Below are positions 1 through 37,385 of a stretch of DNA of 37,385 nt, piece after piece. Below the pieces are notes generated by a model. It saw only the letters and a list, made by a program, of their open reading frames with translations. It made no database searches and was not told the DNA's origin. This DNA is from a virus (lineage: Duplodnaviria; Heunggongvirae; Uroviricota; Caudoviricetes). Numbering within the stretch: the first letter of the stretch is position 1; each line of letters begins with the position of its first letter. Position numbers and translations under genes: made by a program. The stretch lies in the IMG/VR virus record IMGVR_UViG_2651869691_000008; one strand, written 5' to 3'.

Positions 1-549
1 ATGCAATTTAATATCCCTACGTTGCTTACACTGTTCCGTGTCATCCTTATCCCATTCTTTGTATTGGTCTTTTATTTGCCTGTCACCTGGTCGCCGTTTG
101 CCGCCGCGCTCATTTTCTGCGTCGCGGCGGTGACTGACTGGTTCGATGGTTTTCTGGCACGCCGCTGGAATCAGAGTACCCGGTTTGGTGCTTTCCTTGA
201 CCCTGTCGCAGATAAAGTTCTCGTGGCTATCGCCATGGTGCTGGTAACCGAGCATTACCACAGCTGGTGGGTGACCTTACCGGCAGCAACGATGATCGCC
301 CGTGAAATTATTATTTCTGCGCTACGCGAATGGATGGCGGAGTTGGGTAAACGCAGTAGCGTGGCTGTCTCCTGGATTGGGAAAGTGAAAACCACTGCCC
401 AGATGGTGGCGTTAGCCTGGCTGCTGTGGCGTCCGAACATTTGGGTTGAGTACGCCGGTATTGCACTTTTCTTTGTGGCTGCGGTACTGACTCTGTGGTC
501 AATGTTGCAATATTTGAGCGCTGCGCGTGCAGATTTGCTTGATCAGTGA
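1..549 (+). CDS. pgsA: CDP-diacylglycerol--glycerol-3-phosphate 3-phosphatidyltransferase (phosphatidylglycerophosphate synthase)
   Basis: 182-aa [23 protein letters not shown]...; full-length match to enterobacterial PgsA as I recall it; followed by the glyW-cysT-leuZ tRNAs as in E. coli. Confidence 0.9.
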
Positions 550-700
550 TCGTTTCGGCGCAATTTTCAGCAAACGATCAAAAGTGGTGAAAAATATCGT
601 TGACTCATCGCGCCAGGTAAGTAGAATGCAACGCATCGAACGGCGGCACTGATTGCCAGACGATAATAAAATCAAGTGATTAACTGATTGCTTGATGAAT

Positions 701-776
<76 letters not shown>

Positions 777-829
777 GTTTAAAAGGCATCGGCGTCAGCG
801 GATGTCTGGCTGAAAGGCCTGAAGAATTT

Positions 830-903
830 GGCGCGTTAACAAAGCGGTTATGTAGCGGATTGCAAATCCGTCTAGTCCGGTTCGACTCCGGAACGCGCCT
901 CCA
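830..903 (+). tRNA. cysT: tRNA-Cys (anticodon GCA)
   Basis: GGCGCGTTAACAAAGCGG...GATTGCAAATCC anticodon loop...GGTTCGACTCCGGAACGCGCCTCCA. Confidence 0.9.
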
Positions 904-915
904 CTTTCTTCCCGA

Positions 916-1002
916 GCCCGGATGGTGGAATCGGTAGACACAAGGGATTTAAAATCCCTCGGCGTTCGCGCTGTGCGGGTTCAAGTCCCGCTCCGGGTAC
1001 CA
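916..1002 (+). tRNA. leuZ: tRNA-Leu (anticodon TAA), long variable arm
   Basis: GCCCGGATGGTGGAATCGGTAGACACAAGGGATTTAAAATCCC...GGTTCAAGTCCCGCTCCGGGTACCA. Confidence 0.9.
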
Positions 1003-1045
1003 TGGGAAAGATAAGAATAAAATCAAAGCAATAAGCAGTGTCGTG

Positions 1046-1069
1046 AAACCACCTTCGGGTGGTTTTTTT
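1046..1069 (+). terminator. rho-independent terminator of the tRNA operon
   Basis: GC hairpin AAACCACC-TTCG-GGTGGTTT followed by a T-run. Confidence 0.6.
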
Positions 1070-1154
1070 GTATTTGTATTTTGTGCAATGGCGGTTGAGT
1101 GGCGATGGTGTGGCGATATGCAGAAACAATGGTAGTGCACGTGCTGTTTAAACT

Positions 1155-1259
1155 CTAAGGATGAAGCAGAATTCTTCTGCAGCTCCTCCGTATTTCGCAT
1201 AGTGAACCAGGACCTCTGTTAAACAAAAATTTTTCTGGGATTTTTCCACTCGACTTCAT
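1155..1259 (-). pseudogene. degenerate hok/gef-like remnant (retains SLCEIR motif, hydrophobic segment lost)
   Basis: minus-strand translation MKSSGKIPEKFLFNRGPGSLCEIRRSCRRILLHP; DNA 1185-1206 and upstream leader 1290-1395 are paralogous to the intact hok locus at 2011-2430. Confidence 0.3.
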
Positions 1260-1540
1260 TTTTCCTCCTGCAATCCACCAACAGGTACCTGCGCTAATCT
1301 ATCTTTTTAATCTGACAACATCTTGGGAAAAGGCAAATTCGTCAGATTTACTGTTTTTCTGCTGCCTCGAATCCCGATGTCTGAAGCACTGATAAGAGTT
1401 CTATCTCTTTGATATAGATCTTTTTTTTGATGAATTGCACGACATATTATCGTTATGACACCTTCTTGTTAAAGGTATTGTACTCCTCATCTCGATTTTA
1501 TGATGTGGGCTATGATTGGTTAGTAATAGAGTGTATCGGT

Positions 1541-1822
1541 ATGCGATGTGGTTTATTAATGGCAATCTGCCTTTGTTTAGTATCTTTTAGCGGATATGCA
1601 GCAACAGGAAAGTCTGATGCTCAGATCAAAAAAGAAATAATTAAAGAATCCATTGAATCTTATCCAGGCAATTGTGCGTGTCCTTATAATCATGCAAGGA
1701 ATGGTAGTAGATGTGGTGGACGCAGTGCATATAGCCGTAATGGAGGGTATGACGTGGTATGTTATGAGGGTGATGTTACCGATGAAATGATCCGGCAATG
1801 GAAGCAGGAGAATGCTGAGTAA
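1541..1822 (+). CDS. small secreted or periplasmic protein of unknown function (Sec-type signal peptide, several Cys)
   Basis: ATG at 1541 gives MRCGLLMAICLCLVSFSGYAATG...; AT-rich; start could be further upstream in the 1427 ORF; function unknown. Confidence 0.4.
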   Translation: MRCGLLMAICLCLVSFSGYAATGKSDAQIKKEIIKESIESYPGNCACPYNHARNGSRCGGRSAYSRNGGYDVVCYEGDVTDEMIRQWKQENAE

Positions 1823-1890
1823 TCTCTTTTAACAGGTTTGTTGTGCGAGCATTATGTGCCGTTAACGGTACACTAGCTAGTGATAGTTCC

Positions 1891-1931
1891 AAAAAGAAAA
1901 CCCGCAGTTCTTACGCTGCGGGTTTGTTGTT
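1891..1931. terminator. bidirectional hairpin terminator (CCCGCAG...CTGCGGG) flanked by A/T runs
   Basis: stem CCCGCAG / CTGCGGG with T-rich tracts on both strands; lies 3' of hok (minus) and of the 1541-1822 ORF (plus). Confidence 0.5.
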
Positions 1932-2010
1932 CATGTCTGTGAGATAGGGTGCCACTTCAGCCAACCTTAGCAACCGATTGACGGGGGATTGCTCCCCCGT
2001 CGCGGTTTCC

Positions 2011-2151
2011 TTACTGCTTACACTGTAAGAACGCCGCAAACTCCGCTCCCCAGAAGCTCATCCGTATTTCACACAGCGAACCGTGTAGCATCCAGATGAT
2101 GAGGATTACCGTCACGCAGAACGTGATGGCCGTAAGCGATTTTTGCGACAT
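2011..2151 (-). CDS. Hok/Gef-family type I toxin (46 aa, single TM helix)
   Basis: minus-strand ORF MSQKSLTAITFCVTVILIIWMLHGSLCEIRMSFWGAEFAAFLQCKQ, not in the ORF track because <60 aa; AAGGAG RBS 8 nt upstream; SLCEIR and E.AAF motifs typical of Hok; 3' hairpin GACGGGGGATTGCTCCCCCGTC at 1979-2000 and terminator at 1891-1931. Confidence 0.6.
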   Translation of the reverse strand: MSQKSLTAITFCVTVILIIWMLHGSLCEIRMSFWGAEFAAFLQCKQ

Positions 2152-2342
2152 AGCGCTTGCTCCTTTGTTGGAGAGGCGCTAACCTATCACTTGCTTAAGG
2201 TAGATATGTTAGGGCCTCGGTTAAACAGAAATGTTTTCCGGGGCCTTTCCACATCTGGCCTTCGGGTATTCCCTCCGACCATCAGCCGAAAGGCACCCGC
2301 GCGTAATCTATCGCTTTTTTGTTACTCCGGCAATTCTGCCTG

Positions 2343-2603
2343 TTAATTCTGAGGTAAAGGCAAACTCATCTGATTGTTTCCCCTGTGTGAAGCTGGCAGC
2401 TCATGCCACGGGATACCTTCTGAAGAGTGAACGCCGGAGGTGTGTTTTGATGTGAATTTATGGAAAGCTTCCAGTGTTGAGAAGCATACGCCGCATTCCA
2501 GGTTGTTACACTGGTAATACTTTTGCCGCACGGTGTTTGAATCATTTTCCGGACGACTGGTGCGGATACGGGCAGATGCGCCACAAAGCGGACAACGGAA
2601 CAT
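2343..2603 (-). CDS. ogr: Ogr/Delta-family zinc-finger late-gene transcriptional activator
   Basis: MFRCPLCGASARIRTSR...YYQCNNLECGVCF four-Cys motif as in P2 Ogr; AAGGGAGG RBS; its 3' coding end overlaps DNA paralogous to the hok leader. Confidence 0.8.
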   Translation of the reverse strand: MFRCPLCGASARIRTSRPENDSNTVRQKYYQCNNLECGVCFSTLEAFHKFTSKHTSGVHSSEGIPWHELPASHRGNNQMSLPLPQN

Positions 2604-2645
2604 AGCGACCTCCCTTAACGTGGTGCTGCTGCTATTCTAAGTTGC

Positions 2646-3755
2646 TCACTCTGTTTCTGCTATCCATTCCGGGATTTTTGCCTCAAGCTCAAGCTGCGTG
2701 GTAAAGCCGCTGTTATCGATGGTGTGCTCGGCTTTTGCAATAATCCAGTCCTGATTATCAATCTCGCTTTTAAATCCTGTTACCGTGCCATGCATTTCGG
2801 GGTAGAGTTCTGCACGACCACATGCCAGCGTGATGGAGAATGATGCGGCTCCGCGTTGTAGCTGCTGCCACTTTGCCGCCGCTGCGCGTCTTGCTGCCTG
2901 CTCGTTCTGATAAGTCTTGCGTAACACAAACACATTGCCTTCCGCGCCTTCCATATAATCACCTTCGCGGCTGCTGCTTTTCTCCTTTTTGGGTTTTGGC
3001 GGTTTGCGGTGTTTCACGCTGACTTTTTTCTTTTTCCCGTAATTAAGATCAAGCCAGTAAGCGCGTACCCCCGTATACGCTTCGCGGTCAGCAATGCGGA
3101 ACTGATGGCGATCGCCACTGCTGCGCGTGATGGCGAACGATGGCAACGGCTGGCCCTGTGCGTTCACGCCACCGCCTGGCATAATGAATAACAGATTACC
3201 GCTTTTTACCGTGGTGATTGCGCCCAGCATTTCCGCCATGCGCGTAAGGAAGGACATGTCGCTTTCTTCGGTCTGGTCGGCGTGGTCGATTTCGATATCC
3301 ATCAGCATTTCGCTGATTTGCGGTTTCAGACCATACCGATGAGCGATGGCGGATACCACACGCTCAACGGTCACATCATGCCAGGACACCTCACGTTTAA
3401 CGTTAAATTCATCCCGAAAATCTGCGCTTCTGGCTGAAACAGTCAGCCTGTCCGGCGGTCCTTCGTGAGCGATTTCATCAACAATGTAAGTGCCTTTTTC
3501 TGTCAGCGGTTCTCCTTTCCAGCCAATGAGAACCGTCAGGCGCGCGCCCCGTGGCGGTAGCTGCAACTGACCATCCGCATCATCCAGCGTGATGGTGAGC
3601 TGGTCCGCGTCAAATCCCCGGTTGTCGGTCAGTGACAGGCTCATCAGGCGCTCTGCCACGCCTGACAGCGTTTTACCCTCCGCGAGAATATCAAAATCCG
3701 GCATTTTCACGGGGTCTGTGCCCTGACTGAGCAATTGCATGGTGGTATCGGTCAT
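2646..3755 (-). CDS. P2 gpD-like tail protein (late control gene D)
   Basis: start refined to ATG at 3755 (GGAGGG RBS 5 nt upstream) within the 2646-3887 ORF; by P2 synteny the gene preceding ogr is D; family call from position and size. Confidence 0.8.
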   Translation of the reverse strand: MTDTTMQLLSQGTDPVKMPDFDILAEGKTLSGVAERLMSLSLTDNRGFDADQLTITLDDADGQLQLPPRGARLTVLIGWKGEPLTEKGTYIVDEIAHEGPPDRLTVSARSADFRDEFNVKREVSWHDVTVERVVSAIAHRYGLKPQISEMLMDIEIDHADQTEESDMSFLTRMAEMLGAITTVKSGNLLFIMPGGGVNAQGQPLPSFAITRSSGDRHQFRIADREAYTGVRAYWLDLNYGKKKKVSVKHRKPPKPKKEKSSSREGDYMEGAEGNVFVLRKTYQNEQAARRAAAAKWQQLQRGAASFSITLACGRAELYPEMHGTVTGFKSEIDNQDWIIAKAEHTIDNSGFTTQLELEAKIPEWIAETE

Positions 3756-3912
3756 CTGTTCCCTCCCTGTGCGGCATGGTCGCATGTGCGTGCGGAGGGG
3801 GTTACTGCTTTTTGTTGTCGCCGGATCGGGAGAACGGCACAGGGGTGAGATTACGCGCGTGGTGGGTGATGATTGTTGCCGAATCATTTAACGGATACAA
3901 GGGGCTAAAGCT

Positions 3913-5097
3913 ATGAGTGAAACTCGTTTTCATGGTGCCCGTGTTACGGAAAATACCGACCTGGTAACAGCGATTAACGATGTTGATTCCAGCGTTATCG
4001 GTATCGTGGCAACGGCGGATGATGCGGACGCGAAGCTGTTCCCGCTGAACAAGCCCACACTGCTGACCCGCGTCAATGACGTGCTGGGAAAATGCGGGAC
4101 AACGGGGACGCTTTATCGTGCGCTTAAGGCCATCGCAGACCAGGTGAGCACAAAGGTGATCGTCGTTCGCGTGGCTGAACACAAAGAAGAAGACGGAAAG
4201 ACGCAGGATCAACTGGTTATCGGTGGTTCTGAATCTGACGGCAGCTATACGGGGATGTATGCGCTGCTTGTTGCAGAGCAGGATGAAAGCATCGGATACC
4301 GTCCGCGTATTCTGGCCGCGCCGGAGCTGGACACGGAGGCGGTGACAAAATCCCTGTGCGTGATTGCGGGTAAACTGCGCGCGTTTGTGTATGCCTCATG
4401 TCACGGCTGTAACACGATGGCTGAGGTGATTACCTACCGCCAGAAATTCAACGAACGTGAGGTGATGCTCTTATGGCCGGACTTCATCGCCTACAACCCG
4501 AAAAGTGGCAAAAACGAAACGTTCCCCGCGCCTGCCTATGCGTGCGGCCTTCGTGCGTACATTGACCATGAGCAGGGATGGCACAAATCACTGTCCAACG
4601 TTCCGGTTAAAAATGTGCTGGGGATGTCCAGGCATGTGTTCTGGTCGTTGCAGGCCGAAGACAGCGATGCCAACAGCCTCAACAACAAAGAAATCACGAC
4701 CATTATTCGTCGCAACGGGTTCCGCTTCTGGGGCAACCGCACACCGGAAACGAACGCCTACATCTTTGAGGTGTATACCCGAACCGCACAGGTGCTGGCT
4801 GATTCAATTGCGGAAGCGCAGTTTGAAACCATCGACAGTCCACTGACGCCTGCGAACGTGAAAGATGTTATCAGTGCCATCAGGGCAAAACTGGATTCAC
4901 TGGTTACTGCCGGGAAACTGATTGGGGCGTCGTGCTGGTATGACGTGGTGGATAACGGCACCACGAATTTACGTCAGGGGCGTGTGCGTATTCGCTACAA
5001 ATATACGCCTGTTCCCCCGCTGGAAGACATGGAGCTTTACCAGTCGTTTACTGATGAATTCTTTGGTCCCGCATTTGCGGTGCTGGGAGGTGTCTGA
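3913..5097 (+). CDS. contractile tail sheath protein (P2 gpFI-like)
   Basis: 394-aa ORF; sheath-like size and position ahead of the tube gene; opposite strand to D/ogr. Confidence 0.85.
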   Translation: MSETRFHGARVTENTDLVTAINDVDSSVIGIVATADDADAKLFPLNKPTLLTRVNDVLGKCGTTGTLYRALKAIADQVSTKVIVVRVAEHKEEDGKTQDQLVIGGSESDGSYTGMYALLVAEQDESIGYRPRILAAPELDTEAVTKSLCVIAGKLRAFVYASCHGCNTMAEVITYRQKFNEREVMLLWPDFIAYNPKSGKNETFPAPAYACGLRAYIDHEQGWHKSLSNVPVKNVLGMSRHVFWSLQAEDSDANSLNNKEITTIIRRNGFRFWGNRTPETNAYIFEVYTRTAQVLADSIAEAQFETIDSPLTPANVKDVISAIRAKLDSLVTAGKLIGASCWYDVVDNGTTNLRQGRVRIRYKYTPVPPLEDMELYQSFTDEFFGPAFAVLGGV

Positions 5098-5609
5098 TGG
5101 CTGTACCAAAACATCTTCGCTTTTTTACGCTGTTTGTGGATGGTGAAAACGAAGTGGGTAAGGTGACGTCCGTCACCCTGCCTAAACTGACGCGCAAAAC
5201 CGACAGCTATCGTGGTGGTGGCATGATGGGGGCGGTAAGTATTGATCTCGGTCTGGACGACTCCGCGCTTGATGCGAGTTTTGTTATGGGGGGAGCTGTT
5301 CGTGCGCTGTTCCTTAAATATGGCGGCACGATTGACGGCACGCTGCTGCGTTTTGCGGGTGAATACTACACCGATGCAGAAAGCGATCTGTATGAAATCG
5401 AGATGCGCGGACGTGTGACGGAAATTGATATGGGGGAAGCCAAACAGGGCGAAGCCACATCACACACTTACGCCATTAAAAACACCTACTACAAGCTGAG
5501 TGTTAACGATCGCCCGTTGTGGGAGATTGACCTGCTGAACTTCATTTACCGGAAGGACGGCAAGGACATTGTGCCCGATCGCATCCGTTCCGCGCTTGGG
5601 CTTGGCTGA
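5097..5609 (+). CDS. tail tube protein (P2 gpFII-like)
   Basis: 170-aa ORF; start overlaps the sheath stop (TGATG). Confidence 0.85.
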   Translation: MAVPKHLRFFTLFVDGENEVGKVTSVTLPKLTRKTDSYRGGGMMGAVSIDLGLDDSALDASFVMGGAVRALFLKYGGTIDGTLLRFAGEYYTDAESDLYEIEMRGRVTEIDMGEAKQGEATSHTYAIKNTYYKLSVNDRPLWEIDLLNFIYRKDGKDIVPDRIRSALGLG

Positions 5610-5663
5610 TAAGTAATATGCAGGCGGCGCAGTGCGTCGCCTCTGACTGAAAGGAGTTTCCTG

Positions 5664-6029
5664 ATGAAAGAGACGAAAAACATCGATACCGAAAACACGG
5701 TCGTTGCTGACACTGTGAAAGAAACCAGTGAGCGTGGCGTAAAACTTACCCAACCAATTGAGCGAGGCGGCGAAAAAATCACGTATGTGGAGATCACCGG
5801 AGCTATTGAGCAGGCTGGATCTCTGCGAGATTTGTCGCTGTCTGATGTGCTGAATCTGAAAGCGGAATCCATGTTTACGCTGCTGTCACGCGTGACATCA
5901 CCGCGACTGGATGAAGTGACGATCAAAAAAATGGCATCCCGTGACTTTATTCAGTTATGTGCGGTTGCCGTAAATTTTTTGAGCGGTGCGGACTCTGGCG
6001 GGAAGAACGAACAGGCGACGGAAGCCTGA
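5664..6029 (+). CDS. tail assembly chaperone (P2 gpE-like)
   Basis: 121-aa acidic ORF immediately upstream of the tape-measure gene. Confidence 0.75.
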   Translation: MKETKNIDTENTVVADTVKETSERGVKLTQPIERGGEKITYVEITGAIEQAGSLRDLSLSDVLNLKAESMFTLLSRVTSPRLDEVTIKKMASRDFIQLCAVAVNFLSGADSGGKNEQATEA

Positions 6030-6193
6030 TCACGATTGTGTGCTTTGAGCACATAGAAGACTTTGTGGCAGATATTGCCGTTATTTTTAACTGGTCGCCC
6101 GCCGAAATCTTCATGATGACGCCCGGCGAAGTGGTTAGCTGGCGTGAGCGGGCGGCACTTCGCAGCGGGAGTGCAGACAATGAAGACTCTTGA
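5664..6193 (+). CDS. gpE+E' fusion chaperone made by programmed -1 frameshift at the T-run 5975-5981
   Basis: slippery TTTTTTG at 5975-5981 in the E frame; the -1 frame continues ...FFERCGLWREERTGDGSLITIVCFEHIEDFVADIAVIFNWSP... to a stop at 6193, overlapping the T start. Confidence 0.6.
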
Positions 6194-8987
6194 TATCCGG
6201 GTCGCTTTCAGCGCCGTTGACAGGCTGACCCGGCCTGCCGAAAACGCCCGCCGCCTGATGGGGCAGTTTGGTGACTCCATCCAGCGAACGCAGGGGGCGA
6301 TCAAAAATCTCGAGCGTCAGGCGCGTTCATTTGAGCGCGCCCGCGACGCTGTCAGTAAAGCGGATGCGGGTATCGTGAAAGCACGACGCCAGCTTAACGC
6401 CCTTAATCAGTTACAACGCACGGGTACAGTGCTCAGCGAAAAACAACAAAAGCTGATGCAGCAGTTAAGCAGCCGGCTTGAACGCCTGAATGAATCGCGC
6501 ACACGGGAAATTCAGAAAATGCGGGAACTTGGCGGAGAGCTGAAACGCCACGGCATTTCCCTGACAGGCAGCGATAACACCATCCAGCAGGCCATCAGAC
6601 GCACCGAACAGTACAACAACCAGCTTGAACGCGAACGGCAGGCGCTTGCGCGTGTAACGCGGGCGCGTGAGCGGTATTCGCGCGCGCAGGAAACCGCGGG
6701 AAAACTGAAAACAGGTGGTGCGCTGGCAATTGGTGCTGCAGCGGCTGGCGGCTATGCTGCCGGGCGTTTTTTGCAGCCTGCGATCGGGTTCGGCAAAGAG
6801 ATGTCCCGCGTTCAGGCACTGACGCGAATCGACAAAAACAGCCCGCAGTTTAAGGCGCTGCGTGAGCAGGCGTTAAAACTTGGTTCTGAAACACAGTTTA
6901 CTGCGAGTGATGCCGCCAGTGGGCAGAGCTTTCTGGCAATGGCTGGTTTTACTCCGCAGGCCATTCAGGCCGCATTGCCCGGTGTTCTTAATATGGCGCT
7001 GGCAGGTGGCGTCGAACTCGGCGAGACGGCTGATATAGGCTCCAATATCCTCACACAGTTCAACCTGACAGCCGATCAAATGGACCGGGTTGGCGATACG
7101 CTGACAGCAGCATTCACCCGGACCAATACTGATTTACGCGCGCTGGGCGAAACCATGAAGTATACCGGTCCGGTTGCCGCAAAACTTGGTATCAGTCTTG
7201 AAGAAGCGGCGGCCATGGCCGGGATGCTTGCCAATAATGGTCTTCGCGGAAGCGATGCTGGTACGGCCATGCGCGCAAGTCTGTCCCGCCTTGCATCACC
7301 GCCAAAAGCTGCGGCTGATGCACTGAAAGAGCAGGGGGTGTCAGTTGCTGACGCCAGAGGCAAAATGCGCCCGATGGAGGATGTGCTGCTTGATCTCTAT
7401 AAGGCGACACAAAAATACGGACAGGTGGACCAGGTCTCCTTCTTCAAGGACATCGCCGGAGAAGAGGCGTTCGTTGGTTTGCAGACGCTTGTTGCGGCGG
7501 CTGGTTCAGGAGAACTGCAAAAACTGACCAGAGAATTGCAGGGGGCAAGGGGAGAGGCCGATCGCGTTGCAAAAGTAATGGCCGATAATCTTGATGGAGA
7601 CCTGAAAAATCTCGACAGCGCATGGGAAGGTCTTCGTATTCGCATCAGTGATCTGGTTGACGGTCCGCTGCGTTCTGTCACGCAGTGGCTCACGCGGGTG
7701 CTTGAAAAAATCACCTCGCTGGCGCAGGCCCATCCGGTACTGACGCGCCAGCTACTGATAGCAAGCGGTGCGTTGCTGGCAATGACTGCAACGATTGGCT
7801 CGTTGTCGCTGGTTATTGGGGTGCTTTACGGGAAGCTGGCCACCTTGCGTCTTGGTTTCGACATTCTTACCCGGTCAATGAATGTCATCAGGGTGTTGCC
7901 TGCGCTGTGGGGAATGGTGACGGGTTCTGTTTCTTTGCTGGGAGGAGCTATCGGGGCGCTGTTCAGTCCGGTTAGTCTTATCGTGGCTGCGCTTGCCGGC
8001 GCTGCCGTTCTTATCTGGAAATACTGGGATCCCATCAGGGCATTTTTTGCCGGGGTGTTCAGCGGGATTATGGAAAGGCTGAACCCGTTGCGTGAAACCT
8101 TTGAACGGTTTGGCCCTGTTTTTGACGCAATCGGAAGCGGGATCAGCCAGGTGTTTAACTGGTTTAAATCGCTGCTGTCACCGATGGAGTCCAGCAAGGA
8201 AACGCTGGATAAATGTACCAGTGCTGGCGAGATATTCGGTAACGTTCTTGGTGGCGCGTTACAGCTTGTTCTGACGCCTGCAAAAATGTTGCTGGATACG
8301 CTGGCGTGGATACTTGAAAAACTCGGTGTTCTTCCGGATGAAGCGGAAAGGGCGAGAAAGAAAATCGAAGACGCACAGCGTGCGGCCATTCTTCAGGACA
8401 AGGTTGCCTTACTTCAAGGGGACCTGGCGAAAATCAATCCGCCGAAGCCTGTGGAAAATGGCAATGGCACCGGAGGTGATAAACCCAAAGACAACAAACC
8501 GCTCACAGACAGCAATACCGGGACGCTACGCAGACTCAGCAAAATTGCTGATAACACAGGTAAGCTGGTTGATGAGACGAAAAAACGCATTGGCCCCGGC
8601 GATATTGTCTTTAAGAACCTGCCCCGCGCACTTGCTGTTCGTGGGGAGTGGCAGGAGCGGAAGATTGCGCAGGTCAGTAAGCCTGCCCCCGCAATTAATA
8701 TCACACCTGTGGTTCCGGCTCCGCTGCCTCCGGCGCTGGTCCCTGTTGTTGCGGCCAGCTCCCGCCCGGTGGCAGAGGCCATACGATCGCCAGTGGCATC
8801 AGTTCCTGCAACTTCCCGTAACCGGGAGACTGTTGCCTCCGGATTTGGCGGTGAAATTCATGTTCATCTGCATAACGTTGTTACGCAGAATCCCCGCGAA
8901 CTGGCGAAACTGGTCGGTGAAATGGTCAGGGCAGAGATGGAACGGCGCGCCCGTGCCGGGCGTGGCAGTTTTTACGATAAAGATTGA
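6180..8987 (+). CDS. tail tape measure protein (P2 gpT-like)
   Basis: long ORF, coiled-coil-rich N-terminus, Ala/Gly-rich hydrophobic middle; ATG at 6180 preferred (GGGAG RBS) over GTG at 6144. Confidence 0.85.
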   Translation: MKTLDIRVAFSAVDRLTRPAENARRLMGQFGDSIQRTQGAIKNLERQARSFERARDAVSKADAGIVKARRQLNALNQLQRTGTVLSEKQQKLMQQLSSRLERLNESRTREIQKMRELGGELKRHGISLTGSDNTIQQAIRRTEQYNNQLERERQALARVTRARERYSRAQETAGKLKTGGALAIGAAAAGGYAAGRFLQPAIGFGKEMSRVQALTRIDKNSPQFKALREQALKLGSETQFTASDAASGQSFLAMAGFTPQAIQAALPGVLNMALAGGVELGETADIGSNILTQFNLTADQMDRVGDTLTAAFTRTNTDLRALGETMKYTGPVAAKLGISLEEAAAMAGMLANNGLRGSDAGTAMRASLSRLASPPKAAADALKEQGVSVADARGKMRPMEDVLLDLYKATQKYGQVDQVSFFKDIAGEEAFVGLQTLVAAAGSGELQKLTRELQGARGEADRVAKVMADNLDGDLKNLDSAWEGLRIRISDLVDGPLRSVTQWLTRVLEKITSLAQAHPVLTRQLLIASGALLAMTATIGSLSLVIGVLYGKLATLRLGFDILTRSMNVIRVLPALWGMVTGSVSLLGGAIGALFSPVSLIVAALAGAAVLIWKYWDPIRAFFAGVFSGIMERLNPLRETFERFGPVFDAIGSGISQVFNWFKSLLSPMESSKETLDKCTSAGEIFGNVLGGALQLVLTPAKMLLDTLAWILEKLGVLPDEAERARKKIEDAQRAAILQDKVALLQGDLAKINPPKPVENGNGTGGDKPKDNKPLTDSNTGTLRRLSKIADNTGKLVDETKKRIGPGDIVFKNLPRALAVRGEWQERKIAQVSKPAPAINITPVVPAPLPPALVPVVAASSRPVAEAIRSPVASVPATSRNRETVASGFGGEIHVHLHNVVTQNPRELAKLVGEMVRAEMERRARAGRGSFYDKD

Positions 8988-8993
8988 GGAGTC

Positions 8994-9488
8994 ATGGCCA
9001 TGATGATGATCTATGGCATGTTTGTTTTTGAGCTGCGCACGTTGCCGCATCAGCAGTTACAGCAAAACAAAAGCTGGCGGCATGTGAAAAATGAACGCGT
9101 TAACCGTTCAGCAAGCTGGCAGTATATCGGGGCAGGCGATGATCGCATCGTTCTTTCTGGTGTGCTTTATCCTGAAATTACAGGTGGCGAAGTGTCGCTT
9201 TCGTTGCTGACCTCGCAGGCATATACAGGACGCCCCTGGCCTCTGATTGATGGTGTCGGGCAGATTTACGGCATGTATGTCCTGACCGGAACGAATACGA
9301 CCCGCTCCGAGTTTGATCGCTACGGTAAGGCGAAAAAGATAGAATTTTCACTGACTCTTGAACGCTGTGATGAGGATTTGCGGGAGCGCCTGCAATCCTC
9401 ATCGTTCAGTGATATGCTGTCCGGCTTCAAAGATAAGGTCACATCATCCCTTAACAGCGCGGCCAGCTCCGTTAAAGGGCTGTTTTGA
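8994..9488 (+). CDS. tail protein (P2 gpU-like)
   Basis: 164-aa ORF directly after the tape measure; GAGGAG RBS. Confidence 0.75.
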   Translation: MAMMMIYGMFVFELRTLPHQQLQQNKSWRHVKNERVNRSASWQYIGAGDDRIVLSGVLYPEITGGEVSLSLLTSQAYTGRPWPLIDGVGQIYGMYVLTGTNTTRSEFDRYGKAKKIEFSLTLERCDEDLRERLQSSSFSDMLSGFKDKVTSSLNSAASSVKGLF

Positions 9489-9492
9489 TTAA

Positions 9493-9525
9493 CGCAAAAC
9501 CGCTAATGGTCAGATTAGCGGTTTT
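9493..9525. terminator. bidirectional hairpin between convergent U and invertase genes
   Basis: AAAACCGCTAAT-GGTCAG-ATTAGCGGTTTT, 10-bp stem flanked by A/T runs. Confidence 0.5.
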
Positions 9526-10114
9526 CATTTTCCTGAGTCTGCCTGGTTGTTTCTTCAGCCTGTATATCGCCTACAGGGTGATAACGATAAATCGTCGATA
9601 TGCCGATGTCGTAAATGATCGCCAGTTGTTTCCTGTCATGACCGTTTTTAATCAGCCTCGCTATTTGCTCGTGTTGTTCTTTTGTCAACTTCGGGCGACG
9701 TCCGCCAATGCGTCCTTGTGCGCGTGCTGCTGCCAGCCCGGCCAGTGTACGCTCTACAATTAATTCACGTTCCATTTCGGCTAAAGCCCCCATGACGTGA
9801 AAAAAGAAACGCCCCATGGGTGTTGATGTGTCAATGCTGTCCGTCAGACTACGGAAATTAACACCTTTTTCCCGCAATTCCTCAATAAGCGTGATCAGGT
9901 GTTTCATACTTCTGCCCAGTCTGTCCAGCTTCCAGACAACCAGCGTATCTCCTTCTGATAGCGTTCTGAGCAGTTTTTTCAATCCCGGTCTGGCTGATTT
10001 CGTTCCGCTGATTTTATCTTCAAAAATCAGTTCACATCCTGCGCAGTTCAGTGCATTGCGTTGTAAATCCGTGTTCTGGTCATTTGTTGACACACGAATA
10101 TAGCCAATTTGCAT
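9515..10114 (-). CDS. serine DNA invertase (Hin/Gin/Cin/Pin family)
   Basis: ATG at 10114 (AAGAGGA RBS) gives MQIGYIRVSTNDQNTDLQRNAL...LVVWKLDRLGRSMKHLI...GRIGGRRPKLT, resolvase catalytic domain plus C-terminal HTH; the longer 9515-10324 ORF is an N-terminal artefact. Confidence 0.9.
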   Translation of the reverse strand: MQIGYIRVSTNDQNTDLQRNALNCAGCELIFEDKISGTKSARPGLKKLLRTLSEGDTLVVWKLDRLGRSMKHLITLIEELREKGVNFRSLTDSIDTSTPMGRFFFHVMGALAEMERELIVERTLAGLAAARAQGRIGGRRPKLTKEQHEQIARLIKNGHDRKQLAIIYDIGISTIYRYHPVGDIQAEETTRQTQENENR

Positions 10115-10168
10115 AAAAAACATCCTCTTTGTTTCGTGAAAAATACATAGTTGGTATAGGTAGGGATA

Positions 10169-10194
10169 AAAACGAAAACGTTGGTTTGGGGGAA
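10169..10194 (+). other. hix/gix-like 26-bp recombination site at start of cassette 1
   Basis: AAAACGAAAACG-TT-GGTTTGGGGGAA; shares the AAAC(C/G)-NN-GGTTT core with sites at 10683, 11200 and (inverted) 12761. Confidence 0.6.
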
Positions 10195-10689
10195 GGTTCT
10201 GCGCTGCCTGTTGGTGTGCCCGTTCCATGGCCCTCAGCCACACCACCAACGGGCTGGCTGAAATGCAATGGTGCAGCATTTTCTTCTGAAATGTATCCCG
10301 GACTGGCAAAAGCCTACCCCGCAAATAAATTACCGGATTTACGGGGAGAATTTATTCGCGGCTGGGATGATGGGCGCGGGGTGGATGCTGGCCGCGCTTT
10401 GCTTAATTGGCAGCCACACACAATTTTGGATCATGCACACTATATGGAATTATGGACCGGGAACGGACTTGCCGTGGAAAGTGCACGGGAAGGATTAAAC
10501 CCTGGAATACTGGCTACATACGGGGACGGGGGAATAGTTAAAACAGACGAACCCGGTTTAAGGGTGCCTTCCTCACTACGAGCCATTAGCTCTCGTAATG
10601 TAAAACGGTTTGGTGAAATTAGTGGAAATGTAGGTACAGAAACTCGCCCTCGCAACGTTGCATTCAATTACATCGTAAGAGCCGCATGA
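10183..10689 (+). CDS. silent (promoterless, startless) tail-fibre C-terminal tip cassette 1
   Basis: in-frame GLGEGSALPVGVPVPWPSATPPTGWLKCNGAAFSSEMYP...RGWDDGR identical to the H junction region, divergent middle, conserved C-terminus ETRPRNVAFNYIVRAA; no in-frame ATG with RBS. Confidence 0.7.
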   Translation, partial: GLGEGSALPVGVPVPWPSATPPTGWLKCNGAAFSSEMYPGLAKAYPANKLPDLRGEFIRGWDDGRGVDAGRALLNWQPHTILDHAHYMELWTGNGLAVESAREGLNPGILATYGDGGIVKTDEPGLRVPSSLRAISSRNVKRFGEISGNVGTETRPRNVAFNYIVRAA

Positions 10690-10708
10690 AAACGTTGGTT
10701 TGGGGGAA
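10683..10708 (+). other. hix/gix-like recombination site at start of cassette 2
   Basis: CGCATGAAAACG-TT-GGTTTGGGGGAA; overlaps the cassette-1 stop codon. Confidence 0.6.
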
Positions 10709-11206
10709 GGTTCTGCGCTGCCTGTTGGTGTGCCCGTTCCGTGGCCCTCAGCAACACCACCAACGGGCTGGCTGAAATGTAACGGCGCAGCATTTTCTTC
10801 TGAAATGTATCCCGGACTGGCAAAGGCTTACCCCACCAATAAATTACCGGATTTACGGGGTGAATTTATTCGTGGCTGGGATGATGGACGTAGTGCGGAT
10901 GCGGGGAGAACAATATTATCCGCTCAAGGTGATGCCATACGTAATATCTATGGTGAGTTCAAGACTGTAAACACTGAAAATTATTCAATATGGGAATCAG
11001 TAGGCTCGTTTAAGGGGGCAGTGGTGCCTTTAAATTCCTCAACAAACAATAGTTATTTCTCCTTAGTCAGAAGTATGGTGACAGAAAGGACAGACGGCGC
11101 TGTTTACCCAAAAGTGATTGGCCTTGATGCTTCAAAAATTGTTCCAACTGCAAACGAAAACCGCCCACGCAACATTGCGTTTAATTACATCGTAAGGGCA
11201 GCATGA
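10697..11206 (+). CDS. silent tail-fibre C-terminal tip cassette 2
   Basis: same conserved N-linker and C-terminal RPRNIAFNYIVRAA, distinct central region. Confidence 0.7.
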   Translation, partial: GLGEGSALPVGVPVPWPSATPPTGWLKCNGAAFSSEMYPGLAKAYPTNKLPDLRGEFIRGWDDGRSADAGRTILSAQGDAIRNIYGEFKTVNTENYSIWESVGSFKGAVVPLNSSTNNSYFSLVRSMVTERTDGAVYPKVIGLDASKIVPTANENRPRNIAFNYIVRAA

Positions 11207-11225
11207 AAACGTTGGTTTGGGGGAA
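11200..11225 (+). other. hix/gix-like recombination site at start of cassette 3
   Basis: AGCATGAAAACG-TT-GGTTTGGGGGAA. Confidence 0.6.
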
Positions 11226-11693
11226 GGCTCTGCACTGCCCGTTGGTGTGCCTGTTCCATGGCCCTCAGCCACACCACCAACGGGCTGGCTGAAATGTAAC
11301 GGTGCAGCATTTTCTTCTGAAATGTATCCCGGACTGGCAAAGGCTTACCCCACAAATAAATTACCGGATTTACGCGGAGAATTTATCCGTGGCTGGGATG
11401 ATGGGCGAGGAATTGATGCGGCACGCGCTTTATTGAGCATTCAAAACGGGATGTTGGAAAAACACCGCCATATTGTTGTAGCTAACGATGGATATGACAC
11501 AAAAGATGAATGGGAGTTGGCTACGATTTTCAAAAAAACATATACACAAGGCAGGGGACTTGATGCCACAAATACAGGAGGGAGTTTGATTCCATCACCA
11601 ACGCTTCATTCACGAGGAAGTATTGGTAACACAGGTGGTAGTGAAACCCGCCCCCGCAATATTGCATTTAACTATATCGTGAGGGCGGCTTAG
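11214..11693 (+). CDS. silent tail-fibre C-terminal tip cassette 3
   Basis: same conserved N-linker and C-terminal RPRNIAFNYIVRAA, distinct central region. Confidence 0.7.
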   Translation, partial: GLGEGSALPVGVPVPWPSATPPTGWLKCNGAAFSSEMYPGLAKAYPTNKLPDLRGEFIRGWDDGRGIDAARALLSIQNGMLEKHRHIVVANDGYDTKDEWELATIFKKTYTQGRGLDATNTGGSLIPSPTLHSRGSIGNTGGSETRPRNIAFNYIVRAA

Positions 11694-11699
11694 TTATAT

Positions 11700-12311
11700 T
11701 CAACTGGCTGATGCCAGTGGTATTTCCGGCAAGTTGATATCTGGTGCCATGTTTATATCCATTGCGTTCAGCGCGTCTATATAATCCAGCACGGCATTAA
11801 GCCGGGTGGTTTCTGCCTGCGTCAACTTCCGCCCGGCCCGCAACTTCAACTGAATCAGACTTATGGAATCCATTGCCGCATCAGCCAGTGACTGGCGCTT
11901 GGTTTCTGCCGCTTCTACTGCGGCACGATGTTGTACCTCAGTATCTGTCACCCATTTTTCACCATCCCATTTATCGTATGGTGTTAACGGGGCGATAGTG
12001 GTTGTATTTTTCGGGTAGTCACCCAGCGCCGTGATTTCTTCGGTGTTTCCCGTGTCAGTGCTATAGACGGTTTCACCACGATGGTCTGGCGCATACTCCC
12101 ATGAATTTAAATCCTCCGAACGGCGAATAGCATAGCCAGATTTATGTGCGCCTGGGGCATCTAAACAGGAATTAGCCGGAATACCAACACCCACAGCAAG
12201 ATATTCAGTTGATTCGGAAATATATTCCCGTGTCTCACCATCATAGTTATAAACGACGATGTTTCCTGCCTGTACGGCAATAAGGTCATCATTTAATATC
12301 GCGTTATTCAT
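11700..12311 (-). CDS. tail fibre assembly protein (P2 gpG / Tfa-like chaperone)
   Basis: 203-aa ORF immediately after H (start overlaps H stop, TAATG); Tfa-like position and size. Confidence 0.8.
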   Translation of the reverse strand: MNNAILNDDLIAVQAGNIVVYNYDGETREYISESTEYLAVGVGIPANSCLDAPGAHKSGYAIRRSEDLNSWEYAPDHRGETVYSTDTGNTEEITALGDYPKNTTTIAPLTPYDKWDGEKWVTDTEVQHRAAVEAAETKRQSLADAAMDSISLIQLKLRAGRKLTQAETTRLNAVLDYIDALNAMDINMAPDINLPEIPLASAS

Positions 12312-13906
12312 TATGCGGTTCTCACAATATAATTGAAGGCAATATTGCGTGGGCGGGCTTCATTCCCCCCTGAGGATTCCGTTCTGTATTGACTGGTAAA
12401 TCTACCGTTAATTGCACCTTGCCGGACGGCGTTATCTGTCGACAACAGACTATCCCCTCCTTTGTCATTTGGCACCAGTACCGTGTTATCCCACGCGTCC
12501 CATGACCGAATATTATGATAATGACTTCCTGTTAACCACCCCTGCATGCTTAAGATGCCCCTTCCGGCATCCACCCCGCGCCCATCATCCCAGCCACGGA
12601 TAAATTCACCGCGTAAGTCTGGTAATTTATTGGTGGGGTAAGCCATTGCCAGTCTGGGATACATTTCAGAAGAAAATGCTGCGCCGTTACATTTCAGCCA
12701 GCCCGTTGGTGGTGTTGCTGAGGGCCACGGAACGGGCACACCAACGGGCAGTGCAGAACCTTCTCCTAAACCAAGGTAATCAAGAACGCCCTGAGTGCTG
12801 GTTTTACCAAGAATGGCACGTCCAACACTTGTCAACGCGGTTAACGCGGCACGATCTGCCCCTGTAAAATATGGGAGTTTATCTGCTGATGTAGCAAGCT
12901 TCGCCAGCGCCGTCAGGATGGCATCCTTCGGTTGCTTACCCGCAAGCGCGTTAGTCATGGTGGTCGCAAAATTCGGGTCATTGCCCAGCGCCGCAGCCAG
13001 TTCGTTCAGCGTGTTCAGTGCATCAGGTGACGAATCTACAAGTGCGGCAATCGCGGCCATAACGAAAGCTGTGCTTGCGATCTGGGTATTATTAGTCCCC
13101 TGTGGCGCTGTTGGTGTTGTTGGCGTTCCGGTCAGTGCCGGGCTGTTTAATGGTGCTTTCTTGTTCGTTTCATCCATTACCACCTTAACAGCTTTTGGTG
13201 TCGCTGCCAGCGTTTCAGACGTGCTGTTCGTGGCGCTACTGAGCTGAACAATCCCTTTTTGTGTAGTGGTGGCGTTCTGGGCGGTATATTTCCCGTTAGC
13301 CAGGTCATATGCAGCCTTAACCGCTTTCGGTGTTGCGGCCAGTGTTTCTGATTCACTGTTAATTGCACTGCTTAACTGAGTAAAACCTTTTACGGTCAGC
13401 GAGGCGTCCGGGTGACGTCGTGATTGTTCGTGCTCTGATATTTTATCATCCACATATTTGCGGGTTGCCAGAACCACAGACGGGTCGATTTTCAGCGTGA
13501 TGGCTTCGGTGTTCGTGACAACCAGAATCATGCGGATAGTCTGGGTGCGTCCACTGCCTTCCTGCAACTGCGGTTTGTACGTTTCCGGGCAGTTTGCCAC
13601 CGCAATGAGTACACCTTCATCATCATAAAGACCAATCTCACGGATCCAGAATCCTCCCTCGTTTTCAGGGATGATTTGCTCCGCAATAATCTGGCTCTGA
13701 TTGTTAGGGTCAACACTCAGAAGATTCAGCGGTGCAATGCGTTTCTGGTTAATCAGTTTTGTTTGTGCAGGGTCTGGTGTTGGTAACACACCATTTGCAT
13801 CACCAACGGCCATTTGCGTCAGATTCAGCTTACTGCCGAGCATCGTCGCGTTAGCCAGTCGTGCCGCGCCCTGATTAGTCAGAATGGCGTAGTATTTCAC
13901 TGTCAT
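12311..13906 (-). CDS. tail fibre protein (P2 gpH-like), currently fused to variable tip 0
   Basis: N-terminal two-thirds P2 H-like (AEHEQSRRHPDASLT, repeated QLSSA..S.SETLAATPKAVK, ALGNDPNFATTMTNALAGKQPKD); after ...DYLGL the sequence matches the cassette linker, then a unique tip ending EARPRNIAFNYIVRTA. Confidence 0.9.
   Translation of the reverse strand: MTVKYYAILTNQGAARLANATMLGSKLNLTQMAVGDANGVLPTPDPAQTKLINQKRIAPLNLLSVDPNNQSQIIAEQIIPENEGGFWIREIGLYDDEGVLIAVANCPETYKPQLQEGSGRTQTIRMILVVTNTEAITLKIDPSVVLATRKYVDDKISEHEQSRRHPDASLTVKGFTQLSSAINSESETLAATPKAVKAAYDLANGKYTAQNATTTQKGIVQLSSATNSTSETLAATPKAVKVVMDETNKKAPLNSPALTGTPTTPTAPQGTNNTQIASTAFVMAAIAALVDSSPDALNTLNELAAALGNDPNFATTMTNALAGKQPKDAILTALAKLATSADKLPYFTGADRAALTALTSVGRAILGKTSTQGVLDYLGLGEGSALPVGVPVPWPSATPPTGWLKCNGAAFSSEMYPRLAMAYPTNKLPDLRGEFIRGWDDGRGVDAGRGILSMQGWLTGSHYHNIRSWDAWDNTVLVPNDKGGDSLLSTDNAVRQGAINGRFTSQYRTESSGGNEARPRNIAFNYIVRTA
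12761..12786 (-). other. hix/gix-like recombination site inside H at the constant/variable junction
   Basis: minus strand reads TTCTTGATTACC-TT-GGTTTAGGAGAA, inverted relative to the three cassette sites. Confidence 0.6.
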
Positions 13907-14511
13907 GCGTTTACTCTCAGATTATCAATTAAATGAATGGCCGGGGCAGGGAAATAGTCCCCTTCGACAATAATGGACTCCGGGGTGTAGGGATAAACCG
14001 TCAGGGCATCGCCGTGATAGCATCCCGTACCAACGAAAATCTTTCCGTTCACACTCAGGCTGATCGCCAGCCCCGTCAGATGGCGACTTACTGGTTTTGC
14101 ATCCGCAATAAGGCGCTCAAGTTCCTGATACATTTCATTGGTGATGCCCTGATCAAGTACTCCGACAACAATGCGAAATGTTCCCGGCTCCTCGTTGAGT
14201 TGCCACCACTCCTTTACTTCAATCAGGTAACCGAGAGGCTCCACGGCTCTTCGCAGTGCGCTGATGGTCCCTTTGTGTCGGTGTATCAGCCATGCATCAC
14301 GAATCACCTGTCGCTTTGTCTCTTCCGGCCAGTTGCGATCCCAGCGGTCAACGGAAAACGCCCAGGCGAGATAAGGCAGCAGATGCACCGGGCAGGTGTC
14401 CGGCGACCACAGCGTGTTGAGGTCTACCGGAATGTCTGTAATGCGTGTTCCGACGGCTTCGGCACAACGCATGAAATTGCTGGCTGATGGTGGTAACAAC
14501 GAATTACTCAT
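13903..14511 (-). CDS. baseplate/tail protein (P2 gpI-like)
   Basis: position between J and H; start refined to ATG at 14511, just after the J stop. Confidence 0.75.
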   Translation of the reverse strand: MSNSLLPPSASNFMRCAEAVGTRITDIPVDLNTLWSPDTCPVHLLPYLAWAFSVDRWDRNWPEETKRQVIRDAWLIHRHKGTISALRRAVEPLGYLIEVKEWWQLNEEPGTFRIVVGVLDQGITNEMYQELERLIADAKPVSRHLTGLAISLSVNGKIFVGTGCYHGDALTVYPYTPESIIVEGDYFPAPAIHLIDNLRVNA

Positions 14512-15400
14512 TGCGCCCACCTTCGCTGATGGTGAATGACTCACAGCGCGCCGCCTGTATGTCGCTGATGGCCATATTCTGTGTGGGTTCGATTATCTCC
14601 ACGCGTTGCACACCGTGCACATGCAGTGCGGCAGCAATGGCGGACAACGCCACGTCCTGACCGATAAGCCCCTGCTCAGCCAGCCACTTCCTGAACGACG
14701 ATTCAGCCGCGGCCAGAATAGGTTCGGATTCCGGGCCGGGGTAAAAGTACAGTTTTGCATTCAGCCGCCATGTCACGATTCTGGCGCTCTGTACGGTCAG
14801 GCGGTCGGCCACCGGGCGGGTATCCTCTGCATTCAGAACGGCGCGAACGGTATTAAGCAACGCCTCCGTTGCTGTGCCGTCGCCTTCAGTGGACAGAATG
14901 GAAACCGTCACATTTGCCGGAGACGGACTGATAGCCCGCGCATCACGCACCAGACCGCTGGCGCTGCGGGCAAAATACTCGTATGCGCCTGACGGGCCAG
15001 CAACACTCAGGCCGTCGTACGCCCGCTGCGCCCGCAATCTCAGCGAGGTGTCGCTCTCCATCACCGCGTCGGTGGTATCCGTTGCCGGAGTGATGGTCAG
15101 GCGCTTTGTGTTCATATTGCCCGCGAGGTTGTCCAGGTCTGTCCCGGCGCTGTGGCTTAACATGCAGGCGCGTGCCCCCTCATTGACCCGCTGGCGTAAC
15201 AGCATTTCACGAAACGCTGTTGTCTGGGCGATAACGTTCAGGGGTTCCGATTCCAGCTCCAGCGCGGCGGAAACGGCTTCACGCTGTTCGGCGGGATAAG
15301 CCGCAATCATCATGGCCTTTGTATCAGCCAGAATTGCCTCAAAATCAGGCTCCGCGATGATGGCGGGTTCCGGTAACTGGGAAAGGTCAACGGCAGGCAT
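14504..15400 (-). CDS. baseplate protein (P2 gpJ-like)
   Basis: 298-aa ORF in the V-W-J-I-H order. Confidence 0.8.
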   Translation of the reverse strand: MPAVDLSQLPEPAIIAEPDFEAILADTKAMMIAAYPAEQREAVSAALELESEPLNVIAQTTAFREMLLRQRVNEGARACMLSHSAGTDLDNLAGNMNTKRLTITPATDTTDAVMESDTSLRLRAQRAYDGLSVAGPSGAYEYFARSASGLVRDARAISPSPANVTVSILSTEGDGTATEALLNTVRAVLNAEDTRPVADRLTVQSARIVTWRLNAKLYFYPGPESEPILAAAESSFRKWLAEQGLIGQDVALSAIAAALHVHGVQRVEIIEPTQNMAISDIQAARCESFTISEGGRNE

Positions 15401-15402
15401 GA

Positions 15403-15753
15403 TTACTCCCTCAGCGTGATGGTTAATTCAACATTCTGCATGGTCTGCATGACAGTGCCCGACAACGTCACCCCGGCGCGGCCTCCCGCTTTCCAGACAA
15501 CGTCGATGGCATCCAGGGCAATGCGGGGTTCCCATCGTGTCAGCGCAATCACGGCAGCACTCATGCATTGCAGACGCGTGGTGTTATTCATGGGTTCGTC
15601 AATCAAATCAGGCACAAGGCTGCCATATTCCCGTCGCATAACCCGGCTTGCCAGCGGGGTGGTCAGGATGTCCCTGACTGACTGTTTCAGGTGCTCCATA
15701 TCGTTCAGGTTTCCCGTCCCGTCCGGATTCATTCCTGTGTAGCGGGTTGTCAC
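15403..15753 (-). CDS. baseplate protein (P2 gpW-like, GPW/gp25 family)
   Basis: 116-aa ORF between V and J. Confidence 0.8.
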   Translation of the reverse strand: MTTRYTGMNPDGTGNLNDMEHLKQSVRDILTTPLASRVMRREYGSLVPDLIDEPMNNTTRLQCMSAAVIALTRWEPRIALDAIDVVWKAGGRAGVTLSGTVMQTMQNVELTITLRE

Positions 15754-16331
15754 TGCGGGCCTCCTGTCGAATCGCTGCCGCCTTTCACGCCACCGTGTGT
15801 ATGCGTATGCACGGTAATGCCGTTTGAGGTGAAGCTGCCGCCGCTGTGCGTGATATTGCCGCTCATCTTTCCTCCTTTTGTGACGTCAAGCGTCGCTGTT
15901 CTCAGAAGGTTTGTGCATTCCACGACGGGCGTATCCAGTGTCACGCTGACGGATGCCTGCAGGGTGGCTGTTTTCATGCCGCTGGCGCTCAGTGCGCCAG
16001 CGTCTGCGTCGTAGCGGAACACCGCGCCATCCGGCGCGCTGACCACGATTTCTTTCAGGCTTTTGCCGGGTGCCGGACTGGCATCACTCCACAGACTGCC
16101 AATTATCATGGCGGTTTCCGGATTGCCGCCGATGCAGGCAATTACCACCTGTTCGCCGGGTGATGGCGGAAGCCACACGTTGAAGGCTCCCGCGCGTGTG
16201 GTGTTCCAGCGCAGCCAGCCTGTTTCCAGTTCGCCGCTGCGAACGCGCACGCACCAGGATTCCTCGTCAACTTCAGAGATGATCCCGGTGCGGATGATGT
16301 TGCTCAGCAGTCGCATGAGTTCTGCGCTCAC
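15750..16331 (-). CDS. baseplate spike protein (P2 gpV-like)
   Basis: 193-aa ORF with Gly-rich C-terminus ending HTHTHGGVKGGSD; position before W. Confidence 0.8.
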   Translation of the reverse strand: MSAELMRLLSNIIRTGIISEVDEESWCVRVRSGELETGWLRWNTTRAGAFNVWLPPSPGEQVVIACIGGNPETAMIIGSLWSDASPAPGKSLKEIVVSAPDGAVFRYDADAGALSASGMKTATLQASVSVTLDTPVVECTNLLRTATLDVTKGGKMSGNITHSGGSFTSNGITVHTHTHGGVKGGSDSTGGPQ

Positions 16332-16972
16332 CGTACAGCCTCCGCAATCCGGCCCAGCACCGTGTTATAAATCAGGCGTTCATCTGCCTGACTGATACCC
16401 AGCAGCTCACGTACCGGGTAATCGGTGAAAATGCCCGGCGCAACCTGATCGCGCTCGCCGAACTGATGAACGCGTGCAATACGTGCGGCCACGCCGCTGT
16501 AACCCACCGTCACACCGGAGGCATCCGCGCGGGCTTTCAGGTAACGGGTGGTGCGCAGTTTTACGAACATGGGGACGCGCTTTGTGCTGTCCTGGTTGAT
16601 GCGCCGGGTGCGTATTTCCAGAAAACGGTCGATGTCATCCCGGTAAAACGTGCGGATATTGTTTTTATCCTCATCCCACCCGGTAATGGTTCGCCCGTAT
16701 TTCCCCGTGTCGTGATGCCAGTTTTTCAGCGTGCGTGCTTCGTTATTCCAGATAAAGCGAATGCGTTCCTGTATCCGGGTTACGCGGCGTCTGCGTGGTG
16801 TCCACGCGGTCCCGTCCGGCGCTTTCTGTGACCGGATACGCGCCTGCTGGGCGCGGCGTAAATCCTGTGCCAGCTTTCTGGCGATGTTATTGATGGCCTG
16901 CTGATTCAGGCTGTCGCGGATGGCCTCAAAGGTTTCATCCACGCGGGTGAATGCCTTATCCATCGCTTTCAC
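16328..16972 (-). CDS. tail completion / virion morphogenesis protein (P2 gpS position)
   Basis: position between R and V; 214 aa, longer than I expect for P2 S. Confidence 0.6.
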   Translation of the reverse strand: MKAMDKAFTRVDETFEAIRDSLNQQAINNIARKLAQDLRRAQQARIRSQKAPDGTAWTPRRRRVTRIQERIRFIWNNEARTLKNWHHDTGKYGRTITGWDEDKNNIRTFYRDDIDRFLEIRTRRINQDSTKRVPMFVKLRTTRYLKARADASGVTVGYSGVAARIARVHQFGERDQVAPGIFTDYPVRELLGISQADERLIYNTVLGRIAEAVR

Positions 16973-17423
16973 CCCACGTCACATCCTGGAATACATGCGA
17001 CCAGTCGCCTTCGGAAGATGGCAGGCGGGGTTTTGGCTCCGGCAGGTGTTCTGCCTGCGGTGTGCCCTGACTGCTGCGCGTGATGCGAACGCGTTCCCGC
17101 AGGGGGAGCGTAAACAGGAGATCGGCGCTGTCATCGTCATTGATAACGGCGGAGAATTTGATGTCCTGATTACGCTCAGGGTTGAGCAACAACTGTGGCT
17201 GATTTTCGGATAACCACGCCAGCAGCGGCAGCGTGAGGTCGTCCAGCTCCCCGGCGTAATCCATGACAAACATCACCATCTGATAGCGGTAAGCAAACGA
17301 TGGGGTTTCTCCGGTCGTTTCAATGTTGCCGCTCTCCACGAAAATGGTGAATTTTTCCGGGTTAGCCTGACACCATCGGCATGAACGGGTCATGGCTTCA
17401 CGCAGGGAATCAGTTTTCAGCAT
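16956..17423 (-). CDS. tail completion protein (P2 gpR-like)
   Basis: 155-aa ORF after the lysis genes, as in P2. Confidence 0.65.
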   Translation of the reverse strand: MLKTDSLREAMTRSCRWCQANPEKFTIFVESGNIETTGETPSFAYRYQMVMFVMDYAGELDDLTLPLLAWLSENQPQLLLNPERNQDIKFSAVINDDDSADLLFTLPLRERVRITRSSQGTPQAEHLPEPKPRLPSSEGDWSHVFQDVTWGESDG

Positions 17424-17700
17424 GGTTGTTATCCTCGTTGTTCAGTCGTTGCAGCCTGCGCTGTTCCAGTAATTCAATGGCCCGTTTATCCGCGTTACAG
17501 GTTTCCAGTGCATCCAGAAGGCGGTCGCCCCATATACCGAGATTTCCCCATGTGGGAGTGTCAGGGAAGGGGGGAGGCGTTACCGGTATGGTCAGCGTCT
17601 GCGGTATAAGCCGGACTGACGGCGCTGGCAGTGGCGCGTTCTGCGTGCCTGCGCAGCCTGTCAGTAAAACGAGCGTCAGGCAAAGCGTGGGCGCATTCAT
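17410..17700 (-). CDS. o-spanin lipoprotein (LysC/Rz1-like), overlapping the i-spanin gene in another frame
   Basis: MNAPTLCLTLVLLTGCAG lipobox, Pro-rich; overlaps the 17561-17968 ORF. Confidence 0.45.
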   Translation of the reverse strand: MNAPTLCLTLVLLTGCAGTQNAPLPAPSVRLIPQTLTIPVTPPPFPDTPTWGNLGIWGDRLLDALETCNADKRAIELLEQRRLQRLNNEDNNHAEN

Positions 17701-17968
17701 CTTTTGCAATATCGTTGCGTAGCTGTTCACGTCTTACCTCTCCGTCCTGATTGCGTTGCTGATTTTCCACGCGGAGTTGCGCCAGCACCTGCTGCATATC
17801 CTGTACCCCGGCGCTGATGATATTCAGGGTGTCGGCGGTACTTTTCAGGGTGCTGGCCTGCGCTTCGTTTCTGGCGTTCTCCCGGCCCAGCGACCACGAC
17901 AGACGCATGGATGTTCCCCATCCGGCAGTCAGAAGGAAAGCGACGCCAAGCGTGGGCCAGAGCTTCAT
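17561..17968 (-). CDS. i-spanin (LysB/Rz-like)
   Basis: ATG at 17968 gives MKLWPTLGVAFLLTAGWG (N-terminal TM) followed by a coiled-coil-like region; directly after the endolysin. Confidence 0.5.
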   Translation of the reverse strand: MKLWPTLGVAFLLTAGWGTSMRLSWSLGRENARNEAQASTLKSTADTLNIISAGVQDMQQVLAQLRVENQQRNQDGEVRREQLRNDIAKDECAHALPDARFTDRLRRHAERATASAVSPAYTADADHTGNASPLP

Positions 17969-18357
17969 GCCGGATAGGCTCCGTGTGGTAACTGAAAATG
18001 CGGTCCGTCTTTCAGAGTCTTCCAGTCGCCGCCCCATTCCACCGGAATATTCAGTTCCCGGCTGGCCTGTCTGAATGCTGCTGCGATTTTTTCGTACAGC
18101 GGCCATTCCCATGACACCTGGCTGCCGATATAAGCCACAACATCCACGGCATGCCCCGTAAGGTGGCGGCTGTTCATGGTCTGGCTCTTACCCGTGGCCA
18201 CCAGTTGCTTCTGGCGGTAACGGCTGCGCAACCCTTCGGTGATACCAAAATCCACTTCCGAGATTTCCAGTGCCCGTCGGGTCACTTTCACCAGATCAGG
18301 ATTTACGCCCTGCAAATTCTTTTCGCTCCGGCTGCTGAATTTAAATGTGTTGCTCAT
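17965..18357 (-). CDS. endolysin, peptidase M15 family (L-alanyl-D-glutamate peptidase-like)
   Basis: 130 aa with ...SRHLTGHAVDV...WGGDW..., zinc-peptidase-like motifs; not a P2 K-type lysozyme. Confidence 0.7.
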   Translation of the reverse strand: MSNTFKFSSRSEKNLQGVNPDLVKVTRRALEISEVDFGITEGLRSRYRQKQLVATGKSQTMNSRHLTGHAVDVVAYIGSQVSWEWPLYEKIAAAFRQASRELNIPVEWGGDWKTLKDGPHFQLPHGAYPA

Positions 18358-18692
18358 TCGTCCTTCTCCTTCACCCTGCGATTAAAGGCCGCAATAACCT
18401 TGTCGCGTGCTTTCTCTGCACCCATAAAACCGATTGATGCGCCGATAAACGTCACGGCATCTTCAGGAAACCCGAAGAAGCGCAACGACCCGGCCACGGC
18501 CATGGCAAGAACGCCGCACGCCAGCGATCCCGTTACGGTCTGAACCAGTGTTCGTCCGTCATAAAGACTCATCAGCGCGGAAATGCTGACCGCCGCGCCT
18601 ACTGCATACACCGTTGGCAGGTGGTCAAAGAGCCACGCAATAACCTGCTCTGTGATCCCTGTTTGAATGGTGCTCACTGCTACTCCCCCCAC
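18354..18692 (-). CDS. holin (P2 gpY position)
   Basis: 112 aa with multiple hydrophobic helices and charged C-terminus; between X and the endolysin. Confidence 0.6.
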   Translation of the reverse strand: MGGVAVSTIQTGITEQVIAWLFDHLPTVYAVGAAVSISALMSLYDGRTLVQTVTGSLACGVLAMAVAGSLRFFGFPEDAVTFIGASIGFMGAEKARDKVIAAFNRRVKEKDE

Positions 18693-18880
18693 AACTGAAT
18701 CATTTCTCGTTTCTTCTTCTCCGGCTCCGGCATCTCAACTTCCTGCCCGGCGTCCAGAAATACCTGCTGACAGAGTCCGGGGTTGGCATCCAGCACCTTT
18801 TCGGTGACGCCCTGCGTCGTGCCGTAGTACCGGAAACAGAGCGAATCCACGGTGTCGCCTTCCAGTGCCTTCACTTTCAT
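18680..18880 (-). CDS. tail protein X-like (P2 gpX position)
   Basis: ATG at 18880 gives MKVKALEGDTVDSLCFRYYG...; start overlaps the L stop. Confidence 0.55.
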   Translation of the reverse strand: MKVKALEGDTVDSLCFRYYGTTQGVTEKVLDANPGLCQQVFLDAGQEVEMPEPEKKKREMIQLWGE

Positions 18881-19383
18881 CAGCACAACTCCGCAAAGAT
18901 TCGCGGGCGGCACAGAATGTCAGAGATGGCCCAGCTCACATCGCGCCACAAATCCGATGTCTGTATATCCAGAGCGTCCGCCCGGCGGTCGCCCTTGTCC
19001 GTAGTGTCTGCATCACGATAACGCTCCAGAATCAGGGCGCGCGTGGCGGTATAAACAGCATTGCGCCAGTGCCAGAGATTGACGCTTTCTCCGTTAATTA
19101 CGGGTGCCGGAACATCGGCCAGCGTCTGATGGCCAGCTGCCTGCTGTTCCTGCTGCCATGCTTCCAGCTCGCGGGTAACGTGTGCCACAGCCCCGGTGGC
19201 AGTATGCAGCAGGCGGGAGGTGGTCACGCGCCCCGGCAGTCGTACCGCCAGACGCAGCTCGCGCAGCACAATATCCGGCCAGAATGCACCCGCTGAAATG
19301 CGGGTATCGCCATCATCGGTATCGGTGATGTCGTCCTCTGCGGGTCCGGGGTTGGTTCTGGCAACCATACTCATGGGGTTCAC
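18880..19383 (-). CDS. head completion / stabilisation protein (P2 gpL-like)
   Basis: 167-aa ORF after the terminase small subunit. Confidence 0.75.
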   Translation of the reverse strand: MNPMSMVARTNPGPAEDDITDTDDGDTRISAGAFWPDIVLRELRLAVRLPGRVTTSRLLHTATGAVAHVTRELEAWQQEQQAAGHQTLADVPAPVINGESVNLWHWRNAVYTATRALILERYRDADTTDKGDRRADALDIQTSDLWRDVSWAISDILCRPRIFAELC

Positions 19384-19475
19384 TCCTGAAAAAATCGGGC
19401 GGTGGGTGCGCGGTGTAAGCGGTCACGGAGTCAAACCGGAACACCGCGCACGCCGCCCGCTGACGGGGTCAGTCG

Positions 19476-20276
19476 TTAACCGCGCTTCGCCTTCTGCGTC
19501 GCGGTGGTTTTTCGTGTTGCAGGCTTCCGCGTTGTCTTTTTACTTTTGCTGCTTTCGTCCTGCGCCTGCGGTGTGCTGGCATCTTCTGGTGCGGCTGCGG
19601 AATCGGCTTTTTTCAGGGCGCGGGAAAGGGTTGCAATCTCGCGTTTCACACCTGCGTTCGGGTTCAGGTGCATTGCTTCGCGCAGCAGCTTCAGTGACAG
19701 GGCCATGCTGTCCGCATCACTCAGGCCACGGCGGGCAAAGGCGCACGCCTTGCATAATTTGGCGCGCACTTCGTCCGGCATGTCCTGGTCGGTGACAATC
19801 TCCCGGAGGGTGTCCAGTGGTTCGATAAAGGCGGACAAATCCGCGTCGGCATCCGTCCCGGCCTGCGTCAGTACCGGATTACAGATTTCTTCGGTCAGTA
19901 CCGTGGCAGCAGTACGGCCAAAGTTATCCGGCATGATGAGGTTGTGACGGACTACATACGCACCAATACGCAGCGCCAGCGGAAGATCGCCGCAGTCAAT
20001 CGCCCACACCATCAGCGTGGCAATCACTTCATCCTGCTGCCCGCCGTCAGCCTCCAGCGTTCCCTCAATCCAGCCGGAAAAGTCCGGCAACAACTCTTTT
20101 TTGATGGCGGCTTTGGCGCTTCTGGCCTGTACGCCCTTAAGCCGGGCCTGTGCCAGACGCAGACGATACAGCACCTCTTCATGCGCGGTACGCGCGGCGT
20201 GGTCCACGCCTTCATTCGCCCGGCCTGCGCGCTGTGCCATCACGTTCTGCCAGTGTTGCTGTGCAGGAGTAATCAT
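19476..20276 (-). CDS. terminase small (endonuclease) subunit (P2 gpM-like)
   Basis: 266 aa with basic Lys/Arg/Thr-rich C-terminal tail; position after the capsid gene. Confidence 0.8.
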   Translation of the reverse strand: MITPAQQHWQNVMAQRAGRANEGVDHAARTAHEEVLYRLRLAQARLKGVQARSAKAAIKKELLPDFSGWIEGTLEADGGQQDEVIATLMVWAIDCGDLPLALRIGAYVVRHNLIMPDNFGRTAATVLTEEICNPVLTQAGTDADADLSAFIEPLDTLREIVTDQDMPDEVRAKLCKACAFARRGLSDADSMALSLKLLREAMHLNPNAGVKREIATLSRALKKADSAAAPEDASTPQAQDESSKSKKTTRKPATRKTTATQKAKRG

Positions 20277-20321
20277 TTTTTCTCTCCGTTACAGGCGGGC
20301 ATGATGCCCGCCGTGAGTTGA

Positions 20322-21374
20322 TTAGCTGTCGGCGAACTTCAGGCCAGTGACCATCGCGCACTTGCCATAGTCTTCAACGACATAAGCGTCATTGATGGAC
20401 TGGTAGGTGGCGATGCGGTTGTATTCCGGTTCGTCTTTCATCAGACGACGCATTGAACCTTTCTGCCAGTAAATCGACAGGTTGTTGAACGAGGTGATCA
20501 GCATCGTTGCATCCGGGAAGAACGGCGCAAGGAACACGCCCAGCCCGCCAATGGTGCGCGATGACAGGATGAGCTGCCCGGCAAGTAATTCCGCATTGGG
20601 ATTCTGGCCGCTGATGCTGTTCAGCACGGGCAGACGCAGCGAGTTAAACAGGTTGCGCCCCATAATCACCACGAGGTCGTCAGCTTCCTTGTGCCATTCA
20701 TCCAGCAGGGATGAGCGTGCGTCCTGTACCAGTGCATCAGCGTTCGCATACTTACCCGCGTGCGCCACGGTGTTGTCCATGTTGCGGGAGGTCAGCGTCA
20801 CGTCATTCATAACGCGCTCGCTGGCGTCGGTTCTGATGTGCTCCAGCCAGCCCACGTTAACGTCCTGAAGCAGCTTGTTGGTGCTGAAGTTGGACTCATC
20901 CGCGTGAGACGTGCCGTTGAAACCGATCATGATGCGGTCAAGCGCCACCTGTCGGGCAATCTGTGCGCTGATGCGGGACTGAAAATCAGGATGTGCCGCC
21001 CAGGCATCAAGCTGCGGATATGAAATAAACGTATCGTAGTTCACCTGTTCGCACTGGTATTTGCGTTTTTTCAGATCAACCACGTTATTCGGGTTACGGC
21101 GTTTTGTGCCGTCATAACTGGTATTCGTGCGCGCAATCGGTCCTGTGGTATCCAGGAGGATTTTTTCGCCTTTCTGGTCGGTCACGCCGATCACGTTAAT
21201 TCTTTTTGTAAATTCGGTGCTTTCCTTTGAGGCGTTTTCAAAACGCTGCTGCACCGAGGGTTCTACGGTAAATCGCGATACCAGCGCAGAGACCGGGATA
21301 TTGTTAAGCGACGCCTGCTGCGTCATGTAGCAGCCCAGCTTGTTACGGGTAATATCTGACATCACCAGATTCAT
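20322..21374 (-). CDS. major capsid protein (P2 gpN-like)
   Basis: 350 aa; FTVEPSVQQ...INVIGVTDQKGEKI...YVVEDYGKCAMV motifs resemble P2 N; AGGAG RBS. Confidence 0.9.
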   Translation of the reverse strand: MNLVMSDITRNKLGCYMTQQASLNNIPVSALVSRFTVEPSVQQRFENASKESTEFTKRINVIGVTDQKGEKILLDTTGPIARTNTSYDGTKRRNPNNVVDLKKRKYQCEQVNYDTFISYPQLDAWAAHPDFQSRISAQIARQVALDRIMIGFNGTSHADESNFSTNKLLQDVNVGWLEHIRTDASERVMNDVTLTSRNMDNTVAHAGKYANADALVQDARSSLLDEWHKEADDLVVIMGRNLFNSLRLPVLNSISGQNPNAELLAGQLILSSRTIGGLGVFLAPFFPDATMLITSFNNLSIYWQKGSMRRLMKDEPEYNRIATYQSINDAYVVEDYGKCAMVTGLKFADS

Positions 21375-21397
21375 AAAAAATTTGCTCCTTTGTCTTA

Positions 21398-22234
21398 TCA
21401 GAAGTCAGCCAGCTGGTCGGAGGCTGCGCCCGTTGCGGTGAACCGGTTCTGCGGATCGCCGTCCTGCGTGCGCAGTTTTTCCTTCAGTGCTGCCAGCTCT
21501 GTGGTCAGTGAAGTGATTTTCTGGCGGTCCTGCTGATGGCGGGTTTCCAGTGCATTAAAACGGTCGATAATGTCGGCCTGTGACGTTGCGACGCTTTCCA
21601 CCGCTTCCTGAATACGGGAGAAACTGGCGTCATCCGCTTTGCGGCCACGACCAATAATCCCCATTACGCGGTTAAACCACTGGGTGCCTTCTTCCTGGCG
21701 TTGTTCTGCCATTTCGATGATTTCAGACTCGATGGCTTCGGAGATAAGCGGTGCTTCACCCTGGATACTGTTGAACGTCATCACCGCCTGACGTTGCTGT
21801 GCCGTGAATTTCAGGCGCTCAGTGCCCAGGCTTGCCGGGGTGTCGGTCATCGCCAGCCCGACCAGATAGGCGCGCCCGTTAACGGAGAACTGCGGGTGCA
21901 GTTCGATACTGGAATAGATTTTCTTGCCGTCAGCGACAAGCTGCTTCATGCGCTCGGTCGGTTCGATTTCTGCATACAGCGCAGTACGTCCGGCCAGCGG
22001 ACCTTCCGTAATGTCTTCCGTACTCAGTGCGGTGACATCGCCCATTGCGGAAAATTCGCTTGACGGGCATGGCGAGAGATAGTGCTCAACGTTCACGCGG
22101 GCAGCGTAAACATCCGGGTTGAAGTTCTCGGCGGCTTCACGCAGATGCACCGGACTGATTTCACGGCCATCAACAGTTGATCCGGAGACAGCCACGCGAA
22201 ACTTTTTGCGGGATGTCTTTTTTTCATTAGCCAT
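21398..22234 (-). CDS. capsid scaffolding protein (P2 gpO-like)
   Basis: 278 aa, basic N-terminus, coiled-coil C-terminus; first gene of the operon divergent from P. Confidence 0.85.
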   Translation of the reverse strand: MANEKKTSRKKFRVAVSGSTVDGREISPVHLREAAENFNPDVYAARVNVEHYLSPCPSSEFSAMGDVTALSTEDITEGPLAGRTALYAEIEPTERMKQLVADGKKIYSSIELHPQFSVNGRAYLVGLAMTDTPASLGTERLKFTAQQRQAVMTFNSIQGEAPLISEAIESEIIEMAEQRQEEGTQWFNRVMGIIGRGRKADDASFSRIQEAVESVATSQADIIDRFNALETRHQQDRQKITSLTTELAALKEKLRTQDGDPQNRFTATGAASDQLADF

Positions 22235-22387
22235 AGTTTTGCCCCTCTGACTGGTTCTTCAGTCATGATGGCAAAGCGTAACAGGCTGATACAAAGGGCT
22301 TTTGTTGTAAGAAAACGGCCAGAACAGGGGGTTAAGGAGAACAGTTTCGCGCGCGGGTAATCTTCCTGTAATTACTCAGGGGGAGCA

Positions 22388-24139
22388 ATGATTCAGGACG
22401 CTTTTGTGCGCCAGCGTGCGCGGCAACTTTACTGGCAGGGTTATCCGCCCGCAGAAATATCACGTCTGATGGGAATAAACCCGAACACGATTTATGCGTG
22501 GAAAAAACGCGACCAGTGGGATGAAACGCCACCCGTGCAGCGTGTCACGCAGTCCATCGATGCGCGCCTCATCCAGCTTACTGAAAAACAGAATAAAACA
22601 GGTGGTGACTTTAAGGAAATAGACCTGCTGACCCGGCAGCTTAAAAAACTGCATGATGGCCAGCCGGATGCGACGGCCACAGGAAAGAAAGGCCGGGCGA
22701 AAAAACTCAAAAATCATTTCACGCCGGAGCAGATTGCCGCACTGCGGGAAAAAATCATCAGCAGGCTCGAGTGGCATCAGCGGGGCTGGTTTGACTCCCT
22801 GACCCTTTGCAGAGAAGCCGGGATACGTAACAGGATGATCCTGAAATCCCGACAGATTGGGGCGACCTGGTATTTTGCACAGGAAGCACTGCTGATGGCG
22901 CTGCGTGACGATGTGGCACAACCATACCAGCGTAACCAGATTTTTTTGTCTGCGTCGCGTCGTCAGGCGTTCCAGTTTAAAAGCATTATTCAGAAGGCCG
23001 CGGCTGAAGTTGATGTGGAGCTGAAAGGGGGCGATAAAATCATCCTCTCCAACGGCGCAGAGCTGCATTTTCTCGGCACTTCTGCTGCGTCGGCACAGTC
23101 CTATACGGGCAATTTTTATTTTGATGAATTTTTCTGGGTCAGTCGCTTTGCTGAACTGCGCAAGGTGGCTGGCGCTATGGCAACCCTCAGCGGACTGCGG
23201 CGCACCTACTTCTCCACGCCATCCACCGAAACGCACGAGGCATACGCCTACTGGAACGGCGACCGCTGGAACGAGAAAAAGGCCACGCATAAACGCCAGC
23301 GTTTTTCTGTGGACTGGAAAACGCTGCATAACGGGCTTATCTGCCCTGACCGGACGTGGCGGCAAATTGTCACGCTGGAAGATGTGGTTAATCACGGCTG
23401 GAAACACACCGATATTGACGAAATTCGTGATGAAAACACCGAAGACGAGTTCCGCAATCTCTATATGTGTGAGTTTGTCCGCGAAGGGGAATCGGCATTT
23501 AACCTGAATATCCTGATTGGCTGCGGTGTTGACGGATACGACGACTGGAAAGACTGGAAACCTTTTGCTCCCCGCCCGATGGGGAATCGTCCGGTATGGA
23601 TTGGGTATGACGCAAACGGCAGCAGTGGCAACGGCGACAGCGGCGCTGTGTCCGTGGTGGTTCCTCCGGCTGTTCCTGGTGGCCGTTTTCGAACGGTGGA
23701 GACGCGACGCGTTCAGGGGCTGGAGTTTGAAGAACAGGCCAGAGTCATTGAAGAGTTCACGTGTAGCTACAACGTGGAACACATCGGCATTGATGTGACG
23801 GGCGGGAACGGGGAGGCTGTTTATCAGATAGTGAAGCGGTTTTTCCCTGCTGCTATTCCGTACACCTTCACGCTGTCATCCAAACGGTCGCTGGTACTGA
23901 AAATGCTGCAAATAATGCGTGCCGGACGGTGGGAATACGATCGCGCCGAACGCGAGCTGGTCGCGGCCTTTAACGCCGTGCGTAAGGTGAAAACACCGGG
24001 CGGCTTTATCACTTACGAAACGGACCGCGCGAGGGGGATCAGCCACGGCGACCTTGCGTGGGCAACCATGCTTGCTGTCATTAACGAACCAATTGGCGGC
24101 GAAGGAGAAAACGAGCGTTTCACGGTTATGGAGTTCTGA
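22388..24139 (+). CDS. terminase large (ATPase) subunit (P2 gpP-like)
   Basis: 583-aa ORF divergent from O; terminase-like size and position. Confidence 0.9.
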   Translation: MIQDAFVRQRARQLYWQGYPPAEISRLMGINPNTIYAWKKRDQWDETPPVQRVTQSIDARLIQLTEKQNKTGGDFKEIDLLTRQLKKLHDGQPDATATGKKGRAKKLKNHFTPEQIAALREKIISRLEWHQRGWFDSLTLCREAGIRNRMILKSRQIGATWYFAQEALLMALRDDVAQPYQRNQIFLSASRRQAFQFKSIIQKAAAEVDVELKGGDKIILSNGAELHFLGTSAASAQSYTGNFYFDEFFWVSRFAELRKVAGAMATLSGLRRTYFSTPSTETHEAYAYWNGDRWNEKKATHKRQRFSVDWKTLHNGLICPDRTWRQIVTLEDVVNHGWKHTDIDEIRDENTEDEFRNLYMCEFVREGESAFNLNILIGCGVDGYDDWKDWKPFAPRPMGNRPVWIGYDANGSSGNGDSGAVSVVVPPAVPGGRFRTVETRRVQGLEFEEQARVIEEFTCSYNVEHIGIDVTGGNGEAVYQIVKRFFPAAIPYTFTLSSKRSLVLKMLQIMRAGRWEYDRAERELVAAFNAVRKVKTPGGFITYETDRARGISHGDLAWATMLAVINEPIGGEGENERFTVMEF

Positions 24140-25185
24140 TGAGCAGAAAAAATAAAAAAGTGCGCATGAGTTCACGCATTGATCTCGCTGATGCGCTCAG
24201 GAAAGAATCATCGCTCAGTGCATTCACATTTGATGGTCCTTATCGCCTGACCGGGCATGACCTGCTGGACAATATGTACTGTGCTGATAACGGGCGGTGG
24301 TATGAAACCCCGGTGGACTGGTACGGTCTGGCAAGAGCCGCCCGGCAAACGTCCTGGCATCAGTCTGCGCTTTACTTTAAGCGCAATGTATTGCTCGGTT
24401 GCTACATCCCGCACCCGCTGCTTTCCCGGCAGGATTTCTCGGCGCTGGCGCTGGACTGGTTTGTGTTCGGTAACGCATTCCTTGAGCTTCGGAGTAATAT
24501 GCTCGGCGAACCACTTAAATTACGGCACGCACTGGCGAAATACGTGCGACGCGGAAGCGATCTTGAATCATGGTGGTATGTGCAGGATGGCAAGGACGCG
24601 TTTCAGTTTCGCCCTGGCAAAGTGTGCCACCTGATGAATCCGGACATTAACCAGGAAATTTACGGCATGCCGGAATATCTTGGCGCATTACTCTCGGCCA
24701 GCCTTTCTCATTCGGCGGACATGTTCAGAAAACTGTACTACGACAACGGATCCCACGCCGGGTGCATCATCTACATCGGTGCAGCGCAGGTAAACCGCGA
24801 AAGCATGGACTCCCTGAAAGAAACGCTACAGGGGGCACGTGGTGGTGGTGCGTTTAAAAACGTGCTCATTCATGCGCCCAACGGGGGCAAAGAGGGGGTG
24901 CAAATTTTGCCGTTCCAGCAGATCACCGCAAAAGATGAGTTCATGAATGTTAAGGCGGCATCCCGTGATGATGTGCTGGCTGCGCACCGCGTTCCGCCGC
25001 AACTGATGGGGGCGATGCCGGGCGAAAAAAGTGCGTTTGGTGATGTGGAGAAGGCCGCGCGGGTTTACGCAATTAACGAGCTGATGCCCGTCATGGAGGC
25101 CATGAAGCATATCAATGACTGGCTTGGCGAAGAGGTGATCCGCTTTAACCCTTACGCACTGTTAGATACCCAGCCCACATCCTGA
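24139..25185 (+). CDS. portal protein (P2 gpQ-like)
   Basis: 348-aa ORF overlapping the P stop (TGATG); last late gene before the cos region. Confidence 0.9.
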   Translation: MSRKNKKVRMSSRIDLADALRKESSLSAFTFDGPYRLTGHDLLDNMYCADNGRWYETPVDWYGLARAARQTSWHQSALYFKRNVLLGCYIPHPLLSRQDFSALALDWFVFGNAFLELRSNMLGEPLKLRHALAKYVRRGSDLESWWYVQDGKDAFQFRPGKVCHLMNPDINQEIYGMPEYLGALLSASLSHSADMFRKLYYDNGSHAGCIIYIGAAQVNRESMDSLKETLQGARGGGAFKNVLIHAPNGGKEGVQILPFQQITAKDEFMNVKAASRDDVLAAHRVPPQLMGAMPGEKSAFGDVEKAARVYAINELMPVMEAMKHINDWLGEEVIRFNPYALLDTQPTS

Positions 25186-25643
25186 CGCGCTTCGCTTGTC
25201 TGCTGCTTCGCCGGGGCATAAAAAATTTATGCCCCGACTCTCCAGCTCCTGTATCAGTCAGATAATTTCACGACGCTTTCCTGCTTATTGCCATCATCGA
25301 CGGTCAGACTCTTACGCAATCCCACTGCGCTGACTGCATGTTCTCGCCGCCTCAGTGCGATTTTGACGGCCTTACCTTTCACCCCATCAAACCAGAATCC
25401 CTCACGTATTTTTCACGCTCAGCGTGAGAAATACGGCCATTCTGTCGTGTCGCTGCGACATCGTTAAGGGAACGCTATTTACCCCCTGAAACGCGGGCTG
25501 TTCCCCCGTCACCTGCGCGCAGAAAAAACGCGTTTTTTTGTGCACGCACGGATCCTTGACGGATCCAGCCGCCACGGGGGTCGGAAGGGTAAAAAGTCGT
25601 TCAAAAAAATTGTGCAAATTTGTGCACTATTGTGCATTAAAAT

Positions 25644-25670
25644 AAACGCCCAGGAAGAGGGCGTTTTGGC
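25644..25670. terminator. bidirectional hairpin terminator closing the minus-strand cargo operon
   Basis: AAACGCCC-AGGAAGAG-GGGCGTTTT with T-runs on both strands. Confidence 0.5.
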
Positions 25671-25676
25671 TTATTT

Positions 25677-25937
25677 CTATAGCTTTGATGCAGGCTGGGC
25701 CAGATGCAAGGGTTGGACATACCAGCCTTTTGATAACCAACTCTCTGCAACCTCTTTACTCCTTGTTATTGCTGGTATTCCGATGCCGTTATTTACATGC
25801 ATCCATGCTACTGGCTCTGCTTCCAGTGATGCCAGTGCAATTTCATAAGCACGGCGCTCAATATTGTCTCGAACGTCCAAGCTGCCTATGCGCTCTTTGA
25901 TTTCTTTAATCAGTTCTTTGTCGGTGAAAGTTGTCAT
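25677..25937 (-). CDS. hypothetical protein (cargo operon gene 4)
   Basis: 86-aa ORF, GAGGA RBS, 3 nt after the upstream gene stop. Confidence 0.55.
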   Translation of the reverse strand: MTTFTDKELIKEIKERIGSLDVRDNIERRAYEIALASLEAEPVAWMHVNNGIGIPAITRSKEVAESWLSKGWYVQPLHLAQPASKL

Positions 25938-25940
25938 GTG

Positions 25941-26228
25941 TTAGTCCTCATCCACTTCAACGCCATCTTTCAGCGTGATGCCGTGCCAATCATCAGCCCA
26001 ACTGGTTAGCCCTGGCGCATCAATGCTAGGCATATAAACGCTTGCAGTGTGGTAGCCCTTATCGTTATCAATGCTGGCAACGTGCTCGCCGTTGTATGCG
26101 CTCAGCGTGTCCAGGACGCTATAAAACTTTCCTCCGGCTGCCCTGAAATCCTTTACAGCCTTCACAAGGCGATTCCACGCTTTTTCCTGTTCTGGCGTCA
26201 GGTCGATTAATTCCTGCAAAGTTGCCAT
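25941..26228 (-). CDS. hypothetical acidic protein (cargo operon gene 3)
   Basis: start refined to ATG at 26228 (AAGGAG RBS); MATLQELIDLTPEQEKAWNRL... Confidence 0.55.
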   Translation of the reverse strand: MATLQELIDLTPEQEKAWNRLVKAVKDFRAAGGKFYSVLDTLSAYNGEHVASIDNDKGYHTASVYMPSIDAPGLTSWADDWHGITLKDGVEVDED

Positions 26229-26229
26229 A

Positions 26230-26544
26230 TCACTCTCCTTTGATGTCAATGTTTACAGCTTGGCAAGCCTCTTTGAGCACCCAGTCAACAGCGTCTTTCC
26301 ATGCTCCGGTTTCGGTTGGCGGATTCTCACGTTTTACCAGTTCATAGAAACGTACTGCTCTAACCAGTCCATCTGACGGTTTTGCCTGTAGTACAGCCTG
26401 AGCTATACGGTATGCCTGGAGCATACGGGCGTCGTTGATATCCATTCCGAACGGAATTTCTGATGATCGTGATTCTGCATCTTCAAGCCTGGCAATTTCT
26501 TTACGTAAAAAGTATTTCAACTCTTGTTTTTGTTTTCTGTTCAT
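26230..26544 (-). CDS. hypothetical protein (cargo operon gene 2)
   Basis: 104-aa ORF; start ATG overlaps the upstream stop (ATGA). Confidence 0.55.
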
Positions 26545-26873
26545 GTGTTTTTTCCCTTTTTGTCTGCCACTTCTCTCCTGATAATTTCATTGCACAAATC
26601 CACGCACTCATTGCAGATGTAAACAGACGGTCCAGCAATCACCTTTGTGACTTCGTACTGGGATTTATTGCAGAAGCTGCAATAAATCGTTTCCTCGCCT
26701 GAAGTCCATGTTTTGCTGGTTTCGCCAGACATCAGTTGTTTGAGGTCTTTTTCACGACGAAGAACTATCTGGCCACATTCAGCTATTTTTTGGATGTTGA
26801 CATTTTCTTCTTTCGCCAGCGCTTCCATCCGCTCAATCAGTCGCTGCGCTTTTTCTCTGTCAATGTGTTGCAT
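26541..26873 (-). CDS. ClpX N-terminal zinc-binding-domain-like protein (stand-alone ZBD with N-terminal helical extension)
   Basis: C-terminal ...[41 protein letters not shown] closely matches the ClpX N-domain ([37 protein letters not shown] as I recall it); no AAA+ module. Confidence 0.7.
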
Positions 26874-26936
26874 TGTGTCCCCTTTGTTTGTGTTCCCGGA
26901 TTAAAGTCATCAGGGCGGATGCGCCCTGATGTTGTA

Positions 26937-27248
26937 TTATTCGGGAAATAACGCCCGGATATTTCCGGCCATCTGACTGGTTATCTGTGCGGTTGATACT
27001 GGCTGTGATGCGGGGCGTTCTGTCCTGGTTTGTGTCACTGATAACGCTTCATCATCAGCCCATGCAGCCAGTCGGTAAGCCTCTGCCGGATTCATTTTCA
27101 GAAGTGCCAGCCCGGCCAGAAAAGCCACACGTTGGCCGCTTTTGCGGGCTTCTGGTGTAAGGCTGTCCAGCCAGGCGCATGCTTCGCCTTCGTTCTTGAC
27201 GGCGGCGGGCTTCAGATAGAAACTTATTCGTCTGGTTGGTGTCGTCAT
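26937..27248 (-). CDS. ParR-like DNA-binding partner protein
   Basis: ATG at 27248 (AAGGAG RBS), 4 nt after the ParM-like stop; N-terminal RRISFYLKP...LDSLTPEARKSGQRVAFLAGLAL and C-terminal NIRALFPE resemble plasmid R1 ParR as I recall it. Confidence 0.55.
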   Translation of the reverse strand: MTTPTRRISFYLKPAAVKNEGEACAWLDSLTPEARKSGQRVAFLAGLALLKMNPAEAYRLAAWADDEALSVTQTRTERPASQPVSTAQITSQMAGNIRALFPE

Positions 27249-27252
27249 TGGT

Positions 27253-28212
27253 TTACTCCTTGTCCATTGCGTACAGCCCATTAACCAGAGCAAACTGTGG
27301 CACCCCGTCCGCGATGAAAGTCGCATTAACTCCGCAGGCTTCGCGGATAGCGGGTGCCACAATCTCCGCCCCGCCACCGACAACCATCACCCGCCCGTAA
27401 CCCGAAAAACCCGCCAGCGCGCGGATCACGCGTTGTTTCAGTGTTTCTTCCTTTTCACGAATAACCGCCATCAGGCTGGCGTAATGCGCGTCATTGTGGA
27501 TGTGCTGGCGCAGCCAGGCTTCATCATGGCGATGTTCGATAATGGTATTGGCGATGTGGTGACTGGTGCGCATACCGTTAGTGGCCATCACCGACAGTAC
27601 GGCATCGGCCATCAGAGAAACGCCTACGTGTGGGTCGCAAAACACCTGGCTGATACCTGCCAGTTGCCCCTGAACCTTTGCCACATCCAGCGTGGTTCCG
27701 CCCAAATCCACAATCAGCAGGGATTCAAACGGACTCATGTCAGCCAGTGCCTTAAAGCCAGCCGGAATGGATTCAGGCATAACCCGCACGTTACGGATAG
27801 TGAATGCTTCGCCGTTCTGGTACTCCACCGGGCGCATAACGTTCGCTTTTTTGCGGTTGATGTTGGGCATGTCCGGCTGTGCGTTTGTGTCGAAATATTC
27901 GCTCAGTGGCAGGGTGACAACCACATCCACTTCCTGTGGTGTGATGCCTGATTTGACCAGCGCGTGATGAATGGCAATGACATTCACATCGCTGTACTGG
28001 TATTGCGTGTCGGTCGTCTGGACAAAGCGATCGCTGACCGGATCAAAACCATAGCGCACGCCATCAAGCATGTAGTTCGCGGGCTGCGTGCCACCGAACG
28101 GCGCAGACCATTCCGACTTGAAGCTGTTCGGGCTGATGGCGTTGCGGCGTTCGCCGTTCTCAGTCCATGCCAGCTTGATGTTGGTGGAGCCGTCATCGAT
28201 ACAAATTTTCAT
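27253..28212 (-). CDS. ParM/StbA-family actin-like ATPase
   Basis: MKICIDDGSTNIKLAW...ISPNSF...YSDVNVIAIHHAL...MPESIPAG...LIVDLGGTTLDV...VMVVGGGAEI; strong resemblance to plasmid R1 ParM throughout. Confidence 0.85.
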   Translation of the reverse strand: MKICIDDGSTNIKLAWTENGERRNAISPNSFKSEWSAPFGGTQPANYMLDGVRYGFDPVSDRFVQTTDTQYQYSDVNVIAIHHALVKSGITPQEVDVVVTLPLSEYFDTNAQPDMPNINRKKANVMRPVEYQNGEAFTIRNVRVMPESIPAGFKALADMSPFESLLIVDLGGTTLDVAKVQGQLAGISQVFCDPHVGVSLMADAVLSVMATNGMRTSHHIANTIIEHRHDEAWLRQHIHNDAHYASLMAVIREKEETLKQRVIRALAGFSGYGRVMVVGGGAEIVAPAIREACGVNATFIADGVPQFALVNGLYAMDKE

Positions 28213-28246
28213 GTCGCTTTTCCTTATGTTGATTAATTAATCGTTT

Positions 28247-28339
28247 ACGGGATTCTGAAATCCCGTTTTTGCCTGTTTTATGCGCGCTTCATATATCGCG
28301 GCGCGTTTTTTGCTCATTTACGGGATTTGTGAATCCCGT
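28247..28339. repeat. two ~39-bp direct repeats each containing an 8-bp-arm palindrome (ACGGGATT-N4-AATCCCGT), 73 bp apart
   Basis: palindromes at 28247-28266 and 28320-28339; one in the A/parM intergenic region, one inside the last codons of A; candidate operator or centromere-like sites. Confidence 0.6.
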
Positions 28340-31111
28340 TTCTGTCTGTTTTTTGTTTCCACTGGTCAGGCCACCCCGCAGCAGGTCTGCTTTGCGGTGG
28401 GCGCGTTCAGTGGTTTCACTGATTCTCTGTGCGTGCTCTGCGTCGCGGATGGCGCGCAGCATGTCAGAAAGCACGGTAACGGGTGTTTTCATGGTGTTCT
28501 GGTCTTGCTGAAGTGTGGATGCCAGGCGTGCGGCGGCTTCGGGGTCTGATGCCCCCAGCTGTTCCAGATAGCTGGCGACCGGGTTATGGCGGATCTCCGT
28601 GCTGCTTACGCCGTGGTTACGGCTCAGGCGCTGCCAGAGCTGCGTGATCCGGCTGTCCGGTCGGGTATCCGGTTTGCGTACAATTTCAAATCCCTGCGGT
28701 GCAATGATGCTGCCGTCAACGTACAGACTGCCGCCCCGTAACAGGTGCTGCATCTGCTGTTCACCGATATGCAGGCCGAGAGATTCAGCAGACTCCCGCC
28801 ATTCTTTAGCGAGTAATTCGTGGTTATCAGGCAAAGGCCGCTGCTGTTTGCGGCTCTGTGTCCAGCTCTGCATTTCATCACGGCTGTTTTTTGCCTGTTT
28901 GTCACGAAGCGAACGCATCAGCGCCCGGCGTTCGTGCCGTTTCAGTGAGCGCATCCATTCGTTCACTTCAACGCCGTCAGGGAGCTGCGGCCACGGTGCT
29001 GGCCGTTCTTCCGGCTGTTCTGTCCCGTTGTTGTCTGTTTCCTGTACACGGGGACAGTTATTGCCACGAGTCCAAGGGGCGGCAGGGCCGCCCTGAAGGT
29101 CAAAACCATTTTCGCGGGCGCTGTCTTCCGCTTCCGGTTTGCGTCTTACCAGCTTCCAGTTATCCGGATGCGTGCACACACGGGAGGATTCCCCGATGAG
29201 TGGTGACCAGATCCCGTAAATCTGTACGCTCTGTTCGCCGTAATCGTTCAGCTCATCGGCGAGGTCGTAGGCGGTGCGAATCAGGTAGTCTTTGCGTGGA
29301 ACAAGTACGCCGCCCTGTTTCTCAATGTAGGTGGCAAAACATCCGGCATCAGCGGCAGCAAGAACCGCATCCATTGCGTCATCCTTCAGCCGTTGCGGGC
29401 CTTCCGGGTTGCGTGCCATCTGGCTGGCAAGGCGACGCAGTTCACGCCACACCTGACGGGAGGGGATGCCAAAGAACTGGAACTGGCGGACCCGGTGAAG
29501 GCGCGCCCAGCCAATGGCGCGTTCCACGCTCTCGGTCATTGATTTTCCGGTTTCGTGGTCAACGCGTGGTTTGCCTGTTTTCGGGTCGATGCCATCCACG
29601 GCGCGGCTGTCCAGGTTTTTTCCGATGTAGGTGGCGATGTAGCTGGTTGGCGTGCCTTTTGAGCCGTCGACATACTCCGCCTTAAAGCGCGGAGTAATAT
29701 CATCGCCCAGCTCGTGACGATCTTCCTGAATGGCAATATCGCGGGTGTGGGACACAATGGTGTCGATTTCTTCCGGATGAGCAAAGACCATCATATGCCA
29801 GTGCACGGTGCCGTCATGGTGAGGCTCCACCGTGCGGATGCCATACCAGCGCAGGCCGTCGCGGTTCAGTTTCTTGCGGACCGCCGCAAAAAACGTGTTA
29901 ACCAGGTAATCGCTGGAGTCGCGCATGGTGGCCCCGTTCCATTTGGGATTCGGATGACCGTTCTCTGTTGTAGCGTGGTATTTTGACGGGCAGGTGACAG
30001 TCAGAAACACCGCTTTGTCGCCACGGGCTTCGGCCAGAAGTTCCAGCCCCTTCATGGTGGCCATCATTTCTGCCTTACGGTGAACCGGGTTACTTACTCC
30101 CGCGTAATACACTGTCTTGAGATCAATCGTGAACCCGTCTTCGTTTTCCAGCATGAAACTTTTCAGGAAATCGCGTGTTTTCTCGCGCTGTGCGCGAAAC
30201 TCGCTTAACGCGTCCTGGCTCAGATAGGGCGATGTTTTTCTGGAAACCAGACAGGCGGCGCGGAGTTGTTCTTCTCTCCACTCGCAACGTAACAGCCACA
30301 GTTTGCGTTTCCACCATTCCGCACAGGTCAGGCGAAGGATTGCGCCCGGCAGCAGCTCCGTGTCCGGTTCGTTCCTCCGGTCTTTGTCTGTTGTCAGTGC
30401 GTCATAATGTGGAGGCATGGCGTGCAGGTGTAACGCCATGCGGGCCAGCATCTGATACGCCTTCAGCGTTACATCCATGGTCAGTTCGCCATCGGTCGCG
30501 CCAAAGCCATCGCAGAGTTTTTCGAAGGTGCTGCTGAACATCGCCGCCGTCATGGTGGCCAGCGTCTGTATCTGGTGTTTGTTGAGCTGCGGCAGGTAAA
30601 GCAAATCGTCCAGGCGTTCGCGTCCGGCAAGGGAGCGATAACCCTGTGTCAGCCAGCGGTGATCGGTGCGCTCCAGACGTTCGAATATTTTGCGCAGGTT
30701 TCCGCGCGCGTAGCGTTCAGCCTGCCAGCTCTTTTTGCCTTTCTGACGATCGGCTTCCTGTTTTTTGCGCAGGAAGGAGAGGTGGCGAATAAGCGGATCG
30801 CGCAGATAGGACGGCAGCAGGCGCAGCGAGGCCATGGCTTCATCCACCGCACCGCGTGCCTGTTTTCTGGCGTCTCCTGCCAGTGTGATGGTTTTGTCCT
30901 GTTTTTCCTGTGCGTCCAGGCTTTTATTAATCAGGTTGCCCAGCGGCGTTGCGGAGAACGCCGCATCAGCCATTTCCTGGCGGCGCTCGTTCTCTACCCG
31001 GTAGGCATCCAGCCAGGAGGAAAGCGCGGATTCAGGAGCGGGGATCCCCGTTCCTTCACGCCCCACTGCGTGGCGCGGTTGTTGCCAGTCCCTGATGTAC
31101 TCTGCCGTCAT
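28289..31111 (-). CDS. rolling-circle replication initiation protein (P2 gpA-like)
   Basis: 940 aa; DGTVHWHMMVF and YIATYIGKN motifs of the phiX174 A / P2 A family; longer than I expect for P2 A. Confidence 0.9.
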   Translation of the reverse strand: MTAEYIRDWQQPRHAVGREGTGIPAPESALSSWLDAYRVENERRQEMADAAFSATPLGNLINKSLDAQEKQDKTITLAGDARKQARGAVDEAMASLRLLPSYLRDPLIRHLSFLRKKQEADRQKGKKSWQAERYARGNLRKIFERLERTDHRWLTQGYRSLAGRERLDDLLYLPQLNKHQIQTLATMTAAMFSSTFEKLCDGFGATDGELTMDVTLKAYQMLARMALHLHAMPPHYDALTTDKDRRNEPDTELLPGAILRLTCAEWWKRKLWLLRCEWREEQLRAACLVSRKTSPYLSQDALSEFRAQREKTRDFLKSFMLENEDGFTIDLKTVYYAGVSNPVHRKAEMMATMKGLELLAEARGDKAVFLTVTCPSKYHATTENGHPNPKWNGATMRDSSDYLVNTFFAAVRKKLNRDGLRWYGIRTVEPHHDGTVHWHMMVFAHPEEIDTIVSHTRDIAIQEDRHELGDDITPRFKAEYVDGSKGTPTSYIATYIGKNLDSRAVDGIDPKTGKPRVDHETGKSMTESVERAIGWARLHRVRQFQFFGIPSRQVWRELRRLASQMARNPEGPQRLKDDAMDAVLAAADAGCFATYIEKQGGVLVPRKDYLIRTAYDLADELNDYGEQSVQIYGIWSPLIGESSRVCTHPDNWKLVRRKPEAEDSARENGFDLQGGPAAPWTRGNNCPRVQETDNNGTEQPEERPAPWPQLPDGVEVNEWMRSLKRHERRALMRSLRDKQAKNSRDEMQSWTQSRKQQRPLPDNHELLAKEWRESAESLGLHIGEQQMQHLLRGGSLYVDGSIIAPQGFEIVRKPDTRPDSRITQLWQRLSRNHGVSSTEIRHNPVASYLEQLGASDPEAAARLASTLQQDQNTMKTPVTVLSDMLRAIRDAEHAQRISETTERAHRKADLLRGGLTSGNKKQTETGFTNPVNEQKTRRDI

Positions 31112-31117
31112 AGTGAT

Positions 31118-31483
31118 TTACTTCGTCATGCCATTCAGGGTGTCGCGGCAGGCTGTAGCCAGCCGCTGAATTTCCAGCACGGTGTCTTCTGTGTCGGCAT
31201 GGCGATGTGTGATGCGGATGCTGTCGGCAATCACATCGACGATTGCAGAGGATGGGCGCTGGTAAATGCCAATAACGGACGGGGTGCCACCTTCAATGCG
31301 GTAAAGCCTGTAATTTCCCTCGTGGCTGTCAATCATGTAGCGACCATCAATAACAATCTTTCCGTCAGCGAGCTGCGGTACAGGCAGGGATTTCTGGTAC
31401 ATGTCATAACGATCACGCACGCGAGCGGCAAGATCACGTTCTGTGTTGAGCAGGTATTCAAGAAAGTCGTTGGCGAGAATCAT
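31118..31483 (-). CDS. hypothetical early-operon protein
   Basis: 121-aa ORF immediately upstream of A in the same orientation. Confidence 0.5.
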   Translation of the reverse strand: MILANDFLEYLLNTERDLAARVRDRYDMYQKSLPVPQLADGKIVIDGRYMIDSHEGNYRLYRIEGGTPSVIGIYQRPSSAIVDVIADSIRITHRHADTEDTVLEIQRLATACRDTLNGMTK

Positions 31484-31555
31484 TGCGGCAATCCTCTTGT
31501 TACAGATGTGCGAAGGCCTCCCGCCGCAAGGTGCAGGAAAGGCCCGGAACAGGAA

Positions 31556-31786
31556 TTAATGGAGTTTGTTTTGCTGCTGGATGAGCTGTTGAAGCTCGTG
31601 CAGATCATCCGCCAGATAGCTGAAAACAGAGGCGGAATAAATGTTTGATAGTGCGTGGCTGCGCTCATGCAGCATATTGATGTGCATGATTTGCGCGACG
31701 CGTGATGCGCGGGAAAGTCTGCGGTTGATTTCAGTCTGGATGTGACGACGCTCCGCGATAGCGCGGTGTGGTTTGCGGTTTGCCAT
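31556..31786 (-). CDS. hypothetical early-operon protein (basic, 76 aa)
   Basis: ORF with plausible coding composition; no recognisable family. Confidence 0.4.
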   Translation of the reverse strand: MANRKPHRAIAERRHIQTEINRRLSRASRVAQIMHINMLHERSHALSNIYSASVFSYLADDLHELQQLIQQQNKLH

Positions 31787-32108
31787 GGTGTGGCCCCTTG
31801 TGTAGTAAGTTGTGAAAACTCACCATCCAGAGCTGCGAAACTGTGGGTGGCGAGACGTACGAGGTTCGCAGTACCGGCTACACAAGAACCCGGCCCGACC
31901 GAAGTCGGCCCCGTACGCCCCGCCATAATTCTGACGCGAAAAAAACGTGGCAATACAGTACGCACAAAAAAACCGCTGGCGCGGTTGTGCGCTTGTGTAG
32001 TCAGCAGGCTGCGAAACCCGACACCCGTTTTGTGAGGTGCAGCGGAAATGTAACCTGACTGATTGCGGCATGGCAAGCGGTTTTTTTGTGTGTGCATGTT
32101 CTGGTTTC

Positions 32109-32408
32109 TTACTGGTTCAGAAAAAAATCAAAAACCTTGTCAATGCGTTGCAGCAGCTCTTGCTGTATTGCTTCCGGTGTTTCCGGTTCGCCTGGCGCCT
32201 TCAACGTCGCGCAGAAATCAGCGATTTCATGATGGAGCGTCAGGCGAATGGCAGGAGCCGTGGTTCTGGCGTGCTCCAGCTCATCCAGCAGTGCCAGCAC
32301 GGCAGACGGCGAGAGCATTGCGCGAAATGCCAGTAATTTTTGAGGCGTTGCCATTCGTTGCAGGGCAAATGCCAGTTCGCGTAGCTTCTGGTGGTTGATG
32401 GTGCTCAT
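32109..32408 (-). CDS. hypothetical early-operon protein
   Basis: 99-aa ORF; stop overlaps the start of the next gene. Confidence 0.5.
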   Translation of the reverse strand: MSTINHQKLRELAFALQRMATPQKLLAFRAMLSPSAVLALLDELEHARTTAPAIRLTLHHEIADFCATLKAPGEPETPEAIQQELLQRIDKVFDFFLNQ

Positions 32409-32671
32409 GTTCTGGCTTCCTTCAGTAGCTGGTTAAACATGTGAGTAAGTGGATTGCTACACCCGAACGGCATCGGGTTTACGTGGTAAGAAGCCTGGCC
32501 TCCAGTTTTGCGAGCGCGACCACCTGTGCTGCGGTTTGTTCTGATGACTAAGCCGCTGCGCCAAAGTCGGCGTAACTCAGCATTAATAGCTGTGGTTGGG
32601 GTGTTCAGTGCTGCGGCGATTTCTCCGCCGCTACAACCCGGATGTGTAGTGATGTAGTCCAGAATGGTCAT
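32405..32671 (-). CDS. probable winged-helix DNA-binding protein
   Basis: 88 aa; ...SGGEIAAALNTPTTAINAELRRLWRSGLV... helix-turn-helix-like segment. Confidence 0.45.
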   Translation of the reverse strand: MTILDYITTHPGCSGGEIAAALNTPTTAINAELRRLWRSGLVIRTNRSTGGRARKTGGQASYHVNPMPFGCSNPLTHMFNQLLKEART

Positions 32672-32871
32672 TTGCGTGGCTCCTGTACCTGTCGGATAAG
32701 ATTCACCCGCGCCACGTTGGTGGCGCAGAAGTAAGTGCCGTCAGTGAGGTAGATGTGGTGTGCATCCTTTTCCGAACGATGTTTGTCGATAGTGGTAATC
32801 AGGCGTTCGTCGACCTCGTATTCGCGCCCTCTGGAGGTAAAGCGAATGATGGGAAAATGCTTAATTGCCAT
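32668..32871 (-). CDS. hypothetical early-operon protein
   Basis: 67-aa ORF, overlapping-stop arrangement with neighbours. Confidence 0.4.
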   Translation of the reverse strand: MAIKHFPIIRFTSRGREYEVDERLITTIDKHRSEKDAHHIYLTDGTYFCATNVARVNLIRQVQEPRK

Positions 32872-32894
32872 TGCGCCCCCTTTGTCCAGTAACC

Positions 32895-33311
32895 CTATGC
32901 GTGAAATACGGCACGTTGCGTGTCATCAATGAATACAGCTTGAGAGCGTTCTATCAGGCGGAGATTTGTCAGAAGCTCTGACTCTTTTGTGTGGTAAGGC
33001 GTTATCAGGTAGTTGCCGTGCAGTTCGGCAATAATGGTGTATTGCGTCATTATTGCCGAACCAAGAATGTAAATGCGGCGTCCAATGCTGGACGGATTCA
33101 TGGCTGCAACTGTTGACTGTGTTTTAAGAGTGTCGATTTCTTTGCCCTGTTCCTCAATAATTTTGGCTGCTTCAGAGGTGGCTATTGCGATGGTCAGTGC
33201 GTAAAGCGCTGCCATATGTTGATTATCTTTCTGGGCTGCCCTGGACAGCTTGTCTTGCTCTGCTGACACTATTTTTAATGTATTGATAATATTTTTTTCT
33301 TTTGCGTTCAT
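32895..33311 (-). CDS. hypothetical protein (AT-rich)
   Basis: 138-aa ORF in an AT-rich segment. Confidence 0.45.
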   Translation of the reverse strand: MNAKEKNIINTLKIVSAEQDKLSRAAQKDNQHMAALYALTIAIATSEAAKIIEEQGKEIDTLKTQSTVAAMNPSSIGRRIYILGSAIMTQYTIIAELHGNYLITPYHTKESELLTNLRLIERSQAVFIDDTQRAVFHA

Positions 33312-33403
33312 TTTATATCTCCGTTATTTACGTGTGCGAATACCTCCGCGAATGCGGATAGTTTTCAGGTTTTCGGGTTTAATCTGGTGTTTTGTTTAAG
33401 CTA

Positions 33404-33517
33404 TTATTTGTCAGTGAAAAAGCGTTCAATCTTTTTTACTGAATGAATAATTCGCATAATCCCAATGGCGCAGGCCACCGAAATAATCAGAACAAGCCAT
33501 GAGATAAATATACTCAT
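33404..33517 (-). CDS. 37-aa hydrophobic peptide (single predicted TM helix, basic C-terminus)
   Basis: MSIFISWLVLIISVACAIGIMRIIHSVKKIERFFTDK; ATG overlaps the stop of the upstream 80-aa ORF (ATGA); GGGGAA RBS; not in the ORF track because <60 aa. Confidence 0.35.
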   Translation of the reverse strand: MSIFISWLVLIISVACAIGIMRIIHSVKKIERFFTDK

Positions 33518-33756
33518 GCGATATTCCCCAGCTTATACGGTTCAATGTGTTCCCCGCATTCTGCGGCACAGATCAGCTCGGAAAGTTCGTTCAGTGCATC
33601 CAGATCATCAGCGTAAAAAGCAACGTCATACAAACTCCGGATTGCCCTGGTCAATGAGTCACGGGCTGCATGTTCAGCATGAGCGCCTGATGCACTTAAG
33701 CGAAAATAAAATCGTTCAAGTGCTTTGTTAATGAGAGTTTTATATTCTTTGCCCAT
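33514..33756 (-). CDS. hypothetical early-operon protein
   Basis: 80-aa ORF. Confidence 0.45.
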   Translation of the reverse strand: MGKEYKTLINKALERFYFRLSASGAHAEHAARDSLTRAIRSLYDVAFYADDLDALNELSELICAAECGEHIEPYKLGNIA

Positions 33757-33767
33757 CGCAACGCCCT

Positions 33768-34046
33768 TTAATCTGCTTTCTGAATTTCAGCTTCTGAATC
33801 CATACAAATAATTTCGATATAGGGTTCATCGCCATTAACCTGACGTGCCTTTTCAGCTTCGCTAATGATTTCTCGTACGGTCTGGTACGGAAGCTCCACA
33901 GTCAGGCGCGTACCGTTCAGATAAACGTAAGTAGCTGCGTTTTTTTCGGATGGAACAACTCCGTCAATGGCTGATGCGCGTAATAACAGTTCACCGCGAA
34001 AATCAATAAAACGGATAAATACACCTTGTGCATGCTCTTTGGTCAT
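33768..34046 (-). CDS. hypothetical early-operon protein
   Basis: start refined to ATG at 34046 (AGGTG RBS) within the 33768-34106 ORF. Confidence 0.45.
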   Translation of the reverse strand: MTKEHAQGVFIRFIDFRGELLLRASAIDGVVPSEKNAATYVYLNGTRLTVELPYQTVREIISEAEKARQVNGDEPYIEIICMDSEAEIQKAD

Positions 34047-34056
34047 AAAGCACCTG

Positions 34057-34407
34057 TTATAAATCAGCCTGTTTAATAAAACTTTGCCCGCGAAGCAGAC
34101 GATCAACCGTGCGAAGTGCTTCGTATAATGTGAAATCCTGCCCGAAGTGATTGTCGCCGCAGTTCAATGCAAAAATGCGGTTTCCGGTAAACGGATTGCG
34201 TGGGCATTTGTGGACCACGATTCCAGCTTTCTCAATCAGCCAGGCATGCTCGCCGATTTGTTTTACAGCGTGGCCATCCGGTGTTGCGTGCGTCTCGTTC
34301 AGGTTATAGCGACTGTTACTACGTGATGCACTGGTAGCGACGTGGTGTACATGGCGTTCTACGCCATTACGAAATTTGGAGTATGGATTATTAGCGTTTT
34401 TTTTCAT
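34057..34407 (-). CDS. hypothetical early-operon protein
   Basis: 116-aa ORF after the Cox-like gene. Confidence 0.5.
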   Translation of the reverse strand: MKKNANNPYSKFRNGVERHVHHVATSASRSNSRYNLNETHATPDGHAVKQIGEHAWLIEKAGIVVHKCPRNPFTGNRIFALNCGDNHFGQDFTLYEALRTVDRLLRGQSFIKQADL

Positions 34408-34428
34408 GATGGTGCTCTGTTCATTGTT

Positions 34429-34632
34429 TTAGCTGTTAGCCAAAGCGTCTTTTAACATCGCCACAAGGTTTACTTCAGGCTTTTCCATTTTGGCGCGTTT
34501 GGGGCGGATAATAATTCGACCGTCAGCCAACATCTTTTTGCATGTATTAAGAGGGATACCTGTTATCTCTGCATATTTCTGCAGGGATACATAGGGGGCA
34601 TTCACATTGATATTGATGGTTATACCTGACAT
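34429..34632 (-). CDS. Cox/excisionase-like HTH DNA-binding protein
   Basis: 67 aa; YVSLQKYAEITGIPLNTCKKMLADGRIII resembles the HTH of P2 Cox / AlpA-type excisionases; AGGAGG RBS. Confidence 0.55.
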   Translation of the reverse strand: MSGITININVNAPYVSLQKYAEITGIPLNTCKKMLADGRIIIRPKRAKMEKPEVNLVAMLKDALANS

Positions 34633-34648
34633 CCCACTAGCCTCCTGA

Positions 34649-34855
34649 TCAGGAAGATTTGTTTTGTTCTTTCTGGGTTAGCTCTAGGCCGCGAAGGAAG
34701 ATCATGCGCGCCATGTTAGAGGATGAGCGTTGTTCTTTAGCTGCCATTTCATCAATGACGGCTCGCTCCTCGAGGGACAGCCGAAGTGCCAGTCTTGGAC
34801 CTGTGGCGGTGTTACGCGGAATGCGTGATCTGGTATCGTGAAGAACTTGTTTCAT
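34649..34855 (-). CDS. putative ribbon-helix-helix regulator, first gene of the early operon
   Basis: PRLALRLSLEERAVIDEMAAKEQRSSSNMARMIFLRG looks like an RHH fold; weak RBS. Confidence 0.4.
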   Translation of the reverse strand: MKQVLHDTRSRIPRNTATGPRLALRLSLEERAVIDEMAAKEQRSSSNMARMIFLRGLELTQKEQNKSS

Positions 34856-34897
34856 AGTGGTATATTGTGATCATCTAATAGCTCGTGAAATCATTTT

Positions 34898-34915
34898 GGT
34901 ATCAAAAAAGATACC
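34898..34915. promoter_or_regulatory. candidate operator palindrome GGTATC-N6-GATACC between divergent repressor and early operon
   Basis: perfect 6-bp inverted repeat 16 bp upstream of the repressor start codon. Confidence 0.35.
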
Positions 34916-34930
34916 TGTCAAGGTTTTTGT

Positions 34931-35335
34931 ATGAAAAATGATATTGGTCAGCGGTTGCGTGAGGAAAGGGAAAGATTGGGACTTAGTCAAGTTGCCATGA
35001 GCGACATTGGTGGAGTCAAAAAGCTAACTCAGCTTAGATATGAGAAAGGAGATAGCTTTCCTGATGCTGCGTATTTGGCAGCGCTGTCTCGTTTTGGCCT
35101 TGATGTTCAGTATGTTGTGTTGGGAATTCACTCACCTGAAACTTATAACGATGATGAGCAGGAGTTGATTACTCGCTTTCGAGCAGCTTCGTTAGATGTG
35201 AAAAACGCGGTGATTGGGGCTTTAAAAGGTGCGATCAGTGAAAAGGAAACTCAGCCATCAGGACGTGAGTTAAATATTTCTGGTGGTAAAAACCGTATCG
35301 CTGGTCGTGACTATAACGAAACTAAGGGTAGGTGA
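34931..35335 (+). CDS. immunity repressor (HTH, XRE/Cro-C1 type; P2 C-like position)
   Basis: N-terminal IGQRLREERERLGLSQVAMSDIGGV helix-turn-helix; divergent from the early operon and co-oriented with int. Confidence 0.75.
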   Translation: MKNDIGQRLREERERLGLSQVAMSDIGGVKKLTQLRYEKGDSFPDAAYLAALSRFGLDVQYVVLGIHSPETYNDDEQELITRFRAASLDVKNAVIGALKGAISEKETQPSGRELNISGGKNRIAGRDYNETKGR

Positions 35336-35350
35336 TAGTAGGGAGGTGAC

Positions 35351-36001
35351 ATGGCCGTCAACTCAAACGGTTCAAACAATCGCGTTGCTGGGCGTGATTT
35401 TCACGAAAAGAATATTCAGATAGAGCGATATGATGGTTCTCAGACCGTCAATATCGCAATCCCTTCGAATAATGATGATGACGATCGCCCTTTGCTTAAG
35501 GCTCAGCGTAAGGAGCTAAATAGCTTGGTTGCTGCTATTGCAGAAGCTAGCAATACTGAAGCGTTTATTATTTGGCAAAAAGTACATGCGGAGATTGGTG
35601 TAGCTGGTATTGATGATATGACAGTAAATCAATATAAAACAGCGGAGAGTTTTCTGCATGCAATGCTTGAGCGATGTAAAGATCATGATGCCTGTAAGGC
35701 TCTTGTAAGTTTATTACTACGTAACAGTGAAGACTGTGGACTTCGACAAAAACTTCTGCGGTATTGCCATATCAATTTCGGTACAGGACGTTTAAACGAT
35801 CTTACTCGTTCTCAGTTACAGTCTGCATTGTCGTGGTTAGAGCAACAATCGGCATCAAGCCACACAGAGAGTTCGACCTTACCAGAAGTCCGACTTCGTG
35901 CTTCAGAATTAATCCGACTTTATCCAAAAGAAATAATATTCTTTATCTGCGTAGGGGTTTTGGTAGGCGGTGTCATTTCTAGGGCGTTTTTTAATTTGTA
36001 A
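35351..36001 (+). CDS. C-terminally membrane-anchored protein of unknown function (lysogeny-operon cargo)
   Basis: 216 aa; strong GGGAGG RBS; C-terminal hydrophobic helix IIFFICVGVLVGGVISRAFF; N-terminus repeats the repressor C-terminal motif NR(I/V)AGRD(Y/F). Confidence 0.65.
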   Translation: MAVNSNGSNNRVAGRDFHEKNIQIERYDGSQTVNIAIPSNNDDDDRPLLKAQRKELNSLVAAIAEASNTEAFIIWQKVHAEIGVAGIDDMTVNQYKTAESFLHAMLERCKDHDACKALVSLLLRNSEDCGLRQKLLRYCHINFGTGRLNDLTRSQLQSALSWLEQQSASSHTESSTLPEVRLRASELIRLYPKEIIFFICVGVLVGGVISRAFFNL

Positions 36002-36030
36002 TCTTACTTGAGCTAAATTGAGGTAATGAT

Positions 36031-36378
36031 ATGAAAGTAAAAAAGGTTCAACTATTAGTTACTTTTTTATCTATGTTTTCTTTTTCCGCCCTCGCAATGC
36101 CTTTTAAAACTATTGAACGTGAGAGTTTCAATGGGGTATGGCCATTTAATACTGATGAGGTTCAATTACAGTGTCTTGATGGTAATCCTTATGTGATGAA
36201 TTTTGACGATAATAAGTTATATGCGCTTACAGGTTTGGCTCGAATAAAAGGTAAAACATTTGGTGCGTTACCGTTAGATAACAATAATCCATTTTGGCTA
36301 GATAATGATGCCGCCCCAGGGTTAAAAAAGAGTCTGGGGGATGTCACTAAGGCTGCATTTGATTTATGTGATAAGTAA
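36031..36378 (+). CDS. small secreted/periplasmic protein (Sec signal peptide, two Cys), AT-rich
   Basis: MKVKKVQLLVTFLSMFSFSALA then mature domain; GAGGT RBS; visibly AT-rich versus the prophage backbone. Confidence 0.65.
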   Translation: MKVKKVQLLVTFLSMFSFSALAMPFKTIERESFNGVWPFNTDEVQLQCLDGNPYVMNFDDNKLYALTGLARIKGKTFGALPLDNNNPFWLDNDAAPGLKKSLGDVTKAAFDLCDK

Positions 36379-36383
36379 CTAAA

Positions 36384-37385
36384 ATGTCGGTTCGTAAGAT
36401 TCCATCAGGTAAATGGCTTTGCGAATGTTATCCCTACGGGGCATCGGGAAAACGCATACGTAAACAGTTTGCGACAAAAAGTGAGGCGCTCTCTTATGAG
36501 CGCCGTTTAATGAATAGTAGAGTTGGAGACGAGTTTCAAGATGGTTCTGGTCCTCGTCTTTCTGAGTTGATTGCTCGTTGGTTTGAGATGTACGGTAAAA
36601 CCTTGTCCTCTGGTGCAGAGCGCAAAGTCAAACTTGAGGCGATTTGTTCCAGGCTGGGAGATCCATTTGCTTCTCAGTTTGACAAAAATATGTTTGCTAC
36701 TTATCGGGAAAGAAGGCTATCTGGAGAATGGAATCCCAAGGGGAAGAAAAAACTTAGTGAAGCAACCGTTAATCGCGAGCAGTCATATCTACATGCTGTT
36801 TTTGCCGAACTGAAGCGCCTTGGGGAGTGGTCTGGTGAAAACCCCCTGACTGGTATTCGCAAGTTTCGTGAGGAAGAAAAGGAACTGGCGTTTCTGTATG
36901 TAGATGAGATTGAGCGCCTTCTGATTGCGTGTGATGAGTCACGGAATAAAGATTTGGGGGTTGTTGTCCGTATTGGGCTTGCGACGGGTGCTCGGTGGAG
37001 TGAAGCAGAAGGATTAAAGCAATCTCAAGTACTGCCCGGTCGAATCACATTTGTTAAAACTAAAGGAAAGAAGAACCGCACTGTACCGATTTCACCTCAA
37101 TTGCAGGCTATGCTTCCTAAAAAACGAGGAGCGCTATTTTCACCATGTTATGAGGCTTTTGACGCTGCAATTAAGAGAGCGAAGATCGAGCTTCCTGATG
37201 GGCAATTAACTCATGTGCTACGTCACACGTTTGCCAGTCATTTTATGATGCGGGGCGGAAATATTCTTGTGTTGCAAAAAATACTGGGGCATAGCGATAT
37301 AAAAATGACTATGCGTTATGCGCATTTTGCTCCAGGTCATTTAGAGGCTGCTGTTGAATTGAACCCTTTTGACAATAGAGGGTAA
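36384..37385 (+). CDS. int: tyrosine integrase (P2 Int-like)
   Basis: 333 aa; C-terminal ...HVLRHTFASHFMMRGGNILVLQKILGHSDIKMTMRYAHF catalytic R-H-R-Y region; stop at the window edge. Confidence 0.9.
   Translation: MSVRKIPSGKWLCECYPYGASGKRIRKQFATKSEALSYERRLMNSRVGDEFQDGSGPRLSELIARWFEMYGKTLSSGAERKVKLEAICSRLGDPFASQFDKNMFATYRERRLSGEWNPKGKKKLSEATVNREQSYLHAVFAELKRLGEWSGENPLTGIRKFREEEKELAFLYVDEIERLLIACDESRNKDLGVVVRIGLATGARWSEAEGLKQSQVLPGRITFVKTKGKKNRTVPISPQLQAMLPKKRGALFSPCYEAFDAAIKRAKIELPDGQLTHVLRHTFASHFMMRGGNILVLQKILGHSDIKMTMRYAHFAPGHLEAAVELNPFDNRG

Follow-up and report, generated by a model that had tools for sequence, protein, structure and literature searches.

What would a DNA segregation module of the plasmid type do in a phage that integrates into the chromosome of its host? 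The question is raised by a locus within a 37,385-nucleotide stretch of DNA (the window; IMG/VR virus record IMGVR_UViG_2651869691_000008), in which the initial annotation had proposed a ParM-like protein and, encoded 4 nt downstream, a ParR-like protein. One objection to a partition role is that partition of its DNA would seem of little use to a phage whose host dies within a single cycle. The two genes at issue are as follows.

27253..28212, minus strand: parM, 319 aa, predicted actin-fold ATPase with Pfam and R1 ParM structure matches
26937..27248, minus strand: parR, 103 aa, predicted centromere-binding adaptor (PF10784, PHROG 2515)

Both proposed identities held up when the proteins were aligned with the profiles of the ParM/StbA and ParR families, the Pfam matches of both far exceeding the curated thresholds. 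ParM matched StbA_N (PF06406; E=6e-82) and the ParM C-terminal domain (PF21523; E=1.3e-68), and it aligned with the structures of plasmid R1 ParM (1mwk; E=9e-93) over residues 2-316, which is its full length; the Pfam ALP_N model remained below threshold (23.8 vs 26.3 bits). Global identity to R1 ParM is 46%, and the four nucleotide-binding motifs (DDGSTNIK at 6, MPESIPAG at 145, DLGGTTLD at 169, and GGGAE at 279) are intact at positions equivalent to those in R1 ParM. The ATG of parR is at 27248, 4 nt past the parM stop, and its product matched PF10784 (Plasmid_stab_B; E=1.6e-24; 85.9 bits, cut-off 25) and the PHROG 2515 'partition protein' family (E=1e-58). ParR, represented by 57 distinct protein variants among the relatives compared, is made up of an invariant N-terminal RRISFYLKP, a hypervariable linker spanning roughly residues 67-92, and, conserved at the C terminus, NI(R/Q)xLFPE. 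At the sequence level, its two ends are the conserved portions and can be aligned with plasmid ParRs, with which they have the N-terminal motif and the C-terminal N(I/A)xxLF peptide in common. No chain in the PDB matched the ParR sequence, even at E=1, and an AlphaFold model of the monomer, built from a 17-sequence alignment, was of low confidence (pLDDT 58), with helices at 20-29, 32-52, 54-61, and 86-100 and no N-terminal strand. Judged by its alignments, the module encodes a type II ParM/ParR pair like that of R1, and repeated palindromes occupy the place of a centromere.

The element that carries the module is an integrated P88-like prophage (Peduoviridae, genus Xuanwuvirus), a P2-like temperate phage located beside tRNA-Leu, and its earlier description as an integrating P2-like prophage was correct. 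It follows pgsA, tRNA-Gly, tRNA-Cys, and tRNA-Leu (701-1002), is 98% identical in nucleotide sequence to phage P88 over the module, and contains the phage markers Phage_GPA (E=4.7e-131) and Ogr_Delta (E=5e-14) together with integrase domains, the last of these in the following gene.

36384-37385: tyrosine integrase gene, intact, with integrase domains

A hok/gef killer gene is also present in the prophage; the portal, terminase, and capsid genes were read from the annotation at equivalent positions in phage P88 and L002. The locus had drawn attention on the premise that type II systems are not expected on integrating P2-like phages, and this premise is wrong. The module is found in 1307 of 5426 complete E. 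coli genomes (24%), O157:H7 included, and 1453 of its 1455 copies in these genomes are chromosomal. The closest non-P88 relatives of ParM that were examined, from Plesiomonas, Hafnia, Serratia, and Enterobacter, all lie between gene A and the portal gene of P2-like prophages, a position that is the same in P2-like prophages of five genera. Type II loci are therefore routine in this branch of P2-like phages. Assignment of the element to the phage-plasmid class (P1, N15, SSU5, and D6 types) is contradicted by the tRNA-Leu integration, the integrase, and the chromosomal location of nearly all copies. A scan of genome contigs with ParM as the single query returned only three near-identical loci, one of them in a 'Vagococcus' assembly that is probably contamination; the distant relatives came from a protein search combined with contig look-ups.

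The segment around parM and parR is organized as follows.

28289..31111, minus strand: gene A, replication nickase, 940 aa (Phage_GPA, E=4.7e-131), directly upstream of the cassette
28314..28355, minus strand: distal 42-nt repeat, candidate parC, with a palindrome at 28320-28339, within the last codons of gene A
28241..28282, minus strand: proximal 42-nt repeat, candidate parC, with a palindrome at 28247-28266, in the 76 nt that separate gene A from parM
26908..26931, no strand assigned: GC-rich hairpin with a 10-bp stem, just past parR, the right-hand boundary of the cassette

Because gene A ends at 28289, the distal repeat falls within its last codons, as the initial annotation had stated. 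In one phage (L051), whose gene A backbone is a different one, homology to the window starts exactly at the distal repeat, so that the last ~22 codons of gene A (to the stop at 28289) fall in the DNA shared with the cassette there. On the other side, nucleotide matches to related phages end at window positions 26911-26944 (query positions 112-145), and variable cargo lies beyond the hairpin that follows parR. ParM is 97-99.7% identical at loci where gene A drops to 85%. As judged from these comparisons, the repeats, parM, and parR move as a single unit. Intact parM and parR were present at 63 of the 71 loci anchored on gene A; the cassette was truncated or absent at the other eight, and fragments were seen among the protein matches too. 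The cassette is near-core for this type of gene A and is carried by P88-like and related P2-like temperate phages.

The two direct repeats had been described as ~39 bp long and proposed to serve as both operator and centromere. The repeats and the positions of their palindromes were confirmed, with a repeat length of 42 nt instead of ~39 bp. They are 81% identical at a spacing of 73 bp, and each contains a perfect ACGGGATT-N4-AATCCCGT palindrome (8-N4-8), past which the direct repeat runs for a further 17 nt; the end of the proximal palindrome is 34 nt from the parM start codon. This pattern occurs at just these two sites in the window, even when two mismatches are allowed (expected count, 0.02), and two matches were obtained in 0 of 100 shuffles. 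The 73-bp spacing and the inner GGGA/TCCC bases are maintained among relatives, the inner bases being invariant in 105 of 106 sequence variants. The Hafnia relative has GGGATT-N4-AATCCC at both sites despite a diverged spacer, and GGGA-type sites also occur near -120 and -50 in relatives whose ParM is 54-63% identical. Within IMG/VR, the exact palindrome was found at 120 loci, of which 109 have a detectable parM adjacent to it and all but 5 adjoin parM or gene A on the same contig; three plasmid parC regions contained no GGGA-type sites. Among close relatives, conservation of the palindrome arms (0.95-0.985) is barely higher than that of the flanks (0.93-0.98), a comparison of low power, given 93-98% conservation across the entire region in these relatives. 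The dual role proposed for the repeats is thus half supported: they appear to behave as a cis part of the cassette, with invariant cores and travelling with parM and parR, but they are not accompanied by a sigma-70-like promoter.

That last point follows from a consensus scan, which at threshold detected no sigma-70-like promoter between or beside the repeats within 400 nt upstream of parM. In a relaxed scan of the region upstream of parM, the best candidate scored 8 of 12 and overlapped the start codon of parM. Both were simple consensus searches, which a weak or non-sigma-70 promoter could escape. An R1-style self-regulated promoter is therefore not evident, whereas a clear TATAAT or GATAAT hexamer lies inside the repeats at all three plasmid loci inspected; the phage cassette, unlike plasmid parC, seems to have no promoter of its own. 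Elsewhere in the window, weak promoter candidates were located on the minus strand at 29817, 31953, and 32076, and the best early-promoter candidate at 34921-34893, also on the minus strand. The minus-strand gene array is ended by a two-way terminator at 25644-25666, and a search for LexA boxes gave one chance-level match, within gene A. Since the cassette appears to have no promoter of its own and is positioned behind gene A, its expression is probably confined to times when the lytic or early genes are active. Transcription of parMR, like that of the replication gene, appears to rely on lytic-cycle promoters farther upstream.

Over 108 distinct alleles, the dN/dS of parM is 0.078, indicating strong purifying selection; the value is higher (0.135) for gene A, which is required for P2-type replication. 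Within ParR, the N-terminal domain has a dN/dS of 0.13 and the linker one of 0.65, and dN is low in the C-terminal peptide, a pattern that fits a DNA-binding end and a ParM-binding end on a loose tether.

The cassette resembles the ParMRC (parA/stb) loci of R1, IncF, and IncI plasmids in its gene order (repeats, parM, parR), in a ParM that can be aligned over its full length (46% identity with R1 and at most 52% with other plasmids) and has all nucleotide-binding motifs, and in a ParR of the same Pfam family with the N-terminal R-[RK]-x-[ST]-F-x-[ILF]-x-P strand and the C-terminal N-x-x-x-[LM]-F peptide. It differs from them in being a phage-specific lineage. No plasmid ParM is more than 52% identical, and among PLSDB plasmids the ParR type occurs only in embedded copies of P88-like prophages, one of these being a phage genome in free circular form that was recorded as a plasmid. 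The phage ParR has 103 aa, against 124-140 aa in plasmids, and lacks ~30 middle residues. Besides the missing TATAAT-type promoter, the phage site differs in that its distal part overlaps the end of the replication gene and in that plasmid parC has about ten direct iterons, compared with only two 20-bp palindromes (four half-sites) 73 bp apart in the phage. Two palindromes may therefore be too few for a complete R1-type ring of ParR to assemble on the candidate site. Phage P88, Citrobacter phage phiSM, and related prophages have the same neighbors and 98% nucleotide identity over parR, parM, and the end of gene A; in P88 and phiSM the genes are annotated as ParM and partition protein, and only the cargo downstream of parR differs.

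Among more distant systems, SrpMRC and AlpAC are precedents in integrating elements. Phage D6 is likewise a tailed temperate phage with a StbA/ParM homologue (48% identity), but it is a 91-kb P1-like phage that lives as a plasmid, whereas the element in the window has an integrase and is integrated. SrpMRC of the SXT/R391 elements, a relative of ParMRC, is also a ParM-type partition locus in a normally integrated element. It stabilizes the excised circular form, is expressed only with the excision and transfer genes, and encodes an adaptor that binds repeats upstream of the ATPase gene; plasmid stabilization was shown experimentally (PMC4489591). It differs in belonging to a conjugative element, in the distance of SrpM from R1 ParM, and in an SrpR protein with no recognizable domain. 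In the CGP3 prophage of Corynebacterium glutamicum, again integrated, a filament-forming actin-like protein and its DNA-binding adaptor (AlpAC) are needed for efficient phage DNA replication (PMC4446434). The adaptor binds upstream of the operon (alpS), induction is early, and the system acts on circular phage DNA (PMC4446434, PMC5539076). AlpAC represents another actin-like family, in a large prophage of a Gram-positive host and with another gene order (the operon is named alpAC), and its role in replication was shown by experiment.

We favor, with a probability of roughly 0.55, the reading that the locus is a complete and functional type II (ParMRC) cassette, near-core in P88-like and other P2-like phages, and that its most likely action is on circular phage DNA during an extrachromosomal phase. 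Under this model, parMR would be expressed after infection or induction, while the phage genome is a free circle under replication. ParR dimers would bind the two palindromes upstream of parM through the N-terminal strand of a ribbon-helix-helix fold (RRISFYLKP), and the C-terminal helix (NIRALFPE) would capture the ends of ATP-bound ParM filaments. Insertional growth of a filament between two ParR-bound DNA circles would then push the circles apart, and copies would spread through the cell or to both daughter cells. The phage could benefit through better replication, or because the free element would not be lost before integration or packaging; in the quiescent integrated prophage, the cassette would be silent. 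According to the classical P2 literature, P2-type replication yields monomeric circles. A more specific proposal, which we put forward tentatively, is that of a lytic-cycle device, in which ParM filaments anchored by ParR at the palindromes would actively separate and position the monomeric circles arising from rolling-circle replication, whether inside the infected cell or during a division that precedes the decision between lysis and lysogeny. As a rarer alternative, the C-terminal peptide of ParR might also interfere with the ParM of resident IncF or IncI plasmids.

The partition function could instead allow the prophage to be carried as a low-copy plasmid over many generations, for instance in cells that lack a free attachment site. 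Stabilization of an episomal form was also an idea of the initial annotation, and Rousset et al. 2022 suggested the same role for P2-like phages 'maintained as plasmids' (PMC9122126). In its favor, a complete P88-like genome with integrase, hok, and parMR has been deposited as a circular 34.5-kb 'plasmid' (NZ_CP148288.1), the prophage in the window has its own hok/gef gene, and a ParM homologue is found in the phage-plasmid D6. The single circular record could, however, be excised replicating DNA caught by the assembler, and phages that are 99.9% identical over the 30000-34461 segment of L002 are integrated in other strains, as is the copy in the window, beside tRNA-Leu and with an intact integrase gene. 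No plasmid-type replicon was noted, the sole replication gene being that of the rolling-circle nickase, and parMR, situated behind gene A with no promoter of its own, would be off together with it under prophage repression. Because of the apparent dependence on lytic promoters and the chromosomal location of 1453 of the 1455 copies, stable maintenance as an episome is probably not the principal role. Decay from an old recombination between plasmid and phage, leaving a functionless relic, would account for the eight truncated or absent cassettes and the fragments among the protein matches, but it is very improbable and already close to refuted by the selection data, parM having a dN/dS below that of gene A; the identity of ParM where gene A has diverged and the constant position in five genera also contradict it.

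Other readings separate the palindromes or the proteins from the segregation of phage DNA. The palindromes might form RNA hairpins in the gene A-parM transcript, with a role in processing or stability, or act as antisense terminators, the true ParR site lying elsewhere. Both do look terminator-like on the plus strand (a hairpin followed by a T-rich tail), and two common proximal variants (A to G at 28266 and C to T at 28249) still allow G-U pairing in the sense RNA. We regard this as distinctly unlikely. A genuine compensatory change was seen in 0 of 106 variants, the one double change counted coming from a row with unrelated sequence at the distal site, and a base pair is lost in the commonest distal variant (T to C at 28333; 31 of 106). 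Base identity, beyond pairing, is kept in the inner GGGA/TCCC, Hafnia included, the repeat extends 17 nt past the palindrome, and no suitably placed plus-strand gene needs such terminators. RNA hairpins would be compatible with the partition model and do not exclude it. The module might also be accessory cargo directed against competitors, destabilizing plasmids with related ParM/ParR or excluding other phages. The interval between gene A and the portal gene is a P2 hotspot for defense and other cargo (PMC9122126), and the NIRALFPE peptide of ParR resembles those of IncF and IncI ParRs (NIKNLFPDDE, NAKGLF), so that cross-binding to plasmid ParM is conceivable. This explanation is improbable, as the cassette is near-core and the truly variable cargo begins past the hairpin that follows parR. 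Its own cis sites and the strand with which ParR would bind DNA are conserved, which suggests that the cassette acts on the DNA of the phage itself, the plasmid parC regions are without GGGA-type sites, and a promoter for expression in the lysogen was not found. Searches with the PADLOC-DB defense models gave no match for ParM, ParR, or the ClpX-zinc-finger protein and one weak match for a neighboring ORF (E=0.0047).

As a database finding the cassette is ordinary. It is common, annotated in phage P88, Citrobacter phiSM, other phage records, and RefSeq, catalogued as PHROG families 691 and 2515, and already in print, as Rousset et al. 2022 reported a putative partition system in about a quarter of P2-like phages (PMC9122126). 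What is new here is the phage-specific lineage, the strong selection on parM, the position maintained in five genera, the mobility as a unit, and the absence of a detected promoter. No experimental work on the phage ParMRC cassette was found in the literature searched, and the paper 'Bacterial genome-encoded ParMs' (PMC12270681) does not mention phages or E. coli. About a quarter of E. coli genomes have the cassette within a chromosomal prophage, and purifying selection acts on it more strongly than on gene A, with which the phage replicates. A plasmid-type actin motor acting on free phage DNA, if shown, would extend the SrpMRC and AlpAC cases to a very common group of enteric phages and would reveal how temperate elements escape being lost in the interval from excision or infection to integration or packaging. 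If the lytic-cycle device is real, about a quarter of E. coli strains would contain a small-phage counterpart of the CGP3 AlpAC system and of jumbo-phage tubulin spindles. A ParR of 103 aa with a site of two palindromes would also be a minimal centromere, with which one could learn how few ParR dimers can hold a ParM filament.

The window opens on host genes (pgsA, tRNA-Gly, tRNA-Cys, tRNA-Leu; 701-1002) and closes on a tyrosine integrase gene. Between the tRNA genes and the integrase are gene A, a gene for an Ogr/Delta activator, and further ORFs collinear with the annotated structural genes of phage P88; the element is an integrated prophage. The minus-strand ORFs run from gene A through a short gap to parM and parR, in the following arrangement.

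36384-37385: tyrosine integrase gene, at the window end
28289-31111, minus strand: gene A, replication gene, 940 aa (Phage_GPA, E=4.7e-131)
between 28289 and 28212, minus strand: 76-nt gap between gene A and parM, from ORF positions
28241-28282 and 28314-28355, upstream of parM: 42-nt direct repeat in two copies, 81% identical, spacing 73 bp
27253-28212, minus strand: parM, 319 aa (Pfam StbA_N, 6e-82; C-terminal domain, 1.3e-68)
26937-27248, minus strand: parR, 103 aa, starting 4 nt past parM (Pfam PF10784, StbB/ParR family, 1.6e-24)
26908-26931: GC-rich hairpin directly after parR, where nucleotide similarity to related phages stops

The two proteins identify the cassette as a type II ParM/ParR partition system (probability about 0.95). 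Residues 2-316 of ParM align with solved structures of ParM from plasmid R1 (E=9e-93; 46% identity overall), and the nucleotide-binding motifs DDGSTNIK, MPESIPAG, DLGGTTLD and GGGAE occupy the same positions as in R1 ParM. The full-length resemblance to ParM proposed in the initial annotation thus stands, and its ATPase motifs survive alignment. The small protein encoded downstream, taken there to be ParR-like, also matches PHROG 2515 ("partition protein", E=1e-58).

ParR occurs in several allelic classes, whose identity with the ParR encoded in the window is about 84-100% and 52-57%. At the N-terminus, PTRRISFYLKP is almost invariant (1 of 57 variants has Y replacing F), and RRISFYLKP is strictly so within the ParR alignment A1. 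The helices and the C-terminal end NI(R/Q)xLFPE are conserved among variants; residues about 67-92 are hypervariable, with a dN/dS of 0.65 vs 0.13 in the N-terminal domain. A low-confidence AlphaFold model of the monomer (pLDDT 58) has helices at 20-29, 32-52, 54-61 and, C-terminally, 86-100, with 63-84 disordered. This pattern of conservation is that expected of a predicted DNA-binding head and ParM-binding tail on a loose tether. At least two of the allelic classes (about 84-100% and 52-57% identity) are coupled to near-identical ParM; a recombination breakpoint falls at 27194 (about codon 18), just past the invariant, predicted N-terminal strand; for many E. coli copies, the match to the window is limited to the stretch from there toward parM.

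The direct repeats described in the initial annotation were likewise recovered, with the distal copy in the final codons of gene A as it had stated; its description of the locus is thus borne out throughout. Each contains a perfect palindrome, ACGGGATT-N4-AATCCCGT, at 28247-28266 and 28320-28339. With up to 2 mismatches tolerated, these are the only two sites in the window (expected count 0.02), and 0 of 100 shuffled windows gave two matches. An exact-match scan of IMG/VR listed at least 120 loci, 109 of the matches listed having parM alongside and all except 5 having parM or gene A as a neighbor on their contig. The 73-bp spacing is constant across 106 distinct upstream sequences, and the inner GGGA/TCCC is essentially invariant; the loops differ (CACA or CACG; TCAG or TAAA), outer arm positions show changes on one side, and no genuine compensatory change was found. 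The one-sided, uncompensated changes favor a candidate protein-binding DNA site over an RNA stem, although the test is a weak one because the entire upstream region is 93-98% conserved. The palindromes may also act as RNA elements or antisense terminators, a role compatible with the mechanism proposed below. A Hafnia relative retains GGGATT-N4-AATCCC at both sites despite a clearly diverged spacer, and relatives with 54-63% ParM identity carry GGGA-type sites, mostly inverted, near -120 and -50 of the parM start; none was found in three plasmid parC (centromere) regions.

Two loci delimit the cassette on its gene A side. In L051, from IMG/VR, where the upstream replication gene differs (30% identity), homology to the window starts precisely at the first base of the distal repeat; in L071 it starts just ahead of the distal palindrome. 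Together with the hairpin after parR, these limits define a mobile unit of repeats, parM, parR and hairpin. The final ~22 codons of P88-type gene A fall in the DNA common to the cassette and L051.

Comparison with IncI, IncFII and IncFIC plasmids revealed common ParR ends, an N-terminal R-[RK]-x-[ST]-F-x-[ILF]-x-P and an alignable C-terminal N-[IA]-x-x-[LM]-F, whereas about 30 central residues are missing in the phage protein. The three plasmid ParMRC loci inspected have short direct iteron arrays around an obvious TATAAT or GATAAT promoter; the phage locus instead has two palindromes and, by consensus scans, no sigma-70-like promoter. None was detected within 26800-28600, and a relaxed scan upstream of parM gave at best 8/12 matches, overlapping the parM start codon. 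Signals elsewhere were as follows.

34921-34893, minus strand: best early-promoter candidate in the promoter scan, pointing away from a repressor-like gene
32076 and 31953: weaker promoter candidates, beside an isrK-like RNA and a C4-type antisense RNA ahead of the derepression gene
25644-25666: hairpin resembling an intrinsic terminator in both directions, with an 8-bp stem and a T-rich tail on either strand

The last closes the minus-strand early gene array, between the array end (25677) and the convergent portal gene (end 25185). From these consensus scans we infer that lytic-cycle promoters probably drive parMR along with gene A and that parMR stays silent while the prophage is repressed. 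Two RNA matches in Rfam, to C4 antisense RNA (83 bits, 31843-31930, minus strand) and to the Hfq-binding RNA isrK (62 bits, 31966-32040, minus strand), lie immediately ahead of the "derepression protein" gene (31556-31786) and of gene A. Each is accompanied by a promoter-like site (31953 and 32076) and by a hairpin resembling a terminator; this suggests that the anti-repressor, and perhaps A-parMR expression, is under antisense control of the P1 type.

In the proposed mechanism, ParR dimers would bind the two palindromes, the ParR tail would hold the ends of ParM-ATP filaments, and filament growth between two ParR-bound circles would drive them apart, as in R1. Expression of parMR would coincide with replication, and P2-type replication yields monomeric circles; the likely substrate would therefore be phage DNA in its free circular form, following infection or induction. 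Replication templates might be better spaced, or copies might reach both daughters and the element be kept until integration or packaging. We consider the odds on this account of timing and target to be roughly even. Two precedents in integrating elements have been studied experimentally: SrpMRC of SXT/R391 is switched on only together with the excision genes and stabilizes the excised form (PMC4489591), and AlpAC of prophage CGP3 is required for efficient phage DNA replication (PMC4446434).

Long-term maintenance of the phage as a plasmid is an unlikely role for the cassette. One circular 34.5-kb record (L002, NZ_CP148288.1) and a hok gene in the same prophage speak for it, but 1453 of the 1455 copies in complete E. 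coli genomes are chromosomal, integrated copies are 99.9% identical to L002 over the 4.5-kb segment searched, no plasmid replicon was noted and expression in the lysogen is apparently absent. L002, filed as a circular "plasmid" of 34,461 bp in an E. coli strain from a cat, comprises an entire P88-like genome with integrase, hok, parMR and structural genes; it may be either a true episome or excised replicating DNA caught by the assembler. It is conceivable that the cassette is a weapon against plasmids or phages, given its hotspot position and plasmid-like ParR tail; against this stand the lack of a match to defence models, the near-core status of the cassette (63 of 71 loci) and the conservation of its own cis sites. 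A functionless relic is contradicted by selection: dN/dS for parM is 0.078 (108 distinct alleles), below the 0.135 of gene A, and ParM is 97-99.7% identical at loci where gene A falls to 85%. These data are evidence for a functional cassette.

A 46-aa Hok/Gef family toxin gene (2011-2151, minus strand; PF01848, 30.1 bits vs a cut-off of 22) adjoins the Ogr/Delta gene (2343-2603, minus strand) and has a counterpart in L002 at 1291-1431; Sok RNA gave no match at the Rfam gathering threshold. The two stability loci of plasmid R1 are parA (parMRC) and parB (hok/sok), and the prophage would carry homologues of both. The first gene past the cassette (26541-26873, minus strand) encodes 110 aa whose sole recognizable part is a ClpX N-terminal C4 zinc finger (PF06689, 8e-18, residues 64-99), without the ATPase domain; the protein could be a mimic or blocker of ClpX substrate and adaptor binding, and "carboxylate--amine ligase", the annotation of its P88 counterpart, is an apparent misnomer. 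Next come three small overlapping ORFs (25677-26544, minus strand; 104, 102 and 86 aa), which belong to the variable cargo of the hotspot between gene A and portal. They match no Pfam family, and one weakly matches the PADLOC candidate component PDC-M28C (E=0.0047).

The initial annotation had regarded a type II system as unexpected in an integrating P2-like phage. The 1.4-kb module occurs at 1455 places in 1307 of 5426 complete E. coli genomes, under the RefSeq names "plasmid segregation protein ParM" and "plasmid partitioning/stability family protein", and in O157:H7 in a degraded P2-like prophage. In the par region, identity is 98% with Escherichia phage P88 (Xuanwuvirus, Peduoviridae) and 94.6-98.2% with PhiR44_2, Citrobacter phage phiSM and others; ParM and partition protein are existing annotations in these records. 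Tables in Rousset et al. 2022 (PMC9122126), a survey of the gene A-portal region, include StbA + Plasmid_stab_B arrangements; the paper credits roughly one in four P2-like phages with a putative partition system and raises the idea of their upkeep as plasmids. The premise of surprise therefore falls: the cassette and its possible episomal role have both been published before.

Among 72,556 plasmids, this ParR type was found in only 7 records, all P88-like phage copies, some inside very large "plasmid" records and one the free 34.5-kb circle. ParM homologues occur in >5000 plasmids at a maximum identity of 52%, while every phage copy is at least 95% identical. In 50,697 phage records, ParM matches were confined to P88-like phages and the P1-like phage D6 (48%), with none in other phage groups at E<=1e-5. 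Outside the P88 group, the nearest relatives (54-63% ParM identity) come from Plesiomonas, Hafnia, Serratia and Enterobacter. Every one of these genes occupies the gene A-portal interval of a P2-like prophage and has the gene for a PF10784 ParR of 116-134 aa behind it. A 226-kb contig of "Vagococcus sp. WN89Y" (NZ_JBQPOM010000071.1) carries gene A, parM and parR 85%, 98% and 93% identical to the E. coli prophage and is most likely enterobacterial DNA contaminating a Gram-positive Vagococcus assembly. By these lineage data the cassette is a phage-specific branch of the R1-type family, one that is old and was not captured recently from a plasmid; it appears to have been tied for a long time to a single site in peduoviruses. 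The initial annotation describes a real and rightly identified feature, though a known, annotated and common one. The present analysis adds incrementally to it: a compact ParR, the apparent lack of a promoter of its own in consensus scans, the pairing with hok, the cassette boundaries, a minimal two-palindrome site overlapping gene A and a phage-specific lineage.

Follow-up and report, generated by a model that had tools for sequence, protein, structure and literature searches.

The window, that is, the whole stretch of 37,385 nucleotides in the virus record IMGVR_UViG_2651869691_000008 that was analysed, is a complete P2-family prophage of E. coli and is P88-like (Xuanwuvirus). The small ORF described here is the fifth gene of the early operon, which runs on the minus strand. 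The features at and around this ORF are listed below in the direction of the operon.

34429-34632, minus strand: Cox-like gene (phrog_575)
34057-34407, minus strand: DUF4761 gene, which follows the Cox-like gene in the early operon
between the DUF4761 and DUF4754 genes, minus strand: 92-aa gene of the early operon
33514..33756, minus strand: DUF4754 gene, 80 aa, with a full-length match to Pfam PF15946 (E = 8.7e-54); phrog_2549
33524..33529, minus strand: Shine-Dalgarno-like GGGGAA (its GGGG occupies -12..-9 relative to the ATG), read from the sequence and lying within the last DUF4754 codons
33514..33517, minus strand: ATGA overlap between the start of the small ORF and the stop of the upstream DUF4754 gene, a putative termination-reinitiation junction
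33404..33517, minus strand: small ORF, 37 codons and TAA, encoding MSIFISWLVLIISVACAIGIMRIIHSVKKIERFFTDK
33455..33511, minus strand: codons 3-21, transmembrane segment IFISWLVLIISVACAIGIM predicted from hydrophobicity and the AF2 model
33407..33454, minus strand: codons 22-37, RIIHSVKKIERFFTDK, the basic juxtamembrane part and the tail, with a cytoplasmic position predicted from the asymmetry of K and R residues
33332..33366, minus strand: conserved non-coding element with an A-rich tract, the hairpin UCCGC-AUUC-GCGGA (33345-33358) and then GGAGG

The small ORF opens with ATGAGTATATTT and ends with GACAAATAA (codons ATG AGT ATA TTT ... GAC AAA TAA), and its translation is MSIFISWLVLIISVACAIGIMRIIHSVKKIERFFTDK followed by the stop. 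The ATG (33517-33515) shares three bases with the TGA (33516-33514) that ends the 80-aa ORF at 33514..33756. A reading of the DNA made previously from its letters alone (hereafter the sequence-only reading) had proposed this ATGA overlap and the 37-codon minus-strand frame, and both are as it described them. The same reading had placed the ORF in an AT-rich part of the early region; the GC content of positions 33250-33549 is 0.36, the minimum of the early region, compared with 0.41-0.59 elsewhere in it, and the description was therefore correct. Past the small ORF, the operon continues with a 92-nt gap, a 138-aa gene, several small genes including one for a MarR-type regulator, and the gene for replication endonuclease A. 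Rfam models also placed a C4 antisense RNA and an IsrK-like RNA within the early operon, and at the opposite end of the window they identified three tRNAs. A true Hok/Gef gene was recognisable at about 2011-2151 on the minus strand.

The gene is very common in E. coli. The 601 bases around the small ORF are 100% identical to the sequence of E. coli AR_0013, and the region was matched in 1362 of 5426 complete E. coli genomes, O157:H7 strains included. Matches in phage collections came from Xuanwuvirus P88, P884B11, 520873 and 503458, and from Citrobacter phage Shae_phiSM and its relatives. Among the GTDB species representatives there were two loci in all, confirming the narrow host range.

The sequence-only reading had called the ORF unannotated, which holds only for the ORF track available to it, as RefSeq, GenBank and UniRef all list the gene. 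The RefSeq protein WP_000021655.1 ('hypothetical protein', E. coli AR_0013) is the same gene with 100% identity. The product gp07 of phage P88 (YP_009113050.1, 'membrane protein') is 94.6% identical and is encoded at the same position after DUF4754 with the same 4-nt overlap. The UniRef entry A0A0C2F1Q7 is named 'Prophage membrane protein', and the label in phage vB_EcoM-569R5 is 'putative membrane protein'. These public records carry automatic labels only, with no function or experiment attached. Searches of Pfam, PHROG, NCBIfam and PADLOC gave no family match for the peptide (best PF15786, E = 0.19, and phrog_5620, E = 0.36), and searches against PDB sequence profiles gave nothing better than E = 1.1. 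An exhaustive HMMER search against 1.84 billion representatives returned nine proteins, all of them members of the same family, and a profile search led by a 41-aa homologue returned 154 clusters (90% identity), every one of which came from Escherichia, Shigella or Salmonella and bore the name hypothetical or membrane protein. Thus, no homology to a characterised protein was found by the profile, HMMER and PDB searches. A literature search found no paper for 'DUF4754' or for the peptide sequence, and the P88 genome paper is silent on gp07.

To follow the frame across relatives, we gathered related loci in three ways, namely with DUF4754 as bait, with the peptide as bait and from phage records, which gave 175 loci in 117 distinct sequence contexts. 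The ATGA junction was present in all 175 loci, and an intact frame of 37, 41 or 45 aa was present in 172 (140, 26 and 6 loci, respectively). Each of the three remaining loci had a frame of another length: one of 59 aa, which is a frameshifted 41-aa form; one of 30 aa in phage Chuche, in which codon 31 is TAG; and one of 25 aa in phage 503458, which probably reflects sequence errors because the same record has indels in DUF4754 too. Since the frame is kept in nearly all relatives, the proposed coding frame was not refuted by this comparison.

We then examined selection on the frame with parsimony counts on a neighbour-joining tree of the 49 distinct alleles, using the first 90 nt. There were 87 synonymous changes for 17.3 sites and 86 non-synonymous changes for 72.7 sites, corresponding to an omega of about 0.24 (binomial P = 5.6e-20), and the changes at codon positions 1, 2 and 3 numbered 30, 15 and 52. 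Omega was 0.80 and 1.55 in the two other sense frames and 0.77, 0.35 and 1.53 in the three antisense frames, and all five of these alternative frames acquire stop codons among the alleles. Pairwise dN/dS between lineages was 0.2-0.3, with dS ranging from about 0.9 up to saturation. A 47-codon alternative frame and an 88-codon frame on the opposite strand are both interrupted by stops in relatives.

The start signals of the ORF are conserved in position. An SD-like motif is kept at -14..-8 across the lineages (GGGGAA, GGGAAA, GAGGAG, GAGGTG or AGGAGG), while the C-termini of DUF4754 that overlap this motif differ by lineage (KLGNIA, IEELA, TEVAA and IQEEA). Lineages with DUF4754 identities as low as 42, 42 and 31% have peptide identities of 70, 62 and 54%, respectively, and the ATGA junction is present even there. 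The frame, the selection, the SD-like motif and the identity values together indicate that this is a protein-coding gene under purifying selection and more constrained than DUF4754. Judged from these sequence comparisons, the small ORF is a real conserved gene under selection for its amino acid sequence, and the position in the early operon and the translational coupling put forward in the sequence-only reading are likewise backed by the junction and by the positionally conserved motif.

The peptide is strongly hydrophobic. Residues 3-21 have a Wimley-White octanol free energy of -11.6 kcal/mol and a mean Kyte-Doolittle value of 2.68, and they exceed in hydrophobicity every other 19-mer of the 128 ATG-started ORFs (30-60 aa) that the six frames of the window contain. 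It should be kept in mind that AT-rich DNA by itself tends toward hydrophobic peptides. The C-terminal flank has five K and R residues (net +3), while the N-terminal flank (MS) is uncharged, and under the positive-inside rule this charge distribution predicts an orientation with the N-terminus outside and the C-terminus inside. The AF2 model, obtained with a 20-sequence alignment, was one continuous helix over residues 2-35 with a mean pLDDT of 87. One predicted transmembrane helix followed by a basic tail, as proposed earlier, is consistent with the hydrophobicity, the distribution of K and R and this single helix.

Among 63 distinct peptides, S6, W7, L10 and I24 were invariant, F4, I11, A17 and G19 were nearly invariant, and the position of R22 was occupied by R, Q or K, but some of this invariance reflects shallow divergence, because the family is restricted to closely related Enterobacteriaceae. 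The family core, which the present peptide shares, is M-[SN]-[IV]-[FL]-x-S-W...A-[IV]-G-I-M-R-I-I, with its start overlapping the stop of the 80-aa DUF4754 gene. A single conserved helix face, which would suggest a packing interface, was considered and rejected, as the one-sided helical periodicity of conservation among the 63 distinct peptides was not significant (permutation P = 0.39).

The end of the peptide is more variable. The intact 37- and 41-aa forms have in common the tail motif K-x-I-E-x-[FL]-F-[TS]-G/D, and the 41-aa forms end in KRRK. In natural frameshift alleles the last nine or so residues are swapped: indels at the A6 run (33431-33437) or at a T5 run lead to alternative tails, such as those of the 45-aa forms (...RFSLxNN... 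and ...RLNAFSL...) and of the 30-aa form (...KKD). A 34-aa form with a frameshift tail, P0146, was found on 388 contigs, and there are also alleles with a truncation or without the 5' end (P0200, on 75 contigs). The portion that is consistently retained is residues 1-28.

Two other interpretations of the peptide sequence were rejected. The product is not a lipoprotein or secreted peptide, as there is no basic n-region or N-terminal charge and no proper lipobox: the sequence SVAC at residues 13-16 lacks a hydrophobic residue at -3, and C16 is not conserved, being replaced by M in the 41-aa clade. Programmed -1 ribosomal frameshifting of the dnaX type was also rejected, since the in-frame slippery sequence A_AAA_AAG (33431-33437) is missing from part of the family, the 41-aa clade having LKNI, LKDI or IKTI there, and the -1 product would gain just one residue. 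As for translation itself, the peptide was absent from the supplements of the Sakai RIBOseq small-gene study, in which the cultures were uninduced.

DUF4754 and the small ORF co-occurred in every locus found with either as bait, and DUF4754 has a narrow distribution like that of the peptide. In P2-like early operons, the small ORF directly follows DUF4754 between Cox and gpA, even where the neighbouring genes differ. In one lineage a second small ORF with a predicted transmembrane segment occurs 12 nt after the first. Proteins of 103-128 aa labelled 'DUF4754' were considered as possible fusions with the peptide; they turned out to be frameshift read-throughs into an alternative frame, and were mostly singletons from read assemblies. 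The AF2 model of DUF4754 is a two-helix hairpin (pLDDT 88), and fold searches with it against PDB and BFVD returned generic helical bundles only (E > 0.4), so that the argument for DUF4754 as a partner of the peptide comes from their linkage.

The non-coding element at 33332..33366 follows the small ORF in almost every locus, independently of the gene that comes next, and marks the boundary between the conserved module and the variable cargo genes. Its hairpin (33345-33358) lies 45 nt downstream of the ORF; the five pairs form in 98.9% of cells, the loop is variable, and one pair shows a compensatory change from C-G to U-A. The folding energy of the hairpin region did not differ significantly from that of shuffled sequences on either strand. 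On the plus strand, the element looks like an intrinsic terminator.

From these results, we consider it probable that the small ORF is a translated early gene of P88-type prophages whose product is a single-pass inner-membrane microprotein acting with DUF4754, with a host membrane protein, or with both; for any particular target our confidence is much lower. The gene would be transcribed solely within the early lytic operon, which comprises the Cox-like gene, the DUF4761 gene, the 92-aa gene, the DUF4754 gene, the small ORF, the variable genes and gene A, and firing of the early promoter on infection or induction would lead to expression of the peptide and DUF4754. Ribosomes ending DUF4754 are expected to reinitiate at the ATGA, aided by the SD-like motif, so that the two proteins would be made together. 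On insertion, the two N-terminal residues would face outwards and the basic tail would be cytoplasmic, and the peptide may act via specific protein contacts of the conserved helix and the juxtamembrane segment (residues 1-28). As partners, the DUF4754 product, which would be tethered to the membrane, and/or a host inner-membrane protein are likely. We suppose that the role is a non-essential accessory function in host take-over during infection or induction, and not that of a free-standing pore-forming toxin. In a more specific and speculative form, to which we give a low probability, DUF4754 and the peptide would constitute a two-part early effector not described before, in which the microprotein tethers or activates the soluble helical-hairpin protein at the inner membrane and the pair, in the course of P88-type phage development, shuts off a host process, for instance division, transport or signalling at the envelope.

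One specific version of this preferred explanation is that the peptide inhibits cell division by hitting a membrane component of the divisome, as a counterpart of 186 Fil or lambda Kil. The sequence-only reading had also suggested a modulator of division or transport, which the peptide may be. Small transmembrane division inhibitors do exist, e.g. SidA of Caulobacter and gp56 of SPO1, and the size and the single-transmembrane architecture of the peptide would fit such a role. The gene also occupies the same place in the operon as 186 fil and dhr, from the switch genes to the non-essential region upstream of A, but positional analogy is weak in a mosaic region, and the sequences do not bear out the relation. 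BLASTP of the peptide against 186 Fil gave no alignment at E <= 100, the hhalign probability was about 0.5%, a likeness noticed by eye between the C-terminus of Fil (LIIRIVHFVIK) and IMRIIHSVKK was not significant, and no relation of DUF4754 to 186 Dhr was detected; a literature search on fil and dhr found no relevant paper. This version rests on positional analogy with 186 fil, and we regard a division inhibitor as rather unlikely. A factor for superinfection exclusion or membrane defence, which would block the DNA entry of other phages, as do exclusion proteins of the inner membrane, likewise small, in other temperate phages, seems improbable. Such a factor might well be a small inner-membrane protein encoded by a prophage, as is predicted here, and the gene adjoins a cargo-swapping boundary reminiscent of moron or defence loci; however, it belongs to the conserved module and not to the variable cargo, PADLOC gave no match, and the Cox-side early lytic operon is expected, from P2 and 186 biology and the annotations, to be silenced in a lysogen by the immunity repressor.

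The sequence-only reading had likened the peptide to type I toxins, in which case it would depolarise the membrane, an antisense RNA would keep it in check, and its expression would lead to cell death or arrest. The likeness lies in the product, which, like Hok, TisB and Ldr, is a short hydrophobic helix that is basic at one end, and for which activity at the membrane may be suggested by the hydrophobicity and the modelled helix; it fails at the architecture of the locus. The ORF lies inside a long polycistronic operon with no promoter or structured leader of its own and is coupled through ATGA in all the related loci, in place of a self-contained locus, and no Rfam family was found over 33150-33800 at the gathering threshold or at the permissive threshold of E <= 10. 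An opposite-strand promoter-like match (33263-33292) and a terminator-like hairpin (33345-33358) do lie nearby, but such matches occur at the rate found in shuffled sequence, none overlaps the ORF, and the putative antisense unit would stop about 40 nt downstream of the ORF stop. In addition, no match to Hok/Gef or another toxin family was obtained, though the true Hok/Gef gene of the window is recognisable, and the invariance of polar and small residues points to specific contacts. Thus, we consider a type I toxin very improbable. No more credit can be given to an idle peptide, i.e. a by-product of AT-rich DNA or a frame in which only translation matters, for instance by keeping ribosomes on the mRNA as far as the hairpin, protecting the mRNA or preventing Rho termination. 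The low GC content of the region, the conserved hairpin downstream and the tolerance of the tail to frameshifts would suit such a frame, whereas the low omega, the invariant residues, the conservative replacements, and the higher conservation of the peptide than of the neighbouring DUF4754 speak against it. A purely translational role would leave the residues unconstrained, and the selection on them therefore argues against it; we regard this as highly improbable.

The databases already contained the gene under an automatic 'membrane protein' label. The present analysis adds the selection on this frame, the invariant pairing with DUF4754, the higher conservation of the core compared with that of its partner, and the rejection of the toxin-antitoxin reading. 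As it stands, the peptide is one more conserved small membrane protein, and the class is known to have many members. Should it modulate a host membrane machine, it would provide a phage-derived probe or inhibitor of that machine, and part of the early region, so far uncharacterised, of a widespread prophage lineage would gain a role. If the two-part effector is true, about a quarter of complete E. coli genomes would carry a new module for host take-over.

Comparison with known systems places the peptide as follows. It shares with the type I toxins Hok/Gef, TisB, Ldr and Ibs the character of a small hydrophobic alpha-helical peptide, and differs from them in that it lies within an operon and is translationally coupled, and in that neither an antisense RNA nor a family match was found. 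It was also compared with holins and antiholins, and this assignment was rejected because the ORF lies in the early operon and not in the late lysis cassette; in an annotated relative, that cassette (a lambda-family holin, an M15 peptidase and LysB- and LysC-like genes) belongs to the late region, at a distance of about 15 kb.

Within the P2 family, 186 fil-dhr and P2 orf78-B occupy the equivalent slot of the early operon, from the Cox or Apl switch gene to the non-essential region upstream of A. The 186 fil and dhr genes are short and overlap each other (by 14 nt), like the short overlapping genes found here, but Fil, Dhr and Orf78 are not predicted transmembrane proteins, unlike the 37-aa peptide, and no comparable small transmembrane ORF was found in the early operons of P2 and 186. 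The small single-transmembrane regulators AcrZ, MgrB, MgtS and SgrT and the Caulobacter division inhibitor SidA constitute a functional class and not a homology family. Their members likewise have fewer than 50 aa, one transmembrane helix and a short charged tail, and, as for this class, specific residues are conserved within the helix of the peptide. The peptide has no sequence similarity to them, is encoded by a phage and is coupled to an upstream soluble protein.

Finally, the small ORF may be compared with the intergenic and short hydrophobic smORFs of Enterobacteriaceae, from which it differs in being already annotated and prophage-specific. Small ORFs that combine a hydrophobic product, purifying selection and a 1-4 nt overlap with the adjacent gene are common in these bacteria, and the tendency of AT-rich DNA to give hydrophobic peptides has been described in the same work (PMC11188072). 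The small ORF has the same hydrophobicity, purifying selection and 1-4 nt overlap, and it has been proposed that such smORFs exert their effect on what the adjacent genes encode (PMC11188072).

The 37-codon small ORF contains, in frame, a slippery heptamer of the dnaX type for -1 frameshifting:

33431-33437, minus strand: A_AAA_AAG, codons V27-K28-K29 of the small ORF

The predicted product of a -1 shift at this position ends with ...VKKD-stop and is 30 aa long. Alternative tails of 30, 34, 45 and 50 aa also arise from indels in natural alleles at the A6 run and the nearby T5 run, and some of these alleles were found in hundreds of contigs. The heptamer is missing from the clade of related loci that carry the longer, 41-aa form of the ORF, which makes a mutational hotspot more probable here than programmed frameshifting.

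Three records in the comparison deserve a remark. In phage 503458 (L085, RefSeq NC_049341.1, positions 125-470), both the DUF4754 gene and the small ORF are disrupted by several indels, including one extra A in the A-run, and these look like homopolymer sequencing errors, not true pseudogenes. A copy of the E. coli prophage module with 99% identity is located on a contig assigned to the Gram-positive 'Vagococcus sp. WN89Y' (L003, NZ_JBQPOM010000071.1), probably due to contamination or a mis-assigned assembly. In the GenBank version of phage P88 (KP063541.1, 2648-3117), the feature in the DUF4754 region is labelled 'DNA modification methyltransferase', probably a mis-annotation from the original submission; the RefSeq version has a DUF4754 family protein in the same region.

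Further small ORFs with a predicted transmembrane segment, or of hydrophobic character, are present in other P88-like early operons:

L104 (a related locus) 1639-1734, also in L102-L111: second small hydrophobic ORF, 31 aa, MKNVKAILTIATVWVIFQVSALIWLALKIWE
P88 early operon: gp11, small transmembrane ORF, 67 aa
L087 (a related locus) 3246-3383: small transmembrane ORF, 45 aa

The 31-aa ORF, seen in one lineage, starts 12 nt past the stop codon of the 41-aa homologue. In this lineage no copy of the usual hairpin element (see below) was found directly downstream.

The window contains a genuine type I toxin gene as well, just past the ogr end of the prophage, and the near-identical region of the E. 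coli genome AR_0013 annotates this ORF as 'Hok/Gef family protein'. The tRNA genes are located at the window end, past this ogr/Hok side.

~2011-2151, minus strand: Hok/Gef-like ORF, 46 aa, MSQKSLTAITFCVTVILIIWMLHGSLCEIRMSFWGAEFAAFLQCKQ
701-999, plus strand: three tRNA genes (Rfam, 54-69 bits)

Two RNA family matches were detected within the early operon:

31843-31930, minus strand: C4 antisense RNA (Rfam, 83 bits)
31966-32040, minus strand: isrK (Rfam, 62 bits)

Because this pair precedes, inside the operon, the gene labelled 'derepression protein' in P88 relatives, it suggests an antisense-controlled antirepressor module of the P1/P7 type in a P2-like prophage.

Downstream of the small ORF, in the gap before the 138-aa gene, lies a conserved non-coding element:

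33332-33366: GAAAAC-n-A, then the hairpin UCCGC-AUUC-GCGGA (33345-33358), then GGAGGTATTCGC

Nearly all related loci carry this element, independently of the cargo gene downstream. The loop of the hairpin is variable, and the stem shows one compensatory change (C-G to U-A); the folding energy of the element was not significant when compared with shuffled sequences. On the operon strand the hairpin is without a U-tract, and when read on the plus strand it resembles an intrinsic terminator, with a T-rich run following the hairpin. At the matching position, phage 186 has tR1 and P2 has a putative terminator.
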